Positions 1-64,000 of a DNA stretch of 64,000 nucleotides are shown here, piece after piece; position 1 is the first letter of the stretch; each line of letters begins with the position of its first letter. Source of the DNA: Bacteroidales bacterium (lineage in GTDB: Bacteria; Bacteroidota; Bacteroidia; Bacteroidales; VadinHA17); assembly GCA_025358645.1 (NCBI GenBank), contig JANYIW010000100.1, forward strand, positions 2,938 to 66,937, in the 5' to 3' direction. The translations under genes and the position numbers were made by a program. The notes beneath the pieces are model-generated. The model made no database searches and was not told where the DNA came from. It saw only the letters and a list, made by a program, of their open reading frames with translations.

Positions 1-1
1 G

Positions 2-148
2 ACTATAAAATCAGAAAGCACAGGAAATATGGGACTGATTGATATGGCCAGGAAATCAGGAAGTAAATTGCTATATAAGTTTGAACAGATTAATGACCGT
101 TATTCTTATTACACTCTGACAGTAAAAGTTGAAGAAAGGAATGATTAA
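2..148 (+). CDS. 3' end of an unidentified gene cut by the window edge
   Basis: Frame 2 is open from the window start to TAA at 146-148 (...GNMGLIDMARKSGSKLLYKFEQINDRYSYYTLTVKVEERND*). No family recognised. Its stop shares a TTAA tetranucleotide with the lpxH stop. Confidence 0.3.
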   Translation, partial: TIKSESTGNMGLIDMARKSGSKLLYKFEQINDRYSYYTLTVKVEERND

Positions 149-891
149 GTTACGGCATTAAAGTTAAGTGTTTTTCCATCCCATGCAGCGTAGCTGCCAT
201 TATTTATCCAATCTCCCAGAAACACAATTTCTGCTTCCGGTTGTAGTTTGTAAGACATTGCCAGATGGCGGTGACCAAAGATGAAATAATCAATTTTGTC
301 TTTCTCAAGAATTGACCTGGCATACCTTATCAGATCTTCATTTTCCTCACCAAGAAACTCTTTCGTTATACCCTTTCCCAGCCGTGAGCTCAGAGACCAT
401 CGGTGCCCGATACCAATGCCAATTGAAGGATGCAGGGCTGAATACATTGTCTGCAATGATTTGTTCCTGAAGATAGAAAGAAGTATTTTATAACCGATAT
501 TCTTTGTTCCTAAACCTTCTCCATGGGCAAGGTGAAATTTTTTACCGTTAAACAGTGTAGTAAAAGGAGTAGTATGAACGATCATTCCGCATTCGCCTGA
601 AAGATAGTCACTTACCCACATATCGTGGTTTCCGGTAAAAAAATGAATTGGGATTCCTGAATCTGTTATTTCGGCGGCAGTTCCCAAAAACCTGGTATAG
701 CCACGAGGGACTACCAGCTTATATTCCCACCAGAAATCGAAGATATCTCCAAGAAGATATATCTCTTTTGCATCATTAGCAACTGTATTTAACCATTTTA
801 CAACCTTCTTTTCCCTTTCAATAGGAAGTGATCCTGCAGGCAATCCGAGATGAAAATCAGAAGCAAAATATATTTTTCCTGTTTCAGTCAA
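145..891 (-). CDS. lpxH: UDP-2,3-diacylglucosamine hydrolase (LpxH-type metallophosphoesterase)
   Basis: 248-aa ORF with calcineurin-type phosphoesterase motifs in LpxH order: SDFHLG, LGDIFDFW, GNHDMW, FGHRH. Confidence 0.8.
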   Translation of the reverse strand: MTETGKIYFASDFHLGLPAGSLPIEREKKVVKWLNTVANDAKEIYLLGDIFDFWWEYKLVVPRGYTRFLGTAAEITDSGIPIHFFTGNHDMWVSDYLSGECGMIVHTTPFTTLFNGKKFHLAHGEGLGTKNIGYKILLSIFRNKSLQTMYSALHPSIGIGIGHRWSLSSRLGKGITKEFLGEENEDLIRYARSILEKDKIDYFIFGHRHLAMSYKLQPEAEIVFLGDWINNGSYAAWDGKTLNFNAVT

Positions 892-900
892 TGTGCAGGA

Positions 901-2061
901 TTATTTGTTAAATAGCTGATCGAATTTCAGTTGCAACTCTCTGCCATGAATGTTTGAAGCAATAATTTTACTCTCTTTGTCAAACAGATAATTGGCAGGC
1001 AGGCTTTTCACATTGAAAAGCATTGCATTTTTCAGGTCTTTAGGATCATCTTCTCTGGTGCTTATCCAGGGCAGCTCATCAAATTTGACTGCTGCTTTCC
1101 AGTTCGATTCATTCTCATCCAGATTAATCTGATATATCTCAAAACCTTTTTTATTGTAAAGCTTGTAATACTCTTTCAGTTGAAGGTTTTCTTCAATGCA
1201 ATCTTTCGACTGAACCGACCAGAAGGTGAGAAGTACGTATTTGCCTTTAAGCGATGAAAGGGCAATTCTTTTACCATCAATGTTTTTTAAATCAGGATCA
1301 AGCTTTGTCTGAGGTAAGTTTTTGGCTATCTGACCAATCTGGGCTACATACATCTGATTCATTTCCTTTTCAAAGTCTCTTGCCAGAGCCTGCACCTGCT
1401 TTGAATTAGGATAATGACGGGTAAGAGAATCGGTTACGATCTTAAGGTATTGAAGATCGTGCTGATCAAAAAGAACATAAGTTTCGGGATTAATTCTCTG
1501 ATAAAGCGCTTTTATTGAAGCAAGAGAGTTTATGTTATTAATTATGAATTCAATATTCTTTTTACGCTGAGCTTTAATTAATTCATTAAATTGTGTTTCA
1601 AGTGAAGGGCCCTTAACATCAAATCCTGTTTCCGTGGAAGCCTTAGAATAAATTGTACTCAGAGAATCAAGTTTTCTTTTGGTTTCAGCAAGAGTGAGAT
1701 CAAGAGTCTGTAGCTTCAGTGATCCTGCTGATCCTTTGACAATATAATTTTCATACAGGGTTTTGCCATTAAACAATAGATTTATCTGTTCTCCGGGTTC
1801 GGTTAAGAGTGTAATAAAATTTGTTGATGAAAAACCCAGTTGGTAAAATTCAGGTCCGGTCGCTTTGACCCGAATCAGGAATGAACCTTTTCTGCTGATT
1901 TTTGCAGAGTCGATCAGGACGGGAGTATCGACATCAAGCCTGTTGAGATAAATATATTTTTCTTTGGAATCTTTAATAACCCCGTTAACAGCGAATTTAC
2001 CCTTGTCTTTGCATCCGGAAATGATAATAACCAGAGTCAGCAGAAATAGTGTTCGTTTCAT
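901..2061 (-). CDS. TlpA-like thioredoxin-fold lipoprotein with a degenerate redox motif (SxxC)
   Basis: 386 aa with a lipobox (IIISGC). The C-terminal thioredoxin-fold region aligns with the neighbouring paralog, but WCAPC is replaced by QSKDC (FWSVQSKDCIEE). Confidence 0.65.
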   Translation of the reverse strand: MKRTLFLLTLVIIISGCKDKGKFAVNGVIKDSKEKYIYLNRLDVDTPVLIDSAKISRKGSFLIRVKATGPEFYQLGFSSTNFITLLTEPGEQINLLFNGKTLYENYIVKGSAGSLKLQTLDLTLAETKRKLDSLSTIYSKASTETGFDVKGPSLETQFNELIKAQRKKNIEFIINNINSLASIKALYQRINPETYVLFDQHDLQYLKIVTDSLTRHYPNSKQVQALARDFEKEMNQMYVAQIGQIAKNLPQTKLDPDLKNIDGKRIALSSLKGKYVLLTFWSVQSKDCIEENLQLKEYYKLYNKKGFEIYQINLDENESNWKAAVKFDELPWISTREDDPKDLKNAMLFNVKSLPANYLFDKESKIIASNIHGRELQLKFDQLFNK

Positions 2062-2096
2062 TAAAAATCGGATTTCCAGTTTTAATAAACAGCAAA

Positions 2097-3260
2097 TTAT
2101 TTAAGAATTTCAGCCAGTTTGATCTGCAATTGTTCACCTCTGAGGTTTGATGCAATAATATGGCCTTCTTTATCAAGGAGAAAATTACGAGGTATTGATT
2201 CGACTTTATAGAGCGGAACAACTATTGAGTTCCAGTATTTAACATCACTTACATGTATCCATTTCTCAAGATGATCATCCTGAATACCTTTCACCCACGA
2301 CTCTTTGGTTTTGTCAAGCGATACCTGGTAAATCTGAAATCCTTTTTTATGATAAATATTATAAACGTTTACCAGGTTTGGATTTTCTTTTCTACATGGT
2401 GCACACCATGATGCCCAGAAATCCAACAGAACTACCGATCCCCTGGTTGAAGAGAGTTTAATTGTATCTCCTGCAGGAGTAGGCAGGGATATCTCAGGAG
2501 CCACATTTCCGGAACCTGATTCAGGAGCTGCTGTAGTTCCACCATTCATTTTTGTAGAAAGTGCCTTCACCTGTTCATGAAGTGTTATGACTGGCTCATA
2601 ATCGGGGTAAAGCTTAAACATTGATGAATCGACCTTTATAAAATATTTCAAATCTTTAGCAGGATTCAGTACATACGCGCTTGGTGCGACTTGCTGATAG
2701 AGTGCAACGAGGCTGACAAGTGATGTGAGGTTATCATCAATGTATTTTTTAGTATACGTATTAATTTCGCTAAGGTAAATCTGCGCCAGGCTGTCGAGAG
2801 ATTCAATCACTTTGGGTAACTCAGGCTTATCTGCATTCTGCATATAGATTTTGTTTAATCCTGTCAGTTTTTTTACAGTAATACGGAGTGTTTTATTATA
2901 TTCAACCATTAATTCGGTGCCCTTTGATCCCTCCAGCGATATCGGATAATTCAATGAATCGCTATTCACTTTCATACTGATCTTCTCACCGGGCTTAACT
3001 AGCAGGGTCAGAAAGTTATTATTATTATTTTTCAGGAGATAAAAAGACGGTTGTTTGATTTCTCTCTTGAAATTAAATTTACCATCAGTAGAAACCATGA
3101 TTGAATCAATAGGTTTCAGTTCATTCGATTTCAGTTCGTCAAGAACTATGTAGGCGCCAATTACAGGATTCACAATTGTTCCCGAAATTCTTACACTATT
3201 ATTTTTACAGCCGGTAGATACCAATACAATAAACAGGTAGAGAAAAAGCTTCTTATTCAT
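2097..3260 (-). CDS. TlpA/ResA-like thiol:disulfide oxidoreductase lipoprotein
   Basis: 387 aa with a lipobox (LVSTGC) and an intact redox motif FWASWCAPCRKENP. Same architecture as the 901-2061 paralog. Confidence 0.8.
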   Translation of the reverse strand: MNKKLFLYLFIVLVSTGCKNNSVRISGTIVNPVIGAYIVLDELKSNELKPIDSIMVSTDGKFNFKREIKQPSFYLLKNNNNNFLTLLVKPGEKISMKVNSDSLNYPISLEGSKGTELMVEYNKTLRITVKKLTGLNKIYMQNADKPELPKVIESLDSLAQIYLSEINTYTKKYIDDNLTSLVSLVALYQQVAPSAYVLNPAKDLKYFIKVDSSMFKLYPDYEPVITLHEQVKALSTKMNGGTTAAPESGSGNVAPEISLPTPAGDTIKLSSTRGSVVLLDFWASWCAPCRKENPNLVNVYNIYHKKGFQIYQVSLDKTKESWVKGIQDDHLEKWIHVSDVKYWNSIVVPLYKVESIPRNFLLDKEGHIIASNLRGEQLQIKLAEILK

Positions 3261-3371
3261 TAAGTAAAATGTTAATTGTTAATTATTTTCAAATATCGAG
3301 ATGCAAAGTTATTCTTTTTTTAATCAGGCAATACTTTTAAGAAATTATATTAATTTTCTCTCTATATGATG

Positions 3372-3379
3372 TACCTTTG
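3372..3379 (+). promoter_or_regulatory. Bacteroidota-type -7 promoter box (TAnnTTTG) for the glycogen locus
   Basis: TACCTTTG lies 64 nt upstream of ATG 3443. It overlaps the TTG used by the ORF track at 3377, which argues against that extended start. Confidence 0.4.
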
Positions 3380-3442
3380 TCAGGTATATTTTTAATTATT
3401 ATCTTACATAGCTTATTTTATGTTTTTACAAATTGTAATTAT

Positions 3443-5392
3443 ATGAGTTACATCAAGTTCGATAAGAGCCAGGTGGTAAACCTAGAATATTCACTTGGAA
3501 GGGAGATGATCAGAACAAACAGAGCAGGGTCTTATTCTTCAACTACCCTTGTTGGATGTAATACACGCAAATATCATGGATTGCTAATTTGTCCTATAGA
3601 TGAGTTTGGAGGTGAAAGATTTGTACTTTTATCTTCACTCGATGTAACAGTGGTTAATAAAGATAAAAGTTTTAATATTGGTATTAGAAAATATAAAGGA
3701 GATTATTTTAGTCCAAAAGGTCATAAATATGTTGAGGACTATGATGTTGATAACATTCCTTCGAGGACTTACAGGGTTGGTGGTGTAATTCTTAAACAAG
3801 AAAGAATGTTGGTTCATTATGAGGAGCAACTGCTTATTAAGTATACGATCCTTGAAGCATCGGAACCTATGAAATTGCAGTTCCGCCCATTTCTTGCTTT
3901 CCGGAATATTCATCAGTTGACTCATGCCAACCTGTCTGCAAATCCTAAGGTTGATTACATAGAAAATGGCATCGAATCAAAGATGTATGACGGATTTCCT
4001 TCGTTAAAAATGCAGTTTTCCACAAATGTTGAATTTATTCCTGTCCCCGATTGGTATCTCGGAGTCGAATATCTGGAAGAACAAAAACGGGGGTATGATT
4101 ATTCAGAAGACCTGTTTACTCCGGGTTTTTTTGAGCTTAAAGCCCAAAAGGGAGATATTATTATTTTTTCTGCTTCAACGAAAGAAGAAAAGACCTCAGG
4201 ACTTAATCAGAAATTTACAAAGACTGTTACAGGTAAAATTCCAAGAGATAGTTTTATTAATTGTTTAAGAAATGCTGCCCAGCAATTTGTTGAAAAACGA
4301 GGAGGGAAAACTCTTATTATAGCAGGATATCCGTGGTTTGGAGCATGGGGAAGGGATACATTTATTTCACTTCCGGGACTGGCTTTAGCACGACACGGAC
4401 TGGTACTTTACAGAGAGGTTCTGGATACGCAGGTTAATAATATGAAGGATGGATTATTTCCAAATATGGATAATGCAACCAACCCGGCATTTAATTCAAT
4501 TGATGCGCCACTTTGGTTTTTCTGGGCTGTACAACAATATATTGAACATGGCGGCGCCGATGGATGGGAAAGATATGGTACAGCAGCTAAATCAGTACTG
4601 AATGCCTTTAAAAATGGTACTGATTTTAATATTCACATGAGAGACAATGGTCTGATTTATGCCGATGCTCCCGGGAAAGCTCTTACCTGGATGGATGCTG
4701 TAGTATTTGGTATTCCTGTAACGCCACGAAGGGGTTATGCCGTGGAGATAAATGCTCTCTGGTATAATGCCATAAGCTTTTCTCTGGAGATGGCAGCAAA
4801 AGAAAATGATAAAAAGTTTACAAAGGAATATGAAATGTTGCCAGACCTGATTAAGAAATCATTCCTCGAGATATTCTGGGATGATAAACTTGGCTACCTG
4901 GCTGATTATGTTAACGATGATGAAGGTAAAAATCTTTTTATCAGACCTAACATGGTGATTGCTGTTTCGCTGCCATATTCAATGCTTGATAAGGACCAGA
5001 TGAAAACGGTATTGGATGTTGCAGACAGAGACCTTGTCACAACCAGAGGATTAAGAACCCTCTCACCGAGTAATGCATTGTACCATGGTATATGTATTGG
5101 GAATCAGGAAGAAAGGGATAATGCATATCATCAGGGAACAGTCTGGCCCTGGCTCTACGGCCCCTTCTGTGAAGGATGGTTGAAAGTTTATGGTCAGCAA
5201 GGTGTACAGAAAGTAAAAAAATTGATTTATGGGCTTGAAGCGGTAATGAGTGAACATGGGATAAGTACTATATCTGAGATTTACGATGGTGATCCTCCTC
5301 ATTCACCCCAGGGCGCAATTTCTCAAGCCTGGAGCGTTGGTGAGGTTCTCAGGATAATCAACTTACTTGAAACAAAATTTGCAAATCAATAA
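3443..5392 (+). CDS. Glycogen debranching enzyme (amylo-alpha-1,6-glucosidase family)
   Basis: Start moved to the first ATG (MSYIKFDKSQVVNLEY...). GDE-type blocks: NTRKYHGLL, GYPWFGAWGRDTFISLPG, AYHQGTVWPW. Located in a glycogen gene cluster. Confidence 0.85.
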   Translation: MSYIKFDKSQVVNLEYSLGREMIRTNRAGSYSSTTLVGCNTRKYHGLLICPIDEFGGERFVLLSSLDVTVVNKDKSFNIGIRKYKGDYFSPKGHKYVEDYDVDNIPSRTYRVGGVILKQERMLVHYEEQLLIKYTILEASEPMKLQFRPFLAFRNIHQLTHANLSANPKVDYIENGIESKMYDGFPSLKMQFSTNVEFIPVPDWYLGVEYLEEQKRGYDYSEDLFTPGFFELKAQKGDIIIFSASTKEEKTSGLNQKFTKTVTGKIPRDSFINCLRNAAQQFVEKRGGKTLIIAGYPWFGAWGRDTFISLPGLALARHGLVLYREVLDTQVNNMKDGLFPNMDNATNPAFNSIDAPLWFFWAVQQYIEHGGADGWERYGTAAKSVLNAFKNGTDFNIHMRDNGLIYADAPGKALTWMDAVVFGIPVTPRRGYAVEINALWYNAISFSLEMAAKENDKKFTKEYEMLPDLIKKSFLEIFWDDKLGYLADYVNDDEGKNLFIRPNMVIAVSLPYSMLDKDQMKTVLDVADRDLVTTRGLRTLSPSNALYHGICIGNQEERDNAYHQGTVWPWLYGPFCEGWLKVYGQQGVQKVKKLIYGLEAVMSEHGISTISEIYDGDPPHSPQGAISQAWSVGEVLRIINLLETKFANQ

Positions 5393-5403
5393 CAGGGCAG
5401 GTT

Positions 5404-6699
5404 ATGCGTGTGTTAATGTTCGGATGGGAATTCCCACCTCATATTTCAGGAGGATTAGGCACTGCAAGCTATGGTCTCACAAAAGGCATGGCAACTCTCA
5501 ATGATCTGGAAGTGATCTTTGTTGTTCCCAAAGCATTTGGCGATGAGGATCAGACTAAGGTTCGGCTGATTGGCGCTAACCAGGTTCCTGTAGCATTCAA
5601 ACAGGTTTTTTATAAAGGATCAAAACGCCCTATTGAAAGAATTGAGGTATCGTCAAAAATTGTTCCTTATACCGACCCCATCGATTTTTGGAAATTGGTC
5701 ACATCGGAAGTCTCCAGTTATAATTTTTATGTAAAGATAAATAACAAAGGTAAAGTAGATTTTTCAGGAAGATACGATACCAGCCTGATGGATGAAATAT
5801 ACAAATATTCGATTGTAGCCTCGGTGATAGCTGATGAAAATGAGTTTGATATAATCCATGCTCATGACTGGCTCGCTTATCCCGCCGGGATTGCTGCAAT
5901 GGAAGTTTCGGGGAAACCACTTGTCATTCATGTACATGCTACCGACTTTGACCGTAGTGGAGGAAGTGTCAACCCCGATGTTTACCGCATTGAGAAAAGT
6001 GGGATGGATGCCGCATCTAAAATAATTACTGTCAGCAATCTGACCAGAGACATTGTTATAAACAAATACAATATAAATCCTGATAAAGTTGAAACAGTAT
6101 ATAATGCAGTTGAACCGGTGAAGATTGCCGAAAACTGTATTGTTAAAAAAGGTTTTGATGAAAAGGTTGTCACATTTCTTGGCCGTATTACCTTGCAAAA
6201 AGGTCCTGAATATTTTATCGAAGCAGCTTATAAGGTTTTACAGGTGATGGACAATGTAAGATTTGTAATGGCAGGGTCGGGTGATATGATGGAAAGAATG
6301 ATGCGAAGAGCTGCCGCGCTTAAAATAACTGACCGGTTCCATTTTACCGGATTCCTTAAAGGGTCGGACGTTTTTACCATGCTTGACATGAGCGATGTTT
6401 ATATTATGCCGTCGGTATCAGAACCATTTGGCATCTCCCCTTTGGAAGCTATGCAGTCAAACGTACCAGTAATTATCAGTAAACAGTCGGGAGTGGCTGA
6501 GATACTAACCCATGCAGTGAAAACTGATTTTTGGGATATAGATGCAATGGCTGACGCGATTTATGGTATCCTTAACTACCCCGCCCTGTCAAACATGTTT
6601 ATTAAAAATGGTAAGGAAGAAGTTATCCGTCTTAAATGGGATAACTCCGCCAGGCATGTGCGTGATATATATTACAGAGTGATTGACAATAAAATCTAA
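5404..6699 (+). CDS. GT4-type glycosyltransferase, probably an alpha-glucan (glycogen) synthase
   Basis: 431 aa GT-B retaining enzyme: N-terminal FGWEFPPHISGGLGTA and C-terminal EPFGISPLEAM. Sits between the debranching enzyme and GH57. Confidence 0.7.
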   Translation: MRVLMFGWEFPPHISGGLGTASYGLTKGMATLNDLEVIFVVPKAFGDEDQTKVRLIGANQVPVAFKQVFYKGSKRPIERIEVSSKIVPYTDPIDFWKLVTSEVSSYNFYVKINNKGKVDFSGRYDTSLMDEIYKYSIVASVIADENEFDIIHAHDWLAYPAGIAAMEVSGKPLVIHVHATDFDRSGGSVNPDVYRIEKSGMDAASKIITVSNLTRDIVINKYNINPDKVETVYNAVEPVKIAENCIVKKGFDEKVVTFLGRITLQKGPEYFIEAAYKVLQVMDNVRFVMAGSGDMMERMMRRAAALKITDRFHFTGFLKGSDVFTMLDMSDVYIMPSVSEPFGISPLEAMQSNVPVIISKQSGVAEILTHAVKTDFWDIDAMADAIYGILNYPALSNMFIKNGKEEVIRLKWDNSARHVRDIYYRVIDNKI

Positions 6700-6705
6700 T
6701 ACGAT

Positions 6706-8175
6706 ATGAGTTCATCAGTCAAAAAGGCGATTTGTTTCTATTTTCAGGTCCATCAACCATTCAGACTCAAGAGATACAGGTTTTTTGATCTGGGACACGA
6801 TCATTATTATTATGATGATTTCTCGAATGAATCCATAATGAGAAAAGTAGCAGAGAAATGTTATCTGCCTGCTAATAAGATTATTTTGGAACTCATTGAG
6901 AAGCATAAAGGGAAATTTAAAGTTACCTTCTCCCTCTCAGGACTGGCAATCAGTCAGTTCAGACTTTATGCGCCTGAGGTTCTTGATTCGTTCAGGAAGC
7001 TCGCTGAAACAGGAATGGTGGAATTTCTTGCTGAGACAAACTCTCATTCACTTGTTTCCCTCAGAAGCAGAAGTGAATTTGAGCGGCAGGTTATTAACCA
7101 TAAGGAAATGTTAAAGGAGTTTCTGGGAGTTGAAGCAACTTCATTCCGGAATACAGAATTAATTTATTCTGACACAATCGGAACGTGGGTTGCTGATATG
7201 GGGTTCAAATCGATACTGACTGAAGGAGCAAAACATGTGCTGGGGTGGAAAAGTCCCAATTTTTTATATTGTAACTCAATTAACCCCCGTTTGAAAGTCT
7301 TGCTGAGAAACTTTGTCCTGAGCGATGATATTGCATTCAGATTTTCAAACAGAGACTGGAACTCCTGGCCATTAACAGCCGATAAGTATGCTTCATGGAT
7401 AAACAAACTTGCTCCTAAAAGTGAACTGATAAATATTTTTCTCGACTACGAAACATTCGGGGAACACAACTGGAAAGAGACCGGGATATTTGATTTTCTG
7501 AGTTATATGCCAGGTGCCATTCTCAAGAAAACACCCTTCCGGTTTATGACCCCTACCGAGATAGCCGATACCTTACAACCCGTATCTGCAATCAGTATTC
7601 CTTCACCTATCTCCTGGGCTGATGAAGAGCGCGACATTACTGCGTGGCTGGGAAATGAAATGCAGGTTGCTGCCCTCGATAAGTTATACAGTCTGGCAGG
7701 TAAAGTAAACAGATGTGAAGACGACCTGATTAAAAAAGACTGGGAATATCTGCAATCGAGTGATCATTTTTATTATATGGCAACAAAATTTTTCTCCGAT
7801 GGCGCAGTTCATGCCTATTTCAACCCTTACGATACCCCTTATGATGCATTCATGAATTATATGAACGTGCTCAGTGACTTTGAAATCAGACTACAAAAAT
7901 TATTTCCCGATACAGATGAACAAGAGCAGATATTTAAACTTGGAACACAGGTAATAGAAAAAGATTTGCTCATCGAAAAACAGGTAATTGAAATTGAGAA
8001 ATTAAATAAGAAAATATTGAAAATTAATCCTAAGGTAATGCCGCCTATAAAGAAAATCTCAAAATCTTCAGTAATAGCGTCTGCAAAGGATAAACTTTCA
8101 AAACCGATCTCTAAGACAATAAAAAAGCGTGCTACCGGTAAGTCAGCTAATAAAATCAAAGTAGATAAAAAGTAA
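6706..8175 (+). CDS. Glycoside hydrolase family 57 alpha-glucan-active enzyme
   Basis: 489 aa with GH57 blocks FQVHQPFRL and IFLDYETFGEHNW. Has a Lys-rich low-complexity C-terminal tail (about the last 90 aa). Confidence 0.8.
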   Translation: MSSSVKKAICFYFQVHQPFRLKRYRFFDLGHDHYYYDDFSNESIMRKVAEKCYLPANKIILELIEKHKGKFKVTFSLSGLAISQFRLYAPEVLDSFRKLAETGMVEFLAETNSHSLVSLRSRSEFERQVINHKEMLKEFLGVEATSFRNTELIYSDTIGTWVADMGFKSILTEGAKHVLGWKSPNFLYCNSINPRLKVLLRNFVLSDDIAFRFSNRDWNSWPLTADKYASWINKLAPKSELINIFLDYETFGEHNWKETGIFDFLSYMPGAILKKTPFRFMTPTEIADTLQPVSAISIPSPISWADEERDITAWLGNEMQVAALDKLYSLAGKVNRCEDDLIKKDWEYLQSSDHFYYMATKFFSDGAVHAYFNPYDTPYDAFMNYMNVLSDFEIRLQKLFPDTDEQEQIFKLGTQVIEKDLLIEKQVIEIEKLNKKILKINPKVMPPIKKISKSSVIASAKDKLSKPISKTIKKRATGKSANKIKVDKK

Positions 8176-8207
8176 GATCAACACGCTAAAACAAATAATT
8201 TTTGAAG

Positions 8208-11200
8208 ATGAAGGTGGAATTTATTTTTGAGACCAGCTGGGAAGTTTGCAATAAAGTTGGGGGAATACATACAGTAATCTCAACAAAGGCGCTAAAGATT
8301 GTAAATGAGCTTGGAGACAAGTATATACTCATCGGACCCGATGTATGGCGGGAAGATGTTACTAACCCTGAGTTTATTCCTGATGAATCGTTGTTTGCGG
8401 AATGGAAAGCAATAGCCGCATCCGAAGGATTAAGAGTAAAGACGGGAAGATGGAATATTTCAGGTAAGCCGATAGTAATACTTATTGACTTCACTCCATA
8501 TTTCGGACAGCAGAATGAGATATTTGCCGGTTTCTGGGAAACATTCAAACTTGACAGTATTACAGGACAGTGGGATTATGTAGAACCTGCTCTCTTCGGA
8601 TATGCTGCCGGGAAAATGATTGAAAGTTTTTCTACCTTTTACCACGAACATCATAATACTATTGCTCAGTTCCATGAATGGATGACCGGGACAGGAATAC
8701 TATATCTGAAAAAATATGCTCCATGGGTTGCAACTTCATTCACAACTCATGCTACCGTGCTGGGCAGATCCATTGCCGGAAATAATCGTCCTCTGTACGG
8801 TAAGATGGAAGAATATAACCCCGCGCAAATCGCGAGGGAATTCAATGTTGTGGCAAAACAATCACTCGAAAAAATTTCGGCCGCTGAAGCCGATGTTTTT
8901 ACAACTGTAAGCAAAATAACATCAAGAGAATGCCAGCATTTTCTTGGAAAGGAGGTTGATTTTGTAACACCAAACGGATTCGAAGATTCTTTCGTTCCGG
9001 CAGATGATATATTTGAAGGCAGAAGGCAGGTGGCCCGAGAAAAACTTCTTAGTGTAGCCGAGGCCGTACTTGGTTATCCTGTTGCAGTAGATTGTGTTTT
9101 GGTTGTAAACAGCGGGAGATATGAATTCCGGAATAAGGGAGTTGATATTTTGATAGACTCTCTCGGTGAAATGCAGAAGAAAGGTAATATTGAAAAAGAA
9201 TGTATAGCTTTTTTCCTCATACCTGCCTATCATAAAGGACCTCGTCAGGATATAATGGACATCCTTTATAATAACGGCCCGGGAAACGGTGGTGACAGAT
9301 ATCTTACACATAGCTTGCATTATCCGGCGACAGATCCGGTTTTGCAGAGAGTAGTGGCAAACGAACTCAATAATGATCAGAAATCCAAAGTAAAGATCAT
9401 TTTTGTTCCCTGTTATCTTAATGGTAACGACGGCATTTTTAATATGCCCTACTTCGATTTGCTGATTGGATTTGATCTTTCGGTTTTTCCTTCATACTAT
9501 GAGCCATGGGGCTATACCCCGCTTGAAAGCCTTATGTTTTCAATTCCAACTGTAACTACATCACTTTCAGGATTTGGTCTGTGGGTCAGAACTTATTTTG
9601 AAAATCCCGGTAATGGCATATCGGTAATTGAAAGGACAGATGATAACGAGATTGAAGTTATTGCTGAGATTTGGGGTTTCATGGCAAAGTTTATCAGTTT
9701 GAATGAAATGGAACTTAAGGCAGCAAGAGAGAAAGCTCATGCTATTTCAAGAATTGCCCTTTGGGACAACCTGGTTAATTATTATTTCAATGCTTATGAA
9801 CATGCTCTCGCTCAGAGCAACGAGAGAAGAGAAGAACCCAGGGAATTTGTAAGGTTCATTGAATCTGCGGGAATACATATTCGCAAACCACATCAGGTGC
9901 CTGTATGGAAAGATATTTATGTCCAGAGCGATGTACCTGAGAAACTTGCTTCACTTAAAAATCTGGCCAATAACCTCTGGTGGTCATGGAACACCGAATC
10001 GGAAACATTATTTAAAAGAATGGATCCGTCACTATGGGATGAGGTCAAACATAATCCTAAATTACTTCTTGAAAAGATTGATTATAAAAGACTACTCGTT
10101 CTGGAAGATGATGATGATTTTGTGGCCGAACTGAAACATGTTAATGAAATATTTAAAGCCCATACAGATCGTCCCGATAATACTGCCTTACCTTCAATAG
10201 CCTACTTCAGTATGGAGTTTGGTATACACCCCTGCCTGAAAATTTATTCAGGCGGTCTGGGAATACTTGCCGGAGACTATCTTAAGGAAGCCAGTGATTC
10301 GAACTTAAATATTACTGGTGTGGGGTTACTTTACAGGTATGGCTATTTCAAACAAAAACTTGGCCCCAGAGGAGAGCAGATACCAGTATACGAAGCTGAA
10401 GAGTTTTCACGGCTTCCTGTAAATCCAGTTAAAGATTCAAAAGGAAACCATTTATATGTGAGCCTGGTGTGGCCCGGGAGAACTGTAAAAATACGTGTGT
10501 GGGAAGCAATGGTGGGGAAAGTACGTCTTGTCCTTCTTGATACTGATTTCGATGATAATTTACCCGAGGACAGAACTGTTACTCATTACCTCTATGGCGG
10601 AGATAATGAAAACAGATTAAGACAAGAACTCATCCTTGGCATAGGTGGTATAAGAGCTCTTGTGGCAATGGGTTTGAAACCTGATATCTATCATAGTAAC
10701 GAAGGGCATTCTGCGTTTATCAGCCTTGAAAGGCTAAGAGGTCTGATAAATGATCAGCATCTTACTTTTAATCAGGCACTTGAAGCTGTCAGATCATCAA
10801 CTCTTTTTACAACTCATACACCTGTCCCTGCCGGGCATGATGCATTTGAAGAAGACCTGCTACGTAAATATATTTCTCATTACCATAGCCGGTTAACGAT
10901 AAGTTGGGGTGAACTTATGGCTCTGGGCCAATGTGAAGGGGACTCAGATAAAAAATTTAACATGAGTTATCTCGCTGCACGAATGTCGCAGGAGGTAAAT
11001 GGTGTCAGTAAACTGCATGGCGAGGTTAGCCAGGGCATGTTTAATAAGCTTTGGCCGGGTTATCTTAAAGAGGAACTTTTTATAGGATATGTGACTAACG
11101 GAGTTCATCATCCCACATGGACTGCACCTGAATGGAGAGAGGTGTACAGGGAGCTGACCGGTAATATTAATTTTGATCAGACTGACAGAAGCCTTTGGGA

Positions 11201-12431
11201 AAAACTTTATAATCTGGAAGACAAAAAGATTTATGAGGTAAAAACAAATCTTAAAAAGAAACTGTTTTCAAATATAAGAAAAAGACTTCAGACAGATATG
11301 ATCGAAAAGCATGTCAGTCCTCATACTCTGTTAAGTATCAGTAGTCATCTGGATGAAAAGGCTCTTACTATAGGTTTTGCAAGGCGCTTTGCTACTTATA
11401 AGAGAGCATCACTGCTTTTCCGTGATCTTGACAGACTTGCACGTATAGTTAATAATCCAGGGAAACCGGTACAGTTTATTTATGCCGGGAAAGCACATCC
11501 CAATGACGGCGGCGGCAAGGATCTGATAAAAAAAGTTTTCGAAATTTCACAGATGCCGGAGTTTGCCGGGAAAGTAATATTCCTTGAGAATTATGATATT
11601 GAGATGGCAAAGTACCTTACAAGAGGTGTCGATATCTGGCTTAATACACCTACAAGACCTCTTGAAGCCTCAGGGACAAGTGGCGAAAAAGCAGTTATGA
11701 ACGGGACGATCCACTTCAGTGTTCTTGACGGATGGTGGGTTGAAGGATACCGGGCATTTGCAGGTTGGGCATTACCAAAGAAAAGAACTTATGAAAATCA
11801 GGATCTTCAGGATGAAATTGATGCTGAAACTATTTATAATATGCTTGAATTTGAGATAGTTCCGGCGTACTATTCTTTTAATGATAAGGGTATTCCTTCT
11901 GAGTGGGTAAGCCTCATTAAAAATACTATGGTAAAAATTGCTCCTGAATTTACCATGAAAAGGATGATTGACGACTACTATGAAAAATATTATTTTAAAC
12001 TTTTTAACCGAAATAAATATCTCATAGATAACAACTTTGAGAAGGCAAAAGAACTGGCAGCCTGGAAGAAAACCATGAAAGACGAATGGGATAATATTGA
12101 AGTCTTAAGTTATAGTTTTGAAAGGGCAGCAGTGAATGTATACCGATCAGGTCATGATTACAGAGCAGAAATTGCACTTGATGTAAAGAAGATTCCGAAA
12201 GAAAACGTTGGTGTGGAATTCATTATCACCCACATGAGCAAAAGTGGCGAACATGAATTTGTTGCCAGTGAAGAATTTAAATTAATCAGCTGTAAGAGTG
12301 GTATGTGTCTATACAGGGCTAGTCTTGTGCCTGAAAAAGCGGGGTCTTTTTTCTATGGGATACGCATCTACCCGAAACACAAAGATCTTCCACATAAGCA
12401 GGACTTCTACTTGTTACGATGGATTGATTAA
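8208..12431 (+). CDS. Fusion protein: GT3 (eukaryote-type) glycogen synthase N-terminal half + GT35 alpha-glucan phosphorylase C-terminal half
   Basis: First ATG is 8208 (the track uses TTG 8202). N-terminal half: FETSWEVCNKVGGIHTV, YEPWGYTPLES. The junction is near nt 9840-9900. C-terminal half: LANNLWWSWN, HSNEGHSAF, RRFATYKR, AGKAHPND, and the PLP-lysine block TRPLEASGTSGEKAVMNG. Confidence 0.85.
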   Translation: MKVEFIFETSWEVCNKVGGIHTVISTKALKIVNELGDKYILIGPDVWREDVTNPEFIPDESLFAEWKAIAASEGLRVKTGRWNISGKPIVILIDFTPYFGQQNEIFAGFWETFKLDSITGQWDYVEPALFGYAAGKMIESFSTFYHEHHNTIAQFHEWMTGTGILYLKKYAPWVATSFTTHATVLGRSIAGNNRPLYGKMEEYNPAQIAREFNVVAKQSLEKISAAEADVFTTVSKITSRECQHFLGKEVDFVTPNGFEDSFVPADDIFEGRRQVAREKLLSVAEAVLGYPVAVDCVLVVNSGRYEFRNKGVDILIDSLGEMQKKGNIEKECIAFFLIPAYHKGPRQDIMDILYNNGPGNGGDRYLTHSLHYPATDPVLQRVVANELNNDQKSKVKIIFVPCYLNGNDGIFNMPYFDLLIGFDLSVFPSYYEPWGYTPLESLMFSIPTVTTSLSGFGLWVRTYFENPGNGISVIERTDDNEIEVIAEIWGFMAKFISLNEMELKAAREKAHAISRIALWDNLVNYYFNAYEHALAQSNERREEPREFVRFIESAGIHIRKPHQVPVWKDIYVQSDVPEKLASLKNLANNLWWSWNTESETLFKRMDPSLWDEVKHNPKLLLEKIDYKRLLVLEDDDDFVAELKHVNEIFKAHTDRPDNTALPSIAYFSMEFGIHPCLKIYSGGLGILAGDYLKEASDSNLNITGVGLLYRYGYFKQKLGPRGEQIPVYEAEEFSRLPVNPVKDSKGNHLYVSLVWPGRTVKIRVWEAMVGKVRLVLLDTDFDDNLPEDRTVTHYLYGGDNENRLRQELILGIGGIRALVAMGLKPDIYHSNEGHSAFISLERLRGLINDQHLTFNQALEAVRSSTLFTTHTPVPAGHDAFEEDLLRKYISHYHSRLTISWGELMALGQCEGDSDKKFNMSYLAARMSQEVNGVSKLHGEVSQGMFNKLWPGYLKEELFIGYVTNGVHHPTWTAPEWREVYRELTGNINFDQTDRSLWEKLYNLEDKKIYEVKTNLKKKLFSNIRKRLQTDMIEKHVSPHTLLSISSHLDEKALTIGFARRFATYKRASLLFRDLDRLARIVNNPGKPVQFIYAGKAHPNDGGGKDLIKKVFEISQMPEFAGKVIFLENYDIEMAKYLTRGVDIWLNTPTRPLEASGTSGEKAVMNGTIHFSVLDGWWVEGYRAFAGWALPKKRTYENQDLQDEIDAETIYNMLEFEIVPAYYSFNDKGIPSEWVSLIKNTMVKIAPEFTMKRMIDDYYEKYYFKLFNRNKYLIDNNFEKAKELAAWKKTMKDEWDNIEVLSYSFERAAVNVYRSGHDYRAEIALDVKKIPKENVGVEFIITHMSKSGEHEFVASEEFKLISCKSGMCLYRASLVPEKAGSFFYGIRIYPKHKDLPHKQDFYLLRWID

Positions 12432-14455
12432 ATATCATTTGCCCGACGTACAGGTTCTTTTTTAAATACAAGGGCAGTTCTTGCAGGCAGATAAAGGTAA
12501 AGGTATAAAGGAGCATTAATAATGTTCCTTTCTGCTTTTCTTATTGAGATGTAGATTGTTTTCCTGTCTATTCTGTTGAAGCCTCCAAACGCCGGGTCAT
12601 CCGTATCAAGTATAATCCTGAACTTTCCGGTAACCGGTATTCCGTAATCAGTAAAAGAAGTATTTGGATGAAAGTTGAAAACAAATAGTAATTCCCCTCT
12701 CATGTAAGCAACAACTTTATCGGCATTATTTTCATATATCCTGTTAACAGACAAATCATCCAGGAATTTGAAGTCAGTCTGTAGTTTTACCATCTTTCGG
12801 TCGAACATATCCAGGTTGTAGTATTTAAGATCTTTGTTTTCTGCAAGCTCCCATTGACGTCGTGCATATTTAAAACTCCAGTTATTTCCTTCACGCGGAA
12901 AGTCTATCCATTCGGGATGACCAAATTCATTTCCCATAAAGTTCAGGTAACCTCCTCCGGAAGTGCTGAAGGTGATAAGTCTTATCATCTTGTGCAACGC
13001 AATTCCGCGGTCCACTACAATACTGTGATAGGATTTGTTCATTCCCAGGTACATTTCTGCATCTATCATTCTGAAAATAAGAGTTTTATCTCCGACAAGT
13101 GCCTGGTCATGCGATTCACAGTATGATATTATCTTCTCTTCAGGTCGATGTTGAGTCAGTTCATAGAGCAACTTTCCCATATCCCAGTTTTCATCAAATG
13201 TTTCTTTTACCAGTTTAATCCAGAAATCAGGAACTCCCATAGATAGCCTGAAATTGAATCCATATCCTTTCTTTTCGTTTTCAGAAGCTAATCCCGGCAT
13301 GCCGCTCATCTCTTCGGCTATGGTGAGCGCCTCTGGTTTGTACTTATGGATCAGCTTATTGGCAAGAAAAAGATAAACAAGTGCATCTTCATCCTGATTG
13401 CCATCGAAGTATTCATTATAAGATGTAAAATTCTTTTCGAGTCCGTGATCATAATAGATCATACTTGTAATTCCATCGAACCTGAATCCATCAAATTTGT
13501 ACTCTTCGAGCCAGTAACGACAGTTGGAGAGCAGGAAGTGAATTACATTGTCCTTACCATAGTCGAAACACAAAGAATCCCAGGCTATGTGATTTCTTCT
13601 TTCATTTGAATGAAAATACTGGCCCAGGGATCCATCCAACAGACCCAATCCTTCATTAACATTCTTAACTGAATGTGAGTGGACAAGGTCCATAATTACC
13701 CTCAGACCTTCCAAATGGGCTTTATCAACCAGTTCCTTCAGATCTTCAGGTGTTCCGAATCTTGATGAGGCAGCAAAAAAACTTGAAACATGATATCCGA
13801 AAGATCCGTAAAAGGGATGTTCCTGAATAGCCATCAGTTGTATTGTATTGTATCCGGATTTCTTTATTATAGGGATAATATTTTCAGTAAATTCACGATA
13901 AGTTCCAATTTTCTCTTGTGAAGTTGCCATTCCAATATGGGCCTCATAGATCACGGGAGCATGATAGGCCGGGGTAAAAGAATCACATTTCCAGGAATAG
14001 TTATTCTTTGGTTGCCATACCTGTGCGTTGAATATTTTTGTTTTCTCGTCCTGAACCAAATGGTTAGCGTAAGCAGGAATCCGCTCTCCTTTTCCTCCTT
14101 CCCAGTGAATAGAAAGCTTGTAAAGGTCACCATGTTTAAGTGTCTCGGGTGGCAGGAATATCTCCCAGTCTCCCATTGAGTTGATCCTCTTCATCATGAA
14201 TTCCTTCTTCTCTTTCCATTCTGTAAAAACTCCGATAACAAAAATGTTATTTGCATTTGGAGCCCATTCCCTGAAAACCCAGGAATCGCTGTTGCGGTGC
14301 AGTCCGTAATAATAATGCCCCATAGAGAAATCACAAAGTGTCCCATTGCCAACCAGTTGCTTCTCCTTTAGAAGGCATTTCGCTATACGTCTGTCGATGA
14401 CATCCGTAAAGGGATTCAACCAGGGGTCGGACAGATAGAAACTCGTTGTATTCAT
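12428..14455 (-). CDS. glgB: 1,4-alpha-glucan branching enzyme (GH13)
   Basis: First ATG is 14455 (the track uses TTG 14467). GH13 regions: DLVHSHS, DGFRFDGITSM, IAEEMSG, YCESHDQ. Confidence 0.85.
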   Translation of the reverse strand: MNTTSFYLSDPWLNPFTDVIDRRIAKCLLKEKQLVGNGTLCDFSMGHYYYGLHRNSDSWVFREWAPNANNIFVIGVFTEWKEKKEFMMKRINSMGDWEIFLPPETLKHGDLYKLSIHWEGGKGERIPAYANHLVQDEKTKIFNAQVWQPKNNYSWKCDSFTPAYHAPVIYEAHIGMATSQEKIGTYREFTENIIPIIKKSGYNTIQLMAIQEHPFYGSFGYHVSSFFAASSRFGTPEDLKELVDKAHLEGLRVIMDLVHSHSVKNVNEGLGLLDGSLGQYFHSNERRNHIAWDSLCFDYGKDNVIHFLLSNCRYWLEEYKFDGFRFDGITSMIYYDHGLEKNFTSYNEYFDGNQDEDALVYLFLANKLIHKYKPEALTIAEEMSGMPGLASENEKKGYGFNFRLSMGVPDFWIKLVKETFDENWDMGKLLYELTQHRPEEKIISYCESHDQALVGDKTLIFRMIDAEMYLGMNKSYHSIVVDRGIALHKMIRLITFSTSGGGYLNFMGNEFGHPEWIDFPREGNNWSFKYARRQWELAENKDLKYYNLDMFDRKMVKLQTDFKFLDDLSVNRIYENNADKVVAYMRGELLFVFNFHPNTSFTDYGIPVTGKFRIILDTDDPAFGGFNRIDRKTIYISIRKAERNIINAPLYLYLYLPARTALVFKKEPVRRANDI

Positions 14456-14535
14456 GATGATTGGCAAAATTGAATATCTTTCTATAAAAGTACGAAAACT
14501 AAATCATTTATTAGGTTCATATCCATGGGCTTTAT

Positions 14536-14543
14536 TAATTTTG
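14536..14543 (+). promoter_or_regulatory. -7 promoter box (TAnnTTTG) upstream of ribF
   Basis: TAATTTTG ends 18 nt before ATG 14562. Confidence 0.35.
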
Positions 14544-14561
14544 CAGACATAACTTTAAGGT

Positions 14562-15491
14562 ATGGTAATTCATGACGGATATGAAAATCTTAATCTGATT
14601 TCTCCGGTAGCAACTCTTGGAATCTTTGACGGTGTTCACAGGGGCCATAAGGCGCTGCTTGATTTTTTAATATCACGCGCAAGATCGATAAAAGGGGAAT
14701 CTGTTGTTATTACGTTTTCACCTCATCCAAGGTTGGTACTGGAAAAAAATAATATAAATCTCTCCTTCCTTACAACAATGGAGGAGAAAAAAGTGCTTCT
14801 TGAAAATGCAAATATTGACCATCTGATTGTAATACAGTTCAACAACGAGTTTAGTAGGATTCCGGCATGTGATTTTATTAAAGATATCCTCGTTGGAAAG
14901 ATTGGAACAAAACATCTTATTGTCGGATATAATCATCACTTCGGGAAACGTGGAGAAGGAGATTTTAATACTATAAAACGATGTTCAGAGGAGCATGCGT
15001 TGGCAGTTGAACAGGTTCAGGGCTTTCAAACAGAAGAGGGAGCCATCAGTTCCTCTTCAATTCGTGAAGCTTTATTAAAAGGGAAAATTGATGAAGCGAA
15101 CAGATGGCTTGGATATTCTTATTCTGTAAGCGGTACTGTTATTGAAGGACGAAGAATCGGTCGCTCTATTGGATTTCCAACTGCAAATATTAAGCCTGAT
15201 TCTCAATATAAATTAATTCCCGGAAACGGAGTTTATGTTGTAGAAGTTAAACTCGGAAATAAAATCTTTCCGGGAATGCTGAGCATCGGTTCCAATCCAA
15301 CCGTGAATGAGGATATCAGATTCAGGAGTATTGAAGTTCATATACTCAACTTTGATAAGGATATTTATGGGAAAAAAATCTCAGTTATATTCAGGAAAAA
15401 ACTGAGAGATGAGAAAAAATTTGACGATTTAAAAAAGTTGACAGAACAGATGATACTTGATAAACACGATACACTGAGATTTTTAACCTGA
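14562..15491 (+). CDS. ribF: Bifunctional riboflavin kinase / FAD synthetase
   Basis: 309 aa with GIFDGVHRGH (nucleotidyltransferase) and a C-terminal kinase block GRRIGRSIGFPTAN. Confidence 0.9.
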   Translation: MVIHDGYENLNLISPVATLGIFDGVHRGHKALLDFLISRARSIKGESVVITFSPHPRLVLEKNNINLSFLTTMEEKKVLLENANIDHLIVIQFNNEFSRIPACDFIKDILVGKIGTKHLIVGYNHHFGKRGEGDFNTIKRCSEEHALAVEQVQGFQTEEGAISSSSIREALLKGKIDEANRWLGYSYSVSGTVIEGRRIGRSIGFPTANIKPDSQYKLIPGNGVYVVEVKLGNKIFPGMLSIGSNPTVNEDIRFRSIEVHILNFDKDIYGKKISVIFRKKLRDEKKFDDLKKLTEQMILDKHDTLRFLT

Positions 15492-15511
15492 AAAATTAAA
15501 ATTTATTTTAT

Positions 15512-15519
15512 TAACTTTG
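15512..15519 (+). promoter_or_regulatory. -7 promoter box upstream of ahcY
   Basis: TAACTTTG ends 23 nt before ATG 15543. Confidence 0.4.
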
Positions 15520-15542
15520 TCCTCTCAAAAATAATCTGAATT

Positions 15543-16958
15543 ATGAATGTAACAGTTGATAAGAAGCAATACAAGGTAAAAGATATTTCGCTTGCAGAAT
15601 TTGGCAGAAAAGAGATCGAAATTGCAGAAAAAGAGATGCCGGGTTTACTGGCAATAAGGAAGAAATATTATTCTGAACAACCTTTAAAGGGTGCACGAAT
15701 CACAGGTTCGCTTCATATGACTATTCAGACTGCTGTGCTTATTGAGACTCTGGCTGAACTTGGCGCTGATGTAAGGTGGGCCAGTTGTAATATTTTCTCA
15801 ACTCAGGATCATGCCGCTGCTGCTATAGCTGCCAGAGGAATACCGGTCTTCGCATGGAAGGGAGAATCCCTTGAAGAGTATTGGTGGTGTACAGCACAGG
15901 CACTTTCATTTCCGGGAGGGAAAGGACCTAACCTTTTGGTAGATGACGGTGGCGATGCTTCATTGATGGTTCATCTTGGATTTAAAGCTGAAAAGACACC
16001 GGAGATACTTAATAAGAAGCCTGCCAACAGGGAAGAAGCAATTATTTTTTCCACACTTAAAGATATTCTCGTAAAAGAACCCGGGAAATGGCATCGTACC
16101 GTTAGTGAACTTAAGGGAATATCGGAAGAAACCACCACCGGAGTACACAGATTATATCAGATGCTGGAAAATGGTGAATTGCTGGTACCGGCAATTAATG
16201 TTAATGATTCTGTTACAAAATCAAAATTCGACAATCTGTACGGATGTCGTGAGTCACTGGCAGATGGAATAAAAAGAGCAACCGATGTTATGCTGGCAGG
16301 TAAAGTAGTTGTTGTTTGCGGATACGGTGATGTGGGAAAAGGGTGTGCAAAATCGATGAAATCCTACGGATCCAGGGTTATCGTTACAGAAATAGATCCT
16401 ATATGCGCATTGCAGGCATCAATGGAAGGATTTGAAGTTAAAACAGTTGAAGACACTCTCAATGAGGGGAATATCTTTGTAACGGCTACAGGGAATAAGG
16501 ATATTATAACCCTTGATCACATGATGAAAATGAAAGATCAGGCTATCGTTTGCAACATTGGTCATTTCGATAATGAGATACAGATTGACAACCTGAATGA
16601 ACTTAAGGGAATTGAAAAAATTAATATTAAGCCACAGGTAGATAAATATCTTTTCGCCGACGGACATGCAATTTTTATTCTTGCTGAGGGAAGACTCGTG
16701 AATCTTGGCTGTGCTACCGGACATCCTTCATTTGTAATGAGTAACTCATTCAGTAATCAGACACTTGCACAGATTGATCTCTGGAAAAACAAATATGAGA
16801 TAGGGGTTTACAGGCTCCCAAAATATCTCGATGAGGAGGTTGCCCGGTTACATCTCGACCAACTCGGAGTTAAGCTCACAAAACTTACAAAGGAACAATC
16901 TGATTATATCGGAGTAGCTAAGGCCGGACCTTATAAACCGGATCATTACAGATATTAA
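15543..16958 (+). CDS. ahcY: Adenosylhomocysteinase
   Basis: 471 aa with [12 protein letters not shown] and the NAD-binding block [12 protein letters not shown]. Confidence 0.95.
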
Positions 16959-16965
16959 GCTTATT

Positions 16966-17442
16966 TCAGTTCGATACAATCACATAGTTGCCCTGCAAAC
17001 TGGTTCTGTAGTTTTTCAGAGGATACCTTCCAATCCCCGACGCGGGAGTGCCCCCAACTGTAAGTCCGTATTTTGTTCCACATTTAGGGCAGATGGCAAT
17101 TGTTGAATTTGATTTGTCAATATTTACCTTAATGCTCAGATTATTAACAACATAATCGTGAGGACAAGTACGGTCGTAAGCGTAAAACTCCTCGACTCCA
17201 AAACAAATGATTATACCATTACCATTATATCCGGCAGCGCCTATTCCCCAGTTATTCGTACGGGAATCAACCGTGACTGAGCCTCCAAATCCACTCAGGT
17301 TACTAAACTCAGGATCATTCAGATTAAGAGTGAAATTCACATAAGTATATGGGATAACATCATTCTTTTTATTACATGAGTTAAGGGTGATGGCAAACAC
17401 CATTGTAATTAAAAAAAATCTTATTTTTGAATCGAAAACCAT
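16966..17442 (-). CDS. Small lipoprotein, possibly with a Rieske-like fold and an incomplete ligand set
   Basis: First ATG is 17442 (the track uses TTG 17463). Lipobox ITLNSC. CPH...(21 aa)...CPKCG resembles CxH...CxxH, but the second His is absent. Confidence 0.45.
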   Translation of the reverse strand: MVFDSKIRFFLITMVFAITLNSCNKKNDVIPYTYVNFTLNLNDPEFSNLSGFGGSVTVDSRTNNWGIGAAGYNGNGIIICFGVEEFYAYDRTCPHDYVVNNLSIKVNIDKSNSTIAICPKCGTKYGLTVGGTPASGIGRYPLKNYRTSLQGNYVIVSN

Positions 17443-17487
17443 CTGTAAATAATTAATGTGCAAAATTGAGTCCAGTCCGATAAGTCA

Positions 17488-17625
17488 TTTTACCTCTATC
17501 CCGATAGCTATCGGGACCCCTAAAGCCTGCCTGCCGCCTGCCTGCCGGTAGGCAGGGTAGGCAGGGGGACTTTTGTAAATCTTTGATTTTTAGCTTTTTC
17601 CCTTTAGGGATAAGGGTAAAAAAAA
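17488..17625. repeat. GC-rich nested palindromic intergenic element, copy A (core duplicated)
   Basis: Contains the perfect 18-bp palindrome TCCCGATAGCTATCGGGA (17499-17516). The 40-nt core CCTGCCTGCCgCCTGCCTGCC/GGTAGGCAGGGTAGGCAGG (17526-17565) has arms that pair with G.U wobbles. Inverted arms are TTTTACCTCTATCCC (left) and GGGATAAGGGTAAAA (right). Related to the copies at 43505-43580 and 46277-46307. Confidence 0.75.
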
Positions 17626-17724
17626 GATAAAAATCAATAAACTGACTTTTCTGAGTAGCCTCAAAGTTACAATTACCTTATGGAAATTAACGGAATTGAG
17701 AAAAGTTTATTGTAAGTTCTGAAA

Positions 17725-18105
17725 ATGAATAATTTATCTTTGAAAAAGTTTGTACTTCTCCTTTTTGTTTTAATACTTGCATCAGGATCGTCTGAGGCCC
17801 AGATATTTCATAAGAATCCGGAGAAACAATTATTCGGTAAATCTCATATAAATAAGAACGGACCAAAAGTTAAAGAGCCCGGGAAGGTACTCAAAGCTAA
17901 AAAGAAACAGGAAGCTAATGATCGTAAGCTTAAAAAAGATTCTGAGAAATCTGTAAAACGATCACAAAAAAGAACTGTAGACATTCAAACACCTGAAGTA
18001 CAGGCACGTATGAAAAAAAACAAAAAAGAAGTTATTATCCGCGATAAGGAAAATAAGAAAAAAGTGAAAGATGGTTCAAAAAGAGCAGGGAAAAAATATA
18101 ATTAA
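17725..18105 (+). CDS. Secreted, highly basic Lys-rich small protein of unknown function
   Basis: 126 aa with a signal peptide (LILASGSSEA/Q). The remainder is low-complexity and K/E/R-rich. Confidence 0.5.
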   Translation: MNNLSLKKFVLLLFVLILASGSSEAQIFHKNPEKQLFGKSHINKNGPKVKEPGKVLKAKKKQEANDRKLKKDSEKSVKRSQKRTVDIQTPEVQARMKKNKKEVIIRDKENKKKVKDGSKRAGKKYN

Positions 18106-18182
18106 TGTAGTGATCCTAAGGATAAATACTTGTAAAACACCTATTCACAAGATTATTATTTGTAAATAATTAAAAGATTTTA

Positions 18183-18190
18183 TACATTTG
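18183..18190 (+). promoter_or_regulatory. -7 promoter box upstream of greA
   Basis: TACATTTG ends 59 nt before ATG 18250. Confidence 0.35.
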
Positions 18191-18195
18191 TTCTT

Positions 18196-18234
18196 GAAGA
18201 GTTCCGGCAACCCCGGAATTCTTCTTATTTTTTT
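18196..18234 (+). terminator. Rho-independent terminator-like hairpin between the Lys-rich ORF and greA
   Basis: 12-bp stem GAAGAGTTCCGG/CCGGAATTCTTC (one G.U pair) with a 5-nt loop, followed by TTATTTTTTT. Confidence 0.6.
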
Positions 18235-18249
18235 AATATAATAGAGAAA

Positions 18250-18723
18250 ATGTCAGAGGTTATATATGTGACTGTAGAAGGTCTTCAGAAATTGAAAGAG
18301 GAACTCGATCAATTAAGAAATGTTGAGAGACCTTCAATCTCCAGGCAAATAGCTGAAGCAAGGGATAAAGGAGACCTTTCTGAAAACGCCGAGTACGCGG
18401 CGGCCAAAGAAGCACAGGGTATGCTTGAGTTAAGGATATCCAAGCTTGACGATATAGTGGCTCGTTCAAGAATTCTTGACGAGTCAAAAATTGATACCTC
18501 CTCTGTCAGGTTACTAAATAGGGTAAAGATCAGGAATAAGTCAAATAATTCAGTTATGGAATACCTGATTGTTCCAGAAAGTGAAGCAAATTTTAAACTT
18601 GGTAAAATTGCTATCAGTTCTCCAATTGCCCAGGGTCTTATCGGGAAGAAAGTCGGTGATATAGTACAGATTAAAGTGCCATCAGGGACAATTCCTTTTG
18701 AAATAATTTCCATTTCTATTTAG
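18250..18723 (+). CDS. greA: Transcription elongation factor GreA
   Basis: 157 aa with an N-terminal coiled coil and the block DLSENAEYAAAKE. Confidence 0.95.
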   Translation: MSEVIYVTVEGLQKLKEELDQLRNVERPSISRQIAEARDKGDLSENAEYAAAKEAQGMLELRISKLDDIVARSRILDESKIDTSSVRLLNRVKIRNKSNNSVMEYLIVPESEANFKLGKIAISSPIAQGLIGKKVGDIVQIKVPSGTIPFEIISISI

Positions 18724-18743
18724 CTATTCATTTCCTTTGGCTT

Positions 18744-19142
18744 ATGGCAACTGTTTTTTCAAAAATCATTAAAGGGGAAATCCCTTGTTATAAGATCGCT
18801 GAGTCTGATGACTATTTTGCAATACTTGATATCAACCCTTTACGCGCAGGCCACACATTGGTAATTCCCAAAAGGGAGATTGACTACATTTTCGATCTTG
18901 ATGATGTGTATTTAGCGGGTATGATGATTTTTTCGAAAAAAATTGCTGAGGCAATTAAAAGTGTGTTTCCCTGCAATCGTATAGGGGTAGCAATTCTTGG
19001 TCTTGAAGTGCCTCATGCTCATATACATCTTATACCTATGGATTCAATGGAGGATGTTAATTTCAAGAATCCAAAGCTTAAGTTCACTACTGAAGAATTC
19101 AAAGATATAGCGGCCAAAATAAGCCGCATGGTCATTCTTTAA
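18744..19142 (+). CDS. HIT-family (histidine triad) nucleotide hydrolase
   Basis: 132 aa with the histidine triad VPHAHIHLIP. Confidence 0.9.
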   Translation: MATVFSKIIKGEIPCYKIAESDDYFAILDINPLRAGHTLVIPKREIDYIFDLDDVYLAGMMIFSKKIAEAIKSVFPCNRIGVAILGLEVPHAHIHLIPMDSMEDVNFKNPKLKFTTEEFKDIAAKISRMVIL

Positions 19143-19161
19143 ATAGGATTGAACCTGCTGC

Positions 19162-19863
19162 ATGAGTTTTCTGTATGATTTTTGGGACGATTTCATCAGT
19201 CTTTTATTTCCGAGGCTGTGCTATGCCTGCGGGAACCACCTTTTGAGGAATGAAAATCTGATATGTACAGAATGTTATGTAGTTATTCCACGAACAAATT
19301 ATCATTGCAAAGAGGATAACCCGGTTGCACAACTCTTCTGGGGAAGATGTGTGATCGAAAAAGCTGCAGCTTTTTCGTATTACAATAAAGGCAGTCGTAT
19401 CGGAAACCTGATTCATAATCTGAAGTACAAGGGAATCAGGGAGATAGGGCATGAGCTTGGCAGAATATATGGATTAACTCTTAAAGCATCAGGTTTTACC
19501 AAAGATATTGACCTGATAATTCCGGTTCCCCTTCATCCGACGAAAGAACGTACCCGCGGTTTCAATCAGAGTGAAACTATATCAATGGGTATTGGAGCTG
19601 CAACCCTTTTGCCCGTTGATGTTAAAACCCTTGCAAGAATAATGGCTTCACCAACACAGACAAAACGGTCACGGTATGAAAGGTGGACTAATGTTGAGGG
19701 CATATTCAAGGTGACAGATCCTCAAACAATAATCGGTAAGCATGTTTTGCTTGTTGATGACGTCATAACTACAGGGTCAACAATTGAGTCATGCACAAAT
19801 GAACTTCTAAAGATTGAAGGAGTTAAGGTAAGTGTTGTGGCATTGGCATTCGCAGTAGTATAA
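19162..19863 (+). CDS. comF: ComF-family phosphoribosyltransferase-domain protein
   Basis: 233 aa with N-terminal Cys pairs (CYACG...CTEC) and the PRTase motif VLLVDDVITTGSTI. Confidence 0.8.
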   Translation: MSFLYDFWDDFISLLFPRLCYACGNHLLRNENLICTECYVVIPRTNYHCKEDNPVAQLFWGRCVIEKAAAFSYYNKGSRIGNLIHNLKYKGIREIGHELGRIYGLTLKASGFTKDIDLIIPVPLHPTKERTRGFNQSETISMGIGAATLLPVDVKTLARIMASPTQTKRSRYERWTNVEGIFKVTDPQTIIGKHVLLVDDVITTGSTIESCTNELLKIEGVKVSVVALAFAVV

Positions 19864-19868
19864 GCGAC

Positions 19869-20441
19869 TTATTCCCCCTTCGTTTTTACTCTTTTGGGGT
19901 TTTTATTCATGAAGTCTTTCCAACTGTTGTATGCTTTTTCCTGCATTGGTTTATTCGTCTGGTAGAAATGGCAAAGAGCAGCAGCAAGCCCATCAGTTGC
20001 ATCCAGTTTTATTTCTTTCAGATTGAACTTTAGGATATTCATCAGCATTGCAGCTACCTGTTCTTTTGATGCCGCACCCTGACCGGTAATAGATAATTTG
20101 ATCTTTCTGGGAGCATACTCAAATATTGGTAATGAGCGCGTAAGCGCCGCTGCAATAGCTGCTCCCTGAGCCCTGCCAAGTTTTAGCATTGACTGAACAT
20201 TTTTACCATAGAAGGGCGCTTCTATTGCCAATTCATCAGGATGATATTCATCGATAATTAAGATGGTTCTTTCGAATATATGTTTCAATTTAAGATAATG
20301 ATCATCATACTTTGAGAGATCGATAGAACCGATAGTTATAAGTTCTGGCGTTGAACCGGATGTTTTTATGACTCCATACCCTGTGATACTGGTACCAGGA
20401 TCAATACCCAGAATTATTCTCTCCTTCGGTTTGACTTTCAA
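19869..20441 (-). CDS. ruvC: Holliday junction resolvase RuvC
   Basis: 190 aa with ILGIDPGTSITGYG. There is no in-frame ATG before the catalytic block, so the TTG start at 20441 is plausible. Confidence 0.85.
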   Translation of the reverse strand: MKVKPKERIILGIDPGTSITGYGVIKTSGSTPELITIGSIDLSKYDDHYLKLKHIFERTILIIDEYHPDELAIEAPFYGKNVQSMLKLGRAQGAAIAAALTRSLPIFEYAPRKIKLSITGQGAASKEQVAAMLMNILKFNLKEIKLDATDGLAAALCHFYQTNKPMQEKAYNSWKDFMNKNPKRVKTKGE

Positions 20442-20515
20442 TTTGTATTTAGGTTGTATAAAATTAAAATAACAGTTGTGCCTGGGAAAAGGTTTAAAAG
20501 TACCAATACACGAAG

Positions 20516-21817
20516 TTATTTAATAATTATATACGCATTATTATTCTTTTCGGGTTTTTCAGAAAATATAGCTGATGGTTTATGAGCAACAGACAATCCT
20601 CTTGCTGAAACAGCTCCGTGTTCCAGATAATATATTGATTCCTTAAGGCATGCCTCATTTCTGTCATTCCAGTCACGGGTAAAATCATCAGGCACATATT
20701 TTTCGGGTGCAATTCCCTTATAAAAATCGCCAAAATCTGCAGAATTAACCACATTAAAAGTTATTGGCCAAAAAACATACTTGGTTTTGTATTGAAATCC
20801 ACTCATGCCAACAGGTTTCCCGTTTGTAGTATCTCCTATAGTTTTGACAACACCGAGAACAGGTTTGAGACCATTTATAAAATCTTCACTGGCAGATGCC
20901 GTTCCTCTGGTAGTGATTACAATTAATTTTTTAAGACTCAAAGGGAAAGGTGCCGTATTGAAATTATAGGGTATGTTATATCCTGAATTCTTATCATTAA
21001 AGGTTAACTTAAGAAATGGAGTATTAAATTTGGCCGAACCTGCAACGTATGTAGCCATATTCTGGAGGACACTGAGATCTCCTCCTCCGTTGTATCTTAA
21101 ATCGACTATCAGATCTGTAATGTTACTTTGACTAAAAAAGGCAAATGCAGTTTGCAATTCAAGGTTTGATGGCGGAATAAACTGGTCAAAAACAAGGTGG
21201 CCTGTTATTCCGGATTTAAGATGAAGCGTATCTGCACGAATGACGGTATTCAAAATAAAAGCGGCTTTTGTGGAAGCAATTGTGGAATCTTTTCCTGCGG
21301 GCGTCTGAAAGAGAAACGTGTTGGTTATACCTGCCTGAGACTGACCAATCAGCTGGTTATATGCAGTTCCATCCTGGGCAATAAATATTGGCGCCAGATT
21401 TGTCCCATTGAGCTTTTTCACAATCCATCCTCTGCGTACACCATTAAGATATAATGGTGAATTATTGTAAATCGAGACAATTCTTACCTGATTTTCCGGA
21501 TCAAGTCCCATGCTAATCCCATGTCCGACAAAACTTCCATGACTAAAAGCCAGATACTCATCATAGGTTTGCATAAAACTCCATCTGTCGAGGGTCTTAT
21601 ATTCCATCGCCTTCAAAAGTTCATAAGGGGTTTTATAGTCTGTTTTAACTACAACAGGCATAAGATTATACCAAAGATAAAATTGATTCATTAGAGCATA
21701 AAGAGAATCTCTTGCCTGTTCATCATCTGTTGGTGGAGCGACTACGGGGGGGACATCTTTTTTACAATAACTAAATCCCAGTATAGTAAGAATGAGTATA
21801 AAAATCAGCTTTTTCAT
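20516..21817 (-). CDS. S41-family peptidase-like lipoprotein
   Basis: 433 aa with a lipobox (LGFSYC) and the S41-like blocks DLRYNGGG and RGTASASEDF. Confidence 0.65.
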   Translation of the reverse strand: MKKLIFILILTILGFSYCKKDVPPVVAPPTDDEQARDSLYALMNQFYLWYNLMPVVVKTDYKTPYELLKAMEYKTLDRWSFMQTYDEYLAFSHGSFVGHGISMGLDPENQVRIVSIYNNSPLYLNGVRRGWIVKKLNGTNLAPIFIAQDGTAYNQLIGQSQAGITNTFLFQTPAGKDSTIASTKAAFILNTVIRADTLHLKSGITGHLVFDQFIPPSNLELQTAFAFFSQSNITDLIVDLRYNGGGDLSVLQNMATYVAGSAKFNTPFLKLTFNDKNSGYNIPYNFNTAPFPLSLKKLIVITTRGTASASEDFINGLKPVLGVVKTIGDTTNGKPVGMSGFQYKTKYVFWPITFNVVNSADFGDFYKGIAPEKYVPDDFTRDWNDRNEACLKESIYYLEHGAVSARGLSVAHKPSAIFSEKPEKNNNAYIIIK

Positions 21818-21849
21818 ATTTTTAATTATATTGTAATTACATATAACAA

Positions 21850-22740
21850 TTAAAGAGGGGTTTTTGATCGCTTGTTTTGTATAAAGATACCTGAAATGAT
21901 CATTACTAATCCCAAAGGGGTAGTATAATAAACGGGTTCATGAAGAATATAGTGTACAAAAACGAGGGAAAGAAAAGGAGCCAGATAAACCAGGTTACTT
22001 ACTTTCGCGGTGGTAGAAGCCATCTTAAGCGCTTTTAACCAGAATAGGAATGATATTCCCATTTCAAATATGCCAACATAGACTGATGCAATTGCTCCAA
22101 TGAATCCTGTTTCAAATTGCCACATCCCCGTAATTATCATTGCTATAATAAGATAGATGGAACCGAAAACAAAATTAATCAGAAGTTTAACTCCTTCATC
22201 TCTTTTATCTTGTACATTAAGGATAAAATAGAAGGCCCAGAAGACTGAACTCCCTGTGGCGAGAAGAACACCTGTAAGGTGCGAATGGAATGGTTTAAAA
22301 AGGCTACCCTGGGATGAGATGATATAAACTCCTGTAAAGCTGACAAACAGAGCTATAAAACTTTTTCTTTCAATTTTTTGTCCTAGAATTAACACTGAAA
22401 GAAAAACGAGTATTATCGGCCATATCATATTCAGTGGCTGGGCGACCTGTGCAGGAAGCAGTTGGTAAGCTTTAAGTAGAATAAGATAATAGAGAAATGG
22501 ATTTATGAACCCAAGAATTGCTGAGTTTAAAAGTTCTTTCGGGGTGGTTAATCTGATGAGATGAACCTTTTTCCCTGCTAAAACAACAATAAGTAATACC
22601 AGGGTTGATGTGAGAGAGGCAATCGTAAGCATCGGAAGAATATCGAGTTCCCTGAGGCTGATCTTAAATGCAGTAGGCACTGTTGACCATAACAGGATAG
22701 CCAATCCGGCGTATATATAAGATTGTCGGGACTTATCCAT
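21850..22740 (-). CDS. EamA/DMT-superfamily transporter
   Basis: 296 aa with about 10 hydrophobic segments arranged as two EamA-like halves. Confidence 0.75.
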   Translation of the reverse strand: MDKSRQSYIYAGLAILLWSTVPTAFKISLRELDILPMLTIASLTSTLVLLIVVLAGKKVHLIRLTTPKELLNSAILGFINPFLYYLILLKAYQLLPAQVAQPLNMIWPIILVFLSVLILGQKIERKSFIALFVSFTGVYIISSQGSLFKPFHSHLTGVLLATGSSVFWAFYFILNVQDKRDEGVKLLINFVFGSIYLIIAMIITGMWQFETGFIGAIASVYVGIFEMGISFLFWLKALKMASTTAKVSNLVYLAPFLSLVFVHYILHEPVYYTTPLGLVMIISGIFIQNKRSKTPL

Positions 22741-22790
22741 TATTCACCTGGCGTCTTTTGCACCTCTTTGCGCACTTTACGGTTGTAGAT

Positions 22791-24065
22791 TTAATTAATA
22801 ATATCAAATCCTGTATATGGAATCAGCGCCTTAGGTATCTTAATACCCGATCCGGTCTGATTATTTTCAAGAATGGCAGCGACAATTCTTGGCAGGGCAA
22901 GCGCACTTCCATTAAGTGTATGAACGAGTCGGGTCTGTTTATCTCCTTTTTCTTTAAACCTGCATTTCAACCTATTAGCCTGAAAAGATTCAAAATTTGA
23001 TACGGAACTTACTTCAAGCCAGCGTTTCTGCGCCGCAGACCAGACTTCAAAATCGTATGTCAGGGCAGAGGTAAACGACATATCTCCCCCACAAAGTTTG
23101 AGTATGCGAAATGGCAGTTCAAGTTTTGATACAAGGTTTTCGACATGATTTACCATCTCTTCAAGAGACTCATAAGAATGATCGGGGTGGGCAATCCTTA
23201 CTATCTCAACTTTATCAAACTGATGAAGACGGTTCAGTCCTCTGACATGAGCTCCCCATGAACCTGCTTCTCTTCTGAAACAGGGAGTATATGCAATATT
23301 CTTAATCGGAAGCTTATCTGCATTCAGGATTACATCCCTGTAAATATTTGTTACCGGTACTTCCGCTGTTGGTATAAGATAAAAATTATCCAATGTTGCA
23401 TGATACATTTGTCCTTCTTTATCGGGCAGCTGACCAGTTCCAAAGCCGGAATCTTCATTAACCATAAGTGGCGGCATCACCTCCAGGTAGCCGGCTTTTT
23501 CTCCTTCATCGAGAAAGAAACTGATGAGAGCCCTTTGCAGTTTTGCACCTTTCCCTTTGTAAACCGGAAATCCTGCACCTGTAAGTTTAATACCCAGATC
23601 AAAATCAATAATATCATATTTCTTAATCAGATCCCAGTGGGGGAGTGCTGTTTCAGAAACAACCGGCATGATTCCACCTTCTCTTACCTTTATATTATCG
23701 TCAGCTCCATGACCTCCCGGAACAGATTCGTGCGGCAGGTTTGGAAGTCTTATAATCTCATTTCTCAGGTCAATATCGATAGGAACCAGTTTATCGGTAA
23801 GGACCTTGATTTCTTCTTTAAGCGAATACGTTGCTTCCTTTGAAGCATTAGCTTCATCCCGTTTTCCATCCTTCATCAGAGAGCCTATCTCTTTGGAGAT
23901 ACGGTTCATTTCTCCCTGCAGTAAATCAGTTTTTGATTGTATTTCTCTTCGTGAAGAATCGAGTTTAAGAATTTTGTTAATTATTTCCTCTGCTTCAAAG
24001 TTTTTAACTTTCAACCTTTCAATAATAAATTCTCTCTTTTCGCGGATAAGGTTTATTGGTAACAT
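22791..24065 (-). CDS. serS: Seryl-tRNA synthetase
   Basis: 424 aa with an N-terminal coiled-coil arm and class II motifs (CFRREAGS, TLNGSALALPR). Confidence 0.95.
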   Translation of the reverse strand: MLPINLIREKREFIIERLKVKNFEAEEIINKILKLDSSRREIQSKTDLLQGEMNRISKEIGSLMKDGKRDEANASKEATYSLKEEIKVLTDKLVPIDIDLRNEIIRLPNLPHESVPGGHGADDNIKVREGGIMPVVSETALPHWDLIKKYDIIDFDLGIKLTGAGFPVYKGKGAKLQRALISFFLDEGEKAGYLEVMPPLMVNEDSGFGTGQLPDKEGQMYHATLDNFYLIPTAEVPVTNIYRDVILNADKLPIKNIAYTPCFRREAGSWGAHVRGLNRLHQFDKVEIVRIAHPDHSYESLEEMVNHVENLVSKLELPFRILKLCGGDMSFTSALTYDFEVWSAAQKRWLEVSSVSNFESFQANRLKCRFKEKGDKQTRLVHTLNGSALALPRIVAAILENNQTGSGIKIPKALIPYTGFDIIN

Positions 24066-24083
24066 AAGCAGTTATGAATTAAT

Positions 24084-24109
24084 AAAAAAAGCAGGCGATG
24101 CAGCCTGCT
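24084..24109 (-). terminator. Rho-independent terminator after rplU-rpmA
   Basis: Minus strand reads AGCAGGC-tgcatc-GCCTGCT followed by TTTTTTT. It ends 19 nt upstream of the serS start codon. Confidence 0.7.
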
Positions 24110-24190
24110 GTAAAAATATTAAAAAACTCCCGATAATGCTTTCCTGTAGGAGAAAAGAATTTCAGGAGTCTGATTCTTTAAGATAATCTC

Positions 24191-24451
24191 TTATTCAGTT
24201 ACCGGCTTAACCGATACATAAGTCTTATTATCTTTTTTCCTTTTGAACTCGACTTCTCCTGCAGCAAGTGCAAAAAGTGTATGATCTTTTCCGAGTCCGA
24301 CATTAAGTCCCGGATTATGTTTTGTTCCTCTCTGGCGAACAATAATGTTGCCTGCTTTAGCTACCTGGCCGCCGAAGAGTTTCACTCCCAATCGTTTACT
24401 TTCCGAATCGCGACCGTTACGTGAACTACCCGCCCCTTTCTTGTGTGCCAT
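24191..24451 (-). CDS. rpmA: 50S ribosomal protein L27
   Basis: 86 aa starting [16 protein letters not shown]. Confidence 0.97.
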
Positions 24452-24490
24452 AATTTTATATTTTTATTTTCTTAAACTTTCAATTAATTA

Positions 24491-25015
24491 TTATTTGCTT
24501 TTCGCTGTTTTCTTTGCAGCAGGCTTTTTCACAGCCGGTTTCTTTTCTGCAACTTTTTTTACTGTTTTCTTTACAGGAGCTTCTTTTTTCGCAGCAACGG
24601 GTTTCTTAGCAGCTTTCTTTCCCTTTGTGGTTTCTTCATCCACAGTGGTACCAGCTACTTTAGATTCTGCCTTTTTCGTTACAGCTTTTTTTGGTGAACT
24701 TTTACCGTTTATGCTTATGATTTCAACTTCAGTGAAGTTCTGACGGTGCCCGTTTTTAACTCTGTAACCTTTTTTTCTTTTTTTCTTGAAAACAATTACC
24801 TTATCACCTCTAACCTGATTGTCGAGAATCTTTCCTCCGATAACAGCGTCTTTAATTGTAGGTTCTCCGATGGTTATTTTACCTTCATCCTCTATTAAAA
24901 GTACCTTGTCAAATTCGACTTCTTTTCCCTCTTCAAATTCCAGCCTGTGAACAAAAATCTTCTTGCCGTGCTCAACTTTAAACTGCTGACCTGCAATTTC
25001 TACGATTGCGTACAT
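24491..25015 (-). CDS. rplU: 50S ribosomal protein L21 with a ~70-aa Lys/Ala/Pro-rich C-terminal extension
   Basis: 174 aa. The N-terminal ~103 aa are canonical L21 (MYAIVEIAGQQFKV...). The tail is KKAAKKPVAAKKEAPVKKTVKKVAEKKPAVKKPAAKKTAKSK. Confidence 0.9.
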   Translation of the reverse strand: MYAIVEIAGQQFKVEHGKKIFVHRLEFEEGKEVEFDKVLLIEDEGKITIGEPTIKDAVIGGKILDNQVRGDKVIVFKKKRKKGYRVKNGHRQNFTEVEIISINGKSSPKKAVTKKAESKVAGTTVDEETTKGKKAAKKPVAAKKEAPVKKTVKKVAEKKPAVKKPAAKKTAKSK

Positions 25016-25109
25016 CTTATCTATTTTTTACGTTACTCCGTGAGGCGTATATAATCATTCGATCGTATAGCTTTCTGTTGCCCCTGTGGATTTATCCAAA
25101 ATTGGACTG

Positions 25110-25117
25110 CAAAGATA
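25110..25117 (-). promoter_or_regulatory. -7 promoter box for rplU-rpmA
   Basis: Minus strand reads TATCTTTG, about 95 nt upstream of the rplU ATG. Confidence 0.4.
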
Positions 25118-25298
25118 TGAAAATTAGATTATTTTCAAACCAATAGGGCTAATTTTTTATAGCCACTTACTAATTAGTGATCAGATAGTCTGAACTTCCT
25201 GTATTTCCTGAGATAATGAATGAACAAAGAAGAGGGTTTTATTGTAAAGATGTTGATAAAAAGAATATTCTCACTATTAGTGTTAGTTCGAATATCTT

Positions 25299-25306
25299 TA
25301 TATTTG
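25299..25306 (+). promoter_or_regulatory. -7 promoter box upstream of the DUF151 nuclease gene
   Basis: TATATTTG ends 48 nt before ATG 25355. Confidence 0.35.
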
Positions 25307-25354
25307 CCAGATGCAACAAAAACCGGTTATTTCTTTGGCTCATAAACAATTGAT

Positions 25355-25951
25355 ATGAAGAGAGTAAAGCTAAAAGTAATGGGGATTTCATACAGCCAGA
25401 CTCAATCCGGAGCTTATGCTTTGATATTGATAGAGGAAAACGGAGAGAGAAGGATACCTATTATTATAGGGGGCTTTGAAGCACAGGCAATTGTAATAAA
25501 ACTTGAGAATCTGGATCCTCCGCGTCCATTAACTCATGACCTTTTTAAAAAATTTGCTGATGAATTTAACATATCGGTTATTGAGGTTATGATTTACAAA
25601 CTCGAAGAAGGTGTATTCTTCTCAAAGCTTGTTTGTAATAATGGAGAAAAGGAATATTCAATAGACAGCCGAACATCCGATGCTGTTGCAATTGCGTTGA
25701 GATTTGGTTGTCCTATATATATAACAGAAGAAATCCTTAAGAAAGCAGGTATAACAGTTAATCCTGCGGATAGCGAAATATCACCTGTTAATGAAGTTGA
25801 AAGTTTTTTCGAAGCTGAAAATACCAAATATGGTACTTTTTCTGACGAGGAACTCTATAAAATGATCGATGAAGCCATCAAGACCGAGGACTATGAACGT
25901 GCTGCAGCTGTGCGGGATGAGATCGATAAAAGAAAGAAAAAAAAGCTATAA
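25355..25951 (+). CDS. Bifunctional nuclease family protein (DUF151) with a C-terminal UVR motif
   Basis: 198 aa. N-terminal block resembles ...RIPIIIGGFEAQAI...RPLTHDL; C-terminal block EDYERAAAVRDEIDKRK. Confidence 0.75.
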   Translation: MKRVKLKVMGISYSQTQSGAYALILIEENGERRIPIIIGGFEAQAIVIKLENLDPPRPLTHDLFKKFADEFNISVIEVMIYKLEEGVFFSKLVCNNGEKEYSIDSRTSDAVAIALRFGCPIYITEEILKKAGITVNPADSEISPVNEVESFFEAENTKYGTFSDEELYKMIDEAIKTEDYERAAAVRDEIDKRKKKKL

Positions 25952-25995
25952 CCAGTTAATCAGAATTTTGAAATAATAATTATAAATTTTCCAGA

Positions 25996-27942
25996 ATGAA
26001 AAGAACATTATTATGGGCTCTTTTATCTGTGCTGACTGTATCTTATTCAATTGCAAAAGAGTATAAGGTCAGTTCGCCCGATGGTAAAATCTCACTGACA
26101 GTAAGTGTGGGAACTGATATAAAATGGTATGCTACGCGTGAAGGTAAAGAGATAATAAACAATTCAAAAATCGCAATGATCCTTGCAAACGGAATGGTGC
26201 TTGGAGAAAATGAAAAGATAAGAAAAGTAGTATTCAGCAAGCTGAATGATATAATCAAACCGGTGGTGGCAAATAAAAAATCAGAGATCAATGATAACTG
26301 CAATATCCTGACAATCACTTTCAATTCAGAATTTTCTCTTCAGTTCAAAGCTTACAACGATGGCGTTGCTTACAGATTTGTAACCTCATTGAAAGATGAG
26401 ATCACTATAAAAAATGAAATCTCTGAATTTATTTTCCCGCTGGGATCACACTCATGGTATCCACTTGAGACCAGTTTTATGTCGCATAACGAGAGGACAT
26501 TTATCTATTCTACCCTCGACACAATTGTCGATAAACATCTTGCCAGTCTGCCTACCCTTTTCCAGATAAACGGTGTTGATGTGCTGGTTACCGAATCTGA
26601 TATTGAGGATTACCCGGGTATGTGGCTTGTTGGCGGAGGATCAGGAAAAATATCTGGTACATGGTCAAGATATCCTGAAACTGAGAAGCTTACCGGCGAT
26701 CGTGACTTGCATATAGCAAGTACAAAAGATTATATAGCAAAAACAAAAGGTACACGTACATTTCCGTGGAGAGCATTTGTAATCGCTTCAAATGATGCTA
26801 AATTACTTGAGAGTGATCTGGTTTTCAAGCTTGCACAGCCCAACAAAATAGCAGATACAAAATGGATAAAACCGGGACATGTAGCATGGGACTGGTGGAA
26901 TGCAAACAATTTGTATGGTGTTGATTTCAGAGCAGGTATTAACAACGACACTTATAAATATTATATTGATTTTGCTTCTAAGAACAAGATAGAATATATC
27001 ATTCTCGATGAAGGCTGGTATAAATCCGGTACAGTTTTGGAATCAATACCTGAAATTAATATCACCGAACTTTGCCAATATGCTGAAAAGAAACATGTTG
27101 GAGTTATCCTATGGGTCGTATGGAAAACATTCTGGGATAAAATTGATGAGGCAGTAGCTCTTTATGAGAAATGGGGTGTAAAAGGTGTTAAAGTCGATTT
27201 TATGCAGAGGGATGATCAGAAAGTTGTTAATTTTTACCTCGAAGCTGCAAGGAAAACTGCAGAACATCATCTGCTGATTGATTTCCATGGGGCATATAAA
27301 CCTGATGGTATTGGACGTACCTGGCCAAATGCTCTAACTCGTGAAGGGGTAAAAGGAATGGAGAATGATAAATGGAGCAAAGATATTAATCCGGATCATG
27401 ATGTAACAATCCCGTTTACACGAATGGTGGCGGGTCCGATGGATTATACCCCGGGGGCTATGGTAAATATGGACAAAGCCAATTTTAGCCCAAATTTTAC
27501 TCGTCCTCAGAGCCAGGGAACAAGAGCACACCAGGTTGCATTGTACATAATTTATGAAAGTCCATTGCAGATGCTCTCAGACAGCCCTTCCAACTATATG
27601 AAAGAACAGGAATCAACCGATTATATTGTGAATATTCCTGTTGTTTGGGATGATATTATTGGCATTGATGGTAAAGTTGGCGATTATCTATTGCTGGCAA
27701 GAAGATCAGGAAAAGATTGGTTTGTAGGAGCACTTACAGACTGGACAAGTCGCGATATGGACCTCGATCTTTCATTTCTCCCAGTCGGAAAATACTCTAT
27801 GGATATATTTCAGGACGGAGTTAATGCCGACAGGTATGCAGAGGATTATAAACATCTGAAAACCAATGTAAAGTCGGGAGATAAGATGAAAATTCATCTC
27901 GCGCCAGGTGGCGGATGGGCAGCAAAAATTTCTCCCGAATAA
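25996..27942 (+). CDS. Glycoside hydrolase family 97 (SusB-like alpha-glucosidase)
   Basis: 648 aa with a signal peptide and GH97-like blocks HVAWDWWN, GVKGVKVDFM, TREGVKGMEN. Confidence 0.8.
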   Translation: MKRTLLWALLSVLTVSYSIAKEYKVSSPDGKISLTVSVGTDIKWYATREGKEIINNSKIAMILANGMVLGENEKIRKVVFSKLNDIIKPVVANKKSEINDNCNILTITFNSEFSLQFKAYNDGVAYRFVTSLKDEITIKNEISEFIFPLGSHSWYPLETSFMSHNERTFIYSTLDTIVDKHLASLPTLFQINGVDVLVTESDIEDYPGMWLVGGGSGKISGTWSRYPETEKLTGDRDLHIASTKDYIAKTKGTRTFPWRAFVIASNDAKLLESDLVFKLAQPNKIADTKWIKPGHVAWDWWNANNLYGVDFRAGINNDTYKYYIDFASKNKIEYIILDEGWYKSGTVLESIPEINITELCQYAEKKHVGVILWVVWKTFWDKIDEAVALYEKWGVKGVKVDFMQRDDQKVVNFYLEAARKTAEHHLLIDFHGAYKPDGIGRTWPNALTREGVKGMENDKWSKDINPDHDVTIPFTRMVAGPMDYTPGAMVNMDKANFSPNFTRPQSQGTRAHQVALYIIYESPLQMLSDSPSNYMKEQESTDYIVNIPVVWDDIIGIDGKVGDYLLLARRSGKDWFVGALTDWTSRDMDLDLSFLPVGKYSMDIFQDGVNADRYAEDYKHLKTNVKSGDKMKIHLAPGGGWAAKISPE

Positions 27943-27960
27943 TAAATCCAGGTAACTCTT

Positions 27961-28755
27961 ATGAGGCAATATCTTGATCTTCTTGATCATGTAATGAAAA
28001 CCGGAACTGAAAAAAAAGACAGAACAGGCACCGGAACAATAAGTGTATTTGGTTATCAGATGAGATTTAACCTTGAAGACGGGTTTCCTCTTCTGACAAC
28101 AAAAAAGCTCCATGTCAAATCTATTATACATGAATTACTCTGGTTTATTTCTGGGAATACTAACACTAAATACCTGACTGATAATGGAGTAAAGATTTGG
28201 AACGAGTGGGCTGATAAAGATGGAAATCTTGGTCCTGTTTATGGATACCAGTGGCGTTCATGGCCTTCCAGGGATGGACAAAAGGTGGATCAACTTGGAA
28301 ACGTTATCAGCTCGATTAAGAAATCGCCTGACTCACGCAGGCATATTGTCAGCGCCTGGAATGTTGGTGAATTAGATAAAATGGCTCTTCCTCCATGTCA
28401 TATTTTATTCCAGTTCTATGTTGCAGGAGGGAGGTTATCGTGCCAGCTTTATCAGAGGAGCGCTGATATTTTTCTTGGAGTACCGTTTAATATTGCTTCC
28501 TATTCTCTGTTAACACTTATGGTAGCACAGGTTACAGGACTGAAGCCAGGAGAATTTATTCACACCCTGGGCGATGCACATATTTACCTCAATCATATTG
28601 AACAGGTAAAACTTCAACTTACACGGGAACCCTTTAGGCTGCCGGTAATGAGAATTAATCCTGAAATAACTGATATCCTCAAATTCAGTTACGAGGACTT
28701 CACTCTGTCGGATTATGTTTTCCACCCTCATATAAAAGGTGATATTTCAGTTTAA
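27961..28755 (+). CDS. thyA: Thymidylate synthase
   Basis: 264 aa with DRTGTGT and the active-site block [13 protein letters not shown]. Confidence 0.97.
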
Positions 28756-28765
28756 AATTTATAGT

Positions 28766-29266
28766 ATGATATCAATTATAGTTGCTGTTTCTGAAGATTG
28801 GGGAATTGGAAAGGATAATGAGCTTTTATGGCATATTTCCGAAGATCTGAAGCGGTTTAAACGGCTGACGTCAGGTAACACAGTAATTATGGGGAAAAAA
28901 ACATGGGAATCGTTACCCCTTAGGCCACTTCCGGGACGTAAGAACATTGTTCTCACTGATAACCTCCAGGAATCTATTGAAAATTCAGTAACCGCATATT
29001 CTATCGACGATGCGCTTAACAAAACTGAAAAAAATGAAGAAATATTTATAATAGGGGGAGGGAGTATTTACCGTCAGTTCATGCCGATCGCAGATCGTCT
29101 TTTTATTACACATGTTCATAGAAAAGCTCCGGCCGATATTTATTTTCCTGAAATTGACCCGGGTGTCTGGGAGATCGTAGAAAAAGAGGAGTTTAAGGCT
29201 ACCGAGACTAACGGCATTCCATACACATATATGGTATACGAAAGGAAAAATAGAATCAGGCAATAA
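28766..29266 (+). CDS. folA: Dihydrofolate reductase
   Basis: First ATG is 28766 (the track uses an upstream non-ATG at 28739). Blocks: MISIIVAVSEDWGIG, IMGKKTWESL, FIIGGGSIY. Confidence 0.9.
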   Translation: MISIIVAVSEDWGIGKDNELLWHISEDLKRFKRLTSGNTVIMGKKTWESLPLRPLPGRKNIVLTDNLQESIENSVTAYSIDDALNKTEKNEEIFIIGGGSIYRQFMPIADRLFITHVHRKAPADIYFPEIDPGVWEIVEKEEFKATETNGIPYTYMVYERKNRIRQ

Positions 29267-29417
29267 TTGATAAAACCGCTCCATGGAAGAACCGTAGAGC
29301 GGTTCCATAAAATAAAATATTCCCGATTTTAATTTATTTTTTCCTCTTCATTAAACCTTTTGGATTTTCCTTCATCTAAAAGTTGTTAATCGAATTTAAA
29401 AATTAAAATCAAGCTTT

Positions 29418-30290
29418 ATGAAAACAAAATTTTTAATGATGATAACTGCCCTGGCAGTGCTTTCTTTCTCATCATGTAAGAAAGATTCTTCTTCATCCGT
29501 TATTGACCAGACAAGTCTGAACCTTGCAGATGATGATGCTGTAACCGATGTGGTTTTTGCGGATGTCTTCAGCACAGCTGATAATGCAACGATTATTCTT
29601 GACCAGATGGGAAAGAGTATAGATGCAAGATCATTAACCGTTAAGGGAGACTCGTGTCCAATTATCACGATCACACGTCCTGGTGCTGATCTCTGGCCAA
29701 AGATAGTTACTGTTGATTATGGGACATCCTGCACAGGAACAAACGACAATGTACGTTCGGGGAAGATCGTTATTGAAGTAACCGGTCCTCGTCTGCAGTC
29801 AGGATCTAAAAGGACTGTCACATTTGTAAACTATTTCTTTAATGGTATTAAAGTTGAGGGTACAAAAGTACTTGAGAACATGGGTTATAACAGTAATCAG
29901 AATCTTGTCATATCGGTTAAGTTGACAGATGGTAAACTAACACTTCCTGACGGAAAAACAATGGAACGAACAACTGACCATCAGAGGGAATGGATAGCCG
30001 GACTTCTTACCAAAAGCATCTGGGATGATGAATGGCTGATTACCGGGACTTCAACAGGCAAAAATATCGATGGAGTTGCCTATACCAACACTATCCTGAC
30101 AGCTTTGCACTCGACCCGTGCATGCAGATTTATTGTCAGCGGAGTAGTTAAAATTGAAAGAACCGGGAAGACTCCTGTTCTGCTGGATTATGGTACCGGT
30201 GATTGTGATGCCAAAGCTATTGTTACAAGAGATGGTGTATCAAAAGAGATACTTCTTAAGAACAAGCACCGCAGTATGTGGAACAGATAA
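29418..30290 (+). CDS. Lipoprotein of unknown function
   Basis: 290 aa with a lipobox (LSFSSC). Predicted to be beta-rich. No family recognised. Confidence 0.6.
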   Translation: MKTKFLMMITALAVLSFSSCKKDSSSSVIDQTSLNLADDDAVTDVVFADVFSTADNATIILDQMGKSIDARSLTVKGDSCPIITITRPGADLWPKIVTVDYGTSCTGTNDNVRSGKIVIEVTGPRLQSGSKRTVTFVNYFFNGIKVEGTKVLENMGYNSNQNLVISVKLTDGKLTLPDGKTMERTTDHQREWIAGLLTKSIWDDEWLITGTSTGKNIDGVAYTNTILTALHSTRACRFIVSGVVKIERTGKTPVLLDYGTGDCDAKAIVTRDGVSKEILLKNKHRSMWNR

Positions 30291-30302
30291 AAAAACTGTG
30301 AT

Positions 30303-30342
30303 AAAAAAAGCAGGGACGTCCATGCAACGTCCCTGCTTTTTT
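30303..30342. terminator. Bidirectional Rho-independent terminator between the convergent lipoprotein gene and clpX
   Basis: AAAAAAA-GCAGGGACG-(9-nt loop)-CGTCCCTGC-TTTTTT. Confidence 0.8.
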
Positions 30343-30366
30343 AATTTCCCTTTTATTTTAATCTCT

Positions 30367-31581
30367 TTACGATGCCTTCAGTACCTTAAGGTTTATTCTT
30401 TCTAGCTTCCGGTTCGCATAGTCAATTGTTATTTCAAGTTCATTGGTATCAACAGATGGCATTTCAAACATGGCATCGAGCATGATCGTTTCACAAATAG
30501 ATCTTAATCCGCGGGCTCCGAGTTTGAATTCAATTGCTTTATCAACAATGTAATCAAGAACACCTTCTCCAAAAGTGAGATCAATATTGTCCATTCGGAA
30601 AAGCTTAATATACTGCTTCACCAATGCGTTTTTGGGTTCCGTAAGTATTGCTCTTAGAGTTTCTTTGTCCAGAGGGTTGAGATGTGTAAGCACTGGCAAC
30701 CTTCCGATTATTTCAGGTATGAGTCCGAATGATCTTAAATCCTGTGGTGCTATATATTGAAGCAGATTGGTTTTATCCACTTTTTCACGGATTTTTGAAG
30801 CGCCAAAACCAACAATCTGAGTATTAAGGCGTTGTGCGATTTTTTTGTCAATACCTTCAAACGCTCCACCGCAGATAAAAAGAATATTTTTTGTATCTAC
30901 AGGGATCATTTTCTGTTCAGGATGTTTCCGTCCGCCTTGTGGCGGAACATTTACTATAGAGCCCTCAAGTAATTTCAGAAGACCCTGCTGAACGCCTTCT
31001 CCTGATACGTCGCGGGTTATGGAAGGATTGTCCCCTTTCCTTGCGATCTTGTCTATTTCGTCGATAAATACTATGCCCTTCTCTGCTGCTTTAACGTCAT
31101 AATCTGCGTTTTGCAGCAAACGGGTCAGCAGACTTTCAATATCTTCACCTACATAACCGGCCTCAGTCAATACTGTTGCGTCAACAATTGTAAATGGAAC
31201 ATGTAGCATTTTGGCAACAGTTCTGGCAAGAAGAGTCTTCCCCGTACCTGTCTCACCAACGAGAATAATGTTTGATTTTTCAATTTCAATATCGTCAGCA
31301 TCAAGTTTTTGCATTAACCTTTTGTAATGGTTGTATACGGCTACAGAGATTATCTTTTTTGCCATATCCTGACCAATTACATACTGGTCGAGAAATTTCT
31401 TAATTTCTGTTGGCTTAAGAAGATTGATAGTATCAAATGGTAGATTCTTTTTACTGCCCAGTTCTTCGTTCAGGATGCTGTGAGCCTGTTCAATACAGTG
31501 GTCACAAATATGGCCCTCGAGACCTGCAATAAGCATGTTGGCCTCTTTCTTGGTTCTGCCGCAAAATGAACATTTATCCAT
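30367..31581 (-). CDS. clpX: ATP-dependent Clp protease ATP-binding subunit ClpX
   Basis: 404 aa with a zinc finger (CSFCG...CDHC) and Walker [12 protein letters not shown]. Confidence 0.97.
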
Positions 31582-31587
31582 TTTAAA

Positions 31588-32265
31588 CTATTTTTGATTT
31601 TTCTGCAAGATCTCATCGATCATCCCATAATCTTTGGCCTCCTGGGATGTCATCCAATAGTCTCTGTCAGAATCTTTTTCAACTTTTTCAACTGAATTTC
31701 CGGTATGAAGTGCAATTATCTCGTAAAGTTCTCTCTTAAGTTTTACGATTTCGCGAACTGTAATTTCTATATCTGAAGCCACTCCTTCTGCACCACCCAT
31801 AGGTTGATGTATCATTATTCTTGAATGTTTAAGAGCAGATCTTTTTCCTTTTTTGCCGGCAGTAAGAAGAATAGCGCCCATTGAAGCAGCCATCCCGGTA
31901 CAAATAGTGGCAATGTCGGCAGAAATATACTGCATTGTATCGTATATCCCCAAACCTGCATTTACTGATCCTCCAGGAGTATTGAAATAGATCTGAATAT
32001 CTTTTCCCGGATCAGATGAATCGAGATAAAGTAACTGTGCCTGTATAATATTAGCTACATAGTCATCAATGGGTAATCCGAGAAAAATTATCCTGTCCAT
32101 CATCAGACGTGAAAAGACGTCCATTGATGCAATATTTAATTGTCTCTCTTCAATAATAGTCGGGGAGATATAGCTTCCAAAAACGGAGGCGTACTTGTGC
32201 AGACTCAGACTACTGACTCCGCGTTTGCTTTTAGCATACTTTCCAAAATCGTCAAGAATACTCAT
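31588..32265 (-). CDS. clpP: ATP-dependent Clp protease proteolytic subunit ClpP
   Basis: 225 aa with the catalytic blocks GMAASMGA and IMIHQP. Confidence 0.95.
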   Translation of the reverse strand: MSILDDFGKYAKSKRGVSSLSLHKYASVFGSYISPTIIEERQLNIASMDVFSRLMMDRIIFLGLPIDDYVANIIQAQLLYLDSSDPGKDIQIYFNTPGGSVNAGLGIYDTMQYISADIATICTGMAASMGAILLTAGKKGKRSALKHSRIMIHQPMGGAEGVASDIEITVREIVKLKRELYEIIALHTGNSVEKVEKDSDRDYWMTSQEAKDYGMIDEILQKNQK

Positions 32266-32290
32266 ATATTTAGCATTAAAAATTAACAGG

Positions 32291-32298
32291 CAAAGATA
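32291..32298 (-). promoter_or_regulatory. -7 promoter box upstream of clpP
   Basis: Minus strand reads TATCTTTG, ending 25 nt before the clpP ATG. Confidence 0.4.
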
Positions 32299-32331
32299 AT
32301 AAAATAAAAATAAATCATAGCAAGATGTTGA

Positions 32332-33684
32332 TCACGACTCAAAAAGCTTATTAAATTCTTCAACTGTAACATCCTTGTTTTCAAGCATTACCAGTTCCTT
32401 CATAAGAACAATAACCTTCTCCTCAAGGATCTTATCGGTTATCCTTTTTGCATCTTCTTCTCTTTTAAGAGACTCCATTGCATATTTAGCAATTTGTTCA
32501 TCAGTAGCATAGAACAAGCCATATTGCTGGAACTGATGTCTGGTTATATTTTCCGACTCTTTCTGTAATTCTTCCTCACTGATTTTTACTTCATTGTCGC
32601 GTGCAACTTTGTTTCTTACCAGTTGCCATTTAAGGTCTTTTCTGAAACTGTCGAATTCTTTATCAATTTGTTCAACGGTGGCTTTTTCATTGACCCTGAG
32701 CAGCCATCTTTTCAGGAACTCTTCAGGGAGTTGAAAATCGGTTTTTTCCATTGCCAGGCTTTTAATATCCATCATGAGTTTAAAGTCGCTCTCACGTTTC
32801 AGATTAACTGCGATCTCCTCCTCAATCTTTTTCATGAATTCCGCTTCCGTGTTCACGACACCTTCACCAAAGATCTTGTCGAAAAGTTCTTTTCCCAGTT
32901 TTGCCGGATGAAACCGGCTTATTTCATTTATTGTAAATCTGAAATTTCCCTCCAGATCCTCAACCTCTTCCTTCTTCTTATGTAATATCCCTGCTATTTC
33001 AGTATTGTTTGGGTATGCTTTCTTCAGATCAAAGTCAATTGAATCGCCAATATTTTTACCTATAAACGCTTTTTTTATTTTCTTATCTTTGATTATATCG
33101 ATACCGAGCGAAGTATCTTCAACGGCATGACCTTCAGGTACCGCGTTGCCATTAATATCAATTGCTTCAATTTTTCCTTTTATTACATCTTTCTCTTCAG
33201 TCAGTTCAGCTTTATTTAATTCACCATACCGGCGGGTATAATTATCGAGATAATCGTTCCTCATCTTTTCATCGATGATTATCTCATACTGATTAACTTT
33301 ATTTTTTTTCGAAAGCTTAAGTTCAACCGGTGGAGTAAGTCCGACTTCAAATGAAAAAGTAAAGTCTTCCTGGGTATCGAAATCAATTATTTCCTTTTCA
33401 TCTGCTTTTGGAAGCGGATCACCAAGAATTTCAAGTTTCTCATCAGCAAGGTATTTCTGAATATTATCTGTAACAACCTTATTAATTTCATCAATCTGAA
33501 CAGCTCTGCCGTACATTTTTTTTATAAGTCCAATGGGAACCATTCCCGGACGGAATCCTTTTATTGTTGCTTTTTTCCTGTAATCCTTTAATACTGTTTC
33601 AACCTTATCCTGATAATCGGATTTCCCGATCTTAACCTTTAAAACAGCATTCAGATCATCGATGTTTTCTCTGGTAATATTCAT
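32332..33684 (-). CDS. tig: Trigger factor
   Basis: 450 aa with the block GFRPGMVP. Canonical tig-clpP-clpX order. Confidence 0.9.
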   Translation of the reverse strand: MNITRENIDDLNAVLKVKIGKSDYQDKVETVLKDYRKKATIKGFRPGMVPIGLIKKMYGRAVQIDEINKVVTDNIQKYLADEKLEILGDPLPKADEKEIIDFDTQEDFTFSFEVGLTPPVELKLSKKNKVNQYEIIIDEKMRNDYLDNYTRRYGELNKAELTEEKDVIKGKIEAIDINGNAVPEGHAVEDTSLGIDIIKDKKIKKAFIGKNIGDSIDFDLKKAYPNNTEIAGILHKKKEEVEDLEGNFRFTINEISRFHPAKLGKELFDKIFGEGVVNTEAEFMKKIEEEIAVNLKRESDFKLMMDIKSLAMEKTDFQLPEEFLKRWLLRVNEKATVEQIDKEFDSFRKDLKWQLVRNKVARDNEVKISEEELQKESENITRHQFQQYGLFYATDEQIAKYAMESLKREEDAKRITDKILEEKVIVLMKELVMLENKDVTVEEFNKLFES

Positions 33685-33709
33685 TTTAATTGTTGTTTAT
33701 TGCCTAGTT

Positions 33710-33751
33710 AAAAAAACCGCCATAACTCACTTTTAGAGAGGTTACGGGCGG
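33710..33751 (-). terminator. Rho-independent terminator after tRNA-Leu
   Basis: Minus strand reads CCGCCCGTAAC...GTTATGGCGG followed by TTTTTTT. The T-tract ends about 25 nt upstream of the tig ATG. Confidence 0.65.
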
Positions 33752-33764
33752 CTTGACATTTTTG

Positions 33765-33847
33765 TGCGGATGAAGGGACTCGAACCCCCACGTCACGAAG
33801 ACACAAGATCCTAAGTCTTGCTCGGCTACCAATTACGACACATCCGC
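33765..33847 (-). tRNA. tRNA-Leu (anticodon TAG)
   Basis: Minus strand reads GCGGATGTGTCGTAATTGGTAGCCGAGCAAGACTTAGGATCTTGTGTCTTCGTGACGTGGGGGTTCGAGTCCCTTCATCCGCA. It has a 7-bp acceptor stem, anticodon stem CAAGA/TCTTG with loop CTTAGGA, a long variable arm and T-loop TTCGAGT. CCA is not encoded. Confidence 0.85.
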
Positions 33848-33861
33848 GATAAAATTCCACG

Positions 33862-33869
33862 CAAAAGTA
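33862..33869 (-). promoter_or_regulatory. -7 promoter box for tRNA-Leu
   Basis: Minus strand reads TACTTTTG, ending 14 nt upstream of the mature tRNA 5' end. Confidence 0.45.
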
Positions 33870-33901
33870 TAATAATTTATTATGAAAACAAATTGATTCT
33901 G

Positions 33902-34627
33902 TTACCTGCGAAGTTCAAAGTTCTTTCCGAGATAGACTTTTCTTACATGCTCATCATCTGCCAATTGAGCAGATGTGCCTGATTTAAGTATGCGTCCCTC
34001 GAAAAGAAGGTAGGCCCGATCGGTAATTGAAAGTGTCTCATGAACGTTATGATCGGTAATAAGAATTCCTATATTTTTATCCCTGAGTTTTGAAACAATC
34101 TCCTGAATATCCTCTACAGCAATAGGATCGACTCCTGCAAAGGGTTCGTCGAGTAAAATAAATTTCGGTTTAAGCGCAAGAGCCCGGGCAATTTCAGTGC
34201 GTCTTCTTTCTCCGCCGGAAAGCTGGATCCCTTTACTTGCCCTTATTTTTTGCAATCCGAATTCACTCAGAAGAGTTTCGAGTCTTTCTTCTTGCTCCAG
34301 TTTGGGAAAGCCTGACATTTCAAGTACTGCCTTAATGTTGTCTTCAACTGACATAGTCCTGAATACTGAGGGTTCCTGTGCAAGATAACCGATACCTTTT
34401 CTAGCCCGTTTATAAACCGGAAGGGTTGTTATTTCCTCCTGATCAAGAAATATTTTCCCTTCTCTCGGTCGTATTAAACCAACAATCATGTAAAAAGTTG
34501 TAGTCTTGCCGGCTCCGTTTGGCCCGAGTAATCCGACTATTTCACCCTGTTCAACTTCAACAGAAACATGGTCAACAACTGTCCTGTTGCGATATTTTTT
34601 TACAAGATTTTCAGTGTGCAGTTTCAT
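33902..34627 (-). CDS. lptB: LPS export ABC transporter ATP-binding protein LptB
   Basis: 241 aa with [17 protein letters not shown] and [11 protein letters not shown]. Confidence 0.85.
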
Positions 34628-34635
34628 TTAAAATA

Positions 34636-35508
34636 CTATGTTGTTACCGTTTCGGTTTTTTTATCCTCATCAAAGAATTCAGCGCGATCTTTTTCTTTTT
34701 GCTTCATGACCCTGGACGAAATTAAAATACTTACCTCGTATAGAATAAGTAATGGAATAGCGACAAGTGTCTGGGAAAAGACATCAGGGGGAGTTATTAT
34801 TGCAGCAATTATAAAGATAACCACGATCGCATGTTTCCTGTATTTCCTCATGAAGGTTGGTGTAATAATACCTATTTTCGTGAGGAAGAAAGCTATTATC
34901 GGCAGCTCAAAAACTAATCCAGTAGCAAGACATACGGATGTGAGAGTACCAATATATGACCTTATATTGATCTGATTCACAACCTGAGGATCAACTTCAT
35001 AAGAGCTGAGAAAATGTATTGAAAGTGGAGCAAGCATAAAATATCCGAAGAGAACCCCGATAAAAAATAACATTGAAGCTGCGACTACAGCACCTCTTGC
35101 ATATCGTGCTTCGTTAGGTTTGAGGGCTGGTTTAAAAAATTGCCAGAACTCCCAGAGTATAACCGGAAATGCAAGAATCAGTCCGGCAACCATGGCCGCA
35201 GTTATGTGAGTTGTAATCTGTCCCGACATTTTTATGCTGATGAGATTTAATGGTTTGGTATTAATACATAATGCGGTGGTTTTAAGATATTCCCCAAGCT
35301 CGCAAAGTAATCGATTGGTAATAAACCCGGGGTTTTTGGGGCCAAGAATTATCGTATTGAAAAGAATGTTTTTAAATATAAAAGCTATGATCATAAAGAA
35401 TACTATAGCTAAAATAGAACGGATAATGTGCCATCTTAATTCCTCGAGATGTTGAAGGAATGACATTTCCATTTCTCCCTTCTTCCTTTTTCCCCCAAAT
35501 ATTGCCAT
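34636..35508 (-). CDS. tatC: Twin-arginine translocase subunit TatC
   Basis: 290 aa with six TM segments and the N-terminal block SFLQHLEELRWH. The true start may be Met13 or Met15. No tatA is adjacent. Confidence 0.85.
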   Translation of the reverse strand: MAIFGGKRKKGEMEMSFLQHLEELRWHIIRSILAIVFFMIIAFIFKNILFNTIILGPKNPGFITNRLLCELGEYLKTTALCINTKPLNLISIKMSGQITTHITAAMVAGLILAFPVILWEFWQFFKPALKPNEARYARGAVVAASMLFFIGVLFGYFMLAPLSIHFLSSYEVDPQVVNQINIRSYIGTLTSVCLATGLVFELPIIAFFLTKIGIITPTFMRKYRKHAIVVIFIIAAIITPPDVFSQTLVAIPLLILYEVSILISSRVMKQKEKDRAEFFDEDKKTETVTT

Positions 35509-35837
35509 TGAAACCTATAATTGATTAGTATAAAATACAGCCTGTAAAGATGATAAATCTTCTTTTGCAAAACAATAATAATCTTTTAGCGTTATGGAAG
35601 TTGAAAACCATCATGAAAACTGTTGGGGTACTGATTGTTGTACATCAGGGAAATCAATTTATAAGTAAAAATGCCGGATTAAGCTGGTATATTCAGATAC
35701 ATTGAATCATATAACTCAAGATCATTTTTGTTAATTAATTATTAAAAATATTATTTGATTAAGAAATTTATTAACTTTATATAAACTGGAAAGCAAAATT
35801 CTTTGCAGTTGGTAAATAATTTCATTCGGGGAAGGAA

Positions 35838-38018
35838 ATGTTGAACGATTCTACTATACAGGACTACTTGAAGAAGTATTTTGGTTTTAATACTTTTAAA
35901 GGTAATCAGGAGCCTATAATAAGGAATGTCTTATCAGGGCACGATACTTTTGTACTTATGCCTACAGGAGGTGGTAAGTCGCTCTGTTATCAGTTGCCGG
36001 CAGTTATGAAGAAGGGGACCGCAATCGTAATCTCTCCATTGATTGCACTTATGAAAAATCAGGTTGATGCTATGAGGAACTTCAGCACTGACGACGATGT
36101 TGCACATTTCCTTAATTCATCACTTACCAAGACTGAGATAGCAAGGGTAAAAAAAGATGTTTTGTCAGGAAAGGCGAAACTTCTGTATGTTGCTCCCGAA
36201 TCACTTACCAAAGAGGAGAATATTGAGTTTCTTAAAAACATAGATATTTCCTTTTATGCTATTGACGAAGCTCATTGTATTTCAGAGTGGGGCCACGATT
36301 TCAGACCTGAATACAGGAGAATAAGACCTATAATTGACATGATTGGCAGATCACCAATTATAGCCCTGACAGCAACAGCTACGCCAAAAGTACAGCACGA
36401 TATTCTGAAGAACCTTAATATTCTTGATGCAGAGGTCTTTAAATCATCTTTTAACAGGCCTAACCTTTATTATGAAGTAAAATCCAAACAGGATGTAACA
36501 AAGGAGATCATTAAATATATTAAGAATAATGCCGGAAAATCCGGAATTATTTATTGTCTTAGTCGCAAAAAGGTAGAGGAGATAGCTGAAGTCCTCAAGG
36601 TAAACGGAATTAAATCTCTGCCATACCACGCCGGTATGGATTCGGCAACGCGTACGTTGAACCAGGACAAGTTCCTTATGGAGGAGGCAGATATTATTGT
36701 AGCTACAATTGCATTTGGAATGGGGATCGATAAACCTGACGTGAGGTTCGTAATTCATTATGATATACCCAAAAGCCTGGAAGGGTATTACCAGGAGACA
36801 GGTCGGGCCGGACGTGATGGCGGTGAAGGAAACTGTATAGCTTATTATAGTTACAATGATATTCTGAAACTTGAGAAATTCATGCAAGGAAAACCGATTG
36901 CTGAGCAGGAGATAGGGAAACAACTCCTTCTTGAAACAGTCTCCTATGCTGAATCCTCTGTATGCAGAAGGAAACTATTACTGCATTATTTTGGTGAAGA
37001 GTATCTGAATGAAAACTGTGAAGCCTGCGATAACTGTCTCCATCCTAAATCGCAGTTTGAGGGAAATGAAGCGGTTGTGAGTGTTCTGGAGACTATTCTG
37101 GCCGTAAAAGAGAAATTTAAAGCAGATCATATTGCTAATATACTCTCAGGGAAAGTTACATCAGCAATAAAATCTTATAAGCATAATAAAATTGAGTTTT
37201 TTGGCATTGGGGAAGATAAGGATGAAAAATTCTGGAATATGGTCATCAGGCAGGCCCTCATCGCCAAATTCCTTACCAAAGATATTGAGAATTATGGGCT
37301 TCTCAAACTGACAGCAAAAGGAATGGAGTTTCTGGAAAAGCCTACTTCATTCATGCTTGCAGAGGATCATGATTATGCTGATACAACTGATGAAGAAAAT
37401 GCCTTTGGAGCCAGAACAGCAGTGGTTGATGAGGAGTTATTCAGTATCCTCAGGGATCTGCGTAAGAAACTTTCGAAACAAAAAGAGGTCCCGCCGTTTG
37501 TGATTTTTCAGGATCCTTCTCTGGAAGATATGGCTATTCAATACCCGATAACTATTGATGAACTTCAGAATATATCCGGTGTAGGAGCAGGAAAAGCGCA
37601 ACGCTATGGAGAGGAATTCGTAGAGATAATCAAAAAATATGTTGAGGAAAAAGAGATTATCAGACCTCTGGATATGGTTGTTAAATCGGTCGTCAATAAA
37701 TCTGGAATGAAAGTCTATATCATCCAGAGTATTGATATGAAAAGGCCCCTGGAAGATATTGCTGAAGCTAAAGGGCTGGAAATGTCAGAACTTATTTCAG
37801 ATATTGAGGCTATAGTAAATTCAGGAACCCGGATAAACCTCGATTATTATATAAATACTACTATTGATGAGGAACGTCAGCACGATATTTATTCATATTT
37901 CAGGGAAGAGGCTGAATCTGATTCACTTGATGCTGCAATTAAAGAACTGGGCAACGAATTTGAAGAAGAAGAGATCAGGCTGATGAGAATTAAATTTCTT
38001 TCGGAAATGGGGAATTAA
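35838..38018 (+). CDS. recQ: ATP-dependent DNA helicase RecQ
   Basis: 726 aa with PTGGGKSLCYQLP, DEAHCISEWGHDFRPEY, a Cys-rich zinc-binding region and a C-terminal HRDC-like region. Confidence 0.95.
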   Translation: MLNDSTIQDYLKKYFGFNTFKGNQEPIIRNVLSGHDTFVLMPTGGGKSLCYQLPAVMKKGTAIVISPLIALMKNQVDAMRNFSTDDDVAHFLNSSLTKTEIARVKKDVLSGKAKLLYVAPESLTKEENIEFLKNIDISFYAIDEAHCISEWGHDFRPEYRRIRPIIDMIGRSPIIALTATATPKVQHDILKNLNILDAEVFKSSFNRPNLYYEVKSKQDVTKEIIKYIKNNAGKSGIIYCLSRKKVEEIAEVLKVNGIKSLPYHAGMDSATRTLNQDKFLMEEADIIVATIAFGMGIDKPDVRFVIHYDIPKSLEGYYQETGRAGRDGGEGNCIAYYSYNDILKLEKFMQGKPIAEQEIGKQLLLETVSYAESSVCRRKLLLHYFGEEYLNENCEACDNCLHPKSQFEGNEAVVSVLETILAVKEKFKADHIANILSGKVTSAIKSYKHNKIEFFGIGEDKDEKFWNMVIRQALIAKFLTKDIENYGLLKLTAKGMEFLEKPTSFMLAEDHDYADTTDEENAFGARTAVVDEELFSILRDLRKKLSKQKEVPPFVIFQDPSLEDMAIQYPITIDELQNISGVGAGKAQRYGEEFVEIIKKYVEEKEIIRPLDMVVKSVVNKSGMKVYIIQSIDMKRPLEDIAEAKGLEMSELISDIEAIVNSGTRINLDYYINTTIDEERQHDIYSYFREEAESDSLDAAIKELGNEFEEEEIRLMRIKFLSEMGN

Positions 38019-39102
38019 TATTCTTCTTCTCAGGAAATATAAATGTGCAGAGTACTACCGAGAGAACATAAAAAGGATATATAATCTGAACCGGCAAAAA
38101 ATACTTCATAAGGTCTCTTTTACCATATCTTCCTGAGGTATTCATCAGGATTAAAAAATCCGGAACTGATTTTAAAATTAAAATTGTCAGGAAGACCAGG
38201 ATTAAATGCGGATTAATTATTGAGGTGAAAAGATAAGCTATCTGTAAAATGATTGTAACATACGTTACAATTCCCAGGGCAATTGTATAAGTGTCATTAT
38301 AGGTTTTCCCTTTTGAAATCCACCTGCTTCTCTGTTTCAGGAATGATCTGAATGTTGGAGATGATTCTGTTGTTATCATTGCATCAGGCGATTCGAGCCA
38401 TAATATTTTTGACCGGGTTCCTTTTTTCAGACTTTGCAATAAAAAAATATCATCACCCGAGTTTATTTCATCATGCAGATTTTCTGAATGATGAAAATAA
38501 ACTTCTCTGGGAAAGGCGAGATTTGCACCGTTGCACATAACAGGTTCTCCCAAAAGTGCGGACCCCGCGGTAATTCCCTGCAGACTCATAAACTCGAGTT
38601 CCTGAAATCTTCCGAATAGTCCCGGGACTGATTCTATCCTGACAGGAGAAATAATCATATCCGGTTTATTCAATTCATAAAATGCTGCAATTGTTCTGAT
38701 CCAGTTTTTTCCCATCCTGCAGTCTGCATCTGTTGTGATAATCAGACTGCCTTTTGCTGCTATTATTCCGGTTCTGAGAGCCTGTTTTTTTCCTTCTCCT
38801 ATATTATTTAAGGTCAGAATATTTCTAATCCCTTTAAAAGATGAAACCGTTTCAACGGTATTGTCTGTGGACTTATCATTAACAATTATGACCTCAAATA
38901 AATAGTCCGGATAATTCTGGCGGGCAATACTCACTAAAAAAGATGGGAGGTGTTTCTGCTCGTTGCGGCATGCAATAACCAACGAAACAAATGTTACAGG
39001 ATCGGTTAAAGTATTGAAGGAATCAATTTTGAGCAGACTTCTGTAAAGCTTAAGAAGGATAATAAAATAAGGAAGAATCAGTATAGCAGGTAGCCAATAC
39101 AT
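37990..39102 (-). CDS. Membrane-bound family 2 glycosyltransferase (processive type)
   Basis: 370 aa with N- and C-terminal TM segments, the TDADC (DxD) motif and the QRSRW (QxxRW) motif. Its 3' end overlaps the recQ 3' end by 29 nt. Confidence 0.75.
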   Translation of the reverse strand: MYWLPAILILPYFIILLKLYRSLLKIDSFNTLTDPVTFVSLVIACRNEQKHLPSFLVSIARQNYPDYLFEVIIVNDKSTDNTVETVSSFKGIRNILTLNNIGEGKKQALRTGIIAAKGSLIITTDADCRMGKNWIRTIAAFYELNKPDMIISPVRIESVPGLFGRFQELEFMSLQGITAGSALLGEPVMCNGANLAFPREVYFHHSENLHDEINSGDDIFLLQSLKKGTRSKILWLESPDAMITTESSPTFRSFLKQRSRWISKGKTYNDTYTIALGIVTYVTIILQIAYLFTSIINPHLILVFLTILILKSVPDFLILMNTSGRYGKRDLMKYFLPVQIIYPFYVLSVVLCTFIFPEKKNINSPFPKEI

Positions 39103-39105
39103 AAC

Positions 39106-39555
39106 TTATTCTTTCATCCATTCATACATTTTATAATGCAAGCTCTTCATCCCAAGAGCCTCATAAGTGTGTTGTGCTTTTAAATTATTCGTCTCAACAT
39201 AAAGACGAAGCCCACCAATATTATGGTCATCAGCTTCATTTTTTATATGCTGGTACATTGCCCTGAAAATACCCGTTCTCCTGAATTCCGGCAAAACATA
39301 AACTGACTGAAACCACCAGACATTACAGTTTCGCCAATCGCTCCATTCATAAGTTATAAGCAATGACGCTGCTATGATACCGTTATCTTCAGCAACCCAA
39401 TATTGTCCGCGGAAGGAATCATCGAAAACAGCTTTAACCCCTTTAATAATTACTTCCCCGACAAGAGTCATTTGTTCTGTTTCCCAGGCCATTTTCCGCT
39501 GGAAATCAATGATTACTGATGCATCTTCGGGTGTTGCTTTACGGATGGTTATCAT
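39106..39555 (-). CDS. GNAT-family N-acetyltransferase
   Basis: 149 aa with the acyl-CoA binding block VLPEFRRTGIFRAMY. Lies directly downstream of carB. Confidence 0.75.
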   Translation of the reverse strand: MITIRKATPEDASVIIDFQRKMAWETEQMTLVGEVIIKGVKAVFDDSFRGQYWVAEDNGIIAASLLITYEWSDWRNCNVWWFQSVYVLPEFRRTGIFRAMYQHIKNEADDHNIGGLRLYVETNNLKAQHTYEALGMKSLHYKMYEWMKE

Positions 39556-39577
39556 AATATCTGATTGTCTTTTGTCT

Positions 39578-42500
39578 TTATTTATATTTGTCCCAGCTCT
39601 TGATTGCCAGGTCGTCTATGCTCATTTTACAAAAAGCAAGTATAAATGCACTTGCAAGCCGGGCATTGGTAATAAGAGGAACATTATAATCCACTGCACT
39701 TCTTCTTATGGTATAATCGTTATTCAGTTCTTTATCGCTGAGGTCTTTAGGTATGTTTACCACAAGATCCACCTCACGCGATTTAATAAGATCTATTGTG
39801 TTGGGTGATTTATTCTCATCTGGCCAGTATGCCACATGTGCTTCAACACCCGCATTCTTGAGGAACTGCTGTGTTCCTCTTGTTGCATAAAGCTTATGTC
39901 CTTTTTCGCGAAGCGCTTTGGCGCTGTTAAGAAGTTCAACTTTAGACCTGGCCGGACCAGTGGAAAGAAGAATACTCTTTTTCGGGACTCTGTAACCGAC
40001 AGAAAACATAGCTTTAAGTATAGCTTCATAGAAACCTTCTCCTATACAACCGACTTCTCCGGTAGATGACATATCGACTCCAAGTACCGGGTCGGCTTTT
40101 GCCAGACGCGAGAAGCTGAACTGAGGCGCTTTAACTCCTACATAATCAATATCAAATACTGTTTTGCCAGGTTTCTCTACCGGAACGCCAAGCATAACTT
40201 TTGTAGCAAGTTCTATAAGGTTTGTTTTGAGAACTTTGGAAACAAATGGCATGCTGCGGCTTGCACGAAGGTTGCATTCAATAACTTTAATATCATTGTC
40301 TTTTGCCAGGAACTGGATGTTAAATGGTCCTGAAATATTCAGTTCTTTAGCTATCTGTCGTGAAATTCGTTTTAAACGCCTGGCTGTTTCAAAGTATATC
40401 TTCTGGGCGGGGAAGACCATTGTTGCATCACCTGAGTGAACCCCCGCAAATTCTACATGTTCACTGATTGCATAGGCTATCATTTCACCATCGCGGGCTA
40501 CTGCATCCAGCTCGATCTCCTTGGCATTCTCAATAAACTCAGATACAACGACAGGATATTGTTTGGATACCTGGGATGCAAGTTTAAGGTAATGTGATAA
40601 TTCATTTTTATTTGAAACCACATTCATCGCAGCTCCAGACAGAACATAAGATGGTCTTATAAGAACAGGGAAACCTATCCGGTCGACAAATTCAAAAATA
40701 TCATCTATTGTGGATAATTCTTTCCACCTTGGCTGGTCAACTTTCAAAATATCAAGCATTTCTGAAAATTTATGCCGGTTCTCTGCCCTGTCGATGGATA
40801 AAGGGGATGTCCCTAGCACAGGTACTTTTTCATTATAGAGCCTCATCGCCAGGTTATTGGGTATCTGACCACCAACAGATACAATAACACCACCCGGATT
40901 TTCGAGTTCAATTATATCGAGTACCCTTTCGAAAGTAAGTTCATCGAAATAGAGTCTGTCGCATATATCGTAATCCGTACTGACAGTTTCAGGATTATAA
41001 TTTATCATTACGGATCTGAAGCCCTCTTTTTTTATTGTATCAATGGCATTGACTGAACACCAGTCAAATTCAACACTCGAGCCAATCCTATACGCCCCTG
41101 ATCCCAAAACAATCACCGATTTTTTGTCTGTTTCACATATAATATCGTGTTCCGAACCACTATAAGTAAGGTACAGGTAATTTGTTATAGCCGGGTATTC
41201 AGCAGCAAGGGTATCTATTTGTTTAATGTATGGAACAATACCTAACGATTTCCTGTAATTCCTGACTAGCATCAGGTCGTTGTTAATTTGATCGGCTCCC
41301 GATTTTAATACATGCCTGGCAATCTGGAAATCGCTGAACCCGTTTATCTTGGAATGTGAAAGGAGATCTGTAGGGATAGATTCCAGAGTATGATATTGAC
41401 TAAGTTCATCTTTAATGCTGATAATATTTCTAAGTTTGAAAAGAAACCATTTATCAATTTTTGTAAGTTCATATATTCTGTCAACAGACATCCCTATTTC
41501 AAGGGCTTCTGCAATTGAAAAGATCCTCATATCTGTTGGTTCGGCAAGTTCCTTCTCAATATCTTCAAAACCAAGATTCCGGTTTCCTGTAAATCCGTGC
41601 ATCCCCTGGCCGATCATCCTTAATCCCTTCTGTATAACCTCCTCGAATGTTCTGCCGATAGCCATTACTTCACCTACACTCTTCATACTGCTGCCGATCA
41701 GATGTGATACGCCTTCAAACTTATTAAGGTCCCACCGTGGTATCTTGCAAACGATATAATCAAGCGCCGGCTCGAAGCAGGCAGTTGTATTTTTGGTAAC
41801 CGAATTTTTTAGTTCGTGAAGCCCGTAACCCATAGCGAGTTTCGCTGCAATAAATGCCAGGGGATAACCAGTAGCTTTTGAAGCAAGAGCACTTGACCGC
41901 GACAGACGGGCATTGACTTCAATGACCCTGTAGTCTTCAGAATCAGGAGCAAGGGCATACTGAACATTGCATTCTCCTACAATTCCAATATGTCTGATAA
42001 TTCTGATGGAAAGTTCTCTGAGTTTATGATATTCACTGTTAGTAAGGGTTTGGGATGGTGCAACAACGATGCTTTCACCCGTGTGTATCCCAAGCGGATC
42101 GAAATTCTCCATGTTACATACGGTAATACAATTATCGTATTTATCCCTTACAACTTCATATTCAACCTCTTTCCATCCTTTGAGGGACGATTCAACAAGG
42201 ATCTGGTTTGAATAGGAAAAAGCTTTGGATGCAAGAGTTCGTAGTTCATCAGAATTCGATGCAAAACCGCTTCCCTGGCCGCCAAGGGTATAAGCTGCCC
42301 TGATGATGACAGGGTATCCGAGCTTATCCGCGGCTTCTATGGCTTCATTAACTCCCAATGCTGCAATGCTACTTGGTGTTTTAACATCTATTTCATCAAG
42401 TTTCTTTACGAAGAGCTCCCTGTCCTCGGTATTCATAATAGCAGTCACAGGAGTACCAAGTACTTTAACGCTATATTTTTCAAAAACTCCGGTTTTGTAA

Positions 42501-42802
42501 AGTTCTGTTCCACAATTGAGAGCTGTCTGCCCCCCAAACGATAGAAGAATACCATCAGGTCTTTCAATGGCAATCACCTTTTCAACAAAATACGGAGTAA
42601 CCGGAAGGAAATAGATCTTGTCAGCCAGCTCTTCAGATGTCTGAACTGTTGCAATATTGGGATTTATCAGAACAGTACTGACATCTTCTTCTTTTAATGC
42701 TTTCAAAGCCTGGGAGCCTGAGTAATCAAACTCACCTGCTTCCCCGATTTTCAATGCTCCTGACCCCAGGATTAAAACCTTCTTTACTACATTTTTCATC
42801 AT
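39578..42802 (-). CDS. carB: Carbamoyl-phosphate synthase large subunit
   Basis: 1074 aa with GSGALKIGEAGEFDYSG, duplicated ATP-grasp halves and a C-terminal MGS-like domain. Confidence 0.97.
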   Translation of the reverse strand: MMKNVVKKVLILGSGALKIGEAGEFDYSGSQALKALKEEDVSTVLINPNIATVQTSEELADKIYFLPVTPYFVEKVIAIERPDGILLSFGGQTALNCGTELYKTGVFEKYSVKVLGTPVTAIMNTEDRELFVKKLDEIDVKTPSSIAALGVNEAIEAADKLGYPVIIRAAYTLGGQGSGFASNSDELRTLASKAFSYSNQILVESSLKGWKEVEYEVVRDKYDNCITVCNMENFDPLGIHTGESIVVAPSQTLTNSEYHKLRELSIRIIRHIGIVGECNVQYALAPDSEDYRVIEVNARLSRSSALASKATGYPLAFIAAKLAMGYGLHELKNSVTKNTTACFEPALDYIVCKIPRWDLNKFEGVSHLIGSSMKSVGEVMAIGRTFEEVIQKGLRMIGQGMHGFTGNRNLGFEDIEKELAEPTDMRIFSIAEALEIGMSVDRIYELTKIDKWFLFKLRNIISIKDELSQYHTLESIPTDLLSHSKINGFSDFQIARHVLKSGADQINNDLMLVRNYRKSLGIVPYIKQIDTLAAEYPAITNYLYLTYSGSEHDIICETDKKSVIVLGSGAYRIGSSVEFDWCSVNAIDTIKKEGFRSVMINYNPETVSTDYDICDRLYFDELTFERVLDIIELENPGGVIVSVGGQIPNNLAMRLYNEKVPVLGTSPLSIDRAENRHKFSEMLDILKVDQPRWKELSTIDDIFEFVDRIGFPVLIRPSYVLSGAAMNVVSNKNELSHYLKLASQVSKQYPVVVSEFIENAKEIELDAVARDGEMIAYAISEHVEFAGVHSGDATMVFPAQKIYFETARRLKRISRQIAKELNISGPFNIQFLAKDNDIKVIECNLRASRSMPFVSKVLKTNLIELATKVMLGVPVEKPGKTVFDIDYVGVKAPQFSFSRLAKADPVLGVDMSSTGEVGCIGEGFYEAILKAMFSVGYRVPKKSILLSTGPARSKVELLNSAKALREKGHKLYATRGTQQFLKNAGVEAHVAYWPDENKSPNTIDLIKSREVDLVVNIPKDLSDKELNNDYTIRRSAVDYNVPLITNARLASAFILAFCKMSIDDLAIKSWDKYK

Positions 42803-42816
42803 CCGGATTTGAGGTT

Positions 42817-42824
42817 CAAAAATA
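42817..42824 (-). promoter_or_regulatory. -7 promoter box for carB
   Basis: Minus strand reads TATTTTTG, ending 14 nt before the carB ATG. Confidence 0.35.
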
Positions 42825-42862
42825 ATATAATTTTTTAATTTGGCTTGGTGTTAATGAAAAAA

Positions 42863-42897
42863 TGAATATATTTGCAAAATAAATGCATAAATATGCA
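42863..42897. promoter_or_regulatory. Pair of ARG-box-like imperfect palindromes (putative ArgR operator)
   Basis: TGAATATATTTGCA (42863-42876) and TGCATAAATATGCA (42884-42897) start 21 bp apart. Box 1 overlaps the argR -7 box and box 2 overlaps the argR ATG. They lie in the carB/argR divergent region. Confidence 0.45.
42867..42874 (+). promoter_or_regulatory. -7 promoter box for argR
   Basis: TATATTTG ends 18 nt before ATG 42893 and is embedded in ARG-like box 1. Confidence 0.4.
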
Positions 42898-43375
42898 AAA
42901 AACAAAAAGACTTTTGGCAATAGAGAAAATTATTTCTGATGAAAATATATCAATTCAGGAAGAATTACTTAAAAAACTGAAAGGGAAAGGGATTAGTTGT
43001 ACTCAGGCTACGCTATCCCGCAATTTAAGGCAGTTAGGTGTTGGACGAATACCTGACGGTACGGGAGGGTACAAGTATTCTTTATCTGAAAATATCAGAA
43101 ATTCGGAAAAAACTTCACTCAAACTGAATATTGTACCAGTTATACGGGATTTAGTTGAAGCAAAAGGACTTATGGTAATTAAAACTATTCCCGGAAATGC
43201 AAGTAACACAGCCTTTTTTATTGATGGTGCAGGAAGATTTGAAATAGCAGGGACAATAGCTGGTGACGACACGATTCTGGTAATTCCCAGAGACGGAGTT
43301 ACTATCCCGCAGGTTCATACCTGTCTGGAGATTATTTTACCAGGGATACATGAGCAGATTAAAAGTAAGAAGTAA
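42893..43375 (+). CDS. argR: Arginine repressor ArgR
   Basis: First ATG is 42893 (the track uses TTG 42872). wHTH block SCTQATLSRNLRQLG and C-terminal block AGTIAGDDTILVIP. Confidence 0.9.
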   Translation: MQKTKRLLAIEKIISDENISIQEELLKKLKGKGISCTQATLSRNLRQLGVGRIPDGTGGYKYSLSENIRNSEKTSLKLNIVPVIRDLVEAKGLMVIKTIPGNASNTAFFIDGAGRFEIAGTIAGDDTILVIPRDGVTIPQVHTCLEIILPGIHEQIKSKK

Positions 43376-43485
43376 GAAGTAGGAAGTGTGAGGTGTGAGG
43401 TATGAGGTATGAGGTTGAGGTGTGAGGTATGAGGTATGAGGTATGAGGTGTGAGGGGTGAGGTGAAGTAAGAAGATAAAAGTAAA
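43363..43485 (+). repeat. Tandem heptanucleotide array (~18 units, A[A/G]GT[A/G][A/T]G)
   Basis: The units read AAGTAAG x2, AAGTAGG, AAGTGTG, AGGTGTG, AGGTATG x2, AGGTTG, AGGTGTG, AGGTATG x3, AGGTGTG, AGGGGTG, AGGTG, AAGTAAG, AAGATAA, AAGTAAA. The plus strand has no cytosine from 43356 to 43487. The first units encode the last argR codons and its stop. Confidence 0.9.
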
Positions 43486-43504
43486 ATCGGAACGCAGCCG
43501 GAGA

Positions 43505-43580
43505 TCCCGCTTAGGCGGGAAGACGAAAAAGCCCCCCCTGCCTACCGGCAGGCAGGCATTTGGGGGGTTGAGGGGTAAAA
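43505..43580. repeat. GC-rich nested palindromic element, copy B (single core)
   Basis: Hairpin TCCCGC-ttag-GCGGGA (43505-43520). Then GCCCCCC + core CCTGCCTACCGGCAGGCAGG (43537-43556) + CATTTGGGGGGTTGAGGGGTAAAA. The core is the exact reverse complement of the central 20 nt of copy A. Confidence 0.75.
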
Positions 43581-43615
43581 TTCAAAATGTAAATACTAAA
43601 TAAAACATTAAAACA

Positions 43616-44848
43616 ATGAAAGAAAAAGTCGTTTTGGCATATAGTGGAGGTTTGGATACTTCAGTGATACTTAAATGGTTAATAGATAAGAATTATGAAG
43701 TCATTGCTTTTATAGCTGATGTGGGTCAGGCCGAAAATTTTGACGAATGCAGAAAAAAAGCGCTATTGCTTGGAGCTTCAAAAGTGATTATAGCCGACCT
43801 GAAAAGGGAATTTGTTGACGGTTATGTGCTTAAAGCCATAATGGCCAACGCAATATATGAAGACAGGTACCTGCTTGGCACAGCACTGGCAAGACCGCTT
43901 ATTGCAAAAAAGCAGATCGAAGTTGCAAAAGCTGAAGGAGCCAACGCGGTTGCACATGGCGCCACGGGTAAAGGCAATGATCAGGTGAGATTCGAATTAT
44001 GTTATTATGCGCTGATGCCCGGAGTTAAAGTTATTTCCCCGTGGAAAGATAAAGAGTTCCTGGCAACATTTAAAGGAAGAACAGATCTTCTGAAGTATGC
44101 AACTGAAAAAAAGATCCCGGTGAAAGCAAGCATCGATAAGCCTTACAGTGAGGATGATAACCTCATGCATATCAGCCATGAAGCCGGAGTTCTGGAAGAC
44201 CCGATGTATACTCTGCATAAGAGCATGCTGGAAAAGATGGTAATGCCACAGGATGCACCCGATAAAGAAACCCGGATAGTCATTCACTTTAAGAACGGGA
44301 TACCTGTTAAGCTTGTCAACAAAGAGGATGGAACAGTGAAGGAAGATTCTTATGATATGTTTGTTTATCTGAATGAACTTGCAGGCAAAAACGGTATCGG
44401 CCTCCTGGATATGGTGGAGAACCGCTTCGTAGGGATAAAATCGAGAGGTGTGTATGAGACTCCTGCTGCAACAGTTTTACATATTGCTCATAAGGATATC
44501 GAAGGAATAGCTATGGACAGAGAGGTAATGCGACTTGTAAACATGCTTACCCCAAAATTTGCCGAGATTATCTATAATGGTTTCTGGTTCAGTCCTGAAA
44601 TGGATTTTCTTATGGCCGCTATAGAAAAGAGTCAGGAGCTTATTGATGGCAGCGTTCATCTCTGTCTTTATAAAGGGAATGTTCTCATAGAAGGTCGTGA
44701 ATCACCATCTTCACTTTATAATAAAAAACTTTCAAGCATGGATATTGAGGGTGGATTTGATCAGACTGACAGTAAAGGATTCATAAGGATTAATGCAATC
44801 AGACTCATGGCTCACAGAGCTATAGTCGAAGCTAGTCAGAAAAAATGA
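43616..44848 (+). CDS. argG: Argininosuccinate synthase
   Basis: 410 aa with the blocks AYSGGLDTS and [13 protein letters not shown]. Confidence 0.97.
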
Positions 44849-44903
44849 TGATAATCTTTCATTCATACTATATATTTAGGTTATTTAATAATACTACAGT
44901 ATC

Positions 44904-46247
44904 ATGAAACTCTGGGAAAAAGGGATTAATCCCGAACCTGCAATCATCGAATTTACAGCAGGGAAAGACAGAAAAACCGATCTGGCTCTCACAAAATGGG
45001 ATATAATCGGTTCAATGGCTCATGTGATAATGCTGGAAAACGTTGGATTGATTTCAGAGGATGAAAAGAATGGATTGTTAAAAGCCCTTCATTCTTTATT
45101 TGTATGGGATGAGGAGGGTAGCCTCGTTATTGAAAAAGATGTTGAGGATATCCATTCACAGATTGAAAAGGAGATGTCGTCAATACTCGGTACGACAGGT
45201 AAAAAAATTCACACCGGACGATCAAGAAACGATCAGGTACTGGTCGATATTCGTCTCTATACGAGGGAGGAGATAGACAAGCTTTCGGTTCTGATCCGGA
45301 GGTTGTTTACAAAGTTACAATCTTTGAGCGAACAACATAAAGCAGTGCTTGTACCGGGTTATACTCATATGCAGCCTGCAATGGTCTCGTCGTTTGGCTT
45401 GTGGTTCGGAGCTTATGCGGAATGTCTGGCAGATGATGTTCTTCTTCTTTCAGGAGCGCGGGCCCTTAATAATCAGAATCCTCTGGGGACAGCTGCAGGG
45501 TATGGAACCACATTACCAATAAACAGGAAACTGACATCGGAGCTACTTGAATTTGATGATCTTCTCTACAACTCAGCTTATGCAAGCCTGAGCAGGGGCA
45601 AAATTGAAATGGCAATTGGCTCAGCTCTTGCTTCTGTGGCACAGACTCTTTCACGGTTTTCTATGGATATCTGTCTATACATGACTTCCGAATTCAGATT
45701 CATTGATTTCCCTGATGAATATATTACAGGCTCAAGTATAATGCCCCAGAAAAGAAACCCCGATGTTTTCGAACTGATAAGAGCCAGGTCCAATGTCCTT
45801 CTATCCCTGCCAAACCAGATAGCCATCCTGACATCAAACCTTCCTTCAGGATACAACAGAGATCTTCAACTTCTTAAACAGCTGATATTTGATGCGTTCG
45901 GAGAGTTGAGGGAGTGTATTGAAATAATGCTTTTAATGCTTAATAATATTATAATAAAGAAGAACATAACGGAGAATCCATTATACAACACTATTTTCAG
46001 CACTGAAGAGGTAAACAGGTTGGTTAAACAGGGAATCCCCTTCAGAGATGCGTACAAAGCGGTATCTGAAATGGTGAAAAATTCTACATTTTCAAAGACA
46101 TCATTGTCAGATTATGTTCACGAAGGAAGTATAGGTAATCTTTGTAATAAAGAGATAGCCGAAATTTTTGAGAAGAGGATGGAAAGCTTTAAAAACAGAA
46201 CAGCATCTGAACTGGCAGATAAGATGATGATGCATGTGACTAAGTGA
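44904..46247 (+). CDS. argH: Argininosuccinate lyase
   Basis: 447 aa with the fumarate-lyase signature GSSIMPQKRNPD. Confidence 0.95.
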   Translation: MKLWEKGINPEPAIIEFTAGKDRKTDLALTKWDIIGSMAHVIMLENVGLISEDEKNGLLKALHSLFVWDEEGSLVIEKDVEDIHSQIEKEMSSILGTTGKKIHTGRSRNDQVLVDIRLYTREEIDKLSVLIRRLFTKLQSLSEQHKAVLVPGYTHMQPAMVSSFGLWFGAYAECLADDVLLLSGARALNNQNPLGTAAGYGTTLPINRKLTSELLEFDDLLYNSAYASLSRGKIEMAIGSALASVAQTLSRFSMDICLYMTSEFRFIDFPDEYITGSSIMPQKRNPDVFELIRARSNVLLSLPNQIAILTSNLPSGYNRDLQLLKQLIFDAFGELRECIEIMLLMLNNIIIKKNITENPLYNTIFSTEEVNRLVKQGIPFRDAYKAVSEMVKNSTFSKTSLSDYVHEGSIGNLCNKEIAEIFEKRMESFKNRTASELADKMMMHVTK

Positions 46248-46276
46248 AACCCCTTCTATGTGACATCTCCTTATTT

Positions 46277-46307
46277 GCCCCCCATTTGGGGGGTTGGGGG
46301 GTAAAAA
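46277..46307. repeat. GC-rich element, copy C (core-less)
   Basis: GCCCCCC-ATTT-GGGGGGTTGGGGGGTAAAAA. It is colinear with copy B except that the 20-nt palindromic core is missing. It lies between the convergent argH and carA genes. Confidence 0.7.
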
Positions 46308-46327
46308 TTAAGGGAGAAGAAAGGTAA

Positions 46328-47407
46328 TTATTTTGATTTGCGAATATTCTCCATAAATACATCAAACAGATAATCAGTGTCTGTAGGTCCGCCTGATGCC
46401 TCAGGGTGAAACTGGGTTGAGAAGAAAGGTTTCTTCTTGTGTTTCATCCCTTCATTTGTCTGGTCATTTATATTGATAAAAAGGGGTTCCCAATCCTGGC
46501 CAAGTGTTTTGTTATCAACTGCAAATCCATGGTTTTGAGAAGTAATGTAAGCCTTATCGGTACCTACCTGCAGAACAGGCTGATTATGGCTTCTGTGTCC
46601 ATATTTCAGTTTATATGTATCAGCGCCGGAAGCAAGGGCCATTAACTGGTTGCCAAGACAAATACCGAAAACTGGTTTATCACCCGCAAAAGATTTTGCA
46701 ATATTCTGGATTGTGGGACCGCACATTTTGGGATCACCCGGACCATTGGAAAGGAAGAGTCCGTCAAAATCTTCAGTATGATAATTATAGTCCCATGGTA
46801 CTCTTATTATTGTGGTTTCTCTTTTTAGCAGGTTTCTGATAATGTTATACTTAACTCCACAGTCGACAAGTAGTATCTTATATTTTCCGGAGCCGTAGAT
46901 TTTTTTTTCACGCGTGCTGACTTCAGCGACAAGATTCACTTTATTCGGGTCATAAAAATCGGTTTCTGTTCCTTCGGGTTCAACTTTTCCAAGCATAGCG
47001 CCTTTTTCACGAATTCTTTTTGTAAGAGCTCTTGTATCTATGCCATAGATTCCCGGTACATTATTTCTTTTCAGCCACTCATCCAGACTTTCGGTGGCGT
47101 TCCAATGGCTGTATTCAAATGAGTAATCGGATACAATCAGTCCGGAAATGTGGATCGATGAGGACTCATAAAAACGGTACAGGTCGTTTTCTTCACTTTT
47201 CCCGGGTGCGCCATAATTGCCTACAAGCGGATAAGTAAGACACAGGATCTGACCGCGGTAGGATGGATCGGTTAAGCTCTCAGGATAACCAGTCATAGCA
47301 GTATTGAAAACCACCTCACCTGCGGCTGGAATGCATGATCCGAAGGACCTGCCGTGATAAATTGTTCCGTCCTCCAGAGTTAGCCTGACCTTTATACTGT
47401 TTTTCAT
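46328..47407 (-). CDS. carA: Carbamoyl-phosphate synthase small (glutaminase) subunit
   Basis: 359 aa with the nucleophile block GICLGNQL and FSTQFHPE. Confidence 0.95.
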   Translation of the reverse strand: MKNSIKVRLTLEDGTIYHGRSFGSCIPAAGEVVFNTAMTGYPESLTDPSYRGQILCLTYPLVGNYGAPGKSEENDLYRFYESSSIHISGLIVSDYSFEYSHWNATESLDEWLKRNNVPGIYGIDTRALTKRIREKGAMLGKVEPEGTETDFYDPNKVNLVAEVSTREKKIYGSGKYKILLVDCGVKYNIIRNLLKRETTIIRVPWDYNYHTEDFDGLFLSNGPGDPKMCGPTIQNIAKSFAGDKPVFGICLGNQLMALASGADTYKLKYGHRSHNQPVLQVGTDKAYITSQNHGFAVDNKTLGQDWEPLFININDQTNEGMKHKKKPFFSTQFHPEASGGPTDTDYLFDVFMENIRKSK

Positions 47408-47427
47408 TAAATATTAAGTATTTCTGT

Positions 47428-48600
47428 TTATCTGATTGTTGAAACAGCCTTTTCAATCTGTTCCATAGCTTTCGTAACTGTCTGTCTCGTTGTACCAAGA
47501 TTCATTCTCATAAATCCTTCTCCCCCCGGGCCAAAAGTCGACCCTTCATTCATACCAACACCTGCTTTGGTTACAAAAAAATTCTGAAGCTCTTTTCCTG
47601 TCATTCCAAATTTTCTGCAATCCAGCCAGATCATATAAGTCGCTTCGGGTTGAACAGCTATGATTTCGGGGATCATTTCTCTGCAATAATCCTTCACAAA
47701 TTCAACATTATGATCAATATAATCGAGCAGCTCATCGAGCCATTTATACCCGTTGGTATAAGCAGCAATTGAAGCCGTGGTCCCGAATATATTACCACTT
47801 CCCACATGAAGATTATCAACGATCCGGTTGAATGATTTTCTCAGATCAGGATTTGAAATAATGACGGATGATGATGAGAGCCCGGCAAGATTAAAGGTTT
47901 TGCTTGGAGCTATTAAAGTAATTGTATTCTCTGCTATTTTTTCAGAAAGAGATGCTAAAGGAGTATGGGTGAATCCAGGCAAAACAAGATCGCAGTGTAT
48001 CTCATCTGAAATGATCAGAATATTGTTTTTCAGGCAAATATCAGCCAGGTTAGTTAGTTCCTCTGGAGTCCATACTCTTCCAATCGGATTATGCGGATTA
48101 GATATAATTATCATTTTTGTTTTGCTGTCAATCCCGGCGATAAGTGAATCATAATCCATGGTCCATTTCCCCTCAGACTCAATCAGTCTGTTATAAATCA
48201 GATTACGACCATGAGATTCTGCAGCTGAGAAGAAAGGAAAGTATACAGGCGGCTGAACAATTATGCTATCACCTGCATGGGTAAAAGCCAGAGTACAGAA
48301 ATTCAGTGCAGGAACGATACCCGGACTAAACGAGATCCAGTCTTTTTCGACTGACCAGTTATGTCTGCATTTGATCCAGTTAATAATAGACAGAAAATAT
48401 TCGGCGGGTCGGAAAGAGTAACCGTAAATCTCATGTTCAAGACGCTTCTGAAGCGATTCTACAACAAAATCAGGGGACTTAAAATCCATATCTGCCACCC
48501 ACATAGGAATGACATTTTTTACACCAAAAGTCTCTTCCAGGCGGTCATATTTTATGCAGTCTGTTCCCTCTCTGCCGGCAGATTCATCGAAATTCCACAT
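47428..48600 (-). CDS. PLP-dependent class I/II aminotransferase, MalY/PatB-type C-S lyase
   Basis: 390 aa with the PLP-lysine block APSKTFNLAGL and ISNPHNPIGRVW. Confidence 0.8.
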   Translation of the reverse strand: MWNFDESAGREGTDCIKYDRLEETFGVKNVIPMWVADMDFKSPDFVVESLQKRLEHEIYGYSFRPAEYFLSIINWIKCRHNWSVEKDWISFSPGIVPALNFCTLAFTHAGDSIIVQPPVYFPFFSAAESHGRNLIYNRLIESEGKWTMDYDSLIAGIDSKTKMIIISNPHNPIGRVWTPEELTNLADICLKNNILIISDEIHCDLVLPGFTHTPLASLSEKIAENTITLIAPSKTFNLAGLSSSSVIISNPDLRKSFNRIVDNLHVGSGNIFGTTASIAAYTNGYKWLDELLDYIDHNVEFVKDYCREMIPEIIAVQPEATYMIWLDCRKFGMTGKELQNFFVTKAGVGMNEGSTFGPGGEGFMRMNLGTTRQTVTKAMEQIEKAVSTIR

Positions 48601-48838
48601 CCTAAAAAATTGTCTGGTTTCAGGGGTTTAAAGATATATAAAAAACAGATACGCAGATGGGCTGAAAAACCCGGGTTGTACTGCAAATGAATCAGCCTTT
48701 ATTTGAAAGTTTACTTATTTTATAACAATTTCAGTCAATTTAAGCGTTCTAAACTAAAGGCACTAAGTATTTTCAATATTATTTACTACTTTTATAAACG
48801 TTTTTGGATGAGTTTTTAAAATTTTAAATTTTGTCAAT

Positions 48839-49660
48839 ATGAAAAAGATTATTGCAGGTTTTATACTTCCATTGCTGATAATAAGTTTCACATGTCTGGT
48901 TTCATGCAAAGACAAGAAACCTTCGCAACAACAGAAAAAAGTTGAAAAAGAACAGGTTAAGGCAATTGAAGGTCAGATTGAGACTAATGTTTACCCTTTG
49001 CCTACATCGGCAGCGGTTATTAAGATGCTTACTGAGCTTCAGGTAGGTTATATAATCGGGATAACAAATCCGGTGGAAAACTCTAAAAAGTATTTCAGTA
49101 GTCAATCAAGGGCAATAAACCTTGGTGGTTTTGGAGCCGATTTGAGTTATGCAACGCTTTATAATCAGCAACAGGAAGTAATCATGTACCTGGATGTTAT
49201 AAGGTCTCTTTCCAACGAACTTAATATGTCAAAAGTTTATAATGAAGATTTATATACCAGGATAAAACAGAATTTTGATAACAGGGATGAATTGGTTAAA
49301 ATACTTACAACCGAATTTAATGATACTTATGCATATCTTAGTGAAAATGATCAGCAACCATTAGCCCTTCTGGTAGTTGGTGGAGCATGGGTTGAAGGTA
49401 TGTATCTTACAACACACGTATCCGAGGCAGCGTACCAGGTTGCAGGCATCTCAAGAGTATTGCTTGAGCAAAAGAAGTCATTTGAAATGTTTCTCGAAAT
49501 AACGAAACCGTACCTTAGTGATCCAAGTGTTGGCGATTTCGTAAAGTTGCTTGATCCGGTTAAAAAAGTATATGAAGGAATTGGCACAAGTCTTACCGAG
49601 CAGAATATTAAAGATTTAACTAAGGTTATTGTTTATGTCAGAGAACAGATTGTAAAGTAA
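48839..49660 (+). CDS. Lipoprotein of unknown function (probably all-alpha)
   Basis: 273 aa with a lipobox (CLVSC). No family recognised. Confidence 0.6.
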   Translation: MKKIIAGFILPLLIISFTCLVSCKDKKPSQQQKKVEKEQVKAIEGQIETNVYPLPTSAAVIKMLTELQVGYIIGITNPVENSKKYFSSQSRAINLGGFGADLSYATLYNQQQEVIMYLDVIRSLSNELNMSKVYNEDLYTRIKQNFDNRDELVKILTTEFNDTYAYLSENDQQPLALLVVGGAWVEGMYLTTHVSEAAYQVAGISRVLLEQKKSFEMFLEITKPYLSDPSVGDFVKLLDPVKKVYEGIGTSLTEQNIKDLTKVIVYVREQIVK

Positions 49661-49677
49661 TTAATACATAATTCTTT

Positions 49678-49712
49678 GACCGCAAAGAATCATACTTTGC
49701 GGTCTTTTTTTT
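49678..49712 (+). terminator. Rho-independent terminator after the lipoprotein gene
   Basis: GACCGCAAAG-aatcata-CTTTGCGGTC followed by TTTTTTTT. The T-tract ends 13 nt before ATG 49726. Confidence 0.8.
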
Positions 49713-49725
49713 ATTTAATGTTTTT

Positions 49726-52700
49726 ATGAGGGAATCAGTATTACTCGCCTTAATTCATATTTTTGCCATTGTTTCGACCATCAACCCTGCCGGAATATCA
49801 TCAAGGGGCAAAAAAATTCTGCGCAGTTATCTCCGGAGATATCTTAACCGGGAGCTTGAAGAAGAATACTATGCTCTCTTTGAGAATAATCTTGAGTTCT
49901 ATTCAAATGAACTTAAGAGTGTTGATAAAGAGGAACTGGCAGATGATGAATCTCTCATCTCATTTCAGATTACAAATATATGCAGGCAAATAAAAAAAGG
50001 GTTATTTCTTGAGGAGAGGATGATCGTTTTTCTTCAATTGATTGAATTCGCATTTGAAGATGGAATGATCTCTGAACAGGAAAAAACCATTATCGACATT
50101 GTCGCAAGAACTTTTAATATTTCAAAAAAGGAATATGATAATTCTACTGCCTTCATGATTGGCAGGTCTTATGATAACGTATCACCTGAATGTATTCTTA
50201 TAATAGAAAGTGATAATCCGGAATTTTCCGGATCAGGCATATATAAAAATTACGACAAGTGGCGTCACATGAGATTAAAAGGGTTTAGAGGTCATCTTGT
50301 TGTAATGCATATTGAAAGTACCGGCACCTTGCTTTTTACCTACGATGGCTCTCTTGTTCTGTATTTTAAAGGAAGGGATATTATTGCCTGCAGGCCCTTT
50401 CTTCTTGACCGGGGAGTAAATATAAAAGGACAGGGAATTGATCCGATTTACTATTCTAAAATTTATAAAAAATTTGTTTCCAGAAAATTTCCTGAAAAGA
50501 TATTCTTTGAAGGACATGAAATCGAATTTTCATTCAAGAATTCCGATAACGGACTACATAAAATGAATTTCAGGGTCGAATCTGGTAACATGATAGGTAT
50601 AATGGGAGGAAGCGGAGTCGGTAAGACCACAATGCTTAATTTACTGCACGGCAAGATAAAACCCACCTCAGGGAAGGTGTATATTAACGGATACGATATT
50701 AATGAAGATTCGGAAGAGCTTAAAGGACTGATTGGTTTTGTCCCTCAGGATGATATGCTTATCGAAGAGCTGACTGTATATCAGAATCTTTATTATAATG
50801 CCAGGTTATGCTTTGGTGATTATAATGAAGAGCAGTTGAAAAACACTGTTAAGAAGGTTCTTCAGGATCTCGACTTATATGAAATCAAAGACCTGCAGGT
50901 TGGAGATGTAATGAATAAGAAAGTGAGCGGAGGTCAGAGAAAGCGGCTTAACATCGGGCTCGAGTTAATGCGCGAACCTATTGTATTGTTTATTGATGAA
51001 CCGACCTCCGGTTTATCTTCCTTTGACTCTGAAAAGGTAATGAGCCTTCTCAGGAATCAGTCACTGAGCGGAAAACTGGTTTTTGCTATTATACATCAAC
51101 CCTCGTCGGATATTATTAAGATGTTTGACAAATTATGGCTGCTCGACAAGGGTGGTTATATGATTTATGATGGCGATCCTGTTGAAGCACTGGTTTATTT
51201 CAAAACTGAAACTTCACAGGCAAATGCAGCTGAAAGTGAGTGTCCGAATTGCGGAAATGTTGAAACTGACAATATTCTGCATATTGTTGAGGTTAAGGTT
51301 ATTGATAATTCAGGCTATCCCGGGAAAGAGCGACAGATCAGTCCGAAGGAGTGGTACGAAAAGTACAAGAAAAAGATGATGCCTGTTTTGGTGAAAAAGC
51401 CCTCCAAATCAGTTATGCCCCCCAGCAACTTCAGAGTCCCTAAAAAATCTGACCAGATCCGGACCTTCATCAAGCGCAACATTACCAGGAAACTCGCTGA
51501 TCGTCAGTATATGACAATTAACCTTATTGAAGCTCCGCTACTGGCATTCATTCTCGGATATATCTCAAAATTCAGCGAAAATGGGGTCTACAGTTTCGCA
51601 AATAATAAGAATTATCCCATTTTCCTCTTCATGGCAGTTATCGTCTCATTGTTTATAGGACTAACGGTAAGTGCCGAGGAGATTTTTCGTGACAGGAAAA
51701 TTCTTGAACGTGAGAAATTCCTGAATCTGAGCAGATTAAGTTATCTGATTTCAAAGATCAACTTCCTGTTTACTCTATCGGCAATACAATCGCTGTCGTT
51801 CGTTCTGGTTGCAAATTTAATACTTGGCGTAAAAGGCATGCTATTTCAGCAATGGATTATTCTTTTTTCAACTGCCTGTTTTGGTAATATGTTGGGATTG
51901 AATATCTCTGCCGGAATGCGTACTGCCGTAAGTATTTATATACTCATTCCTCTTATCCTGGTACCAATGCTTCTGCTGGGCGGAGCCATGATAAAATTTG
52001 ATGACCTTCATAAATCAATCAGCAAAAAAATCTATGTTCCATTAGTGGGCGATATAATGGTTACGCGATGGGCTTATGAAGCTTTATGTGTTGAACAGTT
52101 TAAAAGCAATAGATTTGAAAAACCCTTCTTCAGGTACGATATGGAAATAAGCCAGAACGACTGGTATGCCTCATTTCTTATCCCCTCATTAAAAGTAAAA
52201 GTTGATAATTGTCTGACAGCAGGAAATAACCCTGATTATAAAAAAGATACTGAAGCAAATTTAAGAAAACTTAATTTTCATATAAAATATCTATCATCTA
52301 TTTCAGGAATTGTACCCGGGAATTGGATTAGCAACTTGAATTATAAGGCATTCAATGAATCGGTTGCATTGGAAGCAATAACAGTACTTGACAGTTTAAG
52401 GTCCTCTTTCAGAATACAAAGCAGGGTAATTAGTTATGAACGCGATTCGTTGTACAAAAAGATTTCAAGCATGATGGGAGAGAATCGTTTCATTGAAATG
52501 AGGGCTAAGAACTATAATGAGAATCTCGCAAATGTTGTGCTTAACAGGCTGGCTACAAATAAAATATACGATGCAGATAATGAGCTTATTCAAAAAGCTG
52601 ATCCTATTTTTATGGCGCCAGGATCAAAATCTGGTCGTGCACATTTTTTTGCTCCGTATAAGCAAATTGGCAACCTGAAAATAGAAACTCTGATATTTAA

Positions 52701-52839
52701 CATGGCTATAGTCTGGGTTATGATCTTTAGTCTGTTTGTGACATTATATTATAATATTCTTAAGCGTTTTATCAGATTTCTTGAATCACTTAAATTGCCA
52801 ATACTGAGAAAGTTCGGAAGGGAACTTCTTCAGTTTTAA
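49726..52839 (+). CDS. Fused ABC transporter (ABCG-like, NBD then ABC-2 membrane domain) with an N-terminal TerB-like domain and a degenerate FHA-like module
   Basis: 1037 aa. TerB-like block FEDGMISEQEKTIIDIVARTFNISKKEY. Beta-rich region at about aa 150-260. Walker A GGSGVGKTT, signature VSGGQRKRLNIG, Walker B LFIDEPTSGLSS. A CPNCG insert follows. The C-terminal half has about 6 TM segments. Confidence 0.7.
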   Translation: MRESVLLALIHIFAIVSTINPAGISSRGKKILRSYLRRYLNRELEEEYYALFENNLEFYSNELKSVDKEELADDESLISFQITNICRQIKKGLFLEERMIVFLQLIEFAFEDGMISEQEKTIIDIVARTFNISKKEYDNSTAFMIGRSYDNVSPECILIIESDNPEFSGSGIYKNYDKWRHMRLKGFRGHLVVMHIESTGTLLFTYDGSLVLYFKGRDIIACRPFLLDRGVNIKGQGIDPIYYSKIYKKFVSRKFPEKIFFEGHEIEFSFKNSDNGLHKMNFRVESGNMIGIMGGSGVGKTTMLNLLHGKIKPTSGKVYINGYDINEDSEELKGLIGFVPQDDMLIEELTVYQNLYYNARLCFGDYNEEQLKNTVKKVLQDLDLYEIKDLQVGDVMNKKVSGGQRKRLNIGLELMREPIVLFIDEPTSGLSSFDSEKVMSLLRNQSLSGKLVFAIIHQPSSDIIKMFDKLWLLDKGGYMIYDGDPVEALVYFKTETSQANAAESECPNCGNVETDNILHIVEVKVIDNSGYPGKERQISPKEWYEKYKKKMMPVLVKKPSKSVMPPSNFRVPKKSDQIRTFIKRNITRKLADRQYMTINLIEAPLLAFILGYISKFSENGVYSFANNKNYPIFLFMAVIVSLFIGLTVSAEEIFRDRKILEREKFLNLSRLSYLISKINFLFTLSAIQSLSFVLVANLILGVKGMLFQQWIILFSTACFGNMLGLNISAGMRTAVSIYILIPLILVPMLLLGGAMIKFDDLHKSISKKIYVPLVGDIMVTRWAYEALCVEQFKSNRFEKPFFRYDMEISQNDWYASFLIPSLKVKVDNCLTAGNNPDYKKDTEANLRKLNFHIKYLSSISGIVPGNWISNLNYKAFNESVALEAITVLDSLRSSFRIQSRVISYERDSLYKKISSMMGENRFIEMRAKNYNENLANVVLNRLATNKIYDADNELIQKADPIFMAPGSKSGRAHFFAPYKQIGNLKIETLIFNMAIVWVMIFSLFVTLYYNILKRFIRFLESLKLPILRKFGRELLQF

Positions 52840-52904
52840 GAGCACAGAGCCCTGTGCTACATGAATATGATACCTGTAGAATAAACTACTATGATTTAGG
52901 AAAT

Positions 52905-53696
52905 ATGGAACAAAGGAGAAGAGTTTATCCCAAAAAAAACCTTGGACAACACTTTCTGAAAGATAAAACGATTGCCCGAAAAATTGCGGACTCACTTACA
53001 GGTGTAGGGTACAGTACTGTCCTTGAGATTGGTCCGGGGATGGGAATACTCACAGAATACCTTATGGAAAGAAGATTTACCGATTTCCATGTTATTGAAA
53101 TTGATAATGAATCAGTTCATTTTCTTAAAGCAAACTTTCCTGAATTGAATAATGTGATCACCGGAGATTTCCTTTCAATGGATCTTGATCAGCATTTTCC
53201 TGAAAAGATGGGAATAATAGGTAATTTTCCCTATAATATTTCAACACAGATAATGTTTAAGGTATTGAAATACAGGGAAAAGGTAGTTGAGATTGCAGGA
53301 ATGTTGCAGAAGGAAGTTGCCGAGAGGATTTGTGCCGGACCCGGATCAAGAACTTATGGTATTTTGAGCGTACTTCTTCAGGCCTTTTATAAAACGGAGT
53401 ATCTATTTACGGTTTCGGAGAATGTTTTTTCACCTCCGCCAAAAGTAAAATCGGGAGTAATCAGATTAATACGAAACGATGTTAAGAACCTCGATTGTGA
53501 CGAGGTATTGTTTTTCAGAGTAGTGAAGGCCTGCTTTAATCAGCGTAGGAAAACATTAAGGAATTCAGTAAGAGCTGCATTTGAATTGAAACGGGACGAT
53601 TACCACGAATTCGGATTACGTCCCGAGCAACTTTCTGTTGATCAGTTTGTTCAGCTTACCAGATGGATAGATGAGAATAGGATAAAATCAGAATGA
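52905..53696 (+). CDS. rsmA: 16S rRNA (adenine1518/1519-N6)-dimethyltransferase
   Basis: First ATG is 52905 (the track uses GTG 52854). Blocks: KKNLGQHFL, VLEIGPGMGILT, GNFPYNIST. Confidence 0.9.
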   Translation: MEQRRRVYPKKNLGQHFLKDKTIARKIADSLTGVGYSTVLEIGPGMGILTEYLMERRFTDFHVIEIDNESVHFLKANFPELNNVITGDFLSMDLDQHFPEKMGIIGNFPYNISTQIMFKVLKYREKVVEIAGMLQKEVAERICAGPGSRTYGILSVLLQAFYKTEYLFTVSENVFSPPPKVKSGVIRLIRNDVKNLDCDEVLFFRVVKACFNQRRKTLRNSVRAAFELKRDDYHEFGLRPEQLSVDQFVQLTRWIDENRIKSE

Positions 53697-54935
53697 GAAG
53701 CCTATAGCTTCAACAGGATCCATTTTTGAAGCTGCATTTGCCGGGGCATAACCTGCTATAACACCTATTATTCCGGAGATGAATACTGCAAGAAAGATAT
53801 TGCCAACAGTGAGATACATATTCAGATCCCAGAGATAATTTATGACCAGCGTACCAATAAATATCATAAATACACCGAGTAATCCACCTAAAATCGATAG
53901 CAGCATGGATTCTACCAAAAATTGCTGAAGTATAAAAAATCTCTTTGCTCCAAGCGCTTTCTGGATACCAATAATATTGGTACGTTCTTTTACTGAAACA
54001 AACATAATATTTGCAATCCCAAAACCACCGACAAGAATTGAAAATCCTCCGATAATCCAGCCTCCTATGTTTATTGCGACAAAAATAGAATCTAATCCCT
54101 GTGATATCATACTAGCCCTATTTACCGAAAAATCTGAAGTTTCTTCCGGACGAAGACTCCTGGCAGCTCTCAATATCATTGTGGTTTCATCACTTAATTC
54201 CTGAATAGCAACGCCTGGTTTTGCTTTTATCATTAATTGTGACTCGATGAACCTGTTGCGCATATTGATAAAACTTTTTCCAAAGTTTATGGGTACAAGC
54301 GTTAATTCATCCAGCCCATTATCGCTGATACCTCCTTTTCCTTCCTTCTTTAAAACACCTATAACTGTGGTTTTAAATCCTGCGATACTTATTTCTTTGC
54401 CAACAGGCTCTGTTTTCTCAAATAATTTTCTGGCAATTTCTGATCCGATTATTGCAACATTTTTTCCTGAAGAAGCTTCGAAGGGAGAAAAATACCTGCC
54501 TTTGGCAATTTCAAATGACCTGATATTCTGAAACTCAAGGGTTATTGCTGCAACATTTACATCGCTTGTAATATTTTTCTTGTATTTTATCTTTTCAGGT
54601 TGAAAAGCCACAAAACAGGCTGTTTCGGATTTGGTCGATTTTTTTAAAATTGACTGGTAATCACGGTCCGAGATTGCAGGCCACTTAATGATATCCCACC
54701 ATGCAAGATTAGGATCAAATGACCAGGGGAATTTCTGAACATATATTACATTATCACCAAGTGACGAAATGCTGTCGCGTATCGATTTTTCCATCCAGTC
54801 GAGTACTGTAAAGACTGAAATAATCGAAAAGATCCCTATTGTAATGCCGAAAAGTGAGAGAAAAGTCCTTAACTTATTAACAATAACAGAGTTAATGGCG
54901 AATAGGAAGCCCTCTTTAAAAAGCCTGAAAAACAT
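53688..54935 (-). CDS. MacB/FtsX-type ABC transporter permease (paralog 1)
   Basis: Start moved to ATG 54935 (MFFRLFKEG...), which matches the paralog. NKLRTFLSLFGITIGIFSIIS (TM1), a periplasmic domain, then ERTNIIGIQKALGAKRFFILQQFLVES (FtsX domain). Confidence 0.8.
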   Translation of the reverse strand: MFFRLFKEGFLFAINSVIVNKLRTFLSLFGITIGIFSIISVFTVLDWMEKSIRDSISSLGDNVIYVQKFPWSFDPNLAWWDIIKWPAISDRDYQSILKKSTKSETACFVAFQPEKIKYKKNITSDVNVAAITLEFQNIRSFEIAKGRYFSPFEASSGKNVAIIGSEIARKLFEKTEPVGKEISIAGFKTTVIGVLKKEGKGGISDNGLDELTLVPINFGKSFINMRNRFIESQLMIKAKPGVAIQELSDETTMILRAARSLRPEETSDFSVNRASMISQGLDSIFVAINIGGWIIGGFSILVGGFGIANIMFVSVKERTNIIGIQKALGAKRFFILQQFLVESMLLSILGGLLGVFMIFIGTLVINYLWDLNMYLTVGNIFLAVFISGIIGVIAGYAPANAASKMDPVEAIGFSF

Positions 54936-54970
54936 GCTATAGTTTTTTATCAATTTTATTTTTCGAAAAG

Positions 54971-54978
54971 CAAAGATA
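54971..54978 (-). promoter_or_regulatory. -7 promoter box for permease paralog 1
   Basis: Minus strand reads TATCTTTG, ending 35 nt before ATG 54935. Confidence 0.4.
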
Positions 54979-55050
54979 AGAAACCTGAAACAATGGCCTA
55001 TTCAAATGAACTAAAAATGATTATTTGTAGTGAGTGACAAAAAAACATGT

Positions 55051-56298
55051 TCAGAAAGAGAAGCCTATAGCTTCAACTGGGTTCATTTTAGCAGCAGTAT
55101 TTGCAGGAGCATAACCGGCCACCACACCTATCATTCCTGAAATGAATATTGCAAGAAGCATATTAGATAAAGTCAGGTACATATTCAGTTCATAGAGGTA
55201 ATTTATAACAAGAGTGCCAATAAATATCATTAAAACTCCGAGCATTCCGCCGATAACAGAAAGTAGTACCGACTCAACAAGGAATTGTTGAAGTATAAAG
55301 AATTTTTTGGCACCAAGAGCTTTCTGAATACCTATGATATTTGTTCTTTCCCTGACAGAGACAAACATAATATTAGCTATTCCGAAGCCGCCGACTAGAA
55401 TCGCAAATCCGCCTATAACCCACCCTCCGATATTTATTCCGGCAAAAACTCCGCTGAAACTCTGAGTGATCAGGCTGGCCCTGTTCATTGAGAAGTTGTC
55501 GGTCTGATTCGGACTCAGCCTTCTTGCAGATCTTATTATCATTGTGGCTTCATCGCTTAGCTCCTGAATGGGAACGCCTTCCTTAGCCTTGATCATCAAT
55601 GTGGCATTCAGGAAATTATTTTTCATGTTTATGAATGTCTTGCCAAAGTTATAGGGAACTACAGTTTCCTCATCCATACCTGTATCACCTATTCCTCCTT
55701 TTCCTTCCTTTTTAAAAACACCGATAACCGCTGTTCTTTTACCTGCTATAGTTATTAGTTTTCCAACAGGATCAGCCTTCTTAAACAATCTCTCTGCGAT
55801 TACTGCCCCTATTATTGCAACGTTTTTTCCAGACTCTGCCTCTTCAGGAGAAAAGTAGCGTCCGTTTTCAACCTCAAAAGATCTGATCTTATCAAATTCA
55901 GGTGTAACAGCCCATACATCTACATCACTTGCCAGATTCTTCTGGTATTTTATCTTTTCAGGCTGAGTTACAGTGAAACATGCGTTTGAAGCTTTTGTTG
56001 ATCTGCCCAGAACTGCCTGATAATCGTATTTCGAGATAGAAGGATATTTGATTATATCCCACCAGTTGAGATTGGTATTTAAGCCCCATGGCCATTTACT
56101 GGCATAGATGACATTATCACCAAGAGAAGAAATTGAATCATGTATTGCCTTCTCCATCCAGTCGAGTACAGTGAAGACTGAAATAATTGAAAAAATCCCT
56201 ATTGTAATTCCGAAAAGTGAGAGAAAGGTCCTTAACTTATTAACAATAACTGATTTATAGGCAAAAATAAAACCCTCTCTAAGAAGCCTGAAAAACAT
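55051..56298 (-). CDS. MacB/FtsX-type ABC transporter permease (paralog 2)
   Basis: 415 aa with the same architecture as paralog 1. TM1 and the FtsX region are near-identical to paralog 1. Confidence 0.8.
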   Translation of the reverse strand: MFFRLLREGFIFAYKSVIVNKLRTFLSLFGITIGIFSIISVFTVLDWMEKAIHDSISSLGDNVIYASKWPWGLNTNLNWWDIIKYPSISKYDYQAVLGRSTKASNACFTVTQPEKIKYQKNLASDVDVWAVTPEFDKIRSFEVENGRYFSPEEAESGKNVAIIGAVIAERLFKKADPVGKLITIAGKRTAVIGVFKKEGKGGIGDTGMDEETVVPYNFGKTFINMKNNFLNATLMIKAKEGVPIQELSDEATMIIRSARRLSPNQTDNFSMNRASLITQSFSGVFAGINIGGWVIGGFAILVGGFGIANIMFVSVRERTNIIGIQKALGAKKFFILQQFLVESVLLSVIGGMLGVLMIFIGTLVINYLYELNMYLTLSNMLLAIFISGMIGVVAGYAPANTAAKMNPVEAIGFSF

Positions 56299-56333
56299 TT
56301 TATAACTTTTTTGTGATATTATTAATATAGGAT

Positions 56334-56341
56334 CAAATGTA
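56334..56341 (-). promoter_or_regulatory. -7 promoter box for permease paralog 2
   Basis: Minus strand reads TACATTTG, ending 35 nt before ATG 56298. This is the same spacing as for paralog 1. Confidence 0.4.
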
Positions 56342-56455
56342 CGAAAATCATTTAACGCTAAGAATCATATATTATAATGTATTGAGGATATTAAAAAAAT
56401 ATCTATTTTTAGACGCCAGAATTAGTACATCAGCGAAGGTCGTAATTATCATAGA

Positions 56456-57979
56456 ATGAGTGACAAAAGAATTAAAAGTGCTCTGATTTCAGTTTTTTAT
56501 AAAGAAGGATTATCTGATATAGTCAGAATTCTTCATGAATTGGATGTGAAGATCTATTCAACTGGAGGTACTTTTAGTTTCATTAATGATCTGAATATCC
56601 CTGCTGAAAAAGTCGAAGATCTGACATCATATCCCTCTATTCTTGGAGGGAGAGTAAAAACACTTCACCCTTCTGTTTTCGGTGGGATTCTTGCCAGACG
56701 GGAGAATAATGATGACCTCAAACAACTCAGAGATTACAAGATACCTGAAATTGACCTGGTTATCGTTGACCTTTATCCATTTGAAGAAACAATGAAATCA
56801 ACTGATAATGAAGAAGATATAATTGAGAAGATAGATATCGGCGGTATCTCATTGATCAGAGCTGCCGCCAAAAACTATAATGATGTTCTTATTGTTTCAG
56901 GAAGAGAACTGTACTCAGATTTTCTTAAATTATTAAAAGAAAAACAAGGTCATACATCAATTGCAGAAAGAAGGTTATTCGCGGCTAAAGCATTTCAGAC
57001 CTCTTCGCACTACGATACTGCCATTTTCAACTATTTTAACAGGGAGGCTTCAATTCCGGCATTCAGAGAAAGCATAAATATATCATACCCTTTACGTTAC
57101 GGTGAGAATCCACATCAGAAAGGGATATTTTATGGCGACACCGACCTGATTTTCTCGAAACTTCATGGGAAAGAAATTTCATACAATAACCTGCTCGACC
57201 TTGATGCCGCTCTCTGTCTTATTGACGAGTTCAGATTACCCACTTATGTTATCATAAAGCATAATAACGCATGCGGAGTTGCTTCACGAAAAAATCCCAT
57301 CGATGCATGGATTAATGCACTGGCATGTGATCCTGTATCAGCTTATGGAGGCGTTATTGTTACTAATACTTCGGTGGATGAAGTGACTGCAGCAGAGATA
57401 GATAAGTTATTCTTTGAAATAATTATAGCTCCGGAGTTTTCAGACTCTTCACTGAAAATTCTAAAACATAAAAAGAACAGAATAATTCTTCTCCGGAATA
57501 ATTCTGAAAAGAGTAACTATGGGTTCAGATCACTGCTTAATGGCGTGCTTTGGCAGGAGAGGGATAATAGTACAGAATCAGCAGAGCAGATGAAACCGGT
57601 TACTACAAGAACTCCTCAAACGGCTGAATATGAAGATCTGATATTTGCCAATATAATAGTTAAGCACAGTAAATCAAACGCTATTGTAATTGCCAGAAAC
57701 AATCAGTTATATGCCAGCGGCATAGGACAAACTTCCAGAGTCGATGCATTGAAACAGGCTATTGAAAAAGCAAAGTCATTCGGGTTTGATCTTAAAGGAT
57801 CCGTTTTAGCTTCCGATGCTTTTTTCCCTTTTGCCGACAGTGTTGAGATCGCACATAAAGCAGGGATTACTGCCATTGTGCAGCCCGGAGGATCTGTCAG
57901 GGATCAGGAATCTATTGACTACTGTTCTTCAAATGGAATCGCAATGGTATTTACAGGAATAAGACATTTTAAACATTAA
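56456..57979 (+). CDS. purH: Bifunctional AICAR transformylase / IMP cyclohydrolase
   Basis: 507 aa with ALISVFYKEG, GRVKTLHP and IIKHNNACGVA. Confidence 0.95.
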   Translation: MSDKRIKSALISVFYKEGLSDIVRILHELDVKIYSTGGTFSFINDLNIPAEKVEDLTSYPSILGGRVKTLHPSVFGGILARRENNDDLKQLRDYKIPEIDLVIVDLYPFEETMKSTDNEEDIIEKIDIGGISLIRAAAKNYNDVLIVSGRELYSDFLKLLKEKQGHTSIAERRLFAAKAFQTSSHYDTAIFNYFNREASIPAFRESINISYPLRYGENPHQKGIFYGDTDLIFSKLHGKEISYNNLLDLDAALCLIDEFRLPTYVIIKHNNACGVASRKNPIDAWINALACDPVSAYGGVIVTNTSVDEVTAAEIDKLFFEIIIAPEFSDSSLKILKHKKNRIILLRNNSEKSNYGFRSLLNGVLWQERDNSTESAEQMKPVTTRTPQTAEYEDLIFANIIVKHSKSNAIVIARNNQLYASGIGQTSRVDALKQAIEKAKSFGFDLKGSVLASDAFFPFADSVEIAHKAGITAIVQPGGSVRDQESIDYCSSNGIAMVFTGIRHFKH

Positions 57980-57996
57980 ATTAATTAGCTCATATA

Positions 57997-59019
57997 ATGG
58001 GATTATTTTCATTTTTAACACAGGAGATTGCAATCGATCTAGGAACAGCAAACACGATCATTATTCACAATGATAAAATTGTTGTAGATGAACCATCTAT
58101 AGTGGCAATTGACAGGAATACAGGTAAGTTGATTGCAATAGGTGAGAAAGCGAGACAGATGCATGGTAAAACTCATGAAAACATTAAGACTATCAGGCCC
58201 TTGCGCGATGGTGTAATCGCTGATTTCAATGCTGCCGAGTTGATGATAAGGGGAATGATCAAAATGATTAACAAAGGACCCCAACTTTTTTCCCCATCAC
58301 TTAAAATGGTAGTATGCATACCTTCAGGCAGTACCGAAGTGGAAATCCGTGCTGTGCGGGATTCATCAGAGCATGCCGGCGGACGGGATGTTTATATGAT
58401 ATATGAACCGATGGCTGCAGCAATTGGCATAGGTCTAGATGTTGAAGCTCCGGAAGGTTGTATGGTTATTGATATTGGCGGGGGGACAACCGAAATAGCT
58501 GTAATTGCACTCGGTGGTATCGTTTGCAATAAATCAATAAGGATCGCAGGTGACGGGTTTACGGCTGATATTCAGGCGTATATGCGTCATCAGCATAACA
58601 TTAAAATTGGCGAAAGGACTGCAGAAGACATAAAGATAGGAGTGGGAGCAGCTCTTCCGGATATAGAAAATCCTCCAGCAGATTTTGTTGTAAGAGGACC
58701 AAATATAATGACGGCTCTCCCGATCGAGATACCAATTTCTTATCAGGAAATAGCTTATTGTCTCGATAAATCTTTATCTAAGATAGAGGCAGCCCTTTTA
58801 AATGTTCTCGAGCAGACTCCTCCTGAACTTTATGCTGATATAGTTAACAAAGGGATCTATCTGGCAGGTGGTGGCGCTTTGCTGAGAGGTCTTGACAAAA
58901 GACTTACTGATAAGATCAATATCCCATTTAATGTAGTTGAAGATCCGTTACATGCAGTTGCAAGAGGTACCGGAGTTGCCCTGAAAAATGTTGATAAATT
59001 TCCATTCCTGATGAGATAA
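57997..59019 (+). CDS. mreB: Rod shape-determining protein MreB
   Basis: 340 aa with the actin-fold blocks IAIDLGTANT and DIGGGTTEIAV. Confidence 0.97.
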   Translation: MGLFSFLTQEIAIDLGTANTIIIHNDKIVVDEPSIVAIDRNTGKLIAIGEKARQMHGKTHENIKTIRPLRDGVIADFNAAELMIRGMIKMINKGPQLFSPSLKMVVCIPSGSTEVEIRAVRDSSEHAGGRDVYMIYEPMAAAIGIGLDVEAPEGCMVIDIGGGTTEIAVIALGGIVCNKSIRIAGDGFTADIQAYMRHQHNIKIGERTAEDIKIGVGAALPDIENPPADFVVRGPNIMTALPIEIPISYQEIAYCLDKSLSKIEAALLNVLEQTPPELYADIVNKGIYLAGGGALLRGLDKRLTDKINIPFNVVEDPLHAVARGTGVALKNVDKFPFLMR

Positions 59020-59032
59020 TCTAACGGTGTGA

Positions 59033-59854
59033 ATGAGGAATCTGCTGAATTTTCTGGCCAGATACAATAACCTGATCATCTTTCTTTTTCTTGAAGGAAT
59101 AGCTTTTTATTTGCTCACTACCGGGAACAATTACCATAACTCACGTCTTTTGAATAGTGTAAGGGGAATGACTCGCGGAATTGAGGCAAGGATTTATAAC
59201 ACGACATCATACCTTAGTCTTCATGAGATAAATGAAAACCTGGCAGCAGAAAATGTTGCTCTGAAAAACAGTATCGGGAAATTGGTCAGAAAAGAAAATT
59301 CGCTTTTTTTAAATGTTAATGATTCTGTAAATAAACAGCAATATCTACATACTTCAGCAGAAGTAATTGAAAATTCAATAAACCGGCAAAAGAATTTTTT
59401 TACGATTAATAAAGGAGAAAGTCAGGGTATAAAAGTTGATATGGCTGTCATTTCTGCAAGTGGTGTTGCTGGAGTGATTGTTGGTTGTTCCAAAAACTAT
59501 TCTGTGGCGATGTCAGTCCTTAACCTCGATTTTAAATTAAGCGCACGGATTAAATCAAATGGCTATTACGGTTCACTGAACTGGGATGGCAGGGATTACA
59601 GGTATGCCATCTTAAGTGAAATACCTCAGCATGTTATTGTAAATGTCGGAGATACGATTGAGGCTACCGGTTATTCGGCAATATTTCCCGAAGGAGTTAT
59701 GGTTGGTACGGTGCGTGATTATGAGAAATTTGGTGGAGACTTCTATAAAATCTCTATTTTGCTCATGACGGATTTTAAAAAATTACACTTTGTGGATGTC
59801 ATCGGTAATATGAAGAAAACGGAGCAACTCGAACTTGAAAAATTATTTAAATGA
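59033..59854 (+). CDS. mreC: Rod shape-determining protein MreC
   Basis: 273 aa with an N-terminal TM segment, a coiled coil and a beta-rich C-terminal region. It follows mreB. Confidence 0.75.
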   Translation: MRNLLNFLARYNNLIIFLFLEGIAFYLLTTGNNYHNSRLLNSVRGMTRGIEARIYNTTSYLSLHEINENLAAENVALKNSIGKLVRKENSLFLNVNDSVNKQQYLHTSAEVIENSINRQKNFFTINKGESQGIKVDMAVISASGVAGVIVGCSKNYSVAMSVLNLDFKLSARIKSNGYYGSLNWDGRDYRYAILSEIPQHVIVNVGDTIEATGYSAIFPEGVMVGTVRDYEKFGGDFYKISILLMTDFKKLHFVDVIGNMKKTEQLELEKLFK

Positions 59855-60357
59855 TCAATTCAATCTTAAGGTTTGGTCTGATATTTATATTGCTTATACT
59901 GCTCCAGGTTTTACTATTTAACAATATCCAGTTCAGCGGATATGTTAACCCGTATGTTTATATATTGTTTATTCTACTTTTGCCAATTGAGATACCCGCC
60001 TGGTTATTGCTTCTGTTGTCTTTTGCAACCGGACTGATTATAGATTTCTTTTCAGGCTCACCCGGAATGCATACTTTTGCAACAGTTTTTGCCGGTTTCG
60101 TCCGTCCTTATGTTCTGAGAATTATATCTCCCAGTGATGGATATGAATCCGGACCTGATCCGTCAATGCTGGTATATGGCTTCAGATGGTTCTTATCTTA
60201 TACATTACTCATAGTATTAGTCCATCATACTACCCTTTTTTACCTTGAAGTCTTCAGGTTTACAGATTTCTTCAGAACCTTGCTGAGAGTATTGTTGAGC
60301 ACACTGTTTTCCATGACATTTATTCTTCTGATTGAATTTTACAGGCGGGGAAAGTAA
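59851..60357 (+). CDS. mreD: Rod shape-determining protein MreD
   Basis: 168 aa polytopic membrane protein. Its start overlaps the mreC stop (ATGA). Confidence 0.65.
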   Translation: MINSILRFGLIFILLILLQVLLFNNIQFSGYVNPYVYILFILLLPIEIPAWLLLLLSFATGLIIDFFSGSPGMHTFATVFAGFVRPYVLRIISPSDGYESGPDPSMLVYGFRWFLSYTLLIVLVHHTTLFYLEVFRFTDFFRTLLRVLLSTLFSMTFILLIEFYRRGK

Positions 60358-60370
60358 TTGATTAGGGACT

Positions 60371-62173
60371 ATGAAAGATTCATTCATAAACAGGAAATAT
60401 GTTATAATGGCGCTTATAGTGCTTGCATCTCTTGTTTTGTTGATCAGGTTGTTTATAATACAGGTCGTAAAAAGCTCATATAGGTTATCTGCCGACAATA
60501 ATGTTCTGAGATATGTAACGCAATATCCAGCCCGCGGTCTTATCTCCGACAGGAATGGGAAACTTATAGTCTATAATCAGGCTGCTTATGATCTGATGGT
60601 TGTCCCTGCACAGACCACAAAATTTGATACAACCGGGTTTTGCGACCTGCTTGGGATCTCATCCGATCTGTTCAGAAAACAGATGAGAATCGCTATAAAC
60701 TATTCCAGACGTGCCCCCTCGGTATTTCTGAAACAGGTTTCGAATGAAACTTATGCAAAGTTTCAGGAAAAGATGTTTATGTATCCAGGCTTCTACGTAC
60801 AACCGCGTACACTTCGAAAATATTCAAAACCTGTTGCTTCACATGTACTTGGATACGTAAGTGAGGTGGATGATGGGATAACCAGGAAAGATCCATATTA
60901 TAAGTCCGGAGATTATATCGGGAAGAGCGGTATTGAAGAAGCTTATGAAAAAGAGCTGCGTGGAAGGCGTGGTGTGAAAATTTTTCTTGTTGATGTCTAT
61001 AGCCGTATAAAAGGTTCTTATGAAGATGGGAAGAAGGACACGCTGGCTATTCAGGGAACAAATATCTCTTCTTCGATAGATCTTGATCTTCAGGAATATG
61101 GTGAGCTTCTTATGAAGAACAAAAGAGGTAGTATAGTTGCAATTGAGCCAACAACCGGCGAAGTACTTACGCTTGTTTCTTCACCAAACTATGACCCGGC
61201 ATTGCTTGTAGGAAGAATAAGATCCGATAACTATGCACTTTTCTCCGCTGACACTTTAAAGCCATTGTTTAACAGGGCACTGATGGCATCATACCCACCC
61301 GGATCCACCTTTAAACCGATAAATGGATTGATAGGATTACAAGAAGGCGTAATCACACCGTCAACTCTTTTTGCATGCCACAACGGTTATCTTTTCGTTG
61401 CTTGCCATTCACACCCATCTCCACTTAGTCTGGTAGGAGCCATTGGTACCTCATGCAATGCATATTTTTGCCAGACATATAGAAAAGTTCTTGAAAACCC
61501 ATACTATAATACTATTTCTGACGCTTACGATAAATGGAAAGGTTACCTGAATGAATTCGGCTTTAGTAACAAGCTGGGAACTGATTTTGTAAATGAACTC
61601 ACAGGTTTTATTCCGACTTCGGAGTATTTTAATAAATATTATGGTAAAAATAAATGGAAAGCCCTGACTGTAATCTCAATGGCAATCGGACAGGGTGAGG
61701 TTGGTGCAACTCCACTACAGATGGCTAATATGACCGCAGCCATAGCTAACCGTGGATATTATTTCACTCCTCATATCATAAAGTCAGTCGGGTCGGATCA
61801 TTCAATCGATAAACGTTTCATAACAAAGCATCATATAAGTATCGATGTTGCAAATTTTGAGAGTATTGTTTTGGGGATGGAAGCATCTGTAAATAGTGGA
61901 GGAACATCCACTGTGGCTGCGATGAAAGATATCATCGTATGTGGTAAGACAGGTACAGCACAAAACCCTCATGGAAAAAACCACTCCGTTTTTATCGCGT
62001 TTGCCCCTAAAGAGAATCCGAAAATTGCAATTGCAGTTTATGTGGAAAATGCTGGTTTTGGTGCAACTTATGCTGCTCCTATAGCCAGTCTGCTGATTGA
62101 AAAATACCTGAAAGGTGAAGTAACAAATAAGACCCGGGAACAAAGCATGCTTAACCTAAATCTAATGCACTAG
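60371..62173 (+). CDS. mrdA: Penicillin-binding protein 2 (elongation-specific transpeptidase)
   Basis: 600 aa with SxxK (GSTFKP), SxN (TSCNAYF) and KTG (CGKTGTAQ). Confidence 0.92.
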   Translation: MKDSFINRKYVIMALIVLASLVLLIRLFIIQVVKSSYRLSADNNVLRYVTQYPARGLISDRNGKLIVYNQAAYDLMVVPAQTTKFDTTGFCDLLGISSDLFRKQMRIAINYSRRAPSVFLKQVSNETYAKFQEKMFMYPGFYVQPRTLRKYSKPVASHVLGYVSEVDDGITRKDPYYKSGDYIGKSGIEEAYEKELRGRRGVKIFLVDVYSRIKGSYEDGKKDTLAIQGTNISSSIDLDLQEYGELLMKNKRGSIVAIEPTTGEVLTLVSSPNYDPALLVGRIRSDNYALFSADTLKPLFNRALMASYPPGSTFKPINGLIGLQEGVITPSTLFACHNGYLFVACHSHPSPLSLVGAIGTSCNAYFCQTYRKVLENPYYNTISDAYDKWKGYLNEFGFSNKLGTDFVNELTGFIPTSEYFNKYYGKNKWKALTVISMAIGQGEVGATPLQMANMTAAIANRGYYFTPHIIKSVGSDHSIDKRFITKHHISIDVANFESIVLGMEASVNSGGTSTVAAMKDIIVCGKTGTAQNPHGKNHSVFIAFAPKENPKIAIAVYVENAGFGATYAAPIASLLIEKYLKGEVTNKTREQSMLNLNLMH

Positions 62174-63597
62174 TGGATCGCAGTAATAATATCTGGAGCA
62201 GGATCGACAAGATTTCCATAATCTTGTTTCTACTTCTTATTGTAATGGGGTGGGTCAATATTTATGCTGCAGTTTATAATGATGAGCACTCAGGTTTGAT
62301 GGACATGTCACAACGTTATGGGAAACAATTTATCTGGATTGTTGCATCGCTTGTAATTGCTATTTTTATAGTAATTATCGATAACCGGTTTTATTTCTTT
62401 TTCTCCTGGTTCATTTATGGGGCCTGTATGCTGCTTCTGATTCTTGTGATTCTTTTCGGCAAGGAAATAAATGGTGCAAAATCATGGTTTGAATTTGGAG
62501 GTTTTAGTCTGCAACCGTCTGAACTGGCAAAGTTTGGAACCGCACTTGCCCTCGCGGGTTATCTAAATACCAAGAGACAGGAATTAACACAATTATCAGT
62601 GATAGCTCCGGCATCTGCAATAGTCCTTTTCCCGGCACTTCTAACAGCATTACAGCCTGATATGGGGTCATCAATTGTATATTTTTCACTATTTATTGTC
62701 CTCTTCAGGGAAGGGATGAGCCCATATATATTTTTTTCAGGGTTACTGATGGCAGTTCTGTTTTTTCTTACTCTTCTTACGAACAATCTTTATCTTACAA
62801 TTGCATTAATAGGTATTTCAGTCTTTCTTGTTTGGTTTGCCACACGAAAATGGAAATTGGTATTCCTGGGAACTGTAATATTCGTTTTTTTTGCCGTAAT
62901 ATTATATTTGCTTGATCATTATGTTTTTAAATCCATTGGTAATGAGCTGGTCATATTTATCTCCATGATTCTTTCAGGTGCAGTTTATGCCATTTATATC
63001 TATAATAAGAGAGCTGTGTCTGTCTTAATAATATATCTTTTTCTGGTAGGTAGTACTATCTTTATTAATTCTGTTGATTACACATTTAATAATTTTCTTC
63101 CCACTCATCAGAAGGATAGAGTAAACATTCTGCTTGGGTTGAAATCAGATCCACATGGAACAGGATATAATGTCAACCAGTCAATAATCTCCATAGGTTC
63201 AGGTGGATTTCATGGCAAGGGATTTCTGCAAGGTACCCAGACCAAGTTCAAATTTGTTCCAAAACAAAGTTCAGATTTTATTTTCTGTACAATTGGAGAA
63301 GAATGGGGTTTTATGGGTTCAGGTATAGTAATCGGGATCTATTTGTTTCTGCTTCTGAGACTCATCAAACTTGCTGAACGGCAACGGTCTGACTTTTCAA
63401 GGATTTACGGATACAGTGTTGTTTCAATCCTGTTTACTCATATTTTTTTAAATATCGGGATGGCAATCGGTCTTGTACCTGTGATAGGGATTCCATTACC
63501 TTTCTTAAGCTATGGAGGGAGCTCTTTATGGGGATTTACTATCCTTTTGTTTATCTTTTTGAGACTTGATGCAAGCCGTACTGAATACCTTGTTTGA
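62173..63597 (+). CDS. rodA: SEDS-family peptidoglycan polymerase RodA
   Basis: 474 aa. Its GTG start shares one base with the mrdA stop (TAGTG). Blocks: KQSSDFIF, GIPLPFLSYGGSS. Confidence 0.9.
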   Translation: MDRSNNIWSRIDKISIILFLLLIVMGWVNIYAAVYNDEHSGLMDMSQRYGKQFIWIVASLVIAIFIVIIDNRFYFFFSWFIYGACMLLLILVILFGKEINGAKSWFEFGGFSLQPSELAKFGTALALAGYLNTKRQELTQLSVIAPASAIVLFPALLTALQPDMGSSIVYFSLFIVLFREGMSPYIFFSGLLMAVLFFLTLLTNNLYLTIALIGISVFLVWFATRKWKLVFLGTVIFVFFAVILYLLDHYVFKSIGNELVIFISMILSGAVYAIYIYNKRAVSVLIIYLFLVGSTIFINSVDYTFNNFLPTHQKDRVNILLGLKSDPHGTGYNVNQSIISIGSGGFHGKGFLQGTQTKFKFVPKQSSDFIFCTIGEEWGFMGSGIVIGIYLFLLLRLIKLAERQRSDFSRIYGYSVVSILFTHIFLNIGMAIGLVPVIGIPLPFLSYGGSSLWGFTILLFIFLRLDASRTEYLV

Positions 63598-64000
63598 TCA
63601 GAATGGTATTGTTATCCTGTGCGAAATTTCAATACCAAAATCTTTCTCAACGTAATCAATAAGTTGCGGGAAAAACTCCATGAAATCATCCTGGAGAGAA
63701 TAGTAATTCTTTTTAAGTGCATGCATGGCAAACCGTGTCTCGTTCGGAAGTGTTGAGCGCTTACTCAGTGTATTCAAAACGTGCCTGATCCCGTTTAATG
63801 TCTGGTATGATTCAATCCAGTTGTTTATAATAAAGAAAGGCATCATTTCTCTGACATTTTCAGGCATGATTTCATAATTGTTTACAAGTGCTCTATAAAA
63901 ATTATAGGTAACACTTTCAAGAGGTCTTCTGGAGAAAAAATCCCATTCCCTGGTAAGAAAATGATCATAAATTATATCAGTAATGACTCCTGAATATTTA
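63598..64000 (-). CDS. acpH: Acyl carrier protein phosphodiesterase (AcpH family), 5'-truncated by the window edge
   Basis: My own translation shows the frame is open from the stop at 63598 to the window end, beyond the Met at 63867 given by the track. ...IYDHFLTREWDFFS...FIINNWIESYQTLNGIRHVLNTLSKR... matches my recollection of the E. coli AcpH C-terminal half (DHFL..W, W...Y.....I..VL.GM). Confidence 0.7.
   Translation of the reverse strand, partial: KYSGVITDIIYDHFLTREWDFFSRRPLESVTYNFYRALVNNYEIMPENVREMMPFFIINNWIESYQTLNGIRHVLNTLSKRSTLPNETRFAMHALKKNYYSLQDDFMEFFPQLIDYVEKDFGIEISHRITIPF

Follow-up and report, generated by a model that had tools for sequence, protein, structure and literature searches.

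Of all long simple-sequence repeats, those with a 7-nt unit are the most frequent in most prokaryote genomes, and their origin has been put down to polymerase slippage (Mrazek 2007, as quoted in PMC4679880); repeats with units not divisible by 3 in length are mostly non-coding (Mrazek, Guo and Shah 2007, quoted in the same article). The G-rich heptamers of Xanthomonas (GGGAATC) and Nostoc (GGGGAYT) lie on the sense strand between co-directional ORFs, at most 50 bp from a stop codon (Rehm et al. 2015, PMC4692102). They comprise 2–26 units, vary in length and sequence between close relatives, are for the most part transcribed and occur also inside operons, as in pecE-pecF (PMC4692102). Intergenic heptamers of another type, TAACTGA, are known in Beggiatoaceae, Cyanobacteria and some Bacteroidetes, mostly a few nucleotides upstream of start codons; some Bacteroidetes have long arrays while close relatives have shorter, repeat-free spacers (MacGregor 2015, PMC4679880). 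Periodic triplets can also be protein-binding sites. In the hut terminator of Bacillus subtilis, HutP recognizes XAG triplets at 7-nt intervals (U498/U505/U512) and needs two sites of three triplets, which flank the terminator stem, with a linker of 12–17 nt (PMC2425495). The TRAP site of the Bacillus trp leader consists of 9–11 (G/U)AG triplets, and the 11-triplet site overlaps the antiterminator (PMC3064811).

The array described here lies between argR and argG in a 64-kb stretch of DNA, hereafter the window. The window comes from an uncultured Bacteroidales bacterium that has permafrost, fen and peat MAGs as its closest relatives. The features of the region are listed in Table 1. Read in register, the array consists of 18 head-to-tail units, AAGTAAG-type at the edges and AGGTRTG in the centre: units 1–8 are AAGTAAG, AAGTAAG, AAGTAGG, AAGTGTG, AGGTGTG, AGGTATG (twice) and AGGTTG (6 nt), and units 9–18 are AGGTGTG, AGGTATG (three times), AGGTGTG, AGGGGTG, AGGTG (5 nt), AAGTAAG, AAGATAA and AAGTAAA. 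Twelve of the 18 match A[AG]GT[AG][AT]G exactly, and the 7-nt register is broken twice, by the 6-nt and the 5-nt units. Tandem Repeats Finder (TRF) returned a period of 7 at 43363–43387 (AAGTAAG, 3.6 copies) and at 43386–43464 (GTGTGAG, 11.4 copies) and, at a higher order, periods of 27 and 34 nt. The centre of the array is thus homogeneous in its units and the edges are degenerate. The plus strand has no C over 132 nt, the next-longest C-free run of the window being 64 nt, and about 2.6e-8 runs of that length are expected per 64 kb from base composition. However, this is not an independent feature, because the composition of the repeated unit dictates the absence of C. A scan of the whole window with the two-unit pattern GAGGTRTGAGGTRTG (up to two mismatches) gave eight matches versus 0.21 expected, all of them within the array, and no other heptamer array. 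At its 5' end the array runs into argR: the codons AAA AGT AAG AAG TAA (43361–43375) specify K-S-K-K-stop, so that only the first two units overlap the gene and the rest is intergenic. The array supplies stops in all three forward frames, which the 5' edge units already close, and ends 129 nt before the ATG of argG, with two hairpins between. What the first-pass annotation had described, a C-free 132-nt stretch of about 18 tandem heptamers with distinct edge and centre units, the first of which give the last ArgR residues and the stop codon, was correct on every point.

Table 1. Features of the argR-argG region (positions in the window)
Feature	Position	Strand	Basis or remark
ARG-box-like operator pair, 21-nt tandem AATGAATATATTTGCAAAA / AATGCATAAATATGCAAAA, in the divergent promoter region of carB and argR	42861..42900	+	TRF, period 21
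argR, arginine repressor, 160 aa; last five codons are the first array units	42893..43375	+	Pfam PF01316 and PF02863
C-free tract holding the whole heptamer array	43356..43487	+	longest C-free run of the window
5' edge units AAGTAAG, AAGTAAG, AAGTAGG; ancestral A-rich type, common to relatives	43363..43383	+	TRF, unit reading, relatives
Lineage-specific core, 12 units of AGGTRTG type (GAGGTRT when the register is shifted), four-unit higher-order pattern	43384..43464	+	TRF; absent from all relatives examined
3' edge units AAGTAAG, AAGATAA, AAGTAAA; ancestral type	43465..43485	+	L003 and L006 have similar AAGTAAA units ahead of their GC hairpin
GC hairpin 1, TCCCGC-TTAG-GCGGGA, no U tract	43505..43520	+	in both MFE and centroid folds
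Repeated GC hairpin element GCCCCCCC...GGGGGG TTGAGGGG, with nested palindrome TGCCTACCGGCAGGCAGGC (43539–43557) inserted in the loop	43531..43585	+	fold; hairpin at 43531–43567
argG, argininosuccinate synthase, downstream cistron	43616..44848	+	Pfam PF00764 and PF20979
argH, argininosuccinate lyase, third cistron	44904..46247	+	Pfam PF00206 and PF14698

Pfam also confirmed carB and carA in the window, both on the minus strand. TAnnTTTG boxes were found at 42867 (plus strand) and 42817 (minus strand); the former, the only plus-strand box of the region, is the -7 box of argR (TATATTTG, 42867–42874). The ARG-box-like pair, which provides the window's only two matches to this operator, overlaps the -7 box, and the 21-nt tandem is kept upstream of argR in most of 80 relatives. 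Between argR and argG the motif scan found neither an ARG box nor a TAnnTTTG box, in agreement with the first-pass annotation as to the latter, and the sigma-70 scan found promoter-like matches only at chance level. Since the spacer has neither promoter box nor ARG box, the array is probably carried by an argR-argG-argH transcript, and the three genes probably form one ArgR-controlled operon. The arrangement in other genomes is consistent with this: in more distant relatives, 7–30 nt separate argR from argG or the two genes share 4 nt, and the spacer has a median length of 131 nt in the near clade (ArgR identity of at least 80%) versus 32 nt where ArgR identity falls below 76%. The array had been proposed to be transcribed in the leader of argG-argH. 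Transcription appears right, judging from the boxes lying solely upstream of argR and from the short gaps in distant relatives; the array is more probably an intercistronic spacer than a leader.

On its own the array RNA is predicted to be nearly unstructured (MFE of -1.2 kcal/mol over 132 nt). No G-quadruplex was predicted in it by ViennaRNA with quadruplex energies; the units have GG only, with a single GGGG. The two GC hairpins reported between array and argG were both recovered. The intrinsic-terminator scan found no terminator-like site, both hairpins being without U tract, and the predicted fold of the whole spacer is no better than that of shuffled sequences (z = 0.18). The Rfam search over 42700–43800 (E up to 10) gave no match on the array and only sub-threshold minus-strand matches on the GC hairpin, such as sbrA (27.8 bits versus a gathering score of 45). 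Further copies of the GC hairpin element are present at 46283–46311 and 17536–17562, and relatives carry a simple form of it, without the nested palindrome.

The comparison with close relatives is what bears most directly on the nature of the array. Ten contigs match the window at about 95.8% identity across 5.4 kb of flanking sequence and encode an ArgR 98% identical to its own (3 of 160 residues differ); the window ArgR is likewise 98% identical to P0001. In these contigs the homology is interrupted exactly over positions 43380–43556 of the window. Their argR-argG spacers are 89, 91, 106, 113 or 205 nt long and carry from two to eight A-rich units (AAGTAAR, AAATAAG, AAGGCAA); the stop-codon AAGTAAG units, the GC hairpin and the argG leader are retained, and the GAGGTRT unit is absent from all ten. 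Two of the spacers, those of L004 and L008, are exactly one 7-nt unit apart (113 versus 106 nt), and one spacer type contains an unrelated 115-nt insert. A protein-binding platform of periodic NAG triplets, the reading favoured by the first-pass annotation, thus fails the comparison with relatives that the annotation itself had put forward, GAGGTRT being absent at about 96% identity of the flanks. As for nearer strains, neither the exact ArgR of the window (with either of its two possible starts) nor the exact ArgH is on record. The exact ArgG led to two Logan contigs, 99.9% identical to the window and the only near-identical ones found; both start within the palindromic hairpin, 65 nt before argG and downstream of the array.

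The survey was widened to 80 species-level Bacteroidales genomes. In 13 of them three or more heptamers stand at the stop codon of argR or directly past it, with 3–17 copies, the maximum being an AAAAGTA array in L034. Depending on the species the unit is AAAAGTA, AAAAGAC, AAAGTTN, GTAGKMA or GCTCAGR; GAGGTRT units occur in none of the 80 loci. Nearly all the period-7 arrays present in the 421 kb of surveyed loci fall at the argR stop site. They tend to accompany a proto-repeat around the stop codon of argR, AAAAGTAAAAAGTAA (K-S-K-K-stop): six of the seven genomes with the strict proto-repeat have an array, versus 7 of the 73 without it (Fisher 3.7e-5, not corrected for phylogeny), and those in which ArgR ends with Q-I-K-K-K-stop have none. 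Across genomes down to about 79% ArgR identity, one or another C-poor array with a period of 7 persists at the argR stop. Such persistence could hint at selection, for instance for a spacer free of structure; it is accounted for, without any function, by the array being re-seeded continually from the proto-repeat, which is conserved as coding sequence.

From the above comparisons, we concluded that the array is very probably a heptanucleotide simple-sequence repeat generated by replication slippage and unequal duplication, and not a dedicated regulatory element. The 7-nt copies are far above chance, their number and sequence vary between close relatives, and their location is non-coding, as is the case for slippage repeats. 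The following course of events would account for the present sequence. The last argR codons and the stop codon (AAAAGTAAGAAGTAA, K-S-K-K-stop) amount to two copies of a heptamer; selection on the protein would keep this proto-repeat in place, where it would seed tandem expansion just past the argR stop. At the stage of the clade, this would have produced A-rich AAAAGTA/AAGTAAG arrays of variable length. In the lineage of the window, a few A-to-G and A-to-T changes would then have created AGGTRTG units, which may have expanded in the centre, partly as four-unit blocks, leaving the older AAGTAAG units at both edges. Because the seed would be under protein-level selection, the microsatellite would persist across species. 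Both slippage as the generating process and near-neutrality are read from sequence comparison. The effect of the array on argG expression is, on this basis, most likely small or nil; the spacer appears to be under little constraint, and GC-hairpin and other inserted repeats accumulate there too. A plain simple-sequence repeat that changes the promoter-to-gene distance had been offered as the alternative to a binding site. Its repeat part fits, with unit variation and a single-unit polymorphism; its promoter part does not, the spacer being without promoter.

The core unit is not restricted to this locus. A metagenome scan with the three-unit pattern GAGGTRTGAGGTRTGAGGTRTG found GAGGTRT arrays in at least 120 unrelated contigs, with a GC content ranging from 0.27 to 0.68. 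Among the matches listed, many adjoin other heptamer arrays, and none of the contigs encodes argR or argG. One of them, L194, with (GAGGTAT)x18 near carB, was considered as a possible counterpart of the locus in a distant relative and rejected: its carB product is 41% identical, argR is missing and the array precedes carB by about 670 nt, a context different from that of the window. The metagenome arrays at first seemed to show a 2:1 bias towards the sense strand of their neighbours. This was an artefact, due to spurious ORFs on the stop-free complementary strand, and it disappeared once the arrays were masked: among the matches listed, 51 upstream neighbours were then sense and 40 antisense (p = 0.29). 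In 31 of the 51 arrays with a sense ORF upstream (matches listed), the stop codon of that ORF lies at the array edge, which is expected since the repeat closes all three frames.

Variation in unit number raises the question of a contingency locus, in which slippage would tune argG and argH through spacer length, mRNA stability or cistron coupling and so generate heritable, reversible variants. Near-identical strains do differ in unit number, once by exactly one, the array is inside a probable operon transcript, and other bacteria are known to have repeats that alter expression from within a 5' untranslated region (examples in PMC4679880). However, the array has none of the positions that define a phase-variable locus: it is neither in frame within a coding region, nor between promoter elements, nor beside a start codon, the one of argG being 129 nt away. 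The spacer in which it lies can accommodate further sequences, namely a 115-nt insert and other inserted repeats, which speaks for low constraint. To our knowledge, arginine biosynthesis is no typical target of phase variation. All in all, this account of the array is unlikely.

Selection might also act on the composition of the spacer rather than on the number of units. Rho prefers C-rich, G-poor RNA; a C-free, G/A-rich tract unable to load it would avert premature termination, or the array might serve as a three-frame stop or insulator after argR. The 132 nt without C, the stops in three frames and the recurrence of C-poor heptamer arrays at this site in 13 of the 80 species are all in line with such a role, and so, at face value, is the abutment of 31 of 51 GAGGTRT arrays (matches listed) to the stop of the sense ORF upstream. 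This last point carries little information, any repeat with stops in all frames being expected to behave in that way. Moreover, spacers of equal length are devoid of any array in many relatives, the units of others may contain C (AAAAGAC, AAGGCAA, GCTCAGR, GGCAACC), and the remainder of the spacer is made up of C-rich hairpins. We regard a selected unstructured spacer as distinctly improbable. The broader idea that the GAG-N4 array, or more loosely the C-poor heptamer arrays found past the argR stop in this Bacteroidales clade, are a selected RNA element of the argR-argG-argH transcript, be it a multivalent platform for a single-strand RNA-binding protein or a Rho-refractory spacer, would require that unit turnover reflect a need for periodicity and composition and not for an exact sequence; we give it slightly less credit again.

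The reading put forward by the first-pass annotation was a HutP- or TRAP-like platform of NAG triplets. In its most explicit form, an oligomeric RNA-binding protein would dock on the transcribed GAG triplets, one every 7 nt as for HutP, and control read-through of the hairpins into argG-argH. At least 11 GAG triplets separated by 4-nt spacers are indeed present in an unstructured, C-free RNA, and the order of regulator gene, array, GC hairpins and enzyme genes resembles hutP-terminator-hutH; HutP sites, too, have an XAG triplet every 7 nt and come after the stop codon of a regulatory gene that opens the operon (PMC2425495). A docking platform is nevertheless very unlikely, because strains about 96% identical in the flanks lack the central units. 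Other observations go in the same direction: units vary freely and differ between species, the register is broken twice, and GAGGTRT arrays elsewhere show no preference for the sense strand. The site architecture is also wrong, the array being wholly upstream of hairpins devoid of U tract whereas HutP sites flank a terminator stem. Finally, a Pfam scan of 20 ORFs of the window gave no match to the HutP or TRAP families, neither of which the first-pass annotation had seen in the window; the small and mid-size ORFs scanned matched ordinary families only (HIT, L27, L21, GreA, GNAT, DHFR). That the repeat was mis-assembled from short reads, in length or content, is extremely unlikely: short-read contigs of the same strain do break in the spacer, and the searches gave no independent contig across the array, but the breaks are at the palindromic GC element and not in the array, the variant units come in a non-trivial order between edges that match those of relatives, and comparable arrays are present in long-read-style MAG contigs, for example the 17-unit one of L034.

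Taken as a slippage-generated microsatellite, the array has little import for arginine regulation and is best treated as a hypervariable marker instead of a control element. Periodicity alone should therefore not lead to such arrays being flagged as candidate attenuators in first-pass scans. The argR-argG spacer, with its array and GC-hairpin insertions, could be a useful strain-typing locus for peat and permafrost Bacteroidales; for the same two reasons, the array and the neighbouring GC-hairpin insertions, short-read assemblies break there. The locus also offers what appears to be a clear natural example of a microsatellite born from a coding proto-repeat (K-S-K-K-stop), then mutated and re-expanded with a new unit.

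How does the array compare with the systems presented at the outset? TRAP is a Bacillota protein, and its triplets are separated by spacers of 2–3 nt. Many (G/U)AG triplets in a row, on an mRNA upstream of biosynthetic genes, are common to its site and to the array; the spacers are of 4 nt here, which is not TRAP spacing. The resemblance to HutP sites is closer, with a GAG every 7 nt over 43390–43464 (save for the two register breaks), 4-nt spacers and a position after the stop of a regulatory gene, near a GC-rich stem. Unlike HutP sites, the array forms one block that precedes the two non-terminator hairpins, with no XAG cluster after them, and the triplets are not conserved, neither the ten near-identical contigs nor the 80 species-level loci having GAGGTRT. 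With the TAACTGA repeats the array shares its intergenic heptamer organization and the stops in the forward frames; it differs in its unit and in starting within a stop codon and ending 129 nt before the next start. The G-rich heptamers of Xanthomonas and Nostoc are similar in having a 7-nt unit and the G-rich strand as sense strand; here, as there, the array starts at a stop codon, that of argR, and the flanking genes, argR and argG, are co-directional. Unlike them, it has GG and not GGG or GGGG tracts in its units (one GGGG excepted) and lacks the four or more G3+ tracts from which a quadruplex could fold, its host is a member of the Bacteroidales and there is one array in 64 kb. To conclude, it appears that the array does not differ in any essential way from the long simple-sequence repeats of prokaryotes: it is a new instance of them, in an uncultured lineage, with the seed visible in the coding sequence.

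The GAGGTGT/GAGGTAT arrays are not confined to the argR-argG spacer: at least 120 unrelated metagenome contigs (L093-L212), with GC contents of 0.27 to 0.68, carry them too, in lengths from 3 units to over 30, and their neighbours there are often other heptamer arrays. Among the matches listed, 51 arrays have a sense ORF upstream, and 31 of these begin at its stop codon; the metagenome contig matches listed display no overall strand bias. The low-GC peat contig L096 carries several heptamer arrays (GAGGTGT, AAAAGAC/AAAAGTC and CAGCCTT), one of which, AAAAGWC, extends over ~340 nt and is readable as a K/S/Q-rich ORF. Some genomes of these habitats appear to have many loci with abundant heptamer repeats.

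Other repeated elements occupy the spacers of the operon. In some strains that share an identical ArgR (five contigs), the heptamer array is interrupted by a 115-nt insert containing GGATTGCTTCGTCGCAAGCTCCTCGCAATGAC. Since this short inverted repeat is also present between argR and argG in other species (loci L018, L046 and L050), the insert resembles a REP-like or small mobile element. The argR-argG and argG-argH spacers of several species also contain, as insertions, paired blocks of ~10-nt repeats, three to four copies of CCTTTGTGAA followed by three to four inverted copies of CACAAAGGAA, which form a long imperfect palindrome. The argG-argH spacer of one relative, L043, has a GTGAGGAGTGAGGT array and an array of 6.8 copies of ACGAAGAG; short G-rich repeats therefore also emerge in the following spacer of the same operon.

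A GC hairpin element (GCCCCCC-ATTT-GGGGGG-TT-GGGGGG) is repeated in the window. Two copies have a second palindrome nested in the loop as an insertion, either TGCCTACCGGCAGGCAGGC or a GCCTGCC repeat related to it, and similar palindromes are present in the spacers of loci L032 and L042. At the corresponding site, relatives have the simple form of the element. Short-read contigs from the same strain break within it.

Positions of the repeats, operators and other features (window coordinates unless a contig or locus, L, is named)
Feature	Position	Context
GC hairpin element	43531-43585, 46283-46311, 17525-17566	
Two ARG-box-like operators, 21-nt tandem	42861-42900	carB-argR divergent region
115-nt insert	about 2985-3100 (L003, L007, L009, L010, L012)	within heptamer array
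CCTTTGTGAA/CACAAAGGAA paired blocks	about 4300-4500 (argG-argH)	spacers of L014, L015, L020, L032, L034, L035, L041
GTGAGGAGTGAGGT and ACGAAGAG arrays	4264-4354 (L043)	argG-argH spacer
Heptamer arrays	534-878, 1860-2100 (L096)	
L21 gene	24491-25015	
31-nt repeat, copies 57 nt apart	24499-24586	L21 C-terminal extension
Tandem paralogues	53688-54953, 55051-56298	minus strand

In the window, ribosomal protein L21 (174 aa, the Pfam domain covering residues 1-102) has a C-terminal extension encoded in part by a duplicated segment, and two adjacent ORFs (421 and 415 aa) are paralogues with a DNA identity of about 74-77% over the 300-nt stretches compared.

As to the control of the operon, the argR -7 box (TATATTTG) is overlapped by the pair of ARG-box-like operators, and in the majority of the 80 related genomes of Bacteroidales this tandem likewise precedes argR. 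ArgR therefore looks autoregulatory, acting on argR and probably also on argG-argH and carB. Several more distant relatives (loci L039, L051, L063 and L084) have a 4-nt overlap between the stop of argR and the start of argG, which suggests a translational coupling that would have been lost in the long-spacer clade.
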